Source: Clostridia bacterium (lineage in GTDB: Bacteria; Bacillota; Clostridia; TANB77; CAG-508). Taken from it: a stretch of 64,000 bases of DNA. The stretch lies in contig JAFWMA010000015.1 in assembly GCA_017510825.1 (NCBI GenBank), positions 23,707-87,706 on the forward strand, given 5' to 3'. The notes under the pieces were generated by a model. The model did not search any database, was not told where the DNA came from, and saw nothing but the letters and a program-made list of their open reading frames with translations. The position numbers and the translations under genes were made by a program. Positions 1 through 64,000 of this stretch are shown in pieces. Each line of letters starts with the position of its first letter. Positions within the stretch are counted from its first letter, which is position 1.

Positions 1-581
1 AATGAAGTTTCTTCTCCAGTTCTATAAAAATCATGCAGTATTCTTAATCTTTCTTTTGCATCTAACTCAATACATTTTGAGCCTAACTCTGAAAATTTTG
101 TCATTAGGTCACTGCCAACTCTTGCAAAATAATTTCTTGCCTCTTCTATTGAATTTTTATAAGCTGAAATCGTAATCATTTTTTCTTGAACAATTTCATT
201 TGAATCTTTAATTTGTTCCATTAGCATTTGATTATATTCTTTTCTATATTTATCAAGTCCATCTTCTTTCATACTTAACAAAATTTGATTTTTAAAATCT
301 ACTTTATTTATTCTTCTATTGTTTATAGTTATTTTTGCAATAGCACCACTATCAAGTGAATTAAGTATTTCTGAATAATCAATGAACATTGCTTCTTTAT
401 CTTCATGACTTGCAACTGCATAATTTATATCTAAAAATTTAAAACACTTTGAATATTTATTATTTCCTACTAAAAATATTCCATCTTCCCATATTGCATC
501 TGCAGGAATTACATCTTGTGCAGACTTTGGAATTTTAGACTTTCCTTTATCTCTTTTAAATATTTGACTCAAACTTCTCAT
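1..581 (-). CDS. VirB4-like conjugative ATPase (TrsE type), 5' part only, runs off window
   Basis: Manual translation from ATG at 581: MRSLSQIFKRDKGKSKIPKSAQDVIPADAIWEDGIF...DINYAVASHEDKEAMFIDYSEILNSLDSGAIAKITINNRR, typical N-terminus of Firmicutes ICE VirB4; follows prgI. Confidence 0.85.
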   Translation of the reverse strand, partial: MRSLSQIFKRDKGKSKIPKSAQDVIPADAIWEDGIFLVGNNKYSKCFKFLDINYAVASHEDKEAMFIDYSEILNSLDSGAIAKITINNRRINKVDFKNQILLSMKEDGLDKYRKEYNQMLMEQIKDSNEIVQEKMITISAYKNSIEEARNYFARVGSDLMTKFSELGSKCIELDAKERLRILHDFYRTGEETS

Positions 582-1026
582 CTATTTTTTCCTCCTTTTT
601 TTTCTTATCTTTTTTATGCTTTTTGTCTTTTTTCTCTTTATCTTTTTTAGGTTTATATTCTCTTTTGTTCTTTAAGAAATCTCTTTTTAGGTTTCTATTT
701 ATTAAAGGTTTGAATAGTTCAAAATAATAAGTTGTTGACTTAAAATGTAAATGACTTGGTAATAGAATATTCGTTCTAATCCAAGCCATTATGAATTGTT
801 CTGCTGTCATTCCGTTATACTTAACAAATCCAAGCACAGCAAATGGAACAGCTCCTAATATACAAACCCAAGATAAAGTTTCAATTCCAAAAAATGGTTT
901 CAATAAAAAATAGAGTAGCAATGCTACTCCACAAGCCAGTATAGAAAAGATACACTGCCTCATTGAAAGTCCAAAAAATATACTTTCTTGGAACTCTCTT
1001 ATATCTTTATTTATCTTTACTTCCAT
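556..1026 (-). CDS. PrgI family conjugation membrane protein
   Basis: MEVKINKDIREFQESIFFGLSMRQ motif, two TM segments, position directly before virB4. Confidence 0.88.
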   Translation of the reverse strand: MEVKINKDIREFQESIFFGLSMRQCIFSILACGVALLLYFLLKPFFGIETLSWVCILGAVPFAVLGFVKYNGMTAEQFIMAWIRTNILLPSHLHFKSTTYYFELFKPLINRNLKRDFLKNKREYKPKKDKEKKDKKHKKDKKKKEEKIDEKFESNI

Positions 1027-1029
1027 AAC

Positions 1030-1731
1030 TTATCGTGCCTCCTTATTACAATTATTTTTTTCTTTTTTCTCATCTAAGTAGTCTATTTTAGAATAGGTAT
1101 CTCCAAATTCTTCTATGTATGCTTTTCTCAATTCATAAGATAATCCATCTCTTTTCTCTTCTTCATTTGAATATACTTCGTAATCAATGCCTTCGGGACC
1201 AGCAATATTTAATTGTTCTTTATACTTGTTGAGCATTTCTTTTTCATTGTAGAATTCTATCTTATCCGTATAATTAGATGATAGATGATAAAGTAACATG
1301 CCCACTGGATTTTCATTATCTTTATCTGAAATTGAGAAGTCATATTCTTTTTCTAATTCCATTTCTGTAACTTTTTCAGAAATAATTTCTAAATCATCTT
1401 CATCAATAACTTTAAAATCTTTCAATTTCTTTTCTCCTTTTTGTAGTGCTACAAGTCTATCAATTACTTTTTCTCTTAATTCTTTTTCAATTTTATTTAA
1501 AAAAGGTCCAAATGTTGTTAAAACTGGAGTCATACTAAAACCATTGACTCTATACATCTTAATATCAACATTGTAACCTTCCATTTTATTTACTTTTATT
1601 ATAAAATCTGGAATATCTTCCTCTTTTATAACGACCTCATTCATTCCATCATCTGCATAATAAAGTTGTCCTCCTTTCTTTAGTATTTCTTCTATTTCTT
1701 TTTCATTATAAAACTCTATTTTATCTTCCAT
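1030..1731 (-). CDS. Hypothetical acidic protein with internal repeat (DKIEFYNEKE x2)
   Basis: 233-aa ORF with RBS, lying between virB6 and prgI. Confidence 0.7.
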   Translation of the reverse strand: MEDKIEFYNEKEIEEILKKGGQLYYADDGMNEVVIKEEDIPDFIIKVNKMEGYNVDIKMYRVNGFSMTPVLTTFGPFLNKIEKELREKVIDRLVALQKGEKKLKDFKVIDEDDLEIISEKVTEMELEKEYDFSISDKDNENPVGMLLYHLSSNYTDKIEFYNEKEMLNKYKEQLNIAGPEGIDYEVYSNEEEKRDGLSYELRKAYIEEFGDTYSKIDYLDEKKEKNNCNKEAR

Positions 1732-1744
1732 AGTTCTCTCCTTT

Positions 1745-2575
1745 CTATAGTCCCATCATTTCTTTTACAATCCTATCGCTCATTCTAATTGTTCCTACTA
1801 GGACTAACATATTAAACAATAACTCTCCCAGGTACTTCCATACCATTGTTATTGCATCATCTCCAGTATTTATTGAAGGAGCAGTTGAAGCAAACATTGT
1901 AAATATTACACAAGAAATAACAATAATAGCTCCTTCTAAACAAACTCCTATGTAACTTTTTATAAAACTTCTTCCTATTTGTTCTGTTCCTTGTCCTGCA
2001 AAAGAACTCAATGGTATTGGTGCTATCGCAGTATATAAATATAATTTAAAGAACCTACCATAAACAGTTAAAATCATAATAAAGGACATAACCGTTATAA
2101 ATAGTCCACCCAGTATAGCTACTGCACCTAATGGGATTGAATCAAAAAATCCTGCATTATCAACTGCTGTTGCTATTTCATTTGGTAGCCAAGATGAATT
2201 TCCTCCACTAATTCCTGTCGCACTTATAATGCTTTGAACTATACCTTGACCAATTTTAAATATTGCAAGCATTAATTCCATTCCATAAGTGACGACAGCT
2301 TTCGCCAGGACGAACCTAATAAACAACTTAAAGGCATGCTCTGGTTTTTTTACTTCTGCAAAATTTCCAAATTGTTTGGCTATGCCTACTACAAAAAATA
2401 ATACCAGTAAAGCAAGTCCAATAGCCTGCATTGCTCCATTTATATTTTCTATTACATTCCAAATTCCACCACCTCGAAACTCTTGTGGACTTTGACTAAC
2501 AATTTGCCACATTTCATTCATTTTTCCATTCCAAGTATCAAGTGATGACCTTAAACTATTTGTAATCCAACTCAC
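1745..2575 (-). CDS. VirB6/TrbL-like conjugal transfer membrane protein
   Basis: Multi-TM; GRFFKLYLYTAIAPIPLSSFAG motif typical of clostridial ICE VirB6-like proteins. Confidence 0.85.
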   Translation of the reverse strand: MSWITNSLRSSLDTWNGKMNEMWQIVSQSPQEFRGGGIWNVIENINGAMQAIGLALLVLFFVVGIAKQFGNFAEVKKPEHAFKLFIRFVLAKAVVTYGMELMLAIFKIGQGIVQSIISATGISGGNSSWLPNEIATAVDNAGFFDSIPLGAVAILGGLFITVMSFIMILTVYGRFFKLYLYTAIAPIPLSSFAGQGTEQIGRSFIKSYIGVCLEGAIIVISCVIFTMFASTAPSINTGDDAITMVWKYLGELLFNMLVLVGTIRMSDRIVKEMMGL

Positions 2576-2604
2576 ATCTGTACCTCCATTCTTTTAAAAA
2601 TATA

Positions 2605-2643
2605 ATAGACAGGCTATCTTATAATATAAGACTACCTGTCTAT
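2605..2643 (-). terminator. Intrinsic terminator-like hairpin after pilin gene
   Basis: ATAGACAGG...CCTGTCTAT inverted repeat. Confidence 0.55.
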
Positions 2644-2657
2644 CTTTTAATATTCTT

Positions 2658-2984
2658 TTATCCTCCTGTTATTATGCTTAAAATTTCTTTAGCAAATGTT
2701 ATTACTGCACCACCTGCTAAAGTCATAATTCCATTTGCTCTTTGTGTTGGATCATGACTCTTTAAGCTCATACCAACTTGTACTACACCAAAGCCAAGTA
2801 TTATCATTCCAACTGCTCTAATCAATCCAAATATAAAATTTGATAAATTATTAACAACTGCTATAGGATCATCAGCTGCAAAAACATTAGATGCCTGTAA
2901 TACATTTAATAGCACTATGTATAAAGCACCTACTACTACTTTCAATAAAATATTTTTTACTCTTTTCTTATTTAATTTTCTCAT
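2658..2984 (-). CDS. VirB2/pilin-like small membrane protein of the T4SS
   Basis: Signal peptide then two TM helices; GMIILGFGVVQVGMSLKSHDPTQRANG motif; between virD4 and virB6. Confidence 0.75.
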   Translation of the reverse strand: MRKLNKKRVKNILLKVVVGALYIVLLNVLQASNVFAADDPIAVVNNLSNFIFGLIRAVGMIILGFGVVQVGMSLKSHDPTQRANGIMTLAGGAVITFAKEILSIITGG

Positions 2985-3016
2985 AAATTTTTACCTCCAT
3001 ATTTAATTTTTTAAAT

Positions 3017-3060
3017 AAAAAAAGAGTGAAATTGTCTTTATATTTACAACTTCACTCTTT
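3017..3060 (-). terminator. Intrinsic terminator after virD4
   Basis: AAAGAGTGAA/TTCACTCTTT stem followed by U-run on minus strand. Confidence 0.7.
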
Positions 3061-4865
3061 TAATTATTAGACTCCTCTGCTAATAATTGTTGAACTTCAT
3101 CTTCTGATAATAGTTCATATTTTGTTTCAATTTTTTCTACTTGATTAGCTCCTTCGTCAATTTCTTCTGTTTCTTTGAAACTAACTTCTGCTATTTTTTC
3201 ATCTGTTTTTCCATGTTCATAAGGTTTTTCTTTACCATTTGCTGTATATTCTATGTTTTTATGTTTTAACATATTAAATTTTAAATCTCTTACAGGTTTT
3301 TCGCCTCTTATAAATAATAGAGCATATTTATTATCTAACATTCTAACTTCATCAGGTGTTAGTAATTCTCTGCCAGTATTTTGCGAATTTTTAGAATAAT
3401 TACCATGACTACCATAACTCCTAGAATATGTGTCTGTATCAATAGTTTCTTTTCCTAACAATTCACTTACATATTTGTGTGTACTTTGTTCATTACCTCC
3501 AAGATATAAAAAAGTATCACAATTTCCTACTATACTTTCCCATTGTTTTTCAAAAAGTGCTTTTAATTGAGCAAGATTTTGAAGAATAATTGATACACTT
3601 ACATTTCTACTTCTCATAACTGATAATATTTTATCAAAGTCATCAGGAAGGCTTACATTTGCAAACTCATCCATACAGAAATGTACATGTATTGGTAAAG
3701 CACCACCATATTTATAATCTGCAGTATAAAATAACTGCTGAAATAATTGTGTATATAAAATACTTACTAGAAAATTAAATGATGTATCATTATCTGGTAT
3801 TATTGCAAATAATGCAACTTTCTTTTCTCCTAAAGACGCTAGGTCTAATTCATCAGTATTAGTTAAACTTGCTACACTTTCAAGGTTGAATTTTTCAAGT
3901 CTAGATTGAAGTGTAACCTGTATAGATTTTAATGTTTTACCACTTCCACTATGATAACTTCTATAATATTTCAGAGCTATATGATTAGGATTTTCATTTT
4001 CTAATCTCTCAAACAAAGTATCTAATGCTGTAGGTGGATTTTTATCTTCATCTTGTATTTCCCCATATCTTAACATTTCCATAACCATAGCAAAGTTTTG
4101 TTCTTCTTTAGGTGCTTTATAATACAAATAATAAATTAAAGCTAACAAAAGCATACTAGCTGCAGTATCCCAAAATGGATCATTTGTACTACTTCCTTTT
4201 GGTGTTGTGCTTTTAAATAGATTTGTAACCAATCTTTGAACATCATTATCATTTTTTAGATAAACAAAAGGATTGTAGCAATGTGATTTATCCATATTAA
4301 TCAAATCTAGTACTCTTACTTCATAACCATTCTTCTCAAGTAAAAAACCAGTATCTCTTAATATTTCCCCTTTTGGATCAAGAATTACATAACTGGAATT
4401 TGCTTGCATAATATTAGGTTTGCAATAACTAAAAGTCTTACCTGCACCAGAACCACCAACAACTAAAACATTAAGATTTCTCTTATGTTTTCTTGCATTT
4501 AAGCCTAATGAAACATTGGCTGTCAAAGTTTTATTATTGTTTTCAGGAAATTGTTTATATTTCTTGTTTAAATCATTTGCATTTCCCCAACTTGCAGAAC
4601 CATGTTCTTCTTTTCTACGATAATTCTTTCTTGAAGTATCATATAAAGCTATCGCACAAATATATATAAGTAAAAAAATAAGAATAGTTTTAATGCTATT
4701 CTCACACCATACTATTTTAAATGGATTATTAATCACTTCGCCAAAATTAGTTATTATATTTACCAATCCACCTTTTGTAATAGGAGCAATAATTAAAGAA
4801 AACCATATAACAGGAATTATACCTAAAATATAAAATACCTTTAATGTTTTCTTATCTTGCGTCAT
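3060..4865 (-). CDS. VirD4-like type IV coupling protein (TraG/TraD family)
   Basis: Walker A GGSGAGKT, Walker B MDEFAN, RSRNVSVSIILQNLAQL motif; ATG at 4865 after GAGGAG. Confidence 0.95.
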   Translation of the reverse strand: MTQDKKTLKVFYILGIIPVIWFSLIIAPITKGGLVNIITNFGEVINNPFKIVWCENSIKTILIFLLIYICAIALYDTSRKNYRRKEEHGSASWGNANDLNKKYKQFPENNNKTLTANVSLGLNARKHKRNLNVLVVGGSGAGKTFSYCKPNIMQANSSYVILDPKGEILRDTGFLLEKNGYEVRVLDLINMDKSHCYNPFVYLKNDNDVQRLVTNLFKSTTPKGSSTNDPFWDTAASMLLLALIYYLYYKAPKEEQNFAMVMEMLRYGEIQDEDKNPPTALDTLFERLENENPNHIALKYYRSYHSGSGKTLKSIQVTLQSRLEKFNLESVASLTNTDELDLASLGEKKVALFAIIPDNDTSFNFLVSILYTQLFQQLFYTADYKYGGALPIHVHFCMDEFANVSLPDDFDKILSVMRSRNVSVSIILQNLAQLKALFEKQWESIVGNCDTFLYLGGNEQSTHKYVSELLGKETIDTDTYSRSYGSHGNYSKNSQNTGRELLTPDEVRMLDNKYALLFIRGEKPVRDLKFNMLKHKNIEYTANGKEKPYEHGKTDEKIAEVSFKETEEIDEGANQVEKIETKYELLSEDEVQQLLAEESNN

Positions 4866-5049
4866 AACCATCTCCTCTTACTTTTTCTACATCTTTTTGT
4901 TTTTTACCATCTATAATATTTAACAATAAGTAATCTACATCTGTTGTATCTATATTTTCTTTAATACATCTAGTTCTTAATTCATTTAAAGCATTTACTA
5001 TTATATGATATTCTTCTTCGGTAACAACTAAACAAACTTCATCTTGCAT
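4852..5049 (-). CDS. Small ICE hypothetical protein
   Basis: 65 aa, overlaps the virD4 start; similar small ORFs precede virD4 in clostridial ICEs. Confidence 0.65.
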   Translation of the reverse strand: MQDEVCLVVTEEEYHIIVNALNELRTRCIKENIDTTDVDYLLLNIIDGKKQKDVEKVRGDGYDAR

Positions 5050-5058
5050 ATCTCAACC

Positions 5059-5961
5059 CTACCTTTCTTTTGATTTTTTCTTGATATTTGTTTTTACTTT
5101 TGCTTTTGATTTGTCTTGCTTTGATTTCAAATCCATTTCTTTTTTAATATCTGAAAGTTCTTTTCTTACTGAATTTCTACTTCCTTCCTTTGATATTTTT
5201 GAGTAAGGCTCGGATTGAGGATTTGTTACAACCTTTGCCTGATTGAAATTTCTTGTGTCTATATCTTCTTTGTTTAATATCTGCATTCTTTCTTTTGCCT
5301 CTTTTCTTAATTGCAATTCTCTCATAACATCTTTTTGAGTTCTTTCTTTATTAGAAGTTTTTGGCGTTTTTGAGTCAATAAGAATATCAGTTAAAGTTTC
5401 TTTTACTGATTCTTTTTCATTAGGAGCTTTATTAATTCCTACTTTTGAAACATCATTTTCTTTTTTAGTTAAAACTTCCATTTTTATTTCATTTTCAGGT
5501 GTCTGTCCTTCTTTTTGTATTGGTTTTCCTTTTTCTTCTAAACTCTTTTGCACTTCAGTCTTTATTTGAGTATCATTAGATGTTGTAAGATTAAATCTTT
5601 TAACTATTCTATTTATTTTGCTTGCATCTTCTTGCCTAACCATAATATCTACTAATCCATCTTGGCTTTTATCAAACCTATCAATTAATGCACTATACAA
5701 TACTCCATATCTTTTGGCTTCAGTTGCAAATTTTTTTAGATCCTTTCTATTTATTGTAAATATAGAAAGTGGCTTTCCTGATTTTAGCATTGTATTCAAT
5801 CTAGCTTTTCCTTTTGTTTGTCTTCTATCTTTCATTACATTCAGTAATAAAGCTATTGTATGTTCTGCTCCTTTTCCACTTAATTTTGCTAAAACTTCAA
5901 ATCCTTCTAAATAGAATTTTACCATTTGGTCGGCTACATCTCCTCCCATATTCATAGGCAA
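5059..5961 (-). CDS. PcfB family (DUF3801) protein
   Basis: GGDVADQMVKFYLEGFEV...QTKGKARL...KKFATEAKRYGVLY...EDASKINRIVKRF. Confidence 0.85.
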   Translation of the reverse strand: MPMNMGGDVADQMVKFYLEGFEVLAKLSGKGAEHTIALLLNVMKDRRQTKGKARLNTMLKSGKPLSIFTINRKDLKKFATEAKRYGVLYSALIDRFDKSQDGLVDIMVRQEDASKINRIVKRFNLTTSNDTQIKTEVQKSLEEKGKPIQKEGQTPENEIKMEVLTKKENDVSKVGINKAPNEKESVKETLTDILIDSKTPKTSNKERTQKDVMRELQLRKEAKERMQILNKEDIDTRNFNQAKVVTNPQSEPYSKISKEGSRNSVRKELSDIKKEMDLKSKQDKSKAKVKTNIKKKSKER

Positions 5962-5972
5962 TACCTCCTTCT

Positions 5973-7352
5973 TTAAATTTTATATTCTTTGTTTATTTCT
6001 TCTTTTGTTTGTTGTTTATTTATATCTTTTCCTTCAAGTTTCTTTTGTTCTTTTATTTGTTTCTTCATTTGTGGTATTCTAGTTTCAATATCTCTACATA
6101 ATTGCACCTCCCTTTTTAATTTTTCTATATCTAAATTCAAGCCTTCTATTTTTTGACAAATTTTATATCTTTCGTTTTCATCATAAACTATTTTTCTTTG
6201 ATACCATAATCTCTCTCTTGTTATTGATAAATCCTTTATTTTGAATTCTATTCCCTCTCTATAATTTTTAAGGTCTTCATCATTATTTATTTTATTTTTT
6301 GAAATAAATATTGCTTCTTCAGAATACATATTCATTTTTATTATTTCAGCTCGCATTTCTGGAGTTAGTTTTACATTTACTCTATCTCTCTCATATCTTT
6401 TAAGCAAATAATAATAATGAAAATATATTGCCATGAAGCCTGTAATCTTTATATGAGATTTTCTATTTAATCTAACAACAGGAGTATAATAATTTTTTTT
6501 ATTAAATAATCTTGAATCTACAAAAGGAACTTTTGAAGGCTCTGTATCTAGTATGCGTTTTTTTATAAAACTAATAGAATACAATTCACCATAAGCTCTT
6601 TCTATTCTAATTGGTTGTCTATTAGGTTTATTTATAGATAATCTTCCATATCTTTCTCTTACTTCATATCCCATTTTATTAAGTAAATTTATAAAATCGT
6701 TATATGAATAGCTTTCAATAATTGCAAAGTCAACATCTTGTTTTGCAGATTTTCTATATCCATTATTTTGCATATATTTTTTATAAAAGTTTTCATAGTT
6801 TATTCCTTTTTTAGTTTTCTTTTCATCTAAAACAGATAACCCATATTCACTGCAAATTTCATCATTCATGTGTCGCATAAATCCATAAGTTTCTTTTGTG
6901 TCATAATATTTTTTTCCATCTACAAATGAAACAGAATTTATAACAAAATGGTTATGAATATGTTTTGTATTTAAATGAGTTGACACAACAACTTCAAATC
7001 TATCTCCCCACATTTCCTTTGCAAATCTTACTCCAATTTCATGGGCTAGATCAGGAGTTACTTCTCCTTCAGCAAAAGATTGAAATGCATGAAAACCTAA
7101 TATTCCATCTGTCTTTTTAAAATACTCTTTAGTTAATTGCATTTCTTCAAAACAAGATTCTCTATTACAATTTATCCCTGTAACAAGATATTGCTCTTCT
7201 GTTTTATAATCAGCTTTAATATATTCTATTGTTTTGTGTAAATCTTGATATTTTATTTCAGCATTTTCTTTATTTGTTTTTTTCTCGTTTGTTGCATAAT
7301 CTATAACTCTATTTAGTTTTGACTCTATTTTCCATATTGAAGTTGTCGCCAT
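5973..7352 (-). CDS. Relaxase / mobilisation nuclease (MOBP)
   Basis: MATTSIW...IDYATNEKKT; FHAFQSFAEGEVTPDLAHEIG; HLNTKHIHNHFVINSVS HUH motif. Confidence 0.95.
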   Translation of the reverse strand: MATTSIWKIESKLNRVIDYATNEKKTNKENAEIKYQDLHKTIEYIKADYKTEEQYLVTGINCNRESCFEEMQLTKEYFKKTDGILGFHAFQSFAEGEVTPDLAHEIGVRFAKEMWGDRFEVVVSTHLNTKHIHNHFVINSVSFVDGKKYYDTKETYGFMRHMNDEICSEYGLSVLDEKKTKKGINYENFYKKYMQNNGYRKSAKQDVDFAIIESYSYNDFINLLNKMGYEVRERYGRLSINKPNRQPIRIERAYGELYSISFIKKRILDTEPSKVPFVDSRLFNKKNYYTPVVRLNRKSHIKITGFMAIYFHYYYLLKRYERDRVNVKLTPEMRAEIIKMNMYSEEAIFISKNKINNDEDLKNYREGIEFKIKDLSITRERLWYQRKIVYDENERYKICQKIEGLNLDIEKLKREVQLCRDIETRIPQMKKQIKEQKKLEGKDINKQQTKEEINKEYKI

Positions 7353-7364
7353 AAATTTATCCTC

Positions 7365-7730
7365 CTACAAATAATTTTTTCTTAAATCTGTCATAATATC
7401 ATTTAATTTCTTTGTTTCATTTTTATATTCTTCTACATTAATAAAATGTAATGAATTTGCAGTTTTTGCAATTTGATTTAGATTAGTTCCAATTCCAATT
7501 AGTTTTTTCATAATTAAGTAAAATTCTTTATCAGGTTTTTCTTTTAACTGAAGATCCATAATTAAATCTCTAATATATTCAGATTTCGTTTTACCTGTCT
7601 TTACTAAATCTTGCCTTAATTTTTCACTTTCTTTTTCATTCAATCTAATACACAAATAAATTGTTCTTTCTCTGCCTCTTGTTTTTTTATGCTTTCTATA
7701 TCTTTTCCTTTTTTCTAATTCTGTCCCCAT
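7365..7730 (-). CDS. mobC: MobC relaxosome accessory protein
   Basis: RHH-like N-terminus (IRLNEKE...KSEYIR) and IGTNLNQIAKTAN motif; directly upstream of relaxase. Confidence 0.9.
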   Translation of the reverse strand: MGTELEKRKRYRKHKKTRGRERTIYLCIRLNEKESEKLRQDLVKTGKTKSEYIRDLIMDLQLKEKPDKEFYLIMKKLIGIGTNLNQIAKTANSLHFINVEEYKNETKKLNDIMTDLRKNYL

Positions 7731-7751
7731 TAAAACCTCCTCCTAAAAAAT

Positions 7752-7780
7752 AAAAGATATTAACTTGCTTAATATCTTTT
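7752..7780 (-). terminator. Hairpin upstream of mobC
   Basis: AAAAGATATTAA/TTAATATCTTTT perfect inverted repeat. Confidence 0.55.
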
Positions 7781-7804
7781 TGATAAAATTTTGAATAAAA
7801 TTTT

Positions 7805-7880
7805 GGGGATTGGGGTGTCCCCATAATAATAGAATTTGATGCCGTTTAAAAATACGGCTAGCCAAATTCAGTGCTCGCTT
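7805..7880. promoter_or_regulatory. Candidate oriT
   Basis: GC-richer non-coding segment upstream of mobC-relaxase with nested inverted repeats (GAATTTG..GCCGT/ACGGC..CAAATTC; GGGGA/TCCCC). Confidence 0.45.
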
Positions 7881-7919
7881 TCCTAAATTTTTGCATACAA
7901 AAATCCTTGGAAAAATTCT

Positions 7920-8945
7920 TTACTTTACAAAAGTAGTCATACCTCTTTCTGATTCTTGCCTTAACTTTACCCCATCAAAAGTCGTAGCTCTTATATCATT
8001 CTCATAAGATTTTAGCCCTAGTTTATAGCACAAATAATCGTTAATATCTTTTCCATAAGGAGCTGGCATATTTCTAACTTTATACTTTTCTTTTAATATG
8101 AATTGAAATGCTTTTGCTGCATTTCTTCCTGCTGTATCATTATCAAAGTGTAATATAATTTCTTCTACTTCTTTATTATTATCAAGGTATTTCTCTACTG
8201 CAATTGGTAGTTTGCTATCTTCTATATTTACTTTAGTTTGATATACTCCTGCTAATGCTATAAAGTTTTGTCCTTTCCAATCATAACCTCTGTTGTGCAT
8301 TAATGTTGCATAAGACAATAGGTCTATACTACTTTCAAATAAATGTATTGAATGGTTTTCTTTGTTTCCTATAATCCTAAAAGAATAGGCTTTAGAACTT
8401 CCTTTTGCATCTCTCATTATTCTACTAGAATTAGTTGCTCTGCAACCTGCATATTTTATATTATGATTTTCATCATAACCTAAAAAGACTACATTATCTG
8501 TAGTCTTTTCTTGATATAATATGTTATTAATAATGCAATAATTAATTATGCTTTCGTCTATTCCTCTATTCATTAAATAGTCTATTACTTTATCATTATT
8601 GCTTGCCTTTTTAGGAACTAAAACATTTTTTATTGGTACTTTAACAGGTTGATGATAAATAGTTGGAACATTCTCATTTGTCTTATTTAATATCTCTGTA
8701 ACAGCCTCTGGATAACTGTAGCCACAAACATATATAAGATAATCTACTGCACTCACTCCACCTTTTCCTGTTGCATTTCTATAAAAGAATCCATTATTCA
8801 ATACCACACTATCGTGAGTTTTTGTTGAATATGTATCCTTGCTTTTTCTTACTAATTCTTCAGGATAATAATTCATAAGATAAGTTAGAGCATCATACTT
8901 TTTGGCAATATCTCCTTGTTCTTTCGTAACATATAATTTGCCCAT
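7920..8945 (-). CDS. DUF3991 + toprim domain protein
   Basis: YLMNRGIDESII, FESSIDLLSYATL, LHFDNDTAGRNAA toprim DxD motif. Confidence 0.85.
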   Translation of the reverse strand: MGKLYVTKEQGDIAKKYDALTYLMNYYPEELVRKSKDTYSTKTHDSVVLNNGFFYRNATGKGGVSAVDYLIYVCGYSYPEAVTEILNKTNENVPTIYHQPVKVPIKNVLVPKKASNNDKVIDYLMNRGIDESIINYCIINNILYQEKTTDNVVFLGYDENHNIKYAGCRATNSSRIMRDAKGSSKAYSFRIIGNKENHSIHLFESSIDLLSYATLMHNRGYDWKGQNFIALAGVYQTKVNIEDSKLPIAVEKYLDNNKEVEEIILHFDNDTAGRNAAKAFQFILKEKYKVRNMPAPYGKDINDYLCYKLGLKSYENDIRATTFDGVKLRQESERGMTTFVK

Positions 8946-8994
8946 TGTATTTATTTCCTCCTTTCAATTTAAACTGCTAAATTGTTTCTTTTTC

Positions 8995-9369
8995 TTATCG
9001 AACATTTTTATTTTTATTATCTTTTTCTTTATCCTTATTTCGTTCTTTCATTATATCTTCTATGGTTTCATCAGTAGAATATTCTAACATCTCTCTTAAA
9101 TTACCATCAAAAGAAAGCCAATCTTGATATGCCGTTTTTAATATATCTTCACTTTCTAAAAGAGCTTCAAATTCTGGTCTTGTATGGTATCTATCATATA
9201 CTAAATAGTCTGATATTTCTTGTCTGCAAACTAATTCATAAGCACTATCTATCACTTCTTGAGGTGTCCTTTCTAATAGACTTTGTCTGTAATCATAAAG
9301 CTCTTTATTTAGTTTTTCTACAAGTTCTTCTTGTAATTCTTCTAAACTTTTAATTTTATTATCTTCCAT
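8995..9369 (-). CDS. DUF3848-like ICE protein
   Basis: YRQSLLERTPQEVIDSAYELVCRQEI pattern; ATG at 9369 with RBS. Confidence 0.65.
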   Translation of the reverse strand: MEDNKIKSLEELQEELVEKLNKELYDYRQSLLERTPQEVIDSAYELVCRQEISDYLVYDRYHTRPEFEALLESEDILKTAYQDWLSFDGNLREMLEYSTDETIEDIMKERNKDKEKDNKNKNVR

Positions 9370-9402
9370 AAATTCCTCTCTTTCCTGCCTATTTATAGGC
9401 AT

Positions 9403-9435
9403 AAAAAAAGACCTAGAGTTTTATTTCTAGGTCTT
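9403..9435 (-). terminator. Intrinsic terminator
   Basis: AAGACCTAGA/TCTAGGTCTT stem plus U7 on minus strand. Confidence 0.75.
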
Positions 9436-9443
9436 AAATATAA

Positions 9444-9752
9444 TTATTTTTTTATAAATCTTTTGTTAAGCTGTAAGCCATCAGATAACCCTAATTGATA
9501 AAATACAAAGCTAGCAACATATTCTTTGCCACCTCTTGCTATTTCACATTGATTCAACAATTGTATAAATTCTGAATAATCTTTCTCTGAAATTTTATCT
9601 TTAATAAAGTCACATAGTTTATCATCAGCCTCTATTTGTTCTTTATCACTTTCCATATATTCTTTATGATCTTTGAATACAAATGCTGTATAATCTTCAA
9701 ATTGACTTTTAAATAATTTTTCATCAATTGGAATATCCAAATAATTTTTCAT
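9444..9752 (-). CDS. Hypothetical protein
   Basis: 102-aa ORF with GGAG RBS. Confidence 0.65.
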   Translation of the reverse strand: MKNYLDIPIDEKLFKSQFEDYTAFVFKDHKEYMESDKEQIEADDKLCDFIKDKISEKDYSEFIQLLNQCEIARGGKEYVASFVFYQLGLSDGLQLNKRFIKK

Positions 9753-9843
9753 TTCACAACAACTCCTTTATATCATTCTATATGAATTATATATTTTTAT
9801 TGTTTGATAGTAAATTATTTAATTTTTAAATTTATACATTTGA

Positions 9844-12800
9844 CTAAAATCTGGTATCATTATTTCTATTCAATGGTTTATTTTCTTCTTGTTCTGGACT
9901 ATCATCTATAATCTCGTTTTCATCTTCTTTAATGTTTAACTCTGCATTTAGTATTCTTAATCTTTCTTGTTTTTCTTTTAATTCGTTCTCTTGCGAAAAC
10001 TCCTTTAATACCTCTACCTTTGCAGTGTCTAATTGCTTTTGTAGATTATCTAATTTATCTCTTTCCTCTGGTATTCGTTTTTCAATGTTATCTAATAAAT
10101 TATTTAATCTAGTAATGTTTCCATAAGCATCTGTACCAAGTTCTGTTGTATAACTATACTTATTTCTTAAAGTAGCTTTCATGTTTTTACTAAAAGAATC
10201 AAAACTAATTGATAGACTAAATCCTCTATACTCTCCAATAGTTGTTTCTTCCATTCCTTTTAAATTTTGTAATTCAGCAAGTAATATCTTTCCTGCTTGC
10301 TCCTTTTCTGTATATTCTACATCATTTAATTTCATTGGAGAAAAACCATCAGAATTAGGTCTTGTATATTCTTGTAATTTAATTAAATCTTCTTCCATAC
10401 ATGCTATTCTTCTATCTTGTTTTGAAATAGTTTCTGGAAAATATTTTACTATTTTATCTTGTAAATCATACTTTTGGCTCATAAAATTTTGTTTTAAAAG
10501 TGTTAATTTACTTACATCAGCATCCAAATTTGTTTTTTCTAATATTCTTTTATCGCCAGTTGCTAATGCTTTTATTTCTCCATAGTTCAATGCTCTTTCA
10601 TCAACATCATTCATTGTTCTACTAGGAGATTTGCTTGTCATTATTTGAGATATGAATTTTTGTTTATTTTCTACTAACTGGAATAAGTAGCTATCAAAAG
10701 TACCTTCTGTTACATAGGTATAAGTATGAACTAATTTATTTTGATTTCCTTGTCTTACCATTCTTCCTTCTCTTTGAATTAGGTCAGAAGGTTTCCAAGG
10801 GCAATCTAAATGGTGTAATGCAATAAGTTTATCCTGTACATTTGTTCCTGCACCCATTTTTGCAGTAGATCCTATTAGAATTCTAACTTCTCCACTTCTG
10901 ACTTTATTAAATAGTTCTTTTTTCTTTACTTCTGTATCAGCTTCGTGTATAAATTTTATTTCATCTTCAGGTATTCCTTTTAATATTAGTTTTCTTTTTA
11001 AATCATTATATACATCTTCAAATTGATATTCTTCAGATATCAATTCTTCTTTCGTCATATATGATTTTGGCGTTGATAAATCACAAAAAACCAATTGAGT
11101 AGATTTCTCACTTTTAGTATCGTTCCAAATATTATAAACTATTTTAGAACATTCACTTACCTTACTATTTTCATCATCTTGAAGTATAGGATTCATTAGT
11201 CTTTGTTCTAATGCTAGTTTTCTTCCTTCATTAGTAATTTTTAACATATTATCTACACTACTATCGACTTGATTATTTCTTATTTTCTCTGCTCTGTCTG
11301 CTAATGATAAAACCATTTCCTTTTGCATTTCACTTGGTTTTACAGAAATAATATGACTTTCTAAATCTGGTCTTGGCAAATTTAAAGTATCTTGTGTTTG
11401 AATATCTGCTACTTCTTTAAATAAAGCCATAAGTTCAGGTAAATTATGAAATCTTGCAAATCTTGTTTTTGCTCTATAAGATGTTCCTTCTGGTGCAAGT
11501 TCTACTGCAGTTATTGTTTCTCCAAATGTACTTGCCCAATTATCAAAATGTTCTAATTCATTTCGTTTTAATTCATCATATTGCAAATATCTTTGCATTG
11601 TATATAATTCAGCCATTGTATTTGAAACTGGAGTTCCAGTTGCAAACACCGTACCTTTTCCTCCAGTAATTTCATCTAAATATCTACATTTCATGAACAA
11701 ATCACTTGATTTTTGTGCTTCCGTTTGAGCTATTCCACCAACATTCCTCATTTTAGTATATAAAAATAAGTTTTTATAATTGTGAGCCTCATCTACAAAT
11801 AACTTATCTACGCCTAACTCCTCAAATGTTACTACATCATCTTTTCTATCTTGTTTGTTAAGTTTTTCCAGTCTATTTTCTAATCCTTTTCTAGTTTTTT
11901 CTAATTGTTTTATTGAATAACTTCTACCACCACCATTGTTTTTTTCTTCATTAATACTTGCTAAAATATCAGCTATTTGTTGTTCAAGTAATTCACTTTG
12001 TCTTTCTATGCTCATAGGTATTCTTTCAAACTGACTATGACCTATAATAATAGCATCATAATCTCCAGTTGCTATACGAGAGCAGAACTTTTTTCTATTT
12101 TTAGTTTCAAAGTCCTTTTTAGTTGTAACTAATATATTTGCACTTGGATATAATTGCAAAAACTCATTAGCAAATTGTTCTACTATATGATTTGGAACTG
12201 CTATCATTGGTTTGTTGCATAATCCCAACCTTTTACTTTCCATTGCTGCAGCAACCATTTCAAATGTTTTACCTGCACCAACTTCATGAGCTAATAACAC
12301 ATTATTTCCATATAAAATATGTGCAACTGCATTTAATTGATGTTCCCTTAATTTTATTTCAGGGTTCATTCCTGGGAAAGTCAAATTACTTCCATTAAAA
12401 GTTCTAGGAACAATTGAATTAAATTTATCATTATATAATCTTACAAGTTTTTCTCTTCTTTCAGGAGAATTCCATACCCAATCAAGAAATGTTTGCTTTA
12501 ACAAATCTTGTTTGGCTGTTGCTATTGCAGTTTCTTTTTTATTTAAAACTCTTATTTTATTGCCTTCTTCGTCATATACTTGGTCATAAATTTTTACATC
12601 TTTTAAATTAAGGGTATTTTCAATAATTTTATAAGCATTTATTCTATGAGTTCCATATGTAGAATTAGCTTTTATATTCATACTATCAGCACTTTTATTT
12701 TCAATATACCATTCTCCTGTTACATTTGAATATCTTACTTTTATATCCCATCTCCTATAACTTGGAGTATCCAATGTTTCAAAGATAAATTCTTTTATAA

Positions 12801-15800
12801 CATCTGTTGGTATCCATGTGCTACCTAATTTAATACCAATTTCACTTGCACTAATATCCTTTGGAATTACTTGTTTAAGACTTTCTTTATTTACACTAAA
12901 ACTTTCATCTGTTTCAGATAATGCCTCTGCAATTTTATATTTTTCTCTTACATTTCCAGACAAATATTCATCTGCAGTTTGATATTCAAATTCTTGATTT
13001 TCATTATTATTGCTAAATGGTATTTTATATATTATACCTTTTAATTCTTCTACTATTTGCTCTTTTGCCTTTCCAGTAAGTTTTGACATATAATTCAAAT
13101 CAACTTTAGCTTTTTCTTGTAAAGATACAATTAAAGCCTCATTTGATGTATCAACTCTATCAATTTGCTTTTGTGGTCGAATTGTTCTTTTTGTAAATAT
13201 ATCTGCTTTTCCTATGAAGTTTCCTTCGCCATCAAGATTTTCAAGTGAGCATAAAAGAAAATAACTACTATCTTGAGAAAAAGCACTCATATTACCTCTA
13301 GAGTTAATTAATCCATATTCTTTAGAAAAACTATCATATAGACTATTTAAATCTTTTTGGATATCTTTTATTTCATCATCAGAATATCCATCAAGCTCCA
13401 TTTCCATTAATTTACGAAGTGTATCTCTAATTTGTATTAATTTAATTACTCTATTTTTATTTGTAAGTGGAAGTTCTTGTTTTGTCATTATAGAGTTTTC
13501 TCTAAAATACACATCATTATCAATTAAAGTATAAGAAAAATTCTTTACATTAGGATCTGCAGGAATAGTTTCAATATCATCTTGTTCTATATCTTGTTCA
13601 ACTTGATAATCAGATATTTCTGCATGAATATTTGTAATGGCATATTTGAGTTGTTCTTCTAGTGATGTGCTTTCATCAGCTTTACAAGTTGAGTCATATC
13701 CATATTGAGTAGATTCCATTTCCATATTTCCAAGTATCATTTCAGGATTATCTACAAAATACTTATTCATTGTAATATTATTTTCATCTTTGTCTAAATA
13801 AACCCAATCTGGCATAATATCTGTCATATTATCTCTTTTTTGTAAGAATATAATATCAGATGTTACTTTTGTTCCTGCGTTATCAGTAAATGTATTATCT
13901 GGCAATCTAATTGCACCAATTAAGTCTGCTCTTTGTGCAATATATTTTCTTACCTCTGGATTTTCTTTATCCATTGTTCCTTTGCTCGTAATAAATGCAA
14001 TTATTCCTCCTGGTCTAACTTTATCTAATGTTTTTGCAAAGAAATAGTCGTGAATCATAAAATTATTTTTATCATATTTTCTGTCATTTACCTTAAAACT
14101 TCCAAAAGGAACATTTCCTACAGCAATATCAAAAAAACTATCTTGAAGAATAGACTTCTCGTATCCTTTGACTTGAATATTAGCTTTTTGATAAAGTTGT
14201 TCTGCGATTCTTCCACTTATACTATCAAGTTCAACCCCATAAAGTTTAGACTCTTCTAACTCATTTGGAATTAGACCTAAAAAGTTTCCAACTCCACAAC
14301 TAGGCTCTAAAATATTCCCTTTTTCAAATCCCATGTTCTGAATTGCACTATAAATTGATTTAATAACAATTGGAGGTGTATAAAATGCAGTTAATGTACT
14401 AGCTCTTGCTGAATTATATTCTTCTTCAGTTAGTAATTCTTTTAGTTCAAGATATTCATCTCTATAATTTGTTTTATTGTCATCAAATACATCAGGTAAT
14501 CCTCCCCAACCTACATATTTTGATAATATCTCTTGTTCTGTTGGATTAGCTAAATTATGCTCTGATTCTAATCTCTTTAATACTTTTATAGCAGCTATAT
14601 TATTAGCAATTTTTTCTTTTGGTGTGGTAACTCCAAGATTATCATTATTAATTCTAAAGTTTGTAAGAGGTTGATATACTGCATTTACAGGCAAAGGCTC
14701 GACATTTTCTTCTCTCTTTTTTAATAAATTGTTTATATTTTCAGCCTGCTCTATATCTCTCCTTTCTTCTTTTAAATCTTTATACAAACTTTTATCTATT
14801 TCTTTATAGTATCTGTTAAATAATTCAATGAAAACATTTAAAGAACTATCTAATTTTTCGTCTATTCCTCCTTCAGCTAATTTTACTTGATTTAAATAAT
14901 CTATCTCTTTTTGAATTGACTCTTTATCATTAAGAAAATCTAGAACATCTTTTATGTGTTCTTCTTTTGTTTTTTTAGCCTCTAAATTTTCTTCATAATC
15001 AAATTCATCTGTATCAGGTTCTTCCCAGTCAAAAATATTATTATCTATACAAAATTCCACATAATTACTAGCAAAATCTTCTTTCAGTTTTTCTTCATAA
15101 TCTAGGAATTCTTCTTTTTCTTTGTAAGTTAAATATGTTCCATCTTCTATAAATTTTTGAACTCGCTCTGCTACTTTGTTCCAATTAAGTATTATTTCAT
15201 TATCACCTTTTTTTATCTTTAACCCTTTAGTGTTGAAATCAACCCATCCATTTTCTATTGAATATCCACCTTGTCCATATTCATTTTTTAAGAACTCTGA
15301 TGCTCTTTCATTATTATATGGATTTACTAAATGTTCATAAATTCTAAACTTACTATGCTCTACATTGCCTCCTTCCTTTATAATGCTGTCTATTTCTTCT
15401 TGTGATATAAAAAAAGCAGAAGTATTTTCTTTTACCTCTGCTTCTTGTATTATTTCATCTTGTTCTTCTTCTGTTCTATTAGTTGTAAAAAGATTTAATT
15501 GTATATTAGTTCCTGGTACACTATTTCCTCTGCTTGATTCTTCAAGTTGTTCATATTTTGTACCCAAAGAAGTTGATTTTCCTGTTTCATTTTCTCGTCT
15601 ATCTTGTTTTTCTTCGCTAGTTCCATTACTAACTGGTTCACTTTCTCCGTTACTTGTTTGTCTATTTCTATCAAGTGATTGTTTAGCTCTCCTGTCATCA
15701 ACAATTCTGTCCACAATCCCCTCTTGTGTTCCTTGATGTAATTCAACCTCATTCTCCCATATTTTCCTATGTTCAATTTGTTCTGTGGCTCTATTGTTAT

Positions 15801-16683
15801 ATCTGGTATCATATAATCTCCCTCTTTGTGATATGTTATTTCCATTTTCTTCTCTCCTTTCATTATTATTTTTGCTTTTGTTAATTTCATTATAATTTGA
15901 TTTAGTTTTATCATCAAATGTGTAATTTTTATTTTTATACTTTTTGTTTAATTCTCGATTAGTTTCACTTATTTCTCTTAATCCATTTTCAGCAATATCG
16001 CTTGTTGCAATTCCAAGTTTAGAAACTACTCCTATAGTATTAAAATTAACAATTTCTCTAAAATCTTCTGTTTCAATAAAATCTTCTGGATTTAAGCCAC
16101 AGCGTTTTAGCATTATATATGCAACACTATTTGATAATATTTTTCTAAAATAGTAACTTAATGTATCTTCATCTAAATCACTTAAAAAACTATCTTTTGT
16201 AGAGTTTTTTAATTCATTATAGTAGTCTTGAAAATTATCTTCTACCATATTATAACTACTTGATATAATTGCCTCTGACAAACTATCTTTCATTTCTAAA
16301 ACACCAAATGAAGACTCTAAATCTTCTATAATTTCATTATCAAAAATATGATTTATTTCCCATATCTCTACTTTTCTTCCAAATTTATCATAAGTATCAG
16401 ATATGTCGAAAACATGTCTTAAACCAGTCCCATTATTATCTAATAGAGCTATTCCTTTTGCTCCTTTTCTTATCCATCTATGCAATCTTTTATTCCAAGT
16501 GTCTATATCAGCACAAGCAATAGCATCTGGTCTTTGTGCAAAAATTAATACCTGATCAGAGAAATTATATTTATAATTATTACTTGCAGTATCAAGAAAG
16601 CTTATCCAATTTTCAGGAGTATTCGTAATTCTTTTTAATTCGTTACTAAAGATTTCTTTAGTTGTTTCTAGCTTATTTGCCAT
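9844..16683 (-). CDS. Giant ArdC-like N-terminus / DNA methyltransferase / SNF2 helicase fusion (DarB-like)
   Basis: NNYKYNFSDQVLIFAQRPDA ArdC-like motif; LEPSCGVGNF and VGNVPF MTase motifs; LAHEVGAGKT, DEAH, QREGRMVRQGN helicase motifs. Confidence 0.92.
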   Translation of the reverse strand: MANKLETTKEIFSNELKRITNTPENWISFLDTASNNYKYNFSDQVLIFAQRPDAIACADIDTWNKRLHRWIRKGAKGIALLDNNGTGLRHVFDISDTYDKFGRKVEIWEINHIFDNEIIEDLESSFGVLEMKDSLSEAIISSSYNMVEDNFQDYYNELKNSTKDSFLSDLDEDTLSYYFRKILSNSVAYIMLKRCGLNPEDFIETEDFREIVNFNTIGVVSKLGIATSDIAENGLREISETNRELNKKYKNKNYTFDDKTKSNYNEINKSKNNNERREENGNNISQRGRLYDTRYNNRATEQIEHRKIWENEVELHQGTQEGIVDRIVDDRRAKQSLDRNRQTSNGESEPVSNGTSEEKQDRRENETGKSTSLGTKYEQLEESSRGNSVPGTNIQLNLFTTNRTEEEQDEIIQEAEVKENTSAFFISQEEIDSIIKEGGNVEHSKFRIYEHLVNPYNNERASEFLKNEYGQGGYSIENGWVDFNTKGLKIKKGDNEIILNWNKVAERVQKFIEDGTYLTYKEKEEFLDYEEKLKEDFASNYVEFCIDNNIFDWEEPDTDEFDYEENLEAKKTKEEHIKDVLDFLNDKESIQKEIDYLNQVKLAEGGIDEKLDSSLNVFIELFNRYYKEIDKSLYKDLKEERRDIEQAENINNLLKKREENVEPLPVNAVYQPLTNFRINNDNLGVTTPKEKIANNIAAIKVLKRLESEHNLANPTEQEILSKYVGWGGLPDVFDDNKTNYRDEYLELKELLTEEEYNSARASTLTAFYTPPIVIKSIYSAIQNMGFEKGNILEPSCGVGNFLGLIPNELEESKLYGVELDSISGRIAEQLYQKANIQVKGYEKSILQDSFFDIAVGNVPFGSFKVNDRKYDKNNFMIHDYFFAKTLDKVRPGGIIAFITSKGTMDKENPEVRKYIAQRADLIGAIRLPDNTFTDNAGTKVTSDIIFLQKRDNMTDIMPDWVYLDKDENNITMNKYFVDNPEMILGNMEMESTQYGYDSTCKADESTSLEEQLKYAITNIHAEISDYQVEQDIEQDDIETIPADPNVKNFSYTLIDNDVYFRENSIMTKQELPLTNKNRVIKLIQIRDTLRKLMEMELDGYSDDEIKDIQKDLNSLYDSFSKEYGLINSRGNMSAFSQDSSYFLLCSLENLDGEGNFIGKADIFTKRTIRPQKQIDRVDTSNEALIVSLQEKAKVDLNYMSKLTGKAKEQIVEELKGIIYKIPFSNNNENQEFEYQTADEYLSGNVREKYKIAEALSETDESFSVNKESLKQVIPKDISASEIGIKLGSTWIPTDVIKEFIFETLDTPSYRRWDIKVRYSNVTGEWYIENKSADSMNIKANSTYGTHRINAYKIIENTLNLKDVKIYDQVYDEEGNKIRVLNKKETAIATAKQDLLKQTFLDWVWNSPERREKLVRLYNDKFNSIVPRTFNGSNLTFPGMNPEIKLREHQLNAVAHILYGNNVLLAHEVGAGKTFEMVAAAMESKRLGLCNKPMIAVPNHIVEQFANEFLQLYPSANILVTTKKDFETKNRKKFCSRIATGDYDAIIIGHSQFERIPMSIERQSELLEQQIADILASINEEKNNGGGRSYSIKQLEKTRKGLENRLEKLNKQDRKDDVVTFEELGVDKLFVDEAHNYKNLFLYTKMRNVGGIAQTEAQKSSDLFMKCRYLDEITGGKGTVFATGTPVSNTMAELYTMQRYLQYDELKRNELEHFDNWASTFGETITAVELAPEGTSYRAKTRFARFHNLPELMALFKEVADIQTQDTLNLPRPDLESHIISVKPSEMQKEMVLSLADRAEKIRNNQVDSSVDNMLKITNEGRKLALEQRLMNPILQDDENSKVSECSKIVYNIWNDTKSEKSTQLVFCDLSTPKSYMTKEELISEEYQFEDVYNDLKRKLILKGIPEDEIKFIHEADTEVKKKELFNKVRSGEVRILIGSTAKMGAGTNVQDKLIALHHLDCPWKPSDLIQREGRMVRQGNQNKLVHTYTYVTEGTFDSYLFQLVENKQKFISQIMTSKSPSRTMNDVDERALNYGEIKALATGDKRILEKTNLDADVSKLTLLKQNFMSQKYDLQDKIVKYFPETISKQDRRIACMEEDLIKLQEYTRPNSDGFSPMKLNDVEYTEKEQAGKILLAELQNLKGMEETTIGEYRGFSLSISFDSFSKNMKATLRNKYSYTTELGTDAYGNITRLNNLLDNIEKRIPEERDKLDNLQKQLDTAKVEVLKEFSQENELKEKQERLRILNAELNIKEDENEIIDDSPEQEENKPLNRNNDTRF
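15495..15845 (-). CDS. tnpV: TnpV family protein, nested in +1 frame within the helicase-methylase gene
   Basis: MEITYHKEGDYMIPDI...IGKYGRMRLNYIKEH...GELNNHLIEID...WVQNMNNLKNQAEEIVYQELIY; AAAGGAG RBS 8 nt before ATG at 15845. Confidence 0.8.
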   Translation of the reverse strand: MEITYHKEGDYMIPDITIEPQNKLNIGKYGRMRLNYIKEHKRGLWTELLMTGELNNHLIEIDKQVTEKVNQLVMELAKKNKIDEKMKQENQLLWVQNMNNLKNQAEEIVYQELIYN

Positions 16684-16700
16684 AATCTCACTCCTTTCTT

Positions 16701-16949
16701 TTAATTTGTGTTTTCATTTGGATTGTTTAATTTTGATAAAAAGCCCATTACTCCATTCTCATCTTTTGATTTTAGAGAACTAATAGTTTCTCTAATTTCG
16801 ATAATGTTATTAATATCTACTCTTTTATAATCTCCAAGTTTAGGAAGATCTTCAATTTTCATTTCCATTACTTGTTTATCCTTTGTAAAACCATTTTTTA
16901 TTAGTCTTTCTACTGTCATCATTTTTAAATTTGGCTTTTTACCTGACAT
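16701..16949 (-). CDS. Hypothetical protein
   Basis: 82-aa ORF with AGGAGGAG RBS. Confidence 0.65.
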   Translation of the reverse strand: MSGKKPNLKMMTVERLIKNGFTKDKQVMEMKIEDLPKLGDYKRVDINNIIEIRETISSLKSKDENGVMGFLSKLNNPNENTN

Positions 16950-16969
16950 ATTTTCTCCTCCTTTCTTAT

Positions 16970-17002
16970 AAAAAGAGCTAGAAGATTTTTCTCCTAGCTC
17001 TT
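16970..17002 (-). terminator. Intrinsic terminator after adhesin gene
   Basis: AAGAGCTAG/CTAGCTCTT stem plus U-run. Confidence 0.7.
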
Positions 17003-17015
17003 AATTTATAAAATC

Positions 17016-20000
17016 TTAATTTTTCTTACCTTTAAAGAATTTGATAATAATCCAAACTAAACCAAGTACAGCTAACAATACTATTCCAAATGCTAGTCGT
17101 AAATAACTATTGTCCCCTGTTTTTGGTGTAGGAATTAACTTATCTTCAAAATCAAAAGTTATAGTATTATCTGTTTCTTCTACTAATGTATCATCAACAA
17201 AAATACCTTTGTCATTTATTTCAACTTTTACTATTTTTTCTGATAATTCATATCCTTTAGGTGCTTTTGTTTCTTTTATATAATATGTTCCATATCTTAA
17301 ATCTTTAAATATAACAAAGCCATCCTCTTTATTTGCCTCTATTTCAGCTATTAAGTCTGAACATTCACTATCACGATAAATTCCAAATGAGAATTTTTCT
17401 TTGATAGTTTCTTTTGTTTCGCTATCTACTTTGTTTATCTTGATATTCTTTAAAATTGGCATATCTTTCATTTCTACTTTTTGTGTTTCTTTATCTGTTG
17501 TTACTTCAAATTCAATTTTTTCTGTTAGTTCATAACCATAAGGAGCTGTTTTTTCAATAAGTGTGTATTTTTTACCTTCTTCTAGTCCAGGAACTTTATG
17601 TGGCTCTTTTGTAGATGTCCACTCATCTATTATATTTCCTTCTTCATCTACAATTTGTAATTCTGCTCCTTCAATTTCTTCTCCTGTTACTAAATCAGTT
17701 TTTACTATTTCAACCAATTTATCTATCATAACAACTTTTTGTGTTTCTTTTTCTAGAGTAACTTTAAATTCAACATCAGATGCTTTAACATAATCTCCAA
17801 TAGCAACTTCTTCATGTAATTTATAAGTTTCTCCTTCAGTAAGTCCTGTTACTTTATGAGGTTCTTTTGTAGAAGTCCATTCTTCAATTACATTATTATC
17901 TTTGTCTAATACTTGAAGTTTTGCTCCTTCAATTTCTTCTCCTGCAATGTCTTCTTTTGATATTTCAACTATCTTATCTATTAAGTCAATATGTTGATTT
18001 TCTTTATCTGTTGTTACTTCAAATCCAATGTCAGTAGCTTTTACATATCCATCTGGTGCAACTTCTTCGTGTAAAACATATTTCTTACCTTCTTCTAGTC
18101 CATTTATTTTATGTGGCTCTTTTGAAGATGTCCACTCATCTATAATATTGCCTTCTTCATCAAATACTTTAATTTCTGCACCTTCAATTTCTTCTCCACC
18201 AATATCAGTTTTTGTCATATCTACTATTTTGTCTTTCATTTGAACATGTTGTACTTCTTTAGTATCTTCAACTTTAAATGAGATAGATGTAGCTTTTACA
18301 TATCCATCTGGTGCTATTACCTCTGTCATAATGTATTCTTTGCCTATGACTAATCCTTCAATTGTATGTTTGTTTTCTGTAGAAGTCCATTCGTCTACGA
18401 CATTTCCTTCTTTATCTGTTATTGTTAATTTTGCTCCAGGTAACTCTTTATCTCCTGTAACATCTGTCTTTGAAAAATCAAATAATGTTGTATCATTAGA
18501 AATATTCAATTGTTCATCATAAACTTTTGTTACTAAATCCTTTTGTGTAAACTTAACTTCGTATTTATCTCTGTTTAATACAAGTCCATCTAATGTCTTA
18601 GTTTCTTCTATTTCATAAGTTCCCATTGGAAGTTCTGAAATAGTTAATTTTCCATCTTTAGTTAGATTATATTTATTTATTTCTTGACCTTTAGTATAGA
18701 TTTTGCTACCATCAGCCATATCAATAATATCTTCTTTTGCAATTAATTTAAATTCAATACCAGATAAATCAGATGTATCTATAAGTGATGTATCTACATT
18801 TTCTCTGATAGCAATTTCTTTATCTAAAAGTATTCTACCTGTTGGTTGCTCATTTTTTACAACTACTTCTTTAATAAAATCTCCGTCTTTGTCAGTGTCA
18901 TAATCTTTAATATTCTTAATTTCAAAAGTAACAGGTTTATCTAATTGTAAAAATCCATTAGGTACTCTTATTTCAGTAATTTCATAACTACCTACAGGTA
19001 ATTTTAATGGAGTTGTAACTTCTGCTTTATTATCATTTTCTGTATTAAATGAATTATCAGGAACTACTATATTGTCTGCATTTGTTGTAAATGAAGTATA
19101 TGTTGTATTTCCTATTTTTTGAGAAATTGCCTCTCCCTTTTTGAATAATATCTTTTTAGTAGCACGATCATATATATCTTTTGTCGCTTTTATTTCAAAT
19201 GTTGTAGAATTCAATGTAACATTTTTTCCTGTTTTTAAGTCTTTCTTTACTATTTTTATATAAGACTCTAATTGTTCATTATTAACTACAATGTGTTTTG
19301 TTTTCTTTGGAATTTCTTGTATTTCTGTTTCATCATCAGTAATTGAAAATGTGAAATCTACTGCTGTTTCGTAATCAGTTGGTGTTTTTGTTTCTTTTAC
19401 AATAAATTTACCATAAGGTAAGTTCTTTTGTGTATAAGCATTACCATCTTTATCAGTTTTTATTACCTCATAAGTTGGAGCTATAACTTGTGCCTCTGAA
19501 ACTCTTTGACTATTTACATTTACTTTATTCCCGTTTTCATCTATTCCATTCCAAACTTCTGCATAAGTATAACCTTGTTCGTATGCTTTTTCTACTGCTG
19601 AATTTAATTTAATTGTAAATTCTGCACCCTCTAATCCTGGAGTTTCTCCTGAATTAACTTTAATTCCTGATTTGAAAACATGTACTCCCATTTCTTTAAC
19701 CTTTTCTAAACTTGTTGTTGTATTAGAAATTACAGGAGTATTTTGGTCTTTATATACTAAATTAACTTCATATTCCTTTGTATCTAGCATATAACCTAAA
19801 GATGCTCTATCTTCTTTAACAACATATTTTCCTAAAGGTAATTCAGTAATATCTTCAGTTTTTCCTTTTTCATCCATAGTACGAGTTGCAACTAAATCTC
19901 CATTAGAATAGAATTTTTTAGTTCTAGCTTTATTATAAATATCTTCTTTTGCATATACTTTATATACTGCACCTGTAAATATTGCATCTCCTTGAGGTAC

Positions 20001-21527
20001 TGATCCTGTTTTACTATCTTTTTTAATAATAGTTATACTTCCTGTTGGTTCTTCATCAATTACTCCCTCAACATTTAGGTATATTACTTTTGTTAGTTCG
20101 TCTTTATATTTAAGTTCTGCATCAAATTCTTTAGTATTCAACAAATATCCATCAGGAGCATTTGTTTCTTTAACATAGTAATGACCTATATGTAAATTAG
20201 TAAATGTTACCATTCCGTCTGCATTAGTAGTTGCTTTTGTTATTAAATCTCCTTTTTTATGCCATGTAATTGTTCCTGCTACATTCTTAATGTCTTCTTT
20301 TGCATATAAAGAAATTTCTGCGTCTTTTAGTTTATTATTATAATCATCTGTCTTATATACTTTGACTTCTCCTGTAGGTTCTGTATTTACAACTGCTTGA
20401 GTTGCAGTTTGATTTACTTTAACTTCTACATCATAAGCTTTTGTATCAATTAAATAACCATAAGGAACTGATTTTTCAACTATTGTATAAGTTCCTTTCT
20501 TTAGTTTTTCTATTGTTATTTTTCCATTTGTTACTTCTACATCTTTGTTATAATCATTTGGTCCTCTAACATTAAATACTGCACCATTAACTAAATCTCC
20601 ATTTGTATTTAATTTTTGAAGTTCAATTTTACCAAATGCTTCAATTTTTAATGACATTCTAAAAGAGATAGGATCATTATAATGCATTGAATACAATTGA
20701 TTTTGTACTCCATCTCTAAATTCAAAATAAATCATTGTATCATTATCTTGTGTATCTTCTCTTATTAATCCCCATGACTTAAATGTTGAGTCTGAAATAT
20801 TATAATTTTCAAGAGTTGTATTTTCATCAACTGAAATTGTTAAAGTATTTTCTCCTTTGTTGTGTGTAAATGTTATTCCATCTTGAGTTCTATTTACACT
20901 TTCATATTTTGAAAACACACCATAATCATCAGATATTGTTTTACTTTCTCCTGCTTGTACTGTTATAGTTGCTCCATCAAAACTTGGTCTTCTTTCCATA
21001 TCTGCAATTTGATTTTCAATATTGTTTTTGAAATTTTCATAATCAGCTTGAACTGAACCATCTATAAATGTTGCACTACTTTGTCCTAATACTTCCCAAA
21101 TATATTGTTGTGTAAATACATAATCTTGTTTTACCCATTTCATATCACTTGCAGTAATTCCACCATCTACGGCATAATCTCCATATTGAGAATACCACCC
21201 TAGGTAAGCTACCTTACATGCTTTTTTGATTGTTGAATTGCTTGGAGTATAATATTCTCCATTGTATGCTGTACTAGTTGCAAACTCAACACCATGTTCA
21301 GCACAGAACACAGTCTTTTTCTCCATTGTGTTTAAATCAATTAAATATCTAATAATAATGCCATATTGTGTATTTGCATTATCAGTTGTTTTCATATATG
21401 AGGCATATTGTCCTCCTGCATATCTTCCACTACCTGATGCTGCAAATATTGGCGTTGCATTAGTAATAAATAAAATCATTAACATTAAAAATGCTATAAT
21501 TTTCTTAAATTTTGATGTTTTTATCAT
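17016..21527 (-). CDS. SpaA/CnaB isopeptide-domain surface adhesin, sortase-anchored
   Basis: Signal peptide, repeated GTYxxxExxAPxGY prealbumin-like domains, tandem ~85-90-aa repeats, C-terminal TPKTGD + TM + basic tail; ATG at 21527 after GGAGG. Confidence 0.9.
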   Translation of the reverse strand: MIKTSKFKKIIAFLMLMILFITNATPIFAASGSGRYAGGQYASYMKTTDNANTQYGIIIRYLIDLNTMEKKTVFCAEHGVEFATSTAYNGEYYTPSNSTIKKACKVAYLGWYSQYGDYAVDGGITASDMKWVKQDYVFTQQYIWEVLGQSSATFIDGSVQADYENFKNNIENQIADMERRPSFDGATITVQAGESKTISDDYGVFSKYESVNRTQDGITFTHNKGENTLTISVDENTTLENYNISDSTFKSWGLIREDTQDNDTMIYFEFRDGVQNQLYSMHYNDPISFRMSLKIEAFGKIELQKLNTNGDLVNGAVFNVRGPNDYNKDVEVTNGKITIEKLKKGTYTIVEKSVPYGYLIDTKAYDVEVKVNQTATQAVVNTEPTGEVKVYKTDDYNNKLKDAEISLYAKEDIKNVAGTITWHKKGDLITKATTNADGMVTFTNLHIGHYYVKETNAPDGYLLNTKEFDAELKYKDELTKVIYLNVEGVIDEEPTGSITIIKKDSKTGSVPQGDAIFTGAVYKVYAKEDIYNKARTKKFYSNGDLVATRTMDEKGKTEDITELPLGKYVVKEDRASLGYMLDTKEYEVNLVYKDQNTPVISNTTTSLEKVKEMGVHVFKSGIKVNSGETPGLEGAEFTIKLNSAVEKAYEQGYTYAEVWNGIDENGNKVNVNSQRVSEAQVIAPTYEVIKTDKDGNAYTQKNLPYGKFIVKETKTPTDYETAVDFTFSITDDETEIQEIPKKTKHIVVNNEQLESYIKIVKKDLKTGKNVTLNSTTFEIKATKDIYDRATKKILFKKGEAISQKIGNTTYTSFTTNADNIVVPDNSFNTENDNKAEVTTPLKLPVGSYEITEIRVPNGFLQLDKPVTFEIKNIKDYDTDKDGDFIKEVVVKNEQPTGRILLDKEIAIRENVDTSLIDTSDLSGIEFKLIAKEDIIDMADGSKIYTKGQEINKYNLTKDGKLTISELPMGTYEIEETKTLDGLVLNRDKYEVKFTQKDLVTKVYDEQLNISNDTTLFDFSKTDVTGDKELPGAKLTITDKEGNVVDEWTSTENKHTIEGLVIGKEYIMTEVIAPDGYVKATSISFKVEDTKEVQHVQMKDKIVDMTKTDIGGEEIEGAEIKVFDEEGNIIDEWTSSKEPHKINGLEEGKKYVLHEEVAPDGYVKATDIGFEVTTDKENQHIDLIDKIVEISKEDIAGEEIEGAKLQVLDKDNNVIEEWTSTKEPHKVTGLTEGETYKLHEEVAIGDYVKASDVEFKVTLEKETQKVVMIDKLVEIVKTDLVTGEEIEGAELQIVDEEGNIIDEWTSTKEPHKVPGLEEGKKYTLIEKTAPYGYELTEKIEFEVTTDKETQKVEMKDMPILKNIKINKVDSETKETIKEKFSFGIYRDSECSDLIAEIEANKEDGFVIFKDLRYGTYYIKETKAPKGYELSEKIVKVEINDKGIFVDDTLVEETDNTITFDFEDKLIPTPKTGDNSYLRLAFGIVLLAVLGLVWIIIKFFKGKKN

Positions 21528-21606
21528 CTTTAATTCCTCCATTTCTTTGTTTTTAAGCACAAAAAAGAACAAGTATTTTTACTTGTTCTTGCGTCTTATT
21601 ATTTAA

Positions 21607-22284
21607 TTATCTATAATAAAAATTTATAGTCCACTTTCCACAAAATGGACAACTCCATACTTCATATCCATACGGACAATTTTTATCATAGGTTTCTGAA
21701 TCTATTTCAAATCTTTCCCATTTATCTCCCCATGTTTTTTGTATTCCATCAAAGTAATTTATAGCTTCTTGTTGTGTATTGAACCATTTGTTTGAATTTC
21801 CAACTCCTACACCATGATTAGATCCATTACATTTTGGAGTTACAGGTTCAGGTTCTTTTATAGGTTCAGGTTTTGTTTCAACAACGTTAGGTTCTTCCTT
21901 TGGTTGTGAAACTTCTTTTGTTTCTTCAACAATAGGTGCTTTTGTTTCTTCTTTTCTTTTATCTTCTTTTGTTATCTTTTCTTCTCTCTTCTCTTCTTCT
22001 GCGTTACGTAACGTTATAGTAACGTTACTATTTTCAGATGTTATTTCTTCATTTTCCCTATCATTACTTAATTCTAGCTCATTTTCCTTTTCTAAATTTT
22101 CGGATAATTTTCCAAAATCTTCGTTAGAACTTTCGCTAATCATCGTATTTTCTTCGAAGTTTATCGTATTATCTTCAGACTTTGTTGTAACATTTTCAGA
22201 TAATCTTTGCTTATTGTTTGTATAAATATTTCCTCCCACAAAAGTTGTAAGCATTATTATTAAAATTATTATTAATTTTTTCAT
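21607..22284 (-). CDS. Secreted/membrane-anchored hypothetical protein with E/K/P-rich linker and Cys-containing C-terminal domain
   Basis: N-terminal hydrophobic segment; C-terminal CPYGYEVWSCPFCGKWTINFYY. Confidence 0.75.
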   Translation of the reverse strand: MKKLIIILIIMLTTFVGGNIYTNNKQRLSENVTTKSEDNTINFEENTMISESSNEDFGKLSENLEKENELELSNDRENEEITSENSNVTITLRNAEEEKREEKITKEDKRKEETKAPIVEETKEVSQPKEEPNVVETKPEPIKEPEPVTPKCNGSNHGVGVGNSNKWFNTQQEAINYFDGIQKTWGDKWERFEIDSETYDKNCPYGYEVWSCPFCGKWTINFYYR

Positions 22285-22451
22285 AATCAATCATCTCCTT
22301 ATAAATCAATTATAAATGACTAATTAGAAAAAATCCAAAGTCTAATTTTTATATTTATATATTTATTATTATATATAATATTCTCTTCTTAGTTAGTAAT
22401 AATAGATAGTATAGGATAGGGATTGTAAGGGGAAGGAATGTGTTACACGAA

Positions 22452-23402
22452 TTATCTTGCATGTTCTCTTTCTTTATCGTGCCATTTTTGATAATAGCTT
22501 TCTAAAAATTCATGTATTACATCATTTATCTTATCGTTAGTATAATTCTCTGGAAAATATTTGCGTATATCTCTATACTTTATGTGCTGATTTTCTTTTT
22601 GATTTGGTTTTTCTTCACCTAATATTTCTTCCAGTTTTTCGTCTGTAAGTCTGTTTTCTTGAAACATCTTTTTTAATTTTATTGCTTGACCAACAGATGG
22701 ACTAACCATATCAAATTCAATTTTATTTAAAACAAGATACTGGAATTCATCATCTAAAAAAGATAAATGTTCTGCTTGAGATATTCCCAATTCTTTATTA
22801 TCTACTTTTTCAAGTAATTCAGGAATTAAATAAGTTAATCTAATATATCTTTTTATTTGACTAACACTTTCTCCTACTTGTTCTGATAAAATTTCATTTG
22901 ACCTTTTGAACTTCGGTTCATTTTGGTCCGAAGTATTATTTTCTTCTAAATCTACTCTTTTTCCTTGATGTTTCATTGCCTCTAATTTCATTTTTAATGA
23001 AAAAGCTCGTTCACTTGGCAATACTTCTTCTCTTTGTATATTTGAATCTACCATTAAAATAGTAGCTTCATCATCTGTTAAATCTTTTACAATAGCGTCA
23101 ATTTCTGTTAATCCTGCAATTGATGCTGCTAGTTTTCTTCTGTGTCCACTTATCATTTCATAAGTCCCATCTTTTTTAGGTCTTACTATAGTAGGAAATA
23201 TTACTCCTTCTTCTCTAATGCTATCGACTAGCTTTGCTAATTTATCATCTTTAACAACTTTAAAAGGATGATTTGGAAAGTCTGATATATTTTTTATTGG
23301 AATCTTTATTACTTTTTCTAACTTTTCATCCTCTCTTTGTTCTTGAGTAGAAAATAAATCATCTAGCGATGGCAACTTTATATTGGCTCTGTTGTCGTTC
23401 AC
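22452..23402 (-). CDS. parB: ParB/Spo0J family partition protein
   Basis: FPNHPFKV, YEMISGHRR CTPase motif, MVDSNIQRE, HTH; GTG start at 23402 after AGGAGG. Confidence 0.9.
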   Translation of the reverse strand: MNDNRANIKLPSLDDLFSTQEQREDEKLEKVIKIPIKNISDFPNHPFKVVKDDKLAKLVDSIREEGVIFPTIVRPKKDGTYEMISGHRRKLAASIAGLTEIDAIVKDLTDDEATILMVDSNIQREEVLPSERAFSLKMKLEAMKHQGKRVDLEENNTSDQNEPKFKRSNEILSEQVGESVSQIKRYIRLTYLIPELLEKVDNKELGISQAEHLSFLDDEFQYLVLNKIEFDMVSPSVGQAIKLKKMFQENRLTDEKLEEILGEEKPNQKENQHIKYRDIRKYFPENYTNDKINDVIHEFLESYYQKWHDKEREHAR

Positions 23403-24180
23403 TATGTAACACCTCCTTTGCAAAATTTTCGTAAGCCTTGGCTACTGTTCCGTTTTTGTCATACTCAAATATGCTTTTTCCTCTTATACTAGCCTCTGCC
23501 GTTTTTATAGCAATAGGTATTTCTGTATCATATATTTTTACATATTGCCCATAAGTTTCTTCAAGTTCATTTCTAATATCTTTTGCTAAATTTGTTCTTT
23601 TATCAACAAGCGTAAGTAATATTCCTTTAACTTTCAGCTCTGGATTTATTGTTTTATTAACTTTCTTTATTGTATCGAACAAATATGTCATTCCTTTTGC
23701 AGCAAGATATTGACTTTGAACTGGAATTATAATCTCATCACTTGTTGCTAAACAATTTAGTGGCAATAGTCCTAATGACGGCATGCAATCAATTAAAATA
23801 TAATCGTAGTTATCTTTTATATTAGATAAGACATTCTTTAATATATATTCCCTACTCATTGCATTGTTTAAACTTAATTCTACTGCTGATAAACTAATAT
23901 CAGATGGAATTAAATCAACATTTTCTTTATTATGAATTATAGCGTCATTTACATTTATTCCGTCATAATCTGTTATTTCAGCTTGCATTAAGTGAGCAAG
24001 TGTTATGGGCATATCTTCTTGATTATAATAGCCTAAACATGTTGTAAGATTTCCTTGAGGATCTGCATCTATAAGCAAAACTTTTTTGCCTTCATTCGCC
24101 AAGGCTACTCCTAAAGATAAAGTTGTTGTTGTTTTTCCAACTCCACCTTTTTGATTGGCTATAGCTATAATTTCAGCCAT
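23359..24180 (-). CDS. parA: ParA/Soj family ATPase
   Basis: NQKGGVGKTTT deviant Walker A, DADPQGNLT, YDYILIDCMPSLG. Confidence 0.93.
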   Translation of the reverse strand: MAEIIAIANQKGGVGKTTTTLSLGVALANEGKKVLLIDADPQGNLTTCLGYYNQEDMPITLAHLMQAEITDYDGINVNDAIIHNKENVDLIPSDISLSAVELSLNNAMSREYILKNVLSNIKDNYDYILIDCMPSLGLLPLNCLATSDEIIIPVQSQYLAAKGMTYLFDTIKKVNKTINPELKVKGILLTLVDKRTNLAKDIRNELEETYGQYVKIYDTEIPIAIKTAEASIRGKSIFEYDKNGTVAKAYENFAKEVLHSERQQSQYKVAIAR

Positions 24181-24236
24181 ATTTTACCTCCTTTCTTATA
24201 TTCTTGTGATTGAGAGAAGATAAAAATATTTGTAAT

Positions 24237-25499
24237 TTACTTAACTTTTACTAATTCTTCGAAATCGCTTGCTAAAGCATTTTGCATTTTATTTGTAACT
24301 CTAACATATATCTCATAAGTTGTTTTTATGTTGCTATGACCTAATCTTTGTGAAACTGCTTTTATATCAGCACCTCCTTCTATGAGTTTAGTTGCATGCG
24401 TATCTCTAAAATCGTGAAACCTACAATTTATTCCTAATTCATAATGAATAACTTTAAAAGGATATTTACATGTATCTGTCCCTTCAAAAACACCATTTCT
24501 TTTAACAAATACTAAAGGAACTTCATCAAGTGCAACATCAATTTCCGAATATGCATTTACAATTTTTATTTCAGGCTTTTTATTGTAATAATTCTCTGTT
24601 ATTTTTCTGTAATGTTTCATATATAAATCGCCATAATCTTTTCTATCTTGTTCTTGTTCCTGTTTGTACTTTTTCAATGCTTCCACTAATGTATCTCCAA
24701 TTGGTATAGTTCTATAGCTTGATTCAGTTTTACATGTTCCAAAATACCATACTGTTGTTGAATTGCCACTTAAATGTCTTTGTTTTGTAGTTCCTAATTG
24801 ATTTTTTTTAATAATATTCTTATTAACAGTTAATGTCTTTTTTTCAAAATCAATATCATTCCATGTTAGTGCAAATACTTCTGACACTCTTAATCCTGTA
24901 AAATATGCCGTCATAATTGCATAATACATACAATGATTTTTCTTAAATCTGTTTAAAATTTTTTCTATTTCATTATCCGTAAATATATGAGCAGGATCTT
25001 CTGGTGGAATATCGTATTTAGGTAATTTTACTCTTAAAGCAGGATTGTTTTTAATCATTTCTTTATCTAAAGCATAATTAAAAGAACCTTTTATAACTTT
25101 TAATATATTCTTCATAAAATTTTTACTAAACCCTTTATTTACATATATTCCATTAACAAATTCTTGTAATGTGCTAATTGTAATTTGATTTAACCTATAA
25201 AAACCTATTCCTGGTTTTACATGATTTTTAATTATATTTTCATAAGCTTGAATTGTGTGATATTTTAAGTTTACATGGCAATAGTTTTCTAGCCAAAAAT
25301 CTAGATAATCACTATAGCTCATTATTTCTGGTGTAAAACTATGACCTGTATTGATATATTCAGCCTCTGCTTTAACGCCAGCCTCAACAGCCTCCTTTCT
25401 TGTCTTAAAACCTGATTTTGAAATTCTTTGTCTTTTTCCATTAATTTTTGCTATTTCAAATTGATACTGATAAACATTTCCTCTTTTAGTAACATTCAT
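24237..25499 (-). CDS. int: Tyrosine integrase with N-terminal arm-binding domain
   Basis: GKRQRISKSGFKTRKEA arm domain; GLRVSEV (R), FHDFRDTH (HxxR), RLGHS, catalytic Y; ATG at 25499 after GGAGG. Confidence 0.95.
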   Translation of the reverse strand: MNVTKRGNVYQYQFEIAKINGKRQRISKSGFKTRKEAVEAGVKAEAEYINTGHSFTPEIMSYSDYLDFWLENYCHVNLKYHTIQAYENIIKNHVKPGIGFYRLNQITISTLQEFVNGIYVNKGFSKNFMKNILKVIKGSFNYALDKEMIKNNPALRVKLPKYDIPPEDPAHIFTDNEIEKILNRFKKNHCMYYAIMTAYFTGLRVSEVFALTWNDIDFEKKTLTVNKNIIKKNQLGTTKQRHLSGNSTTVWYFGTCKTESSYRTIPIGDTLVEALKKYKQEQEQDRKDYGDLYMKHYRKITENYYNKKPEIKIVNAYSEIDVALDEVPLVFVKRNGVFEGTDTCKYPFKVIHYELGINCRFHDFRDTHATKLIEGGADIKAVSQRLGHSNIKTTYEIYVRVTNKMQNALASDFEELVKVK

Positions 25500-25544
25500 A
25501 ATAAATACCTCCAATAATTTATTTAATTCAAATTTCACAAAAAA

Positions 25545-25578
25545 ATAGAGTCAACATTCAAAAATGTTAACTCCATTG
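25545..25578 (-). terminator. Terminator insulating int from secA read-through
   Basis: Minus strand GGAGTTAACATT...AATGTTGACTCT followed by U-run. Confidence 0.6.
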
Positions 25579-25610
25579 ACTATTTATTTAATTATTAACG
25601 GCATTTATTA

Positions 25611-25646
25611 ATAATACATATAATACATATAATACATATAATACAA
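25611..25646. repeat. 9-bp tandem repeat ATAATACAT (~4 copies)
   Basis: Direct reading of 25611-25646. Confidence 0.9.
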
Positions 25647-25653
25647 CAACTAA

Positions 25654-25757
25654 TTTTGTTGGCATTTTGTTGGCGAGTCTGTAAGTGTTTATATTACTGC
25701 CTTTTCAGATTTGTTGCCAACATTTTTTTAAATTTGGTCAACAAATCGCCAACATTT
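25654..25757. repeat. Putative integrase arm-type sites
   Basis: TTTTGTTGGC x2 (25654, 25665) and oppositely oriented GCCAACATTT x2 (25716, 25748). Confidence 0.65.
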
Positions 25758-25808
25758 CTTATTTTTTGCCATATTTTTTAAATATTAAATTTCTTGTATT
25801 CCTTGATA

Positions 25809-28559
25809 TTACTGGTTTTTGCCACAGCAATTTTTATATTTTTTCCCACTTCCACATGGACAAGGATCATTTCTTCCAACCTTTGGGCTGTCATTTACAA
25901 CAGTTTTATTTATTCCTCCTTCTTTAGGAGAAATTTTACCATCAACTAATTCAATAGCATCTTTCTCTTGTTGTAATTTTGTGTCTGTAATTTGAGCTGA
26001 CTCTTTTCTAGAAGCTCCTTCATCTCTTTGAGTAACATGCATCATAACCTTTACAACATCATATTTAATATCATAAACCATTTCGTCAAACATATCTCCA
26101 CCTTCAGTTCTATAAACAACAACTGGGTCATGTTGTCCATAAGCACGAAGCCCAACACCGTTTTTTAGTTCATCCATATTATCGATATGTTCCATCCATT
26201 TTTGGTCAACTACTTTTAATAATACAACTCTTTCAAGCTCTCTTAATGTTTCACCGAATCTCTCTGATTTATCATCATATATTTTCTTAGCTTCCTTTTG
26301 TAATTCATTAATTACATCTTCAACATCAAATTTGTTTTTCTTTAATACTTTTAAATTTTCAATTCCAAAAACATCAAATACTTCTTGAGATAGTCCTTTT
26401 TTATCTTTAGATTCATCAGTGATATAAATTGATGCAACTGTTTCGGCTACTGAATTAATCATATCAGTAATGTTATTTTGCAAGTTCTCCCCATCAAGAA
26501 CTTCTCTTCTTTGAGCATAAATAATCTCTCTTTGTTTGTTCATTACATCATCATAATTAAGGACATTCTTTCTAATACTGAAGTTTCTGCCTTCTACTTT
26601 CTTTTGAGCATTTTCAACAGCTTTAGAAATCATTCTTGAAGCTATTGGCATATCATCACTAACACCAATTCTATCATAGACACTAGTAATAGCTTTGCCA
26701 CCAAAAATTTTCATTAAGTCGTCATCTAGTGCAATATAAAATCTTGACATACCAGGATCACCTTGACGTCCAGAACGACCTCTTAATTGGTTATCAATAC
26801 GTCTTGACTCATGTCTTTCAGTACCAATAATTTTAAGCCCACCAGCTTCTATAACTTTTTCTTTTTCATCTTCAATTCCTTTATCGTATTTTGCGACTAA
26901 TTTCCTAAATTCTTCACGTCTCTTTAAGATCTTTTCATCATCTGTTTCATTAAAAGCAGTTGCCTCTTCTATTTCTTCATAGGTATATTTATTTCTCATC
27001 TCTTGCTTAGCCAAATATTCACTATTACCACCTAAAACAATATCAGTACCACGACCAGCCATATTTGTTGCAATAGTTACAGCCTTATATTTACCAGCTT
27101 GAGCAATAATTTCAGCTTCTTTTTCATGGAACTTAGCATTTAAAACTTGGTGAGGTATTTTCTCCTTAGTAAGCATTTTACTAAGTTTTTCAGATTTATC
27201 AATAGAAACTGTACCAACAAGAACTGGTTGTCCTTTTTCATAAGATTCTTTAATATCTTTAACAACAGCTCTAAATTTTGCTTCCATATTTTTGTATATA
27301 ACATCTGCCTCATCTTTTCTAATCATAGGCTTATTTGTTGGAATTGCAATAACATCTAATTTATAAATTTCCTCAAACTCTTGTTCTTCTGTCATTGCTG
27401 TACCAGTCATTCCAGATAATTTTCCATACATTCTAAAGTAATTTTGGAATGTAATATTTGCAAGTGTTTTTGATTCATCTGCAACTTTAACATGCTCTTT
27501 AGCTTCAATTGCTTGATGAAGACCATTATTGTATCTTCTACCATACATAATACGTCCAGTAAATTCATCAACAATTAAAACTTGTCCTTCTTTAACAATA
27601 TAGTCTACATCTTTTTTCATTATTCCATGTGCTCTTAACGCTTGATTAACAGCATGTACTAATTCTGAGTTTTGTAAATCATTAAAGTTCTCAAGTCCAA
27701 ATTCTTCTTCAGCCTTCTTAATACCTTTTTGAGTTAAAGTAGATGCTTTTGCCTTTAAGTCAATGATGTAATCATATTTTTCATTATCTTCTTCCTGATC
27801 TAAATCTTTTACATCCTCTTCAATTAAGGTCTTTGACTCTAATTTGCTTACAAATCTATCAGCTCTTCTATATATATCAGATGCCTCATTAGCACGACCA
27901 GAAATAATAAGTGGTGTACGCGCTTCATCAATTAAGATACTATCAATTTCATCGACAATTGCATAATTAAGTTCTCTTTGAACTAATTGATTTTTATATA
28001 CAACCATGTTATCTCTTAAATAGTCAAATCCAAACTCATTGTTTGTTCCATAGGTTATGTCACAATTGTATGCTTTCTGTTTTTCATTAGGTTTCATTTG
28101 ACTAATAACAAGTCCAACTGAAAGTCCCAAAAAATTATATAATTTTCCCATCCATTCACTATCTCTTTTAGCAAGATAATCATTTACGGTAATAATATGT
28201 ACTCCCTTACCTTCTAGTGCATTTAGATATGCAGGTAAAGTAGCAACTAAAGTTTTTCCTTCACCAGTTTTCATTTCGGCAATTCTACCTTGATGTAGAA
28301 CCATACCACCAATTAGCTGAACATCAAAATGTCTCATTCCTAAAACTCTTTTAGATGCTTCCCTAACAACAGCAAATGCCTCTGGTAATATATCATCTAA
28401 AGTTTTACCTTTATTTAACTGTTTTTTAAAATACTCTGTTTTTGCTTTCAATTTTTCATCTGAAAGTTTCTTCATTTCTGGTTCTAATGCATTTATTTTA
28501 TTAATTGTTGGCATTAGTCTTTTAACTTCTTTTTCACTATATGATTTAAATAATCCCAT
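25809..28559 (-). CDS. secA: Preprotein translocase ATPase SecA
   Basis: [30 protein letters not shown]-terminal [23 protein letters not shown] motif. Confidence 0.99.
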
Positions 28560-28779
28560 TGATAATCCTTTCCTTAATTATATTTAATTTGCAAAACAAT
28601 TATTTATATAAAATAATACTTATTTACTATACCACTTAATTGAATATTTGGCAAGGTTTTTGGGAGTAAAAACTTAAATTTAGAAATAAGAATTTTTCAG
28701 TCGCCTCTCATATCCAAATTAACAAATCATGAATATAATACAAGCACTATAAATACTATTAAATGAAAGTGAGGCATAT

Positions 28780-29298
28780 ATGTTTATATTTAATTTAAAA
28801 ATAAATAGGAATAAATTTTTAAAGATTTTCAAATTTATAATAATTGTTTTAGCAATAATAATTATTATCCTATCCATATTTACAATTTTTCAAAAATCAA
28901 AATCTGAACAGAATAGTTTTGATAAAATTCAAGATAGCACGTTGAAAATAGAAAGTAACAATTATACAAATTTTCTAAAAGAATGTCATGAAAACATAAA
29001 TAAATACTTAGATAAAAAAGTTAAAATAACAGGATATGTCTATAGATTGCCAGATTTTTCAGATAATCAATTTGTATTAGCTAGAACAATGTTAATTAAC
29101 TCAAATAGTCAGGCTGTAGTTGTAGGAATACTTAGTGAATTTGAAAATGCAAAAGATATTAAAGATTACTCTTGGATAGAAATTAGTGGAACAATAGTAA
29201 AAGGAAATTACTATGGAGAGCTTCCAATTCTAAAAGCAAACGAAATAAAAGAAACCCAAACACCAGAAGAGGAATTTGTTCATGAACCTACAGATTAA
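28780..29298 (+). CDS. Membrane-anchored protein, DUF1980/TIGR03943 C-terminal-like
   Basis: N-terminal TM; KVKITGYVYR...QFVLAR...WIEISGTI pattern. Confidence 0.6.
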   Translation: MFIFNLKINRNKFLKIFKFIIIVLAIIIIILSIFTIFQKSKSEQNSFDKIQDSTLKIESNNYTNFLKECHENINKYLDKKVKITGYVYRLPDFSDNQFVLARTMLINSNSQAVVVGILSEFENAKDIKDYSWIEISGTIVKGNYYGELPILKANEIKETQTPEEEFVHEPTD

Positions 29299-29375
29299 AT
29301 TAATTTTGCGGAAATAATATGTAGCAATAGTATAATCCCTTTTTGTATCAAGATTTTTAAATTCACTAAAAAATG

Positions 29376-40915: not shown

Positions 40916-42127
40916 TTAAATCCATTTATTAAACATCTCTTTAGTCTTTTTCAATCCATCAATCAATCTGTCAACATCATCCATAGTATTATATATATAA
41001 AAACTAGCTCTACAAGTTGATTCTAAATTCAAATATTTGTGAAGAGGTTGTGCGCAATGATTACCAGATCTAATACATACATTTTTGCTATCCAAAATAC
41101 TAGCAACATCGTGTGGGTGTATTCCTTTTAAATTAAAAGAAATAACTCCCGCCCTTTTTTCTAAATCTTTTGTTCCATATATTGTTATAAATTCTAATTT
41201 TGATAGTTCCTTCATTGCATACTCAAGAATTTTGTATTCATATTTATGGACATTATCCATTCCAATATTATTTAAATAATCAATTGCAGATTCAAAACCA
41301 ACAGCACCCTCAGCGTTTTGAGTTCCCGCTTCAAACTTTGCAGGAGCAGCTGCAAATGTTGTTTCTTGTTCATATACATATTCTATCATATCTCCACCAA
41401 AAAGAAAAGGAGGTATTTTATCTAGCAATTCTTTTTTCGCAAAAAGGACTCCAATTCCAAGTGGAGCAAGCATCTTGTGTCCTGAGAATACTAAAAAATC
41501 AACATCTAAATCTTGAACATCAATCTTCATATGAGGAACGCTTTGTGCACCATCAACAACAACAATTGCTCCAACTTCATGAGCCCTTTTTACTATTTCC
41601 TTAATAGGATTAATAGTTCCTAAAACATTAGATACTTGTGTAATAGCAACAATCTTTACACCAGGAATAATTTTAGACATTATTTCTTCTTCTGGTATTA
41701 TTCCTTCATCATTTATATACATATATTCTAGTTTAGCATTCCTTTTTTTAGCAACAAATTGCCAAGGGACAAGATTAGAATGGTGTTCCATAATTGAAAT
41801 AACAATTTTATCATTTTCACTAATATTATTCAGTCCATAAGAATATGCAATTAAGTTTAAACTTTCAGATGAATTTCTAGTAAAAACAATTTCTTCAGGT
41901 CTTTTAGCATTAATAAAATCAGCAACTTTTCGTCTAGCATTTTCATAAACTTCTGTTGCTCTAATACTTAATTTGTATGCACCTCTATGCGGATTCGCAT
42001 TGTCATTTCCATAATAATTGCTAATTGCCTCAATAACTTGCTTAGGTTTTTGTGTAGTTGCACCACTATCTAAATATGCTATTTCTCCACTTTCAAGAAG
42101 CGGAAAATCCTTTTTATAATTAATCAT
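40916..42127 (-). CDS. sufS: Cysteine desulfurase SufS
   Basis: YLDSGATTQKP, FSGHKML, RSGNHCAQP. Confidence 0.95.
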   Translation of the reverse strand: MINYKKDFPLLESGEIAYLDSGATTQKPKQVIEAISNYYGNDNANPHRGAYKLSIRATEVYENARRKVADFINAKRPEEIVFTRNSSESLNLIAYSYGLNNISENDKIVISIMEHHSNLVPWQFVAKKRNAKLEYMYINDEGIIPEEEIMSKIIPGVKIVAITQVSNVLGTINPIKEIVKRAHEVGAIVVVDGAQSVPHMKIDVQDLDVDFLVFSGHKMLAPLGIGVLFAKKELLDKIPPFLFGGDMIEYVYEQETTFAAAPAKFEAGTQNAEGAVGFESAIDYLNNIGMDNVHKYEYKILEYAMKELSKLEFITIYGTKDLEKRAGVISFNLKGIHPHDVASILDSKNVCIRSGNHCAQPLHKYLNLESTCRASFYIYNTMDDVDRLIDGLKKTKEMFNKWI

Positions 42128-42166
42128 ATTAATGTTTCCTCCATTTTTTTGAGTGATAAAAAACAT

Positions 42167-43225
42167 TTATATATATTTTTCAATAACACTATATATCTCG
42201 TTTTCTAATTCAATATTATTTATAGATTTTATAATTCCATTAAAATTAGCTTTTACAATAAGCCTTTTTGCATCATCATAAGATATTCCCTTAGTCATAA
42301 TATAAAAAATCATATTTTCATCCAATTTTCCAGATGATATACCATGCTCTCCATTAACATCTTCTTCATGGCATAAAAGCATAGGAAGAGATTTTGATTT
42401 AGCCTTATTTGAAAGAATCATACAATTTTCATTTTCAATACCTTCAGCTTTTGATGCACCCTTTTTAAAATCAATAGTTCCCTTAAAACTTTTAGATGAA
42501 CATCCTGTAAGCGCACCTTGTGATTCAATATTACATTTAGCATTTTTTCCTAATACTTCTATATTATAGTTTATGTCAATTATATCATTATCTGTTCCTA
42601 AATAAATACTTTTCAACTCATTTGTAGAATTATCCCCTAGCATTTTAGAATAATAATTTGAAATCTTATACTCTCCACCAATTTCAATTAATCTATGAGT
42701 TAAAAATGCACCATCTTTCAATTCGTTTTCAACTGCTATAAAACTCTTTGAATTGTTATTTATTAAATTTGCTATAGTTATATCCGCTATAGCATTCTCA
42801 CCTAATACAGTAACTTGTTTTAAATGATGAAAATTTTCATTTTCCAGCTCATTACAGTAATGTAAAATAAAACTAGCTTTTGAATTTTTTTCTAAATATA
42901 TTTCAATATTATCAATCAAATTATTATTATCTTCATCAAATAAATAATCCAAAACTATTGGTTTCTCAATTGTAGAGTTTTCAGGAATACGAATAACTAT
43001 TTTTGAATAGTTTTCAAACTCTAAACCTATATTACTTCTTAATTTTTTTAGTTGTCCAACATCAGATTCGATAATATCAACTTCAATTTTATTCAGCTCT
43101 TCGGTATAAATACTAAAATTATCAAAATACTTATATTGTGGAATATCTAAATTCAGTTTAATATCATTTATGCCGTAATTTTCTGATGTTCGAACAGGAG
43201 AACTATTTAAAATATATTCTTTCAT
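42167..43225 (-). CDS. sufD: Fe-S assembly protein SufD
   Basis: FKGTIDFKKGA, LLCHEEDVNGEHG; operon position. Confidence 0.88.
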   Translation of the reverse strand: MKEYILNSSPVRTSENYGINDIKLNLDIPQYKYFDNFSIYTEELNKIEVDIIESDVGQLKKLRSNIGLEFENYSKIVIRIPENSTIEKPIVLDYLFDEDNNNLIDNIEIYLEKNSKASFILHYCNELENENFHHLKQVTVLGENAIADITIANLINNNSKSFIAVENELKDGAFLTHRLIEIGGEYKISNYYSKMLGDNSTNELKSIYLGTDNDIIDINYNIEVLGKNAKCNIESQGALTGCSSKSFKGTIDFKKGASKAEGIENENCMILSNKAKSKSLPMLLCHEEDVNGEHGISSGKLDENMIFYIMTKGISYDDAKRLIVKANFNGIIKSINNIELENEIYSVIEKYI

Positions 43226-43269
43226 TATTTTTTCCTTTCTAGGTTACCAATAGGGACCTAAAAAAAGTA

Positions 43270-44676
43270 TTAGCCAATGCTTCCTTCTAATTCAATATTA
43301 ATTAAGTTATTCATTTCAACTGCATACTCTAATGGTAATGCCTTTGAAATAGGATTTGCAAATCCCCTTACAATCATAGCCTTTGCTTCTGCTTCTGAAA
43401 TTCCTCTTGACATCAAATAGAAAATAGCTTCATCAGAAATTTTTCCTATTTTTGCTTCATGTGAATATTGAACATCATCTGTTTCAATTGTGTTAGTTGG
43501 AATAGTATCAGAACGTGATTCACTATCAAGCATTAAAGACTCACAATCAACAGTTAACTTAGAATGTTTCGCTTTAGGTTTAATTAAAACATTGCTCCTA
43601 AATGTACATACTCCACCATCTTTTGAAATAGATTTAGAATCTACTACTGATGATGTGTTTTGTGCATTGTGAACAATTTTTAATCCAGTATCTAAATTTT
43701 GTCCTCTTCCAGCAAATGATATACCAGTAAATTCACATTTAGCATTCTTCCCATTTAAAACACTCATAGGATAAAGCATTGATATTTTAGAGCCAAATGA
43801 ACCTGTTACCCACTCAATCTTTCCATTTTCGCTAACAATAACTCTTTTTGTATTCAAGTTCATCATATTTTTTGACCAATTTTCAATCGTTGAATATCTC
43901 AAAAAAGCATTTTCTTTTACAAATAACTCTACACAACCAGCGTGTAAATTAATTTCATTATATTTTGGAGCAGAGCATCCTTCTATAAACTGAAGTGATG
44001 CTCCTTCATCTACAATTATCAACGTATGTTCAAATTGACCAGCTCCAGGTGCATTTAGTCTGAAATATGATTGAAGCGGAATATCAACATTTACCCCTTT
44101 TGGAACATAAACAAAAGAGCCTCCAGACCAAACAGCATAATGTAATGCTACAAATTTATGATCTGTAACTGGCACACATTTCATAAAATATTGTTTTACT
44201 AAATCAGGATATTTTTTTACTGCCTCATCAAAATCAGTATAAATAACACCTTGTTTAACTAATTCATCTTTTATACTATGATATACAATTTCAGAATCAT
44301 ATTGAGCTCCAACACCGGCCAAAGAAGTTTTCTCTGCTTCAGGAATTCCTAATGCGTCAAATGTGCTTTTAATTTCATCTGGAACATCATCCCATGTTCT
44401 TTGCATATTAGTTTTTGGCTTAACATAAGTTGCAATTTGGCTCATATCTAATTCACTTAAATCTGGACCCCATGTTGGCATTTGTAATTCATAAAATTTT
44501 TTAAGCGCCATTAATCTTAGTTCCAACACCCAACTAGATTCATTCTTTTTTTTAGATATATCTTTTATTACATCTTCAGTTAAACCTATTGTCTTGTAAC
44601 TATAATTTTCATGATTCTTTATATTATAAATATTTTTTATTTTATTATTTTCATATTTTGTTAAATCTGCTTTCAA
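43270..44676 (-). CDS. sufB: Fe-S assembly protein SufB
   Basis: GVGAQYDSE, QFEHTLII, IEGCSAP, HEAKIGKI. Confidence 0.96.
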   Translation of the reverse strand: MKADLTKYENNKIKNIYNIKNHENYSYKTIGLTEDVIKDISKKKNESSWVLELRLMALKKFYELQMPTWGPDLSELDMSQIATYVKPKTNMQRTWDDVPDEIKSTFDALGIPEAEKTSLAGVGAQYDSEIVYHSIKDELVKQGVIYTDFDEAVKKYPDLVKQYFMKCVPVTDHKFVALHYAVWSGGSFVYVPKGVNVDIPLQSYFRLNAPGAGQFEHTLIIVDEGASLQFIEGCSAPKYNEINLHAGCVELFVKENAFLRYSTIENWSKNMMNLNTKRVIVSENGKIEWVTGSFGSKISMLYPMSVLNGKNAKCEFTGISFAGRGQNLDTGLKIVHNAQNTSSVVDSKSISKDGGVCTFRSNVLIKPKAKHSKLTVDCESLMLDSESRSDTIPTNTIETDDVQYSHEAKIGKISDEAIFYLMSRGISEAEAKAMIVRGFANPISKALPLEYAVEMNNLINIELEGSIG

Positions 44677-44730
44677 TTTTTATTTATAAGCTCCTCTCAT
44701 ATAATGATTGAAAATTTAGAATTGCACCAG

Positions 44731-45462
44731 TTAAATGTATTTTGCATAACCTTCTTCCTCAATTTGTTCAGCTAAATTTGCGTCACCTGTTTTAACAATT
44801 TTTCCATCTACTAAAATGTGCACTTTATCTACTTTCAAATCATTTAATATTTTAGTTGAATGAGTAATTATCAAGACAGCATTATCATCATTTTTATACA
44901 TATTAATACCTTTTGAAACAGTTCTAATTGCATCAACATCAAGTCCAGAATCTGTTTCATCAAGTATTGCAAGCTTAGGGTTCAAAGTAAGCATTTGAAG
45001 TATTTCATTCTTCTTTTTTTCTCCACCAGAAAATCCAACATTTAAATCTCTTGTACTATATGATGGATTCATATCAAGTTTTTTCATATTTTCTTCTAAC
45101 TCTTTTTTAAACTTAAATATTTTAACTGGCTCACCTGTTCTTGATGATTGAGCTGTTTTTAAAAAATTAGTGACAGAAATTCCTGGAACTTCTTCCGGTG
45201 TTTGAAAAGACATAAAAATCCCCTTTTTTGCTCTCTCATCTGTTTTTAATTTATTTATATTTTCTCCATCAAATTCAATATTACCTTTGATTACATTGTA
45301 CTGTGGATTATCTAAAATAATATTAGCTAAAGTAGACTTTCCAGCTCCATTTGGTCCCATAATAACATGAATCTCACCTTTATTAATTTCAAGATTTAAT
45401 CCTTTCAATATTTCTTTTTCGCCTGCATTAGCATATAAATTTTTTATTGTTAATAGATTCAT
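44731..45462 (-). CDS. sufC: Fe-S assembly ATPase SufC
   Basis: GPNGAGKST, GFSGGEKKKNEILQM, LDETDSGLD. Confidence 0.96.
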   Translation of the reverse strand: MNLLTIKNLYANAGEKEILKGLNLEINKGEIHVIMGPNGAGKSTLANIILDNPQYNVIKGNIEFDGENINKLKTDERAKKGIFMSFQTPEEVPGISVTNFLKTAQSSRTGEPVKIFKFKKELEENMKKLDMNPSYSTRDLNVGFSGGEKKKNEILQMLTLNPKLAILDETDSGLDVDAIRTVSKGINMYKNDDNAVLIITHSTKILNDLKVDKVHILVDGKIVKTGDANLAEQIEEEGYAKYI

Positions 45463-45482
45463 TTTTTATACCTTTCTATGTA

Positions 45483-45506
45483 AAATGTTAGTCTAAACTA
45501 ACATTT
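45483..45506. promoter_or_regulatory. Candidate operator upstream of the suf operon
   Basis: Perfect 10-4-10 palindrome AAATGTTAGT-ctaa-ACTAACATTT. Confidence 0.5.
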
Positions 45507-45567
45507 ATTATCATATCATTTTTATTAGTTAAAGTCAATACAATAGCACTATAATTGTATTAGTTCA

Positions 45568-46017
45568 TTATCTATCTATCTCATCACTTTCTCTTTTATT
45601 GCAATTTTGCCCTTCAATGTTTTCAATCATTTCAACACATCTTTTATATACAATAGAATCCTCTCCGTATCGTCCCTTGATGTCTTCTAGTCTTTTTTCA
45701 TAGCCAACATCATTTCCATATTTATCAATCTGCATATCAGCTTGGTTTAAAATTTTTAAATATAAAGAATCATATTCATTTGTTAGCATTCCATGATAAT
45801 ACACCTCTCTCCAATATTTGTAACCACTTTTTCTTAGAATTACTCCACCAATTTTATTATGGTCAACTCCATCTTTTGAAAACTCATAACCAACATCATG
45901 ATTAAGTCCAAGCACAAATAAATCTTCTAATTCTCCTTTTTCTAATCCCATATTTGAACCAATTTCTTGCATTTTCTTAGCAACACTATGTGAATGTTTT
46001 AATCTATCAATATCCAT
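45568..46017 (-). CDS. HD-domain-like protein
   Basis: HSHSVA...LNHDVG pattern. Confidence 0.6.
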   Translation of the reverse strand: MDIDRLKHSHSVAKKMQEIGSNMGLEKGELEDLFVLGLNHDVGYEFSKDGVDHNKIGGVILRKSGYKYWREVYYHGMLTNEYDSLYLKILNQADMQIDKYGNDVGYEKRLEDIKGRYGEDSIVYKRCVEMIENIEGQNCNKRESDEIDR

Positions 46018-46058
46018 AAAAACTCCTTTATCCAACTCATATATTATATTAAAAAAGT

Positions 46059-47675
<1,617 letters not shown>

Positions 47676-47822
47676 TCATCCCCAAAAATATCTCTTAATT
47701 TTTCTATAAAAGTAAATCATTCCTATTATAGAAAAAAGAGTTAAAACAAAAGACCTTTTTAGGGGTTTTTTTTAACTCTATAATATCTTTATAACACAGT
47801 TAATAATAATAGTCAATATTTT

Positions 47823-49031
47823 CTATATTTTTTTAACAAAGTTTTTTATTCTTTCCATTGCTTCAATTGTACTTTCATGAGTTCCAAAAGCACTCAATCT
47901 AATATATCCCTCTCCTTCAGTTCCAAAACCACTACCAGGAGTTGTAACAACATTTACCTTATTTAATAACAAATCAAAATACTCCCATGATGTATATCCA
48001 ATTGGAACTTTAAACCAAACATATGGAGAATTAACCCCTCCATATGTTTCATATCCAGCTTGTATCAAACTTTCTCTCATTATTTTACAATTATATTTAT
48101 AATAGTTTATACTTTCAGATATCTGTTTTTGCCCTTTTTCAGTATATAATGCCTCAGCACCTTTTTGTGAAATATATGAAGCTCCATTAAATTTTGTACA
48201 TTGCCTTCTATTCCATAGTGAATTCAGTTTTATCTCTTTATCACTTAAATCATAAGCACATACTTCCCTAGGTACTACAGTATACCCACAACGAACTCCT
48301 GTAAAACCTGCATTCTTTGAATAACTTCTAAATTCAATAGCTACTTTTTTAGCTCCGTCAATCTCATATATACTATGAGGAATATCATCTTCTTCAATAT
48401 ATTTTTCATATGCATTATCAAATAAAATTAAGGACTTTTCTTTAATTGCATAATCTACCCATCTCTTTAATTCAGTTTTTGTCAAAGCAGTACCAGTAGG
48501 GTTATTGGGCATACATATATATATTAAGTCAATATTTCGAGTTGGCAAACTTGGTGTAAAATTATTTTCTGCTGAAAAAGGAATATAAACTATATTAACT
48601 CTTCCAGACATCAAACTAACATCTAAATACTCAGGATATACAGGATTTGCAATTCCTACACTAATATTCTCACTTAGCAAATCTCCAAAGTTTCCTATAT
48701 CTGAAGCAATACCATCTGAAATAAAAATCTCATCTTTATCAATCATAATTGAATTCTTTTTATAATCCCATTTTGATATCTTCTCTCTTAAAAAATCATA
48801 TCCGATTTCTGGTCCATATCCCTTAAAGCTATCCTTGTTAGATAAATCATCAACTGCACTATGCATTGCATCTATTACACAACTAGGAAGTGGAAGTGTA
48901 ACATCTCCAATTCCTAATTTAATTATATTAGCATCTGGGTTCATTTCTTTAAAATGATTTGTTCTTTTAGCTATTTCTGTAAATAAATAATTATCCTTTA
49001 AATTTAAAAAATTTTCATTTACTCTAATCAT
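47823..49031 (-). CDS. dapL: LL-diaminopimelate aminotransferase
   Basis: IIKLGIGDVT, GYGPEIGY, FRSYSKNAGFTGVRCG. Confidence 0.92.
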   Translation of the reverse strand: MIRVNENFLNLKDNYLFTEIAKRTNHFKEMNPDANIIKLGIGDVTLPLPSCVIDAMHSAVDDLSNKDSFKGYGPEIGYDFLREKISKWDYKKNSIMIDKDEIFISDGIASDIGNFGDLLSENISVGIANPVYPEYLDVSLMSGRVNIVYIPFSAENNFTPSLPTRNIDLIYICMPNNPTGTALTKTELKRWVDYAIKEKSLILFDNAYEKYIEEDDIPHSIYEIDGAKKVAIEFRSYSKNAGFTGVRCGYTVVPREVCAYDLSDKEIKLNSLWNRRQCTKFNGASYISQKGAEALYTEKGQKQISESINYYKYNCKIMRESLIQAGYETYGGVNSPYVWFKVPIGYTSWEYFDLLLNKVNVVTTPGSGFGTEGEGYIRLSAFGTHESTIEAMERIKNFVKKI

Positions 49032-49890
49032 AATAAACTCCTTCATATACAAATTTCGCTGGGCCTGTCATATAAACATATTCATCCCATTTTATACTCA
49101 AATCCCCGCCTAATAGCTTAACAACCACATTTTGATTAGTATTTACTAAATTATTCAATATACAAGCAACAGCAGATGCTGAAGCTCCTGTTCCACATGC
49201 TAGAGTTTCACCAGCACCACGTTCCCAAACTCTCATTTTTATTGTATTATCATCAATTATTTCAATAAATTCTACATTAACCTTTTTTGGAAAATGATTA
49301 TCCCTTTCAATGATTTCTCCATATTTTTTTACATCAAAGTTATCAACATCATTAACAATAGTAATGGCATGAGGATTTCCCATTGAAATACAAGTAAATT
49401 CAAACACTTTATTCAAAGCAGAAATTTTAACATGAGGAATCTTTTCCTTAAAAAAACTACTATCAATCTTTTTATCTGGAATGCAAGGTATCAATTTTTC
49501 ATCAAAAATTGGCTTTCCCATATTAACAGTAACACTAGTTACCATATGTTCTTGTACATTCATATTTAACTTCTTAATACCTGCTAATGTTTCAATAGTA
49601 ATATTTTTTTCATTAATTAGTTCTTTATCATATACATATTTTCCAACACAACGTATTCCATTTCCACACATTTCAGCTTGAGAACCATCTTTATTATACA
49701 TATTCATTTTAAAATCTGCAATATTACTTCTGCATATTAATATTACACCATCTGAACCTATTCCAAAATGTTCCTGACTCATTTTAGGAACTAACTTAAC
49801 TATCCTCTTTATTTCTTCTTCTGATTTATTAATGCAATTTATATATACATAATCATTGCCCAACCCTTCCATTTTTGAAAATTCAATCAC
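49024..49890 (-). CDS. dapF: Diaminopimelate epimerase
   Basis: KMEGLGNDY, EMCGNGIRC, SMGNPH, ERGAGETLACGTG. Confidence 0.96.
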   Translation of the reverse strand: MIEFSKMEGLGNDYVYINCINKSEEEIKRIVKLVPKMSQEHFGIGSDGVILICRSNIADFKMNMYNKDGSQAEMCGNGIRCVGKYVYDKELINEKNITIETLAGIKKLNMNVQEHMVTSVTVNMGKPIFDEKLIPCIPDKKIDSSFFKEKIPHVKISALNKVFEFTCISMGNPHAITIVNDVDNFDVKKYGEIIERDNHFPKKVNVEFIEIIDDNTIKMRVWERGAGETLACGTGASASAVACILNNLVNTNQNVVVKLLGGDLSIKWDEYVYMTGPAKFVYEGVYYD

Positions 49891-50200
49891 TACAATATTC
49901 CTCCATAAAAATTCATTTATAATTATGAAACTTAATCATTATGCTATACTATTCGTATTATATCATAAAATGCTTATAAATAAAGTATTAATTTATGTAA
50001 AATTTATTATTTTCTAAAAAGATATTGCAACATCTTTATACTCTTCTTCCAATTCTTAAAAACTAGTAAAAGATTTTGAAAATGAAACTCGCATATTTAT
50101 TGCCCCAGTAAAACAAATGAAAAAAAAAGAGAATTAAGCTATGACAGGTAAAAAAAGACCCCTCACACGAGAGGAAGAATATTTTTCTTTGCTTTGAGTA

Positions 50201-50437
50201 TTAAACACTTTTCCATCTAGAATTGACGAGTGAAGAGATTCCAATTGGAATTGTAATGTCTACGACTGATTTTAACCAAGTTGATTTGTCTAACAGAACA
50301 CCAACAGCAAATGCAGATATGACAAATACCAAGAATATAAGTATAGCATTATACAGAATAGTTCCTTTAATTCCTGTATTGGTCTTATTGAACGATTTGG
50401 CTATAAAACAATCAATCATCCAAAATATAGTCCACAT
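50201..50437 (-). CDS. Small putative membrane protein or fragment
   Basis: 78 aa, hydrophobic; minus-strand terminator-like hairpin at ~50150-50176; no clear RBS. Confidence 0.35.
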   Translation of the reverse strand: MWTIFWMIDCFIAKSFNKTNTGIKGTILYNAILIFLVFVISAFAVGVLLDKSTWLKSVVDITIPIGISSLVNSRWKSV

Positions 50438-50608
50438 TACTGAAGAGTTTGCCTATATCATTGGTGCCAACGACGTAGATATTTACAACTCGTTAGCTCT
50501 CTTGACGATTGATATAAAATCAATCAAGTTATAAGTATATTATCAAATTATTTTATAAAAATCAAGTGAATTTTGAAAAAGCTTTTGCGAAAATTTGTTT
50601 CTTTTCTG

Positions 50609-50637
50609 TTGCTTTATTGTAAAATCTATGTTAAACT
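50609..50637 (+). promoter_or_regulatory. sigmaA promoter of putative toxin mRNA
   Basis: TTGCTT-17 bp-TAAACT with extended -10 TG. Confidence 0.6.
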
Positions 50638-50712
50638 AACTAACATGGGAAATGGCGATAAACAGATGTGGTTTTGCCACCAATTGTACGAAATATCGTA
50701 GGAGAAGTGGTG

Positions 50713-50832
50713 ATGTTTATGGTTAAAGTGATACTATTTTTTATAATATCCTTAATGTTATCTTTAACATTAAACGTTGCCTTGACAGCAGTTCTATATA
50801 AGAACTGGGTTGATAAGCAACTACATAAATAA
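50713..50832 (+). CDS. Putative type I toxin, 39 aa MFMVKVILFFIISLMLSLTLNVALTAVLYKNWVDKQLHK
   Basis: AGGAG-containing RBS region, single TM helix plus charged C-terminus, antisense-RNA architecture; below ORF-track cutoff. Confidence 0.72.
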   Translation: MFMVKVILFFIISLMLSLTLNVALTAVLYKNWVDKQLHK

Positions 50833-50921
50833 AAAAAGCTCACATCTGTAACTTTGGCGAGTTAGGTGTGAGTTTTTCAAATCTAATCGGCAAAACCACG
50901 TTTGTGGAATTGTCATTTCCT
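50830..50921 (-). ncRNA. Putative type I antitoxin sRNA (~90 nt)
   Basis: Consensus promoter at 50928-50956; ends in hairpin 50837-50873 plus U-run; overlaps toxin 3' UTR. Confidence 0.6.
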
Positions 50922-50927
50922 ATATTT

Positions 50928-50956
50928 ATTATACACAGATAATTGTTAAATGTCAA
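50928..50956 (-). promoter_or_regulatory. sigmaA promoter of putative antitoxin
   Basis: TTGACA-17 bp-TATAAT. Confidence 0.75.
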
Positions 50957-50969
50957 CATTTTTAAAGTT

Positions 50970-52181
50970 CTATCCTGTTTTTTTGTATTTTTTATATCCC
51001 ATATAAGTAAAAGTTACTATAGCAATACTAGATATTAATAAAACAAATATTATCTGATTTTCCCCTGTTTTAGGAAGTATTGTAGGAGAAGTTGTTTGGT
51101 CACCTTTTGTTGTTGGACTATCTGAACTACCTGGATTTGTAGATTCACTTGAATTTCCAGGCTTTTCTGGCGATTTAGTAGAATCTTTAACATTCAAATC
51201 ATAGCTAGCTGAGTATGTTTTTCCATTATAGCTTAAAGTTGCTATTATTTTTGTTTTACCTACTGACAAATATTTTACAGTAGCAACAGCATCTGCCCAA
51301 CTTTTATCATATTCTGTTTTAGTTATTTGAGCAATATTTTCATTTTCTATTTTAAATTTAATATTCTCTTTTTCGGTTTTTGGAATATTTTCTAGACCTA
51401 CATTAAATTTATCCTCGTGATTTAGAATCATACTAGGTCCTGGGTCATCATAATAAAATCTAATTTTTGATTCTTCTGAACTATTATTTTCATCTTTAAC
51501 TTCTATATTACATGAAGCATTAATTGTTACTCCTTCATTAGTCTGATATTTAGCCGTTATAGTTGCTGTTCCTTTTCCAATACCAGTAACCAAACCATTA
51601 TTGTCAACTCTTGCAACATTTTCATTATTACTTGACCATATTACTCCTTTTGATGAAATATCTCCAACACGAGTTGCCATTCCTGCAAATAAAATTGCAT
51701 ATAATTTTAAGTTTTCGTTCTTTTTTATACTCGTATCTTCTAAATTTAACCCATCTTCACGACGAAGTGATATCCTATAATTTGTTTCATGAACAGTTGT
51801 TGTAATTTTACTTGTATAGTTAGAACCATTATATGTTAAGCTTGCAATTATATCTGTTGTCCCTAATTTTTTTCCTTTAATTTTGGCTGTAATTACAGGA
51901 TTAGAACTATCTCCATAAACCAGCTCTTGTATTTCTGCAATATCTTCATCTTTTACAGTTAAACTGATATTTTCTTTTTCACTAACAGGAATATTTCTTA
52001 TACTAACATAACATGTTTTTGTATTATACAATGTTAAAAAATCATCGTCTTCATAGTCATCGCCAAAACCATATAAAAATATTTCACTTTGTTGATCATT
52101 TGCAGCATAAGAATTTATATTAAATGTTAAAATTATCATTAAAATCACTAATACTAAACAAATAATTTCTTTACTTTTCAT
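50970..52181 (-). CDS. Ig-like (Big_2) domain surface protein, LPXTG-anchored
   Basis: Signal peptide, VIWSSNNENVARVDNNGLVTGIGKGTATITA Big_2 motif, internal duplicated domain, LPKTG + TM + basic tail. Confidence 0.88.
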   Translation of the reverse strand: MKSKEIICLVLVILMIILTFNINSYAANDQQSEIFLYGFGDDYEDDDFLTLYNTKTCYVSIRNIPVSEKENISLTVKDEDIAEIQELVYGDSSNPVITAKIKGKKLGTTDIIASLTYNGSNYTSKITTTVHETNYRISLRREDGLNLEDTSIKKNENLKLYAILFAGMATRVGDISSKGVIWSSNNENVARVDNNGLVTGIGKGTATITAKYQTNEGVTINASCNIEVKDENNSSEESKIRFYYDDPGPSMILNHEDKFNVGLENIPKTEKENIKFKIENENIAQITKTEYDKSWADAVATVKYLSVGKTKIIATLSYNGKTYSASYDLNVKDSTKSPEKPGNSSESTNPGSSDSPTTKGDQTTSPTILPKTGENQIIFVLLISSIAIVTFTYMGYKKYKKTG

Positions 52182-52313
52182 AAATAAAACTCCCTTTTTT
52201 ACTTTTGTTTTTCATACACTACTTCATTATTTATTTTGACACAAATCCCTAAAGTTTGCAAGCATTTTTAGTAGATATTTTAAATATTTTTGCTATTTTC
52301 TATGTTACTAATA

Positions 52314-53144
<831 letters not shown>

Positions 53145-53179
53145 CTAACAAAAAAGAGACATCAAAGAAAACACACAAG

Positions 53180-53245
53180 TTATCCTTGACATCTCTTAAA
53201 TCTGTTTATATTACAATATATTTTCTTGGAACAAACCCAAAACAT
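53180..53245 (-). CDS. Candidate 21-aa leader peptide MFWVCSKKIYCNINRFKRCQG
   Basis: AGGAG 8 nt upstream; overlaps the 5' arm of the terminator hairpin (53149-53197) preceding the recombinase. Confidence 0.35.
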   Translation of the reverse strand: MFWVCSKKIYCNINRFKRCQG

Positions 53246-53325
53246 ATAATCAACTCCTAGCAGGTAAACATAAGTAATTTACTGTTAGTATTATATCACG
53301 ATTTTCAGAGATGTCAAATTTTTAG

Positions 53326-53598
53326 CTATTTTATGCTGTTTATATAATCTTCTAATTCCGATAATTTTATCTTTTTTGCAAGATTGGATATATAAACATC
53401 ATTCGAATAGTTAAAGACCAGAAATGTAGTATCTTTTACAATCACTCTATGTGGCTCAATATAAGAAATATTGGTTTTCTCAATTTTTCTTATACTACCA
53501 TTAACAAAAGTGGGAGTAACCTTTGAGAACTCACATATAAAATCTAGTCTTTTCTTTAAGTTTTCCTCAAATCGTAGTTCTTCTTTAATTATCTTCAT
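53326..53598 (-). CDS. Hypothetical protein
   Basis: ~90-aa ORF with purine-rich RBS downstream of tRNA-Leu. Confidence 0.65.
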   Translation of the reverse strand: MKIIKEELRFEENLKKRLDFICEFSKVTPTFVNGSIRKIEKTNISYIEPHRVIVKDTTFLVFNYSNDVYISNLAKKIKLSELEDYINSIK

Positions 53599-53716
53599 TT
53601 CAAGCACCATCCTTTCTTTTTAGGATATTGGATGATGTTTTTTGGGCAAAGAAAAAAATCATCCAACTTACTTGAATGATTTTTAATCTATCTGTTAGTT
53701 CGAACAGATACGTCGT

Positions 53717-53803
53717 TGGTGCAGATGGTGGGACTTGAACCCACACACAGTTTCCTGTAATAGATTTTGAGTCTATCGCGTCTACCAATTCCACCACATC
53801 TGC
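53717..53803 (-). tRNA. tRNA-Leu(CAA)
   Basis: Manual cloverleaf: GCAGATG acceptor, anticodon loop CTCAAAA, long variable arm, GTTCAAGTC, CCA. Confidence 0.95.
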
Positions 53804-53963
53804 ATTTATAAAAAATTTAATCATATTGCATACATAGCCGTCTACCAGTCGCTTCGCCTTTCTCCAAAAACTTCGTTTTTGTGGCTCTCGCGACATAAGT
53901 TATATGTAACTCGCTTCGCTTCGAACATCTAACTTAAATTCCACCACATCTGCATTTATAAAA
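53787..53963. repeat. 27-bp direct repeat of tRNA-Leu 5' end and leader (53787-53813 and 53937-53963) flanking a CG-rich insert
   Basis: AATTCCACCACATCTGCATTTATAAAA occurs twice, 150 bp apart. Confidence 0.9.
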
Positions 53964-54199
53964 TAAAAAAAAATATATATATATACTAGCATATTATTTT
54001 TAAAATGTCTAGTAAAATTTATAATTTTAAAAAAATATTGAAAAGTTATGTAAATCATGGTATAATTTAAACTAGTTTTTTTTATTATTTTTAAAAAAAT
54101 TGACAACTTGAGAGGAGGCTATAGTTTAATAACTTTTAGAAAGGAGGATATTTGATATTATAGATAATTACATACATATTTATTTTTTTGGAGGAAAAA

Positions 54200-55630
54200 A
54201 TGTCAGAACAAGTTATATCACCTAATTCCGGTTTAGCGCTCAATCCACTTGATGGTCGGTATTCTGATATATCCAAGGAATTATCTCCTTATTTTTCTGA
54301 ATTTGCTCTTGTGAAAAACCGTATTTGGGTAGAAGTTAACTGGTTGCTCTTTATTCTTGATCACATACGGGATATTCCATCACTTGAGCACTTTGACAGA
54401 ATCAATCTCAGAGATATCAAAAGAATACATACAGACTTTTCGATGGAAGATTACATCACAGTTAAGAAAATAGAGTCATCAACAAAGCATGATGTCAAAT
54501 CAGTTGAACTATTTATCGCTCAAAAACTCCAAGAACTTAACCTAAATGAACTGGTTAGCCTAGTTCATATTGGTTGTACATCAGAAGATATAACAAATTG
54601 TGCATACGCAAATATGATTAGTGATGCTTTAATACATATATGGTATCCAAATGCAGAAAATCTTTTATATGAGATTTGCATCATGGCCAGAAAATACTAT
54701 GCAATCCCAATGTTAGCACATACACATGGACAACCCGCAACACCAACTACTGTAGGAAAAGAATTCGCAGTTTACGCTTCAAGGCTACAAGCAGCCATAG
54801 ATGTTATTGATTCCATTAACATTGTAGGTAAGTTTAATGGTGCTACTGGCAATTATTCAGCATTAAGTACTGCTTTTCCTCACTACGATTGGCCAAATCT
54901 ATCTAGGATTTTTATTGAAGAATACTTAAATCTTTACTTTAATCCAATAACAACACAAATAGAGTCACATGATTGGATGTGTCACATTTTTGATGGAATT
55001 CGCCATTTCAATAATATACTACTTGACCTTGATTTAGATATGTGGCTATATATTTCAATGGATTATTTCCATCAGATTCCAGTTACAAGCGAAGTCGGAA
55101 GTAGTACGATGCCCCATAAAGTAAACCCAATCTCATTTGAAAATAGCGAATCCAATATTGATATGTCAAATTCAATATTGATGTCACTTTCAAATAAACT
55201 ACCTCATTCACGTATGCAGAGAGACTTAAGTGACTCATCTTCTCAGCGCAATATTGGCATTGCATTTGGGTACTCTTTGCAAGCTATTAAACAAACTCGC
55301 ACGGGTTTGAAAAAGGTAGCCTTAAATAAAAATAAGATTCGTGACGATCTTAAAGATCGATGGGAAGTTTTAGCAGAACCCATACAAACTATACTGAGGA
55401 AATATGGTATACCTGATGCTTACGATCAACTAAAAGAATTGACTCGTGGCAAAACCATTTCAGAAGATGTGATTCAAAACTTTGTCAATTCACTTGAAGA
55501 TTTATCTGATGAAGATAAGCAAACACTACTTACATTGTCACCCCAATCTTACATAGGATTTGCACCAAAGCTAACCCTTGATGAAATTGATAAAATCGAT
55601 GAACTTGAATCAACCAAGAATCAAATTTAA
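54200..55630 (+). CDS. purB: Adenylosuccinate lyase
   Basis: ALNPLDGRY, HIGCTSEDI, HTHGQPATPTTVGKE, GSSTMPHKVNP; ATG at 54200 after GGAGG. Confidence 0.95.
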   Translation: MSEQVISPNSGLALNPLDGRYSDISKELSPYFSEFALVKNRIWVEVNWLLFILDHIRDIPSLEHFDRINLRDIKRIHTDFSMEDYITVKKIESSTKHDVKSVELFIAQKLQELNLNELVSLVHIGCTSEDITNCAYANMISDALIHIWYPNAENLLYEICIMARKYYAIPMLAHTHGQPATPTTVGKEFAVYASRLQAAIDVIDSINIVGKFNGATGNYSALSTAFPHYDWPNLSRIFIEEYLNLYFNPITTQIESHDWMCHIFDGIRHFNNILLDLDLDMWLYISMDYFHQIPVTSEVGSSTMPHKVNPISFENSESNIDMSNSILMSLSNKLPHSRMQRDLSDSSSQRNIGIAFGYSLQAIKQTRTGLKKVALNKNKIRDDLKDRWEVLAEPIQTILRKYGIPDAYDQLKELTRGKTISEDVIQNFVNSLEDLSDEDKQTLLTLSPQSYIGFAPKLTLDEIDKIDELESTKNQI

Positions 55631-55747
55631 TAATAGAATCCTACAATTAAATATATAGTAATATCAATAAGAGCCAATTCAAATAATGAATTGGCTCCTC
55701 CTCTTGAAAATAAAATATAAGCTTACTAGTTTTTTATTTATTATGAA

Positions 55748-56242
55748 TCACTTTTCCCATAATTCAACTTTCTTATTTTTAAGACTTTTTTGTACATCTA
55801 TAACTCTTTGATTTTCTGAACCTCTCCACTCTAATTTTGGATTATGTAATTCGTCATTATACTGTCCATCAACAATTACATCAATATATTTTGCAACATT
55901 TTGCTTACTAATGTAGTCTTCAAAAGTATAACCAGACCATACCCAAAGATTTTTTTCTGGATATTTTTCCTTGAATTTTTTAGCAATCTCTTCAGTTGCC
56001 TTAATATTATTAGGATGCATTGGCTCTCCCCCTAAAATTGATAAACCTTTAATATGGCTTTTACTACATAAGTCCATTATCTCTTTTACCGTTTCTTCAG
56101 TAAACTCGTCTCCGCCATCAAAGTCCCATGTCTCTGGATTAAAACAGTTTTTACAATGAAATGAACACCCCTGTAAAAAGACTGAAACTCGTACACCAGG
56201 ACCATTTGAAATATCCATTTTTCTAATTTTATTATACCTCAT
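55748..56242 (-). CDS. nrdG: Anaerobic ribonucleotide reductase activating enzyme
   Basis: NGPGVRVSVFLQGCSFHCKNCFN radical SAM motif, WRGSENQRVID. Confidence 0.96.
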   Translation of the reverse strand: MRYNKIRKMDISNGPGVRVSVFLQGCSFHCKNCFNPETWDFDGGDEFTEETVKEIMDLCSKSHIKGLSILGGEPMHPNNIKATEEIAKKFKEKYPEKNLWVWSGYTFEDYISKQNVAKYIDVIVDGQYNDELHNPKLEWRGSENQRVIDVQKSLKNKKVELWEK

Positions 56243-56358
56243 TTTTATTCCTTTCTTTCAATTGAATAGATATAACATAAAAAGGAGAAAATGGGAACAA
56301 ACCCAATTTCACCTTTTTATTTTATGTTAACATAAAGATTGTAATATCCTTCTTTATT

Positions 56359-58620
56359 CTAATACATCCTAACTTGCTCCATAACAATATTTTTCTTTTC
56401 TGCTTTTTTATGTTCATCATTACATGAACACTCTGAATCTTTATTATCAATATGCAATACTCTTTCCTTAATTTCTTGAGTTCTACCTTTATTCCAGAAA
56501 TTTGTCCCAATATATCCACAAGTTCTTCTAGCTACATTAAGTGTTCTGTGATCCTTATTACCACAATTTGGACAATACCAATCTAAGTTTTCATCAATTA
56601 ATATTTCACCATCAAAGCCACATTGTTGACAATAATCTGATTTAGTATTTAACTCTGCATACATAATATTATTGTAAATAAATTCTATTAATTGTTCAAC
56701 TACATCTAAATTATTTTGTAAGTTTGGTGTTTCCACATAACTAATAGCTCCACCAGGTGATAGTTTTTGAAATTTACTCTCTAATGCTAATTTCTCAAAA
56801 GCATCTATTTCCTCAAATACTGGCACATGATATGAATTTGTAATATAATCTCTATCTGTAATTCCTTCAATAGTTCCAAACCTTTGTTTTAATGCTTTAG
56901 CAAATTTATATGTTGTAGCTTCAATTGGTGTTCCATAAACACTATAATCAATATCTTCTGCTTCTTTCCATTCCTTACATTTATCATTAAGATGTTGCAT
57001 AACTTCTAGTCCAAATTTTTCACCTTCTGCACCATCTGTATGGCTATGTCCAGTCATATATTTAACACATTCGTATAATCCAGCAAAACCTAAAGAAATT
57101 GTTGAATATCCATGATACAATAATTCCTTAATAGGCTCACCCTTATCAAGTCTAGCTAAAGCACCATTTTGCCACAATATCGGTGCACAATCACTTGTTG
57201 CATTTTCTAGCCTTTCATGTCTTATTCTTAAAGCTTTATGACATAACTCTAATCTCTCATCAAATATCTTCCAAAAATCATCCATATCTTTTCTCGACGA
57301 TAAAGCTACATCAGGTAAATTTATAGTTACAACACCTTGATTAAATCTTCCATAATATTTAGGTTTACCTTCAACATAATTTTTAGCTTTTGCAATGTTT
57401 CCTAAGCTCATAGTTCTATCTGGAGTTAAGAATGATCTGCATCCCATGCAAGGGTAGCAATCTCCATCGCCTTTTTCATTTTTCTTTAGTTCTAGCATTA
57501 TTTTCTCTGATATATAGTCTGGAACCATTCTTTTAGCTGTACATTTAGCAGCTAACTCTGTTAAATAGTAATACTTGCTATCTTTATGAACATTATCTTC
57601 TTCAAGAACATATAATAATTTTGGAAATGCCGGAGTAATATAAACTCCCTTTTCATTTTTCATTCCAATAATACGTTGTTTTAACATCTCTTCAATTATC
57701 ATTGCAAGTTCTTCTTTATATTCTTCGGTCTCACCCAAATATAAGCATACACTTAAGAAAGGAGCTTGACCATTTGTTGTTGTCATTGAATTGATTTGAT
57801 ATTGGAAAGTTTGAACACCATCTTGTACTTCCTTTTTTATATCTTCTTTAGCAAACTTTTCACATTGTGATTTTGGTAATTTTCTATCTTTATATTTTTT
57901 ATAATATTTATTGTAACTGTCTCTTACAAATGGTGCTAAATGTGTCATAGTAACGGTAACACCACCATATTGACTTGAATTAACAGCTGTAATAATTTGA
58001 GTTGCTATAGTCATAGCAGTTAAAAATCTGTGAGGCTTTTCAATTTGTACACCATTAATATTCGTTCCGTTTTGAAGCATATCATCTAAATTAATTAAAT
58101 CACAATTATGTAGTGCATTTTGAGCAAAATAATCTGCATCATGAAAATGAATAATACCTGAATCATGAGCTTCAACAACTTCTTGTGGTAGTAAAAATCT
58201 CCTAGTAATATCTGTACTTGTTATACCAGCCAGATAGTCTCTTTGAGTTGTAACTATTCTAGCATTCTTATTAGAATTTTCATTATTCCAGTACTCACTA
58301 GTACCATCAATTAATTCCTTTATAGTTTGATCTGTGGTATTAGCTTTTCTAATAAGTGCACGAGTATATCTATATGTAATATATGCTCTTGCTAAATTAT
58401 GTTTTTGCATATCCATTAATTTATTTTCAATCAAGTCCTGGATATCTTCAACAAGAATTCTTCTCTTTCTAATCTTTTTTATTGATTTTACGATATCTTC
58501 AACTTCATCATCGTTGGCTCTATCTTCCTTATCAACATCATCATTTGCTTTTTTTATTGCGATTCTAATTCTTTCTTCATCAAAATCAACAATGTTCCCA
58601 TCTCTTTTTACTACCTTCAT
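56359..58620 (-). CDS. nrdD: Anaerobic ribonucleoside-triphosphate reductase with ATP cone
   Basis: VVKRDG ATP cone, YPCMGCRSFL, C-terminal RRTCGY glycyl radical loop. Confidence 0.97.
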   Translation of the reverse strand: MKVVKRDGNIVDFDEERIRIAIKKANDDVDKEDRANDDEVEDIVKSIKKIRKRRILVEDIQDLIENKLMDMQKHNLARAYITYRYTRALIRKANTTDQTIKELIDGTSEYWNNENSNKNARIVTTQRDYLAGITSTDITRRFLLPQEVVEAHDSGIIHFHDADYFAQNALHNCDLINLDDMLQNGTNINGVQIEKPHRFLTAMTIATQIITAVNSSQYGGVTVTMTHLAPFVRDSYNKYYKKYKDRKLPKSQCEKFAKEDIKKEVQDGVQTFQYQINSMTTTNGQAPFLSVCLYLGETEEYKEELAMIIEEMLKQRIIGMKNEKGVYITPAFPKLLYVLEEDNVHKDSKYYYLTELAAKCTAKRMVPDYISEKIMLELKKNEKGDGDCYPCMGCRSFLTPDRTMSLGNIAKAKNYVEGKPKYYGRFNQGVVTINLPDVALSSRKDMDDFWKIFDERLELCHKALRIRHERLENATSDCAPILWQNGALARLDKGEPIKELLYHGYSTISLGFAGLYECVKYMTGHSHTDGAEGEKFGLEVMQHLNDKCKEWKEAEDIDYSVYGTPIEATTYKFAKALKQRFGTIEGITDRDYITNSYHVPVFEEIDAFEKLALESKFQKLSPGGAISYVETPNLQNNLDVVEQLIEFIYNNIMYAELNTKSDYCQQCGFDGEILIDENLDWYCPNCGNKDHRTLNVARRTCGYIGTNFWNKGRTQEIKERVLHIDNKDSECSCNDEHKKAEKKNIVMEQVRMY

Positions 58621-59190
58621 ATTTTTATCCTTTCTGAATACATAAACAGTAGTTTAAATCACCTCTACTATTTGATTTAACTTAGCTGTTATGATTTACT
58701 TATTATAGTAAGGATTGATTGTCATCTCCCCTTTGCACCTATATAATATATTTGTTTTTTTATAATGTCAAATTATATTCATTATGTAATTTGAGTTCCA
58801 ATATTGCCTTGTATCTAAGAAAATCCTCATTTCAACTTTTTCATTTTTTTAGCTTTTTCGACAATTTAAAATTGTACACCATTGAAATATGGCACTTTCG
58901 TAAAGAAAAAATAGTATTTTTTATAGTTTTTTTAAAAATCATTTTTTGCTTTTATTCATTTTTCGCTTGTTTTTCATAATTGTTTTTTTTGTGCGTTCAG
59001 TAATATCAGCAAAGTTCACTATATCTTCATTATTTAATTTTCATTTTTTTGTCAAATTTCAAAAAATCGTTTTTTATATATTACAAAGATTTAATATTTT
59101 TGTAACAGTTTTGTAATATATAATTTTTTTACATATTCTAAATTTTATGATAAAATATTTGTATAAATATTTTATATAGAGGTTAATTAA

Positions 59191-61620
59191 ATGATAGAAT
59201 TGCTATCTCCAGTCGGAGATTTTGATTGTTTAAAATCATCTGTTCAATACGGAGCAGATTCTGTATACTTTGGTGGACACTTATTTAATGCACGTATAAA
59301 CGCTACAAATTTTGATAAAGAAAAAATTAAACAAGCAATAAGATATGCAAAATTAAGAAATGTAAAAGTTAATTTTGTTTTAAACACATTAATAAAAAAC
59401 GATGAATTTAGTTCAGCTATTGATTTAGCATCTTATGTATATTACCTAGGAGTAGATGCAATTATTGTTCAAGATATAGGCTTAGCTACGCATTTAATAA
59501 AGTATTTACCAGATTTGCCTATACACGCAAGTACACAGATGACAATTCATAATTTAGATGGTGTCTTAAAACTACAAGAATTAGGATTCAAAAGAGTAGT
59601 CCTTTCAAGAGAGTTGTCATTACATGAAATAAAGCATATATGTAGAAATTCAAAAATTGAAATCGAAACATTTATACATGGGGCATTATGTGTTTCATAT
59701 TCTGGTCAATGCCTATTCTCAAGCATAATTGGCGGACGATCTGGAAATCGTGGAAAATGTGCACAGCCATGTAGATTAAAATACGACCTTATAGCTGAAA
59801 ACAAATACTCAAATAAAATAACAACGATAGATAAAGGGTATTTATTAAGCCCACGTGATTTATGCGGATTAAAATATATACCTAATTTAATTAAAAGTGG
59901 AGTAAAATGTTTAAAAATAGAAGGCAGAATGAAATCACCAACTTATGTTGCAACTATTACAAAAATATATAGAAAATACATAGATTTAGCATATTCAGAT
60001 AAACCATATATTATAGAAAAAAATGATATGTTAGAATTAATGCAAGCATTTAATCGTGGTGGATTCTCTGATGGCAACTATGAGCAAAAACCTAATAGAT
60101 CTTACATATTCAAAGATAAACCAAATAATATGGGCTTATATTCTGGCAATGTGTCTAATTTCAATGAAAAAAAGGGTTTAATAACATTCAAAACATTACA
60201 AAAATTTGAAATTGGTGATAAAGTATCAATTGAAAATGAAAAAAACACTTATACTATTTCAGAATTAATGAAAAAAGGAAAAAATATTAAATCGTCTGTA
60301 AAGGAAGATATAATAACTATCGGAAGAATAAAAGGAACTATTAGACCTGGTGCAAAAATTTACAAAACAACAGATTCTTCTAATATAAAAAAAATTGAAC
60401 GACACATAAATTATGAAAACAGAAAGATACCTTTATCTGCTCATATAACAATAAAAAATAAAAAACCTATTATATTAGAAGTAAAGTCTCTTGATTCTAA
60501 AGGTGGAAATTATTATTCACTTTTTTCAAAAATAGAATCTCAAGCAATACCTACTGAGGCTATAAAAACTCCAATAACAAAAGAAAGAATTGTTGAACAA
60601 TTATCTAAAACGTCAAATACACTTTTCGAATTTTCTAACATAAAAGTAGAATTAGATAACAATTTATATATACCAAAGATTTCATTAATTAATCAATTAC
60701 GTAGAGATTGTTTAGATAATTTAATTAATCAAGCAATAATTAAATTTGAAAGAAAAACTAAACAAGTAAAAATCCACTCTTTTAAAAATTCTAAAGAACT
60801 AATTAATAATAAGCCCAAAATATCTTTGCAGTTAAATAAATTAAACTTTGAATATGATTATTCAATAATAAATAACATTGAAAATGTATACATCCCTTTT
60901 AAGTATTTCATCTCCCAAAAATATTATAAAGTTATAAAGCAATTAGAAAAAAATAACAAAATATTTATACTACTGCCAGTTGTTTTAAAAGAAAACTATA
61001 AAAACATCTTGTCACATCATCTTGAACACATTTTTAAGAAATACAAAATTTGTGGATTAGTTGTCTCAAACTTATCAATCGCAAATAAAACGAACAATTT
61101 TCCTAAACATATTAAATTAGTTGCAAACTTTAACTTAAATATTTTTAATAATTATTCTATTAATTTATTGAAGAAAGTAAAATTTTCAAGAATAACCTTA
61201 TCTCCAGAATTAGATAAAGAAACTTTACAAGACATTACTCTAAAAAGTACTCTGCCAACAGAACTGATTGTATATGGTAATCTTCCTTTAATGAATACAG
61301 GATATTGTATGTTAGGTTCATCAAACAAATGTTATCCAACATGTAAATCATTATGTAAAATTGAAGATTATAACTTTTATCTTAAAGATAGATTAAATAT
61401 GAATTTTAGAATAATTCCTGACAATGCTCAAACGCTTAACACTATATACAATTCAAAAACAACATCTATTAACTATTCAAATATACATCCAAATTATGCT
61501 AGGATTTCTATAATTGATGAAAATATCGAAAAAATAAATAACATAATTAACTATGTTAGAAAAGATAAAACATTCAGAGGACCAAATTATACACAAGGAA
61601 ACTTAAATAAGTTAGTATAA
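59191..61620 (+). CDS. U32 family protein with DUF3656-type C-terminus (RlhA-like; inference)
   Basis: GADSVYFGG, HASTQM, HGALCVSYSGQC, RSGNRGKCAQPCR, KIEGRMK. Confidence 0.9.
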   Translation: MIELLSPVGDFDCLKSSVQYGADSVYFGGHLFNARINATNFDKEKIKQAIRYAKLRNVKVNFVLNTLIKNDEFSSAIDLASYVYYLGVDAIIVQDIGLATHLIKYLPDLPIHASTQMTIHNLDGVLKLQELGFKRVVLSRELSLHEIKHICRNSKIEIETFIHGALCVSYSGQCLFSSIIGGRSGNRGKCAQPCRLKYDLIAENKYSNKITTIDKGYLLSPRDLCGLKYIPNLIKSGVKCLKIEGRMKSPTYVATITKIYRKYIDLAYSDKPYIIEKNDMLELMQAFNRGGFSDGNYEQKPNRSYIFKDKPNNMGLYSGNVSNFNEKKGLITFKTLQKFEIGDKVSIENEKNTYTISELMKKGKNIKSSVKEDIITIGRIKGTIRPGAKIYKTTDSSNIKKIERHINYENRKIPLSAHITIKNKKPIILEVKSLDSKGGNYYSLFSKIESQAIPTEAIKTPITKERIVEQLSKTSNTLFEFSNIKVELDNNLYIPKISLINQLRRDCLDNLINQAIIKFERKTKQVKIHSFKNSKELINNKPKISLQLNKLNFEYDYSIINNIENVYIPFKYFISQKYYKVIKQLEKNNKIFILLPVVLKENYKNILSHHLEHIFKKYKICGLVVSNLSIANKTNNFPKHIKLVANFNLNIFNNYSINLLKKVKFSRITLSPELDKETLQDITLKSTLPTELIVYGNLPLMNTGYCMLGSSNKCYPTCKSLCKIEDYNFYLKDRLNMNFRIIPDNAQTLNTIYNSKTTSINYSNIHPNYARISIIDENIEKINNIINYVRKDKTFRGPNYTQGNLNKLV

Positions 61621-61621
61621 A

Positions 61622-61648
61622 AAAATCTCAGCTTAGCTGAGATTTTTC
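61622..61648. terminator. Bidirectional terminator between U32 gene and rpmA
   Basis: AAAAATCTCAGC-tta-GCTGAGATTTTT. Confidence 0.85.
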
Positions 61649-61663
61649 CTTTATAAATCCAAA

Positions 61664-62038
61664 TTATGCTGTTGCTACTTTCTTTTTAGCTGTATTTTTT
61701 GTACTTGTTTTTGCTTTTTTAGCAGTCTTTTTAGCAGAAACCGTTTTACTAGGAACTTTCTTAGCTGTTTTAGCCTCAAGTTCTTCTTGAGTATACACGC
61801 TAACTTTCTTTTTATTTCTGCCCATTCTTTCAACTTTCATTATTCCAGTAATTCTAGCATATAAAGTGTCATCACTTCCAATTCCTACATTAGTTCCTGG
61901 ATGTAATTTAGTTCCTCTTTGTCTCATTAATATATTTCCAGCTTGAACTAATTGACCATCTGCTCTTTTCAAGCCCAATCTTTTAGATTCACTATCACGA
62001 CCATTATCGGTACTACCTTGCCCTTTATGATGTGCCAT
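61664..62038 (-). CDS. rpmA: 50S ribosomal protein L27 with Lys/Ala/Thr-rich C-terminal extension
   Basis: [21 protein letters not shown]...[20 protein letters not shown]. Confidence 0.96.
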
Positions 62039-62073
62039 AAAATTTCACCTTCCTTTATCTTGAATTTCAATAT

Positions 62074-62391
62074 TTATTTAGCTAATTTTATTGATTTAAT
62101 TTCAACCTTTGTATATGGTTGTCTATGCCCTTGAGTTCTTCTGTAGTTTTTCTTAGGTTTGTATTTATATACAATTATTTTTTTACCTTTTCCATGAGAC
62201 ACTACAGTTCCTTCGACAGATACGTTTTGAACATAAGGAGCTCCAACCTCTATCTTTTTGTCATCAGATACTAAAACTACTTTATCGAAAGTAACTTTTT
62301 TTCCTTCTTCAGCATCTAATTTTTCAAAGAAAACAACATCTCCTTCTGTAACTTTGTATTGTCTTCCACAACTTTCGATTATTGCGTACAT
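62074..62391 (-). CDS. rplU: 50S ribosomal protein L21
   Basis: [21 protein letters not shown]. Confidence 0.98.
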
Positions 62392-62404
62392 TAATGTACA
62401 CCTC

Positions 62405-62485
62405 CTTTATTTTAAGACTCGCTAAGCATCAATACAAGGCATCTAGTTAAACTAGAATTTAGTTGCCCGACTCAGGCGGTTTACA
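62405..62485 (-). ncRNA. Probable L21 leader (cis-regulatory)
   Basis: Structured GC-richer 5' UTR with CCGCC...GCGAGTCT before the RBS; promoter TTGACA-18-TATAAT at 62522-62493. Confidence 0.5.
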
Positions 62486-62537
62486 GTTATTTATTATACT
62501 ATAAAACTGATATTTTTGTCAAGATTTTTGCTCATAT

Positions 62538-63977
62538 TTAATATAAATACCAGTGCATGGTTTTTCCTTCTAATACAATCTGATCTAGATTAAACATACT
62601 CCAATTATTATCTTTAAAATACTTATTATAAATATCTTTATTCTGTTGAGTTTCTTTTAATTTTCTATGCATAAATAATTCTAATATTGCTGCCCCACTC
62701 ATTTTCTCATTTTTTGCACTTATATTAATCATATCATTTATTTCAGGATAAAAAACACTTGAACTATCTAAATTATATATTGCTACATTCTCTACTTTAA
62801 TACCTGTTTCATTCTCATACTTATTAATTTTATCATTAATTTCATAAACTATATATTTGTCCATATAATTAACTATATATCTATTTATACCAATGTTTGT
62901 AAATTGGATAAATTCCATAATAAGTACACCAATAGAAATTGCGACAATAAATTGATTTTTATACTTTATTTCTTTCTTAGTTTTAGTAAATGTAGTAACA
63001 AATATTAATGATAATCCTACTAAACTACCATAAGCATATGAATTTCTAGGGAACATTACTGCTGAACTTACATTTTGAGGTATAATAGTTGCAATGGTAA
63101 AAAAATAAGTAATGAATAACATATATAAATACTTTAATAAATCTAGTGTCTTCTGCTTAGTACCTTTATCGAGCATTATTATATAAATTATAACTCCAAC
63201 AACTATAAGTACATAAAGTAATATAAATAAAATTTTCGGATATAATCCAAATCCCTTAAACAATTGTTCATTTGAAGCATTAAAAATAAAACTTATTGTT
63301 TGAATAAAATTATAATTTCCTCCAACTCTTTTATTTCCAATAAGCATTACTACTACAAAATTAATTATTGTTGGAATACCATAACATAAAAAGTAAATTA
63401 ATGTATTTTTTATAAAAAGTTTCAATTTATTACTATGTAGAATAACTGATATAGATGAGAGAGCCATGAATATTGCCACTGTACCCTGATATGAAAAAAG
63501 TGCAATCAACATAAATGCAATGCATAATCCAATTTCTCTTTTTTTATTATTTTCTAGATATTCATCAAAATGTTTAAAAGCTAAAACACAGGCAAGTATT
63601 GAAAGCATCATTATTCCCATTTCAGCAAATAACCATAGCTCAATTATAAATGGATTAATTATTGTTGCTATGGAAATAATTGCATTAATAAAATCACTTT
63701 TTATATACTTTTTTAGAATAATATATAAAGTATAAATTGCAAAGGTTGTACAAGCAATTCCAATTATAAATGATACCACATACATTGTTTCTGGTGTAAA
63801 TCTAAAAAATTGCAATATTTTAAATAAAAAAGCAGTTATAAATCTTCCGGATTTTATGAATTCTTGTACATATCCTAAATTTTCAGATGCAAATAAAAGA
63901 TAAGTATCAACCGAATAATTCATTTTCAAAAAAAAACCAAAAAATGCTATAGCACATATAGTAAATATTAATAACAT
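62538..63977 (-). CDS. Multi-TM GtrII-like glycosyltransferase-family membrane protein
   Basis: YSVDTY..SGRF, LFSYQG, PRN motifs, ~10 TM segments. Confidence 0.65.
   Translation of the reverse strand: MLLIFTICAIAFFGFFLKMNYSVDTYLLFASENLGYVQEFIKSGRFITAFLFKILQFFRFTPETMYVVSFIIGIACTTFAIYTLYIILKKYIKSDFINAIISIATIINPFIIELWLFAEMGIMMLSILACVLAFKHFDEYLENNKKREIGLCIAFMLIALFSYQGTVAIFMALSSISVILHSNKLKLFIKNTLIYFLCYGIPTIINFVVVMLIGNKRVGGNYNFIQTISFIFNASNEQLFKGFGLYPKILFILLYVLIVVGVIIYIIMLDKGTKQKTLDLLKYLYMLFITYFFTIATIIPQNVSSAVMFPRNSYAYGSLVGLSLIFVTTFTKTKKEIKYKNQFIVAISIGVLIMEFIQFTNIGINRYIVNYMDKYIVYEINDKINKYENETGIKVENVAIYNLDSSSVFYPEINDMINISAKNEKMSGAAILELFMHRKLKETQQNKDIYNKYFKDNNWSMFNLDQIVLEGKTMHWYLY

Positions 63978-64000: not shown

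Follow-up and report, generated by a model that had tools for sequence, protein, structure and literature searches.

A TnpV-family gene nested in the +1 frame of a giant polyvalent-type gene within a conjugative element of a Clostridia bacterium

The DNA analyzed here (hereafter the window) is a 64,000-nt stretch of a Clostridia bacterium genome (GenBank assembly GCA_017510825.1, contig JAFWMA010000015.1, positions 23,707 to 87,706), and all coordinates refer to positions within it. The window carries an ICE with a tyrosine integrase gene (PF00589) adjoining secA, together with genes for ParA/ParB, a relaxase, a T4 coupling protein, and PrgI. Within this element, a very large ORF on the minus strand contains a second, complete ORF on the same strand, and the features of the locus are as follows.

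9844 to 16683, minus strand: host gene for a 2279-aa polyvalent-type ICE protein (N-terminal domain, disordered linker, Eco57I-like methylase region, and SNF2 helicase)
15925 to 16683, minus strand: folded N-terminal domain of the host product, aa 1-253 (AlphaFold2 pLDDT ~90), with codon variability in the normal host phase
15889 to 15917, minus strand: putative promoter-like element (TTGATG, 17 nt, TATAAT) within the host ORF, 44 nt upstream of the tnpV ATG
15854 to 15860, minus strand: Shine-Dalgarno sequence of tnpV (AAAGGAG), 8 nt before the ATG
15495 to 15845, minus strand: tnpV coding sequence (116 codons and a TAA stop), +1 relative to the host frame
15481 to 15924, minus strand: host-frame linker, aa 254-401, which spans the whole tnpV cassette
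15409 to 15441, minus strand: putative terminator-like hairpin (GCAGAGGUA / UACUUCUGC, then U7) within the host ORF, 56 nt past the tnpV stop

The host product was matched to SNF2-rel_dom, Helicase_C, and ResIII in Pfam, and its methylase region was matched to Eco57I at 25.1 bits, just below the cut-off of 25.3; one homologue is named an N12 class adenine methylase in its source record. A total of 5553 homologues were recovered at E ≤ 0.001, and nearly all of the best 120 of these 5553 span residues 1-520 completely. The N-terminal domain returned a weak local match to Rad4 in Foldseek (probability 0.51 over 45 columns). The first-pass annotation had called this an ArdC domain, a label that is otherwise found only in the RefSeq name of distant Listeria homologues (36% identity over aa 11-97; “ArdC-like ssDNA-binding domain-containing protein”), whereas searches of Pfam, NCBIfam, PDB sequences, and Foldseek gave nothing significant for the domain. 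With multiple effector domains and conjugation genes adjacent to it, the host gene resembles the polyvalent proteins described by Iyer et al. (2017, PMC5512222), which are likewise giant and multidomain, begin with an N-terminal “header”, contain methylase and SWI2/SNF2 ATPase domains, and lie near T4SS and relaxase genes. That paper makes no mention of TnpV, overlapping genes, or frameshifts.

The internal ATG lies 838 nt downstream of the host ATG (position 16683), which places the nested ORF in the +1 frame, and the overlap covers host residues 280-396. The 116-aa ORF, noted in the first reading of the sequence as lying wholly within the 2279-aa ORF and offset from it by one base, was recovered by ORF translation. 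That reading had also assigned the peptide to the TnpV family, and the Pfam search bore this out, with an end-to-end match to PF14198 (E 1.1e-39, 135.2 bits against a gathering cut-off of 27; product residues 4-114 aligned to model positions 1-111 of 111). The product has the size of a single-domain TnpV (~110-125 aa; homologues are 116-135 aa), is 58-65% identical to the nearest called TnpV proteins, and lies on a mobile element carrying an integrase and conjugation genes, the kind of location expected for the family. A serine recombinase (the TnpX-type neighbor that is typical of the prototype but does not define the family) was absent from the ICE genes examined. The AlphaFold2 model of the nested product (pLDDT 90.6) predicts a beta-hairpin and a helical bundle in a 13-kDa protein. 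No significant match to this model was obtained from PDB or BFVD using Foldseek, and the TnpV profile gave chance-level matches only against PDB sequences. A lambda-Xis-like role had earlier been suggested for TnpV (PMC3158075), but a fold of that type is unsupported here, since the confident model matches no solved fold. Our best guess, held with low confidence, is that TnpV serves conjugative or mobilizable elements as an accessory factor, acting together with the polyvalent protein or in DNA processing.

The host frame over the same DNA encodes a segment of a very different kind. The linker had been described as hydrophilic, and its hydrophobic fraction is indeed low (0.16 vs 0.35 in the host N-terminal domain); it was predicted by AlphaFold2 to be disordered, with pLDDT ~30 and without secondary structure. 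Diversity at host codon positions 1/2/3 is ~0.33/0.26/0.50 in the N-terminal domain, shifts to 0.41-0.52/0.31-0.48/0.23-0.32 over aa 271-398, and reverts to the host pattern beyond aa 402, so that codon-position variability takes the TnpV phase exactly over the overlap. Frame-specific selection was calculated using an OLGenie-type estimate, which is based on 59 ungapped codons only and gave dNN/dSN of 0.18 (CI 0.12-0.26) for the TnpV frame and dNN/dNS of 1.29 (CI 0.85-2.3) for the host frame. Amino acid identity across the overlap was 54% in the TnpV frame vs 37.5% in the host frame and was higher for TnpV in 98.7% of pairs. The TnpV frame, where frequent stops would have spoken against a gene, is intact in all related loci.

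Openness of the host frame was compared with expectation by resampling synonymous TnpV codons. Zero host-frame stops were found across the overlap in 60 loci, against ~11 expected per locus, and the third sense frame has ~22 stops per locus over this stretch; the initial remark had been that both frames stay open despite the very AT-rich sequence, and chance does not account for this. Free-standing tnpV controls contain 2-20 stops in the equivalent host frame (16 in each of two free-standing paralogues from the same genome), and stop counts are bimodal, with 27 loci having none and 61 having at least two. The constraint can be read as a codon rule in nested tnpV, in which a codon ending in T never precedes a codon beginning with AA, AG, or GA. 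Selection therefore does act on the host frame, though almost only against stops, which are kept out by the choice among synonymous codons in tnpV. The dual-coding claim of the first-pass annotation is supported by the codon-phase switch, the frame-specific dN/dS values, the identity comparison, and the predicted linker disorder; its view of TnpV as the conserved product and of the linker as a passenger holds, with the amendment that the linker frame is still kept stop-free by selection. These data show that selection maintains both frames but constrains each in a different way. A 123-aa ORF on the opposite strand (15365-15736, plus strand) was also considered as a third, antisense gene and was rejected, given that its frame is open in only 18/60 loci; it is a by-product of the dual-coding constraint.

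The same layout was found throughout the relatives. A tnpV ORF occupies the same +1 position (host aa ~255-282) in 80/80 GTDB loci with host N-terminal domains of 38-66% identity, as counted by direct translation. Our own HMM, when run on whole-frame translations with stops written as X, missed 24 of these 80 because very long pseudo-proteins were being searched, and later searches used stop-to-stop pieces. Four further loci with host N-terminal domains of 31-37% identity also have a nested tnpV. Giant SNF2 genes on plasmids of C. perfringens, C. botulinum, E. faecalis, R. albus, and L. monocytogenes contain nested tnpV with Pfam scores of 84.9, 86.1, 52.6, 31.6, and 29.0 bits, respectively. 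In total, more than 85 loci, with host N-terminal domain identities from 66% to ~25%, have an intact tnpV ORF with a full-length HMM match, although the loci are kin to each other and these counts are not independent events. Nested genes are spread over at least two classes of Bacillota and make up about one third of the tnpV genes sampled in the class that was sampled. The nested layout is thus ancient and widespread across conjugative elements of Bacillota. In RefSeq, tnpV is unannotated within these giant plasmid genes and is omitted by gene callers when the giant gene is intact, as had been anticipated from the window itself (one frame lost by standard callers).

The start region of tnpV has recognizable signals. 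The AAAGGAG reported 8 nt ahead of the ATG is present at 15860-15854, and among 60 loci, 54 have a GGAG and 46 have it at a distance of 8-9 nt from the ATG. A conserved host-frame “ER[SRG]” motif is encoded by this Shine-Dalgarno sequence. In-frame (+1) stops lie zero or one codon before the tnpV ATG in three relatives (L018, L048, and L049), Cohnella has two such stops one codon before it, and in E. faecalis, C. perfringens, and others they fall between the Shine-Dalgarno sequence and the ATG or just before the former. As far as the sequence itself goes, tnpV has translation-initiation signals of its own.

Further upstream, the promoter-like element is the top sigma-70-type match within 15300-16800 (10/12 positions). 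The pattern TTGnnn-N16-18-TAnnnT recurs at -60 to -75 in 59/64 nested loci, including GC-richer ones, with AATCGCACATTTG conserved, and the -35 and -10 boxes coincide with host residues “NRTF” and “Y[HDN]”, which are conserved. Part of the motif (AATCGCACATT...TAcAAT) is also found upstream of some free-standing tnpV genes. Conservation is confined to a Clostridia-type clade, with the motif absent from the Enterococcus, Listeria, C. botulinum, and R. albus versions, and promoter-like matches in the AT-rich region as a whole are not enriched over shuffled sequence. Downstream of tnpV, the hairpin was folded as RNA with a dG of -17.5 kcal/mol (z -6.6). A strong hairpin with a T-run follows tnpV in 10/60 loci (about one sixth), in comparison to 1/420 control windows elsewhere in these genes and 0/120 within tnpV. 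When folded individually, subfamilies with different host peptides were found to have different stems (z -2.9 to -7.3), and RNAalifold returned no consensus structure for 13 post-tnpV segments, since their hairpins do not share a register. Given that an intrinsic terminator within a 6.8-kb gene would lower expression of the host, the role of the hairpin is uncertain. Taken together, the Shine-Dalgarno sequence and ATG, the upstream stops, the promoter-like element, and the hairpin point to a tnpV that may be expressed independently and point away from a frameshift fusion.

The locus is very probably a genuine same-strand nested pair, in which a tnpV cassette sits inside a giant polyvalent-type ICE gene and both readings are kept. 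The cassette would consist of the promoter-like element, the Shine-Dalgarno sequence, the ATG, the 116-codon ORF, and the terminator-like hairpin. Ribosomes starting at the host ATG would read frame 0 and make a disordered, hydrophilic linker of ~150 residues between the N-terminal domain and the methylase/helicase body, and ribosomes entering at the internal Shine-Dalgarno sequence and ATG would read frame +1 and make TnpV as a folded 13-kDa protein. Selection acts at the amino acid level on the TnpV frame and almost solely against stops on the host frame. From the signals described above, we infer that tnpV is translated independently from its own start, and its transcription most likely begins at an internal promoter that belongs to it. 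Transcripts of tnpV may stop at the hairpin, while ribosomes translating the host frame would pass through it and so let the long mRNA continue.

Several other explanations were weighed against this one, and the closest to it keeps the internal start but leaves tnpV to be read on the long host mRNA only, with the promoter-like and terminator-like elements being non-functional and conserved on other grounds, for instance to preserve host residues or signals in the DNA. The promoter-like motif is missing from the most divergent nested versions, matches of this kind are as frequent in shuffled sequence, and strong hairpins occur in a subset of loci only, all of which would fit such an arrangement. 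We nevertheless consider it unlikely, given that the geometry of -35 box, 17 nt, and -10 box is kept in 59/64 nested loci and partly upstream of some free-standing tnpV genes, and that hairpin structure rather than sequence is kept across subfamilies whose host peptides differ. A programmed +1 frameshift, raised at the outset as an alternative that would fuse the ArdC-labeled N-terminal domain to TnpV and leave tnpV with no initiation of its own, is unsupported. An internal Shine-Dalgarno sequence is able to stimulate frameshifting, as in prfB, and one is present at tnpV, where the +1 frame in the window also remains open over the 34 codons preceding the ATG. However, in L018, L048, L049, Cohnella, and E. 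faecalis such a fusion would be interrupted by +1 stops 0-3 codons ahead of the ATG, the ATG keeps its 8-9 nt distance from GGAG, free-standing TnpV proteins (~118 aa) have the same N-terminus as the nested one, and a conserved slippery site was not seen; we give the frameshift very little credence.

Of the remaining two explanations, one dispenses with tnpV and the other splits the host gene. The giant protein alone might matter, with the TnpV-frame ORF having arisen by chance or being a relic that no longer functions, and its being skipped by gene callers whenever the giant gene is intact would agree with this, but the dNN/dSN of 0.18, the switch of codon phase to the TnpV frame, and an ORF kept intact in more than 85 loci next to a third sense frame with ~22 stops make this scarcely conceivable. 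Conversely, the giant ORF might not encode one protein, the N-terminal domain and the methylase/helicase being separate genes with an incidentally open host frame between them, which would agree with a host-frame amino acid sequence that evolves neutrally and is predicted to be disordered. The absence of host-frame stops in 60 loci, the bimodal stop counts, and the 16 stops of the free-standing paralogues from the same genome argue against such a split, no initiation signal for a separate gene was seen beyond the linker, and we regard it as highly improbable.

TnpV proteins of Tn4451/Tn4453 and Tn6104-6106 belong to the same family (PF14198), are of the same size, and are likewise found on mobile elements of Firmicutes. 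Those tnpV genes are free-standing and lie beside large serine recombinases or at the ends of IMEs (PMC3158075, PMC9815147). In contrast to the Tn4451-type genes, the nested tnpV lies out of frame in a giant gene, and the integrase of its ICE is of the tyrosine type. Among known nested genes, comS of Bacillus subtilis (46 codons, nested in srfAB, restricted to one lineage, and transcribed with srfA) is similar in being a small shifted-frame gene on the same strand and wholly inside a very large multidomain gene. It differs in that tnpV has 116 codons, belongs to a widespread family that also occurs free-standing, and seems to carry promoter-like and terminator-like signals. Rz1 of lambda (~60 codons) is embedded in Rz, with both products made and acting as partners in one function; like tnpV, it lies whole in the +1 frame of a second mobile-element gene, whereas over the tnpV overlap the host product is a predicted disordered linker only. 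The overlapping genes nog1, pop, ano, and asa of E. coli O157:H7 are antisense, young, and taxonomically restricted (PMC4683798, PMC7103648). They share with tnpV a long, non-trivial overlap of the sort excluded by annotation pipelines, but tnpV overlaps its host on the same strand, the overlap is ancient and strongly constrained by purifying selection, and the product falls in a curated family. A description of this nesting was not found in the literature on TnpV, on overlapping or overprinting genes in conjugative elements, or on polyvalent proteins.

Two opposite histories of the pair were considered. Overprinting within the disordered linker of an ancestral polyvalent protein may have given rise to the TnpV family, which would later have escaped several times with its promoter, as a free-standing cassette, into IMEs and mobilizable transposons such as Tn4451. 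The TnpV lineages that diverge most (Listeria, Enterococcus, R. albus, C. botulinum, and C. perfringens) are all nested, nested TnpV co-diverges with the host gene (Spearman 0.67), and the TnpV tree requires at least three switches between the nested and free states. These observations point toward overprinting, which we put forward as a possible but on balance doubtful origin. In the opposite direction, two genes may have fused across a tnpV cassette that already existed and thereby captured it. Were birth by overprinting true, a curated and widespread family would be a case of de novo gene birth within another gene.

Long, non-trivial overlaps are thought to be very rare in bacteria, with most proposals being young, antisense, and disputed, and only a few long overlapping genes are regarded as fully established (PMC9927249). 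Against this background, tnpV and its host would be a rare and clean long overlapping pair, comprising a 116-codon same-strand gene under strong purifying selection whose product is in a curated family. The nesting was found in every relative examined, and the host family comprises thousands of database clusters. Since RefSeq annotates either tnpV or the giant gene and never both, pangenome, ICE, and plasmid annotations systematically lose one of the two. The pair offers a natural system for studying how two frames are kept open, by a mechanism that can be read as a synonymous-codon rule in tnpV, and it may likewise serve for a transcription unit living inside a 6.8-kb ORF and for the movement of a gene between nested and free-standing states. 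Knowing where tnpV most commonly resides in genomes should guide experiments on TnpV.

The nested open reading frame (ORF) described in the first-pass annotation, with its +1 offset and an AAAGGAG at 8 nt, was present on the minus strand of the window, and the nesting of tnpV is confirmed:

9844-16683 (-), ORF of the giant host gene, 2279 codons
15495-15845 (-), tnpV ORF inside the host ORF, ATG at 15845, TAA at 15495-15497, 116-aa product
15860-15854 (-), Shine-Dalgarno sequence AAAGGAG, 8 nt before the tnpV ATG

The host and inner ATGs are 838 nt apart, and the inner ORF occupies the +1 frame over host residues 280-396. Its assignment to the TnpV family was borne out by an end-to-end match to Pfam PF14198 (135.2 bits, cut-off 27, E 1e-39). 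The giant protein contains SNF2 and Helicase_C domains plus an Eco57I-like methylase region, and conforms to the "polyvalent protein" class defined by Iyer et al. 2017 (PMC5512222). No match to its first 250 residues was found in Pfam, NCBIfam or PDB; distant Listeria homologues carry the RefSeq name "ArdC-like ssDNA-binding domain-containing protein". The gene is located in an integrative conjugative element (ICE), with neighbors that include a tyrosine integrase adjoining secA, ParA and ParB, a SpaA-type surface protein of 1518 aa, a Toprim/DUF3991 protein, a NikA/MobC protein, a MobA/VirD2-type relaxase, a VirD4-type coupling protein and PrgI. Directly upstream of the giant gene, 16701-21572 (-) encodes an 82-aa ORF with no Pfam match and the 1518-aa protein, which has 11 SpaA (prealbumin-like) repeats; the order SpaA then giant gene was also observed on R. 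albus pRUMAL02 (L131; L-numbers denote single loci from other genomes or contigs).

Homologues of the host protein number thousands, and among the best 120 nearly all span residues 1-520 unbroken. Eighty loci were retrieved from species-representative genomes by using the N-domain alone (38-66% identity), 74 of them from Bacillota, mostly Clostridia and Bacilli metagenome-assembled genomes. All 80 had a TnpV ORF at host residue ~255-282, in the +1 frame. Stops in this frame, which the first-pass annotation would have taken as refutation had they been frequent among homologues, were limited to one internal stop (L082); the only other defects were ATT for ATG (L035), a host frameshift (L081) and contig-end truncation. 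In four further loci with an N-domain just 31-37% identical, tnpV was nested likewise. RefSeq plasmids, too, have giant genes (named "SNF2-related" or "helicase-related") with a nested tnpV that is absent from the annotation of these records, and all five peptides exceeded the Pfam threshold:

Clostridium botulinum plasmid, 86.1 bits
Clostridium perfringens plasmid, 84.9 bits
Enterococcus faecalis plasmid, 52.6 bits
Ruminococcus albus plasmid, 31.6 bits
Listeria monocytogenes plasmid, 29.0 bits

Both genes were annotated together in none of the RefSeq records examined (L126-L133). For Monoglobus (L126) and Cohnella (L127), a "TnpV protein" is annotated, and the giant ORF, which is interrupted, does not appear in the gene table (pseudogenes are not listed there); for plasmids L128-L133, the giant gene is annotated intact and tnpV is missing. 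Among 90 tnpV loci sampled class-wide from 300 genomes, host-frame stop counts were bimodal (27 loci with none, 61 with two or more). The ORF enclosing each of the 27 zero-stop loci almost always extended to the limits of the retrieved sequence (>800 codons); where the sampling was less biased, 23/60 loci were nested.

Four tests agree that the TnpV frame is the one under selection. Nucleotide diversity was calculated by host codon position:

N-domain, positions 1/2/3: ~0.33 / ~0.26 / ~0.50
overlap (host residues 271-398), positions 1/2/3: 0.41-0.52 / 0.31-0.48 / 0.23-0.32

The overlap has an ordinary coding pattern in TnpV phase, and the host pattern returns after residue 402. An OLGenie-type count over 250 sequence pairs, which supplied the frame-specific ratios called for in the first-pass annotation, gave a dNN/dSN of 0.18 for the TnpV frame (95% CI 0.12-0.26) versus a dNN/dNS of 1.29 for the host frame (CI 0.85-2.3). 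Mean identity over the same DNA was 54% for TnpV peptides and 37.5% for host-frame peptides (N-domain, 55%), and conservation was higher for TnpV in 98.7% of pairs. In an AlphaFold2 prediction from an alignment of host residues 1-470, residues 1-253 had a pLDDT of ~90 and residues 254-401 a pLDDT of ~30 with no secondary structure. These results support the original interpretation of dual coding, in which TnpV is the conserved product and the host linker a by-product.

The host frame is nevertheless protected. Each TnpV protein was held fixed and its synonymous codons were redrawn from the codon usage of the same gene; ~11 host-frame stops per locus were expected versus none observed in 60 loci. 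Only 0.03% of redraws on average (maximum for any single locus, 1.3%) left the host frame open. The underlying synonymous-codon rule is that a T-ending TnpV codon never precedes a codon beginning AA, AG or GA. As controls, the third sense frame held ~22 stops per locus and free-standing tnpV genes held 2-20 stops in the host-equivalent frame, including two paralogues in the window's own genome (G000):

contig C15 25602-25940 = L120 3603-3941 (+), free-standing tnpV, 16 stops
contig C14 1449-1787 = L121 (-), free-standing tnpV, 16 stops

The antisense frame over tnpV has few stops (mean 1.7 in 60 loci). An antisense ORF at 15365-15736 (+), 123 codons, was rejected as a third gene: its frame is fully open in just 18 of these loci, and it seems to be a side effect of the constraints on the two sense frames.

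Of 60 loci, 54 have GGAG upstream of the tnpV ATG, mostly 8-9 nt away, and this Shine-Dalgarno sequence accounts for the ER[SRG] motif conserved in the host frame. Two further signals were identified in the window:

15917-15889 (-), promoter-like element TTGATG-17-TATAAT, the best promoter-like match of the region
15441-15409 (-), terminator-like hairpin plus U7, beginning 56 nt after the tnpV stop (dG -17.5 kcal/mol, z -6.6)

In 59/64 nested loci, the pattern TTGnnn-N16-18-TAnnnT, embedded in conserved AATCGCACATTTG, lies 60-75 nt ahead of the ATG; its boxes encode the "conserved" NRTF and Y[HDN] of the host frame. The pattern is partly common to some free-standing tnpV genes and absent from the most divergent nested versions. 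The motif AATCGCACATT reaches past the -35 box (window 15918-15960 (-)) and also lies upstream of tnpV in L105 and L107; since nested and some free-standing genes have it in common, it might serve as an operator or other DNA signal and not solely as a promoter. Strong hairpin-plus-T-runs followed tnpV in 10/60 loci; they were seen in only 1/420 control windows taken from the same genes outside tnpV, and in 0/120 windows inside it. Subfamilies with differing host peptides have stems that differ yet still fold, and no common-register hairpin consensus was found across loci. From these sequence signals we infer that nested tnpV is expressed, and the cassette resembles a complete transcription unit lying within an ORF. 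Speculatively, ribosomes in the host frame would translate through the hairpin and allow the long mRNA to continue, and tnpV transcripts would end there. The first-pass annotation had offered a +1 frameshift fusion to the N-domain as an alternative. It is rejected as the general mechanism because stops lie close upstream of the ATG in several loci: zero or one codon before it in L018, L048 and L049 (+1 frame), two stops one codon ahead in Cohnella, and stops between the Shine-Dalgarno sequence and ATG or just before them in E. faecalis, C. perfringens and others.

The TnpV model is confident (AlphaFold2 pLDDT 90.6) and consists of a beta-hairpin and five helices; it had no significant match among PDB and BFVD structures, and a profile search for solved relatives found none. 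A lambda-Xis-like role once suggested for TnpV (quoted in PMC3158075) was not supported by the fold and is mismatched with the presence of a tyrosine integrase in the ICE. Free-standing copies were found at borders of islands and integrative mobilizable elements (IMEs), so TnpV always travels with conjugative or mobilizable DNA. In L101 (~1901-1911 (-)) and L103 (1423-1433 (+)), tnpV lies just inside the IME end TTTTGCGGACA, and the IME interrupts an SNF2 helicase gene at its DCPWRPSD motif; both the 11-bp repeat and the target agree with those of the snf2-targeting IMEs of Streptococcus suis (PMC9815147). tnpV is thus related to giant genes twice, nested in their linker and carried on IMEs that insert into their helicase part. 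In L054 (Anaerofustis butyriciformans), the giant ORF ends after 1863 codons and a second TnpV of free-standing type (~15831-16194, four host-frame stops) lies ~7.8 kb past the start of the gene; an IME may have entered the helicase region here. The free-standing genes nearest to the window copy (58-60% identical; L002-L005, 6371-6664, and L122-L125) invariably precede a conserved 97-aa ORF with no Pfam match and lie at island borders adjoining defence-type genes such as AbiEii and HEPN_AbiU2; in L002, tnpV also adjoins a comM-like Mg-chelatase gene.

In the TnpV tree, which is poorly resolved (the protein is short), nested and free-standing copies are mixed, and the branches with good support require three switches or more. 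All of the longest and most divergent lineages are nested, and TnpV identity follows host N-domain identity (Spearman 0.67). These sequence relationships would fit a history in which tnpV was nested in ancient times and the cassette later escaped repeatedly; capture of a pre-existing tnpV cassette by gene fusion may instead have produced the arrangement.

Nested out-of-frame genes are already known as a kind, such as comS in srfAB and Rz1 in Rz. Searchable papers on TnpV, overlapping or overprinted bacterial genes and polyvalent proteins do not mention this nesting. What is new is the combination of size, a family that is also free-standing, embedded promoter- and terminator-like signals, age and spread, and systematic loss from annotation.

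Follow-up and report, generated by a model that had tools for sequence, protein, structure and literature searches.

[quoted passage not shown] In the Clostridioides difficile modules (CD2517.1/RCd8, CD0956.2/RCd10 and others), convergent toxin and antitoxin genes overlap, and some modules lie on prophages or mobile elements, aiding their maintenance (PMC6563280). The toxins, which were unannotated and without homology to known families, are 34–53 aa long, carry a lysine-rich tail and have been linked to CRISPR arrays and prophages (PMC6563280).

Convergent genes are also found in bsrG/SR4, txpA/RatA and bsrE/SR5 from prophage regions of Bacillus subtilis. In the bsrG/SR4 type, the antitoxin RNA extends across the 3´ end of the mRNA for a small hydrophobic peptide. 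The first contact is made via the antitoxin terminator loop, binding at the 3´ end triggers mRNA decay and alters the structure of the 5´ region, and the free mRNA keeps its SD partly sequestered (PMC3834814). The par locus of Enterococcus faecalis pAD1 (fst RNA I/RNA II) combines convergent promoters with an intrinsic terminator shared by both directions, and the complementary loops of this terminator could be where pairing begins (PMC7472228). An intramolecular helix (5´-UH) conceals the extreme 5´ end of the toxin mRNA and thereby stabilizes it, intramolecular structure masks the SD, and direct repeats (DRa/DRb) provide the complementary 5´ ends through which the antitoxin pairs over the start site (PMC7472228). 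A further arrangement is that of hok/Sok (plasmid R1) and aapA1/IsoA1 (Helicobacter pylori), in which long-range pairing with the 3´ end leaves the full-length toxin mRNA translationally inert (PMC5416894). Their antitoxin genes lie opposite the 5´ part of the toxin gene, and the antitoxins target a 3´-processed, activated mRNA by kissing-loop pairing, followed by RNase III cleavage.

The locus described here lies in the window, a stretch of 64,000 nucleotides of a Clostridia bacterium contig. It shares with the C. difficile modules the class Clostridia, the convergent, overlapping genes and peptides that are unannotated and without homology to known families. Like bsrG/SR4, it has a predicted small RNA overlapping the 3´ end of a hydrophobic-peptide mRNA, and, as in par, the promoters converge on a shared bidirectional terminator with complementary loops. 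Concealment of the extreme 5´ end, described for par, and masking of the SD, described for both par and bsrG/SR4, are predicted here too, as is a 5´–3´ helix recalling hok/Sok and aapA1/IsoA1. In contrast to these last two systems, the one antisense promoter that is conserved is located past the 3´ end, and the predicted target is not a 3´-processed mRNA; the host is a Gram-positive bacterium, with unrelated peptides. Judged by sequence comparison, the locus is probably a member of a new family of type I TA-like cassettes that spreads horizontally in an order of uncultured gut Clostridia.

Organization of the cassette

The cassette is a 350-base stretch in which a tiny membrane-peptide gene faces a predicted small antisense RNA with a strong promoter (Table 1). 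A previous sequence-only reading had listed the mRNA promoter, the ORF, the hairpin, the convergent promoter and the end pairing, all of which are present at the positions it gave. The architecture that it proposed, comprising a hydrophobic-peptide mRNA, a convergent 3´-overlapping small RNA and 5´–3´ end pairing as in type I TA systems, was upheld by comparative tests. That reading had named the conservation of the ORF and the helix in homologous loci as one test, and both are conserved.

Table 1. Features of the cassette and of the adjoining upstream module (window positions).
Feature	Position	Strand	Details
Upstream module, ~150 bp	50461–50608	+	Sharp start at TGGTGCCAACGACGTAGATATTTACAAC; covarying palindrome ATTGATA..TATCAAT
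mRNA promoter	50609–50637	+	TTGCTT (50609–50614), 17 nt, extended −10 TGtTAAACT (−10 at 50632–50637); 8/12 to consensus
5´ arm X	50645–50678	+	Pairs with 3´ arm; takes in the extreme 5´ end of the mRNA
Leader	50677–50712	+	CCACC box (50677–50681) pairs with GUGGUG (50707–50712)
Ribosome-binding site AGGAG	50700–50704	+	8 nt ahead of ATG at 50713
ORF, 39 codons	50713–50832	+	Hydrophobic single-helix peptide, predicted product MFMVKVILFFIISLMLSLTLNVALTAVLYKNWVDKQLHK, tail YKNWVDKQLHK
Runs flanking the hairpin	50831–50837 (A7), 50873–50877 (T5)	shared	Whole feature 50831–50877
Hairpin	50838–50873	shared	Stem 50838–50852/50861–50873, loop TTTGGCGA
3´ arm Y	50889–50924	+	In read-through mRNA; complementary to X; template of the small RNA 5´ domain
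Predicted antisense small RNA, ~90 nt	50921 to ~50832	−	5´ domain, linker, terminator hairpin
Small-RNA promoter	50956–50928	−	TTGACA-17-TATAAT, 12/12

Comparison with a set of ~200 homologous cassettes shows that the predicted features are under selection. As these homologues conserve the two promoters, the ORF, the hairpin and the helix alike, the locus is more than a chance arrangement. Two generic marks of a type I TA system are present: a small hydrophobic peptide gene with a coding signature (SD, pN/pS and GRAVY), and an antisense RNA gene whose predicted product can pair with the mRNA by cis-overlap. An Rfam search with a permissive threshold gave no match at gathering score, the best being RF01823 (24.2 against 37) and RF02589 (22.2 against 67). 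The weak RF02589 match (E = 0.93) coincides with the predicted small RNA, and we take it to be due to the shape of the terminator.

Predicted convergent small RNA and shared terminator

The predicted mRNA start lies near 50645. Family-wide, the mRNA promoter scores 8–10/12, below the antisense promoter, which reaches at least 11/12 in 191 of the 193 copies although its spacers differ (134 distinct). At the window locus, this antisense promoter is the sole 12/12 match in the 2.6 kb scanned. Its near-invariance in homologues agrees with the earlier proposal of a convergent consensus promoter for a ~90-nt antisense RNA ending at the hairpin.

The predicted small RNA is fully complementary to the 3´ region of the mRNA (hairpin, linker and arm Y), with an overlap of ~45 nt for a terminated mRNA and ~85 nt for a read-through mRNA. 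It folds with z = −1.9, leaving the 5´ tail free; set beside the much stronger fold of the mRNA with its concealed 5´ end (see below), this is at most indirect evidence for a labile antitoxin RNA and a stable toxin mRNA. Its 5´ domain nearly duplicates the 5´ end of the mRNA in the same sense, and the sequence-only reading had not noted that this domain is a copy rather than a complement. In par, direct repeats yield complementary ends, whereas here the repeats are inverted and the ends alike. Because the two 5´ ends are same-sense copies, the mRNA and the small RNA would compete for one 3´ arm, and for the same reason the par/SprA1 mode of pairing is excluded. Pairing of that type with the leader or start site was also rejected on energetic grounds, as the duplex between the small RNA 5´ domain and the leader plus CDS (−20.3 kcal/mol) equals shuffled controls (−19.3 kcal/mol; z = −0.43).

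A simple terminator scan of the locus did not call the hairpin. Among homologues, its stem carries changes on both sides in seven of eight pairs. The U-tract averages 6.5 on the small-RNA side, where the terminator has a 6–7 U tract, against 4.6 on the mRNA side, where it is absent (≤2 T) in 14 of 188 copies. The hairpin is thus predicted to terminate the small RNA strongly and the mRNA less so. As the mRNA-side tract is weak or absent, part of the mRNA would be expected to read through. The sequence-only reading took the hairpin solely as the terminator of the small RNA, and the end pairing that it described needs mRNA read-through of this hairpin. Many copies, especially those with type B and D peptides (see below), have 6–7 T past the hairpin, which was counted against a clamp formed by the two mRNA ends; in these copies, most mRNA may stop before Y, with the clamp forming only in the read-through fraction.

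The 5´–3´ helix of the mRNA

Folding of the plus-strand RNA from 50644 to 50925 gives a minimum free energy of −105.6 kcal/mol (z = −10.4 against shuffles), with the structure closed by a 5´–3´ helix of 15 + 17 bp. The reverse complement folds to only −75 kcal/mol; the earlier argument that G–U pairs favour pairing of the mRNA ends on the plus strand therefore holds. Fold and covariation analysis among homologues bears out this pairing, with a covarying end helix and a plus-strand duplex that is the more stable one in 136 of 136 arm pairs. Mismatches between the arms comprise 240 G–U versus six A–C cells.

RNAalifold independently predicts helix X:Y and the terminator. For these two structures, 97.9% of cells are paired, compared with 91.0% in shuffles (0/500) and 38–51% when the partner is slid. 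The arms have matched indels (TTTT/AAAA, TTT/AAA and TT/AA), and the third of the three cassette copies in the window's genome carries the compensating pair GUGUGUUGCC:GGCAACACAC. According to these comparisons, substitutions that compensate each other and indels matched between the arms maintain the predicted X:Y helix. One search pattern prescribed part of the helix core, so that the core looks more invariant than it is; the same core is found in a BLAST-derived set, which is free of this bias.

In the models, the 5´-terminal 8 nt of the mRNA are unpaired with a probability of 0.10–0.18 in the presence of Y and of 0.65–0.86 when Y is absent or occupied. Between the CCACC box and GUGGUG, the leader contains a hairpin (UACG/CGUA, 50687–50700) followed by the SD. 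Covariation in this hairpin is seen among type B copies; those of type D carry CCUCC/GGAGG. The SD and AUG are predicted to be mostly paired in every state modelled, which was counted against the type I TA reading.

The hydrophobic peptides

A second ATG at 50719 would give a 37-aa alternative to the window peptide and is the sole start in some homologues. Family ORFs comprise 34–42 aa, are preceded by an SD and have a mean GRAVY of 1.5. The candidate 39-codon ORF evolves as coding sequence under purifying selection: in homologues, pN/pS is 0.38 in frame versus 0.59 and 4.4 in the other frames, and diversity by codon position is 0.090/0.022/0.139, the second position being the most constrained.

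The predicted peptide belongs to a new superfamily of hydrophobic peptides of 34–42 residues. The earlier statement that it could not be assigned to a named toxin family stands. Pfam, including any Fst model that it holds, gave no toxin family for the window peptide (E up to 1), for 44 family members (E up to 0.1) or for five representatives searched with E up to 10; NCBIfam gave none for the window peptide or six representatives, and a PDB profile search found no match for the peptide. A protein database query with the 54-aa GTG-started reading of the ORF returned unnamed entries only. The peptides are also unrelated to TxpA/BsrG, with no Hol_Tox match for the representatives in Pfam or NCBIfam, and the Fst/Ldr hallmark PXXXG(C) occurs in none of the ~125 distinct peptides listed, only one of which contains proline. 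The unmatched peptides were counted against the type I TA reading.

Several peptide types ride on the same RNA scaffold, and a hybrid copy links types. Type A peptides have a Trp and a charged tail. In type B the charged tail is nearly absent, which was also counted against the type I TA reading. In types B and D, hydrophobicity is extreme, with GRAVY values reaching 2.5, and the peptides are acidic overall. With its swappable ORFs, the ~320-bp scaffold might be of use in Gram-positive anaerobes as a compact module for plasmid maintenance or for antisense-controlled expression.

A small, hydrophobic, partly cationic peptide with a Trp might also be an exported leaderless bacteriocin-like or signalling peptide, with its production regulated by the antisense RNA, and in one related island an ABC ATPase and an FtsX-type permease adjoin the cassette. 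However, known leaderless bacteriocins do not resemble the peptides of types B and D, and no match to a bacteriocin family was found. Moreover, the 209 neighbouring proteins in the flanks form 177 clusters, among which neither a transporter nor an immunity gene recurs, and this explanation is extremely improbable. The same cluster count led to the rejection of conserved synteny.

A tentative model of antitoxin action

Within the TA-like reading, the weak promoter would yield a highly structured mRNA for a membrane peptide of 37–39 residues, and the near-consensus convergent promoter, together with the shared terminator, a ~90-nt small RNA. Part of the mRNA would pass the leaky hairpin and close on itself via X:Y. 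The closed mRNA would conceal its extreme 5´ end, and the CCACC box and local hairpins would mask the ribosome-binding site and the start codon, producing a stable, silent toxin message. The abundant small RNA would bind the 3´ region, probably first at the complementary terminator loops, as in bsrG/SR4, or at the linker. This pairing would displace X and open the 5´ end to 5´-dependent RNases, comparable to the decay and the altered 5´ region that follow 3´ binding in bsrG/SR4. The long duplex of small RNA and mRNA would be an RNase III substrate and the message would be destroyed, similarly to hok/Sok and aapA1/IsoA1. Once small-RNA synthesis is off, the longer-lived closed mRNA would persist and, after an activating step, give rise to a membrane-damaging peptide.

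It is possible, and proposed here only tentatively, that mimicry and strand displacement underlie antitoxin action: the small RNA, whose 5´ domain is maintained as a copy of the mRNA 5´ end in the same sense, would take the 3´ arm and thereby unlock a protective 5´–3´ clamp. As part of this proposal, the scaffold RNA, rather than the peptide, may be the conserved and horizontally spreading unit, hosting interchangeable membrane peptides. Two known principles, the 3´-overlapping antitoxin and the 5´–3´ clamp, would be joined, with the clamp arm itself as the antitoxin target. Since the antitoxin gene lies opposite the 3´ arm, the mRNA could either form the clamp or pair with the antitoxin, but not both at once. 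In comparison with the 5´-UH of par, the mRNA 5´ end here pairs with a region beyond the terminator. In comparison with bsrG/SR4, it pairs directly with the target segment of the small RNA, whose 5´ domain repeats the mRNA 5´ end in the same sense; we know of no report of either property for bsrG/SR4. Regulation through competition between two look-alike 5´ ends provides a simple testable model.

Distribution and mobility

The cassette is present in 140 of the 201 genomes (~70%) of the host family, covering 41 of 50 genera and often in multiple copies, and also occurs in three sister families. At least 120 cassette stretches come from gut MAGs of humans, rabbit, chicken, goat and roe deer. The cassette is thus common in small-genome uncultured gut Clostridia, yet invisible to annotation, with no Rfam or Pfam family. 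Unlike the C. difficile modules, it was not detected outside its own order (0 of ~190 genomes from other orders of the class) or in phage and plasmid collections. IMG/VR held one exact-pattern match, and a mainly phage- or plasmid-borne module was rejected on the basis of these searches.

Cassettes are patchily present, multi-copy and in some cases arranged in tandem arrays; copies are found on mobile elements and core chromosomes, as in the Fst/Ldr family. Their identity across genera is 91–96%, compared with 72–75% for pyrG, so that the cassette marks recent gene flow and mobile islands. This identity, the multiple copies in varied insertion contexts and the inverted repeats bracketing the unit would also suit a MITE-like non-autonomous element defined by ~33-bp inverted repeats, with incidental or secondary ORF and promoters. 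Nevertheless, the arm mismatches are of the G–U type on just one of the strands, a bias not expected of a repeat acting at the DNA level, and the hexamers of both promoters are conserved outside the repeats while the spacers vary; these two properties led to the rejection of a MITE, which we regard as very unlikely. In addition, the repeats begin at the two predicted transcription starts and not where homology ends, purifying selection acts on the ORF, and the variable edges show no target-site duplication.

Coding selection and RNA conservation show function, not toxicity, and could belong to a non-toxic small membrane protein (e.g., a stress or envelope regulator) with its expression adjusted through a structured leader and a cis-antisense RNA. 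The absence of a toxin family match and the location of most copies among ordinary chromosomal or housekeeping genes fit such a protein. However, multi-copy, tandem and patchy occurrence with near-identity across genera is typical of a selfish module rather than a housekeeping regulator, and the antisense promoter is far stronger than that of the mRNA. Furthermore, some homologous copies have a frameshifted ORF and one retains the small-RNA gene alone, as would be expected of toxin–antitoxin decay. A regulator without a toxin is therefore considered unlikely, and the type I TA-like cassette is the preferred reading.

Genomic context of the window copy

The sequence-only reading had also suggested that the module stabilizes the islet in which it lies, or acts against phages. 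The first suggestion stands in part, as a decayed integrative mobilizable element has the window copy at its far end, whereas most family members lie between ordinary chromosomal genes. An anti-phage role was favoured by none of the analyses run. Association with tRNA genes is weak (a tRNA within 500 bp in 6 of 60 loci). The module upstream of the cassette was detected with a strict motif in 21 of 156 cassettes. Homology in ~35 loci starts exactly at its edge, and it is likely the terminal segment of the mobile islet.

The Peptide mRNA and Its 5´–3´ Helix

In the cassette at window positions 50609–50956 (about 350 bp), a plus-strand peptide mRNA gene faces a predicted convergent antisense small-RNA gene. 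Both promoters, the ORF and the hairpin were found where the sequence-only reading had placed them, and the minus-strand promoter is the sole 12/12 match in the 2.6 kb scanned.

Features of the cassette and its islet (window coordinates)
Feature	Position	Strand	Basis
Conserved ~150-bp module, sharp left edge TGGTGCCAACGACGTAGATATTTACAAC (variant TGGAGCGGGTGTCGTAG...)	50461–50608		
Peptide-mRNA promoter, TTGCTT-17-TGtTAAACT	50609–50637	+	read in sequence
SD, AGGAG, 8 nt 5´ of the ATG at 50713	50700	+	read in sequence
Peptide ORF, 39 codons, product MFMVKVILFFIISLMLSLTLNVALTAVLYKNWVDKQLHK	50713–50832	+	translation
Hairpin, loop TTTGGCGA, flanked by seven A and five T	50838–50873		read in sequence
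Small-RNA promoter, perfect TTGACA-17-TATAAT	50956–50928	-	promoter scan
LPXTG/Big_2 surface protein (cargo)	50970–52181		
Serine recombinase, cut down to 272 codons	52314–53132		

The plus-strand RNA from 50644 to 50925 has a predicted fold of −105.6 kcal/mol (z = −10.4), closed by a predicted helix of 15 + 17 bp between 50645–50678 and 50889–50924. For the reverse complement, the value is no better than −75 kcal/mol; therefore, the closing helix holds G–U pairs formed on the plus strand only, in agreement with the sequence-only reading.

The helix joins the mRNA 5´ arm (X) to the 3´ arm of the read-through mRNA (Y), and the covariation anticipated for it is present among homologues. RNAalifold, applied to 72 units of all peptide types (A to D, the window copy being type A), independently predicted the closing helix and the terminator, with 97.9% of cells paired against 91.0% in column shuffles (0/500 reached the observed value) and 14 pairs changed on both sides; part of the helix core was preset by the exact-pattern search, and the BLAST-derived set has the same core. 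When the partner is slid, pairing falls to 38–51% of cells. Matched indels hold X and Y in register (GUGGUUUUGCC/GGCAAAACCAC, GUGGUUUGCC/GGCAAACCAC and GUGGUUGCC/GGCAACCAC), and divergent copies carry double substitutions (ACGG/CCGU, GAAAAUG/CAUUUUC and GUGUGUUGCC/GGCAACACAC, the last of these in the copy on contig C1 of the window's own genome).

The strand on which the helix forms is indicated by its wobble pairs. In all 136 distinct arm pairs, plus-strand RNA gives the more stable X:Y duplex (−44.6 vs. −32.0 kcal/mol), and the aligned helix contains 240 G–U cells vs. 6 A–C cells, with 98.3% pairing on the plus strand and 84.8% if it is read as the minus strand. Polymorphic mismatches within the helix are of the G–U type in 118 cases (25 kinds) and of the A–C type in 22 (14 kinds). 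These comparative data indicate that the 5´–3´ helix is real and is formed in the plus-strand RNA; therefore, part of the mRNA, at least, must run past the hairpin to ~50924.

The Antisense Small-RNA Gene and the Shared Hairpin

Of 193 units, 191 have a minus-strand promoter that matches the consensus at 11/12 or better; TATAAT is found in 190 and TTGAC(A/T) in 183. The spacers comprise 134 distinct sequences beside these constant hexamers, so the hexamers and their spacing are what is conserved, and the antisense gene is under strong selection. The mRNA promoter scores only 8–10/12 across the family.

The A-run on the 5´ side of the hairpin, which corresponds to the U-tract of the small-RNA terminator, has 6–7 residues in most units (mean 6.5), whereas the T-run on the mRNA side averages 4.6 (range 1–7) and is of two or fewer in 14/188 units. 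The predicted hairpin terminator is thus dependable for the small RNA and leaky for the mRNA, for which, in some copies, it would not act as a terminator. Both-sided changes occur at 7/8 pairs of the stem, and some copies, including that on contig C1, carry a wholly different stem (AAACCATTC.../...GAATGGTTT).

On the minus strand, positions 50832–50919, exactly the span of the predicted small RNA, give a sub-threshold Rfam match to the S. pyogenes small RNA Spy779816 (RF02589; 22.2 bits vs. a gathering score of 67, E = 0.93), which probably reflects a likeness of terminator shape only.

Relation between the Two RNAs

Because the DNA repeats have inverted orientation, the 5´ domain of the small RNA, for which Y is the template, copies the mRNA 5´ end rather than complementing it: AGGAAAUGACAAUUCCACAAACGUGGUUUUGCC is a same-sense near copy of AUGGGAAAUGGCGAUAAACAGAUGUGGUUUUGCC. 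Complementarity of this domain to the leader and coding region is at chance level (−20.3 vs. −19.3 kcal/mol), and therefore the cis-overlap is the only pairing surface. It consists of the hairpin alone for the terminated mRNA, and of the hairpin, linker and Y (~85 nt) for the read-through mRNA.

When 33 units were folded by partition function, the SD and AUG stayed mostly paired in all modelled states (unpaired probability 0.01–0.25). The unpaired probability of the 5´-terminal 8 nt is 0.10–0.18 when Y is present and 0.65–0.86 when Y is missing or occupied. Furthermore, a CCACC box in the leader (CCUCC in type D) pairs beside or on the SD, and the leaders of types A–C have an additional covarying hairpin (CACAAC/GUUGUG, CGUAAC/GUUACG, AAAGG/CCUUU).

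The Peptides

An intact ORF of 34–42 codons lies behind an SD in ~190 of the 199 collected units, a few being frameshifted. For type A, the annotated frame has a pN/pS of 0.38, compared with 0.59 and 4.4 for the two alternatives, and diversity at codon positions 1/2/3 is 0.090/0.022/0.139. Types B and D (e.g., MIEAVLLEIIYLLLFGLVVETIIVFALIILVIILSK) form a second group, which shares the RNA scaffold of type A and shows the same pattern (0.303/0.185/0.328). The contig C1 peptide, MIESALLYIVYLLFFGLVSVTIVNVALIITLVVIIHKQQ, combines features of type A and of types B/D, so both groups probably form one superfamily. The conservation expected of the ORF in homologous loci thus holds, and codon-level evidence indicates a real gene whose products constitute a new superfamily.

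The sequence-only reading could not assign the peptide to a named toxin family, and the database searches lead to the same view: representatives matched no type I toxin family in Pfam or NCBIfam, and a profile search with the peptides retrieved no solved structure. Protein database entries for the peptide are unnamed or "hypothetical" only, and its motifs were not found in searchable papers.

Comparison with Known Type I Systems and Proposed Mechanism

SR4 targets the 3´ end of bsrG and changes its 5´ structure (PMC3834814), the par 5´-UH shields RNA I (PMC7472228), and the full-length aapA1 mRNA is inert owing to its folding (PMC5416894). Judged from sequence and predicted folds, the working of the cassette is most like that of bsrG/SR4 and txpA/RatA, given the 3´ overlap; it resembles par in the shared terminator and 5´-end protection, and hok/aapA in the closed mRNA. 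However, its peptides belong neither to the Fst nor to the TxpA/BsrG family, its repeats are inverted whereas those of par are direct, and its antitoxin is located at the 3´ end rather than at the 5´ end as in hok/aapA. By their defining features, the cassette falls outside the bsrG/txpA, par and hok/aapA families. Rfam, Pfam and NCBIfam have no family for it, and no paper describing it was found.

The alignments and modelled folds show a peptide mRNA with a weak promoter and a predicted highly structured form, a predicted convergent small-RNA gene with a strong promoter, and a putative plus-strand 5´–3´ clamp whose 3´ arm is the template of the small RNA. The clamp would hide the mRNA 5´ end and stabilise a silent message. 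The small RNA would bind the 3´ region of the mRNA and displace the look-alike 5´ arm; the exposed 5´ end and an RNase III substrate would then lead to degradation of the message. If small-RNA synthesis stopped, translation of the leftover mRNA could eventually yield a membrane-active peptide. There are precedents for each step; to our knowledge, no described system has this combination.

Genomic Context

Homology with ~35 other loci begins sharply at 50461 (TGGTGCCAACGACGTAG...), ~150 bp 5´ of the mRNA promoter, and by a strict motif this upstream module precedes 21/156 cassettes. A palindrome next to its edge covaries (ATTGATA..TATCAAT vs. AATGACTA..TAGTCATT). The module may represent the end of an island, an att-like site or an RNA not recognised so far. 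Its left edge is similar to a tRNA 3´ end in reverse complement.

An 11-nt inverted repeat, CCAACGACGTA (50467–50477) and TACGTCGTTGG (53710–53720), the second copy abutting tRNA-Leu(CAA) (53717–53803), encloses the cassette, the surface-protein gene and the shortened recombinase gene. In a related genome (locus L107), this recombinase is 640 residues long; behind it come a Mob_Pre relaxase and an ABC ATPase/FtsX pair, and the cassette occupies the far end. No relaxase was found in the window islet (50461–53803). From the shortened recombinase and this comparison, the islet thus appears to be a decayed integrative mobilizable element that carries the cassette distally.

This context fits a maintenance role in this lineage and the earlier suggestion that the cassette stabilises the islet. 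However, that suggestion does not extend readily to the family, where 209 neighbouring proteins fall into 177 clusters and the related recombinase is within reach in just five other loci. The larger clusters resemble, by sequence, Spo0A, topoisomerase I and aspartyl-tRNA synthetase.

The cassette leader/SD region (50684–50711, TTGTACGAAATATCGTAGGAGAAGTGGT) and the LPXTG gene, in its 3´ part (51068–51095, TTTTAGGAAGTATTGTAGGAGAAGTTGT), share a 28-nt direct repeat of 82% identity, which may be due to chance.

Distribution and Copies

The window's genome (1.43-Mb assembly, 24 contigs) has three copies. The second, of type A and 87% identical to the window copy, is on the plus strand of contig C6 (~77950–78300; L011 ~2950–3300), directly upstream of an FtsH-like gene; both promoters are intact, with different spacers, and its peptide has 3 substitutions. 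The Y-arm core is largely common to both copies (AAAACCACGTTTGTGG), so their predicted small RNAs might cross-react. The third, more divergent copy is that on contig C1 (~63190–63545, minus strand; L012 ~395–745).

By BLASTN, the cassette is present in 140/201 genomes and 41/50 genera of the host family, and a single genome may have as many as five copies. At four BLASTN-derived loci (L031, L032, L027 and L016), two or three cassettes lie in tandem ~500 bp apart, some of these arrays combining types A and B on one scaffold. The cassette also occurs in three further families of the host order, and none was found among ~190 genomes of other orders of the class Clostridia. An exact-pattern scan of species-representative genomes gave at least 120 stretches; the matches listed are nearly all labelled as uncultured Clostridia-type gut MAGs (humans, rabbit, chicken, goat, roe deer) and include "Clostridium sp. 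CAG:440", "CAG:780" and Candidatus Scatovivens. Searches of the phage and plasmid collections yielded no match, and IMG/VR yielded one.

The window cassette is 91–96% identical to those of other genera, compared with 72–75% for pyrG of the same genomes, and therefore the cassette, or whatever carries it, spreads horizontally.

Finally, at L048 (genome G089, contig C7, ~128550–129650), a cassette remnant is fused behind an unrelated gene. Of its type B ORF just the last ~9 codons are left, and these are followed by the terminator, the 3´ arm and the small-RNA promoter; the remnant is a possible orphan antitoxin.
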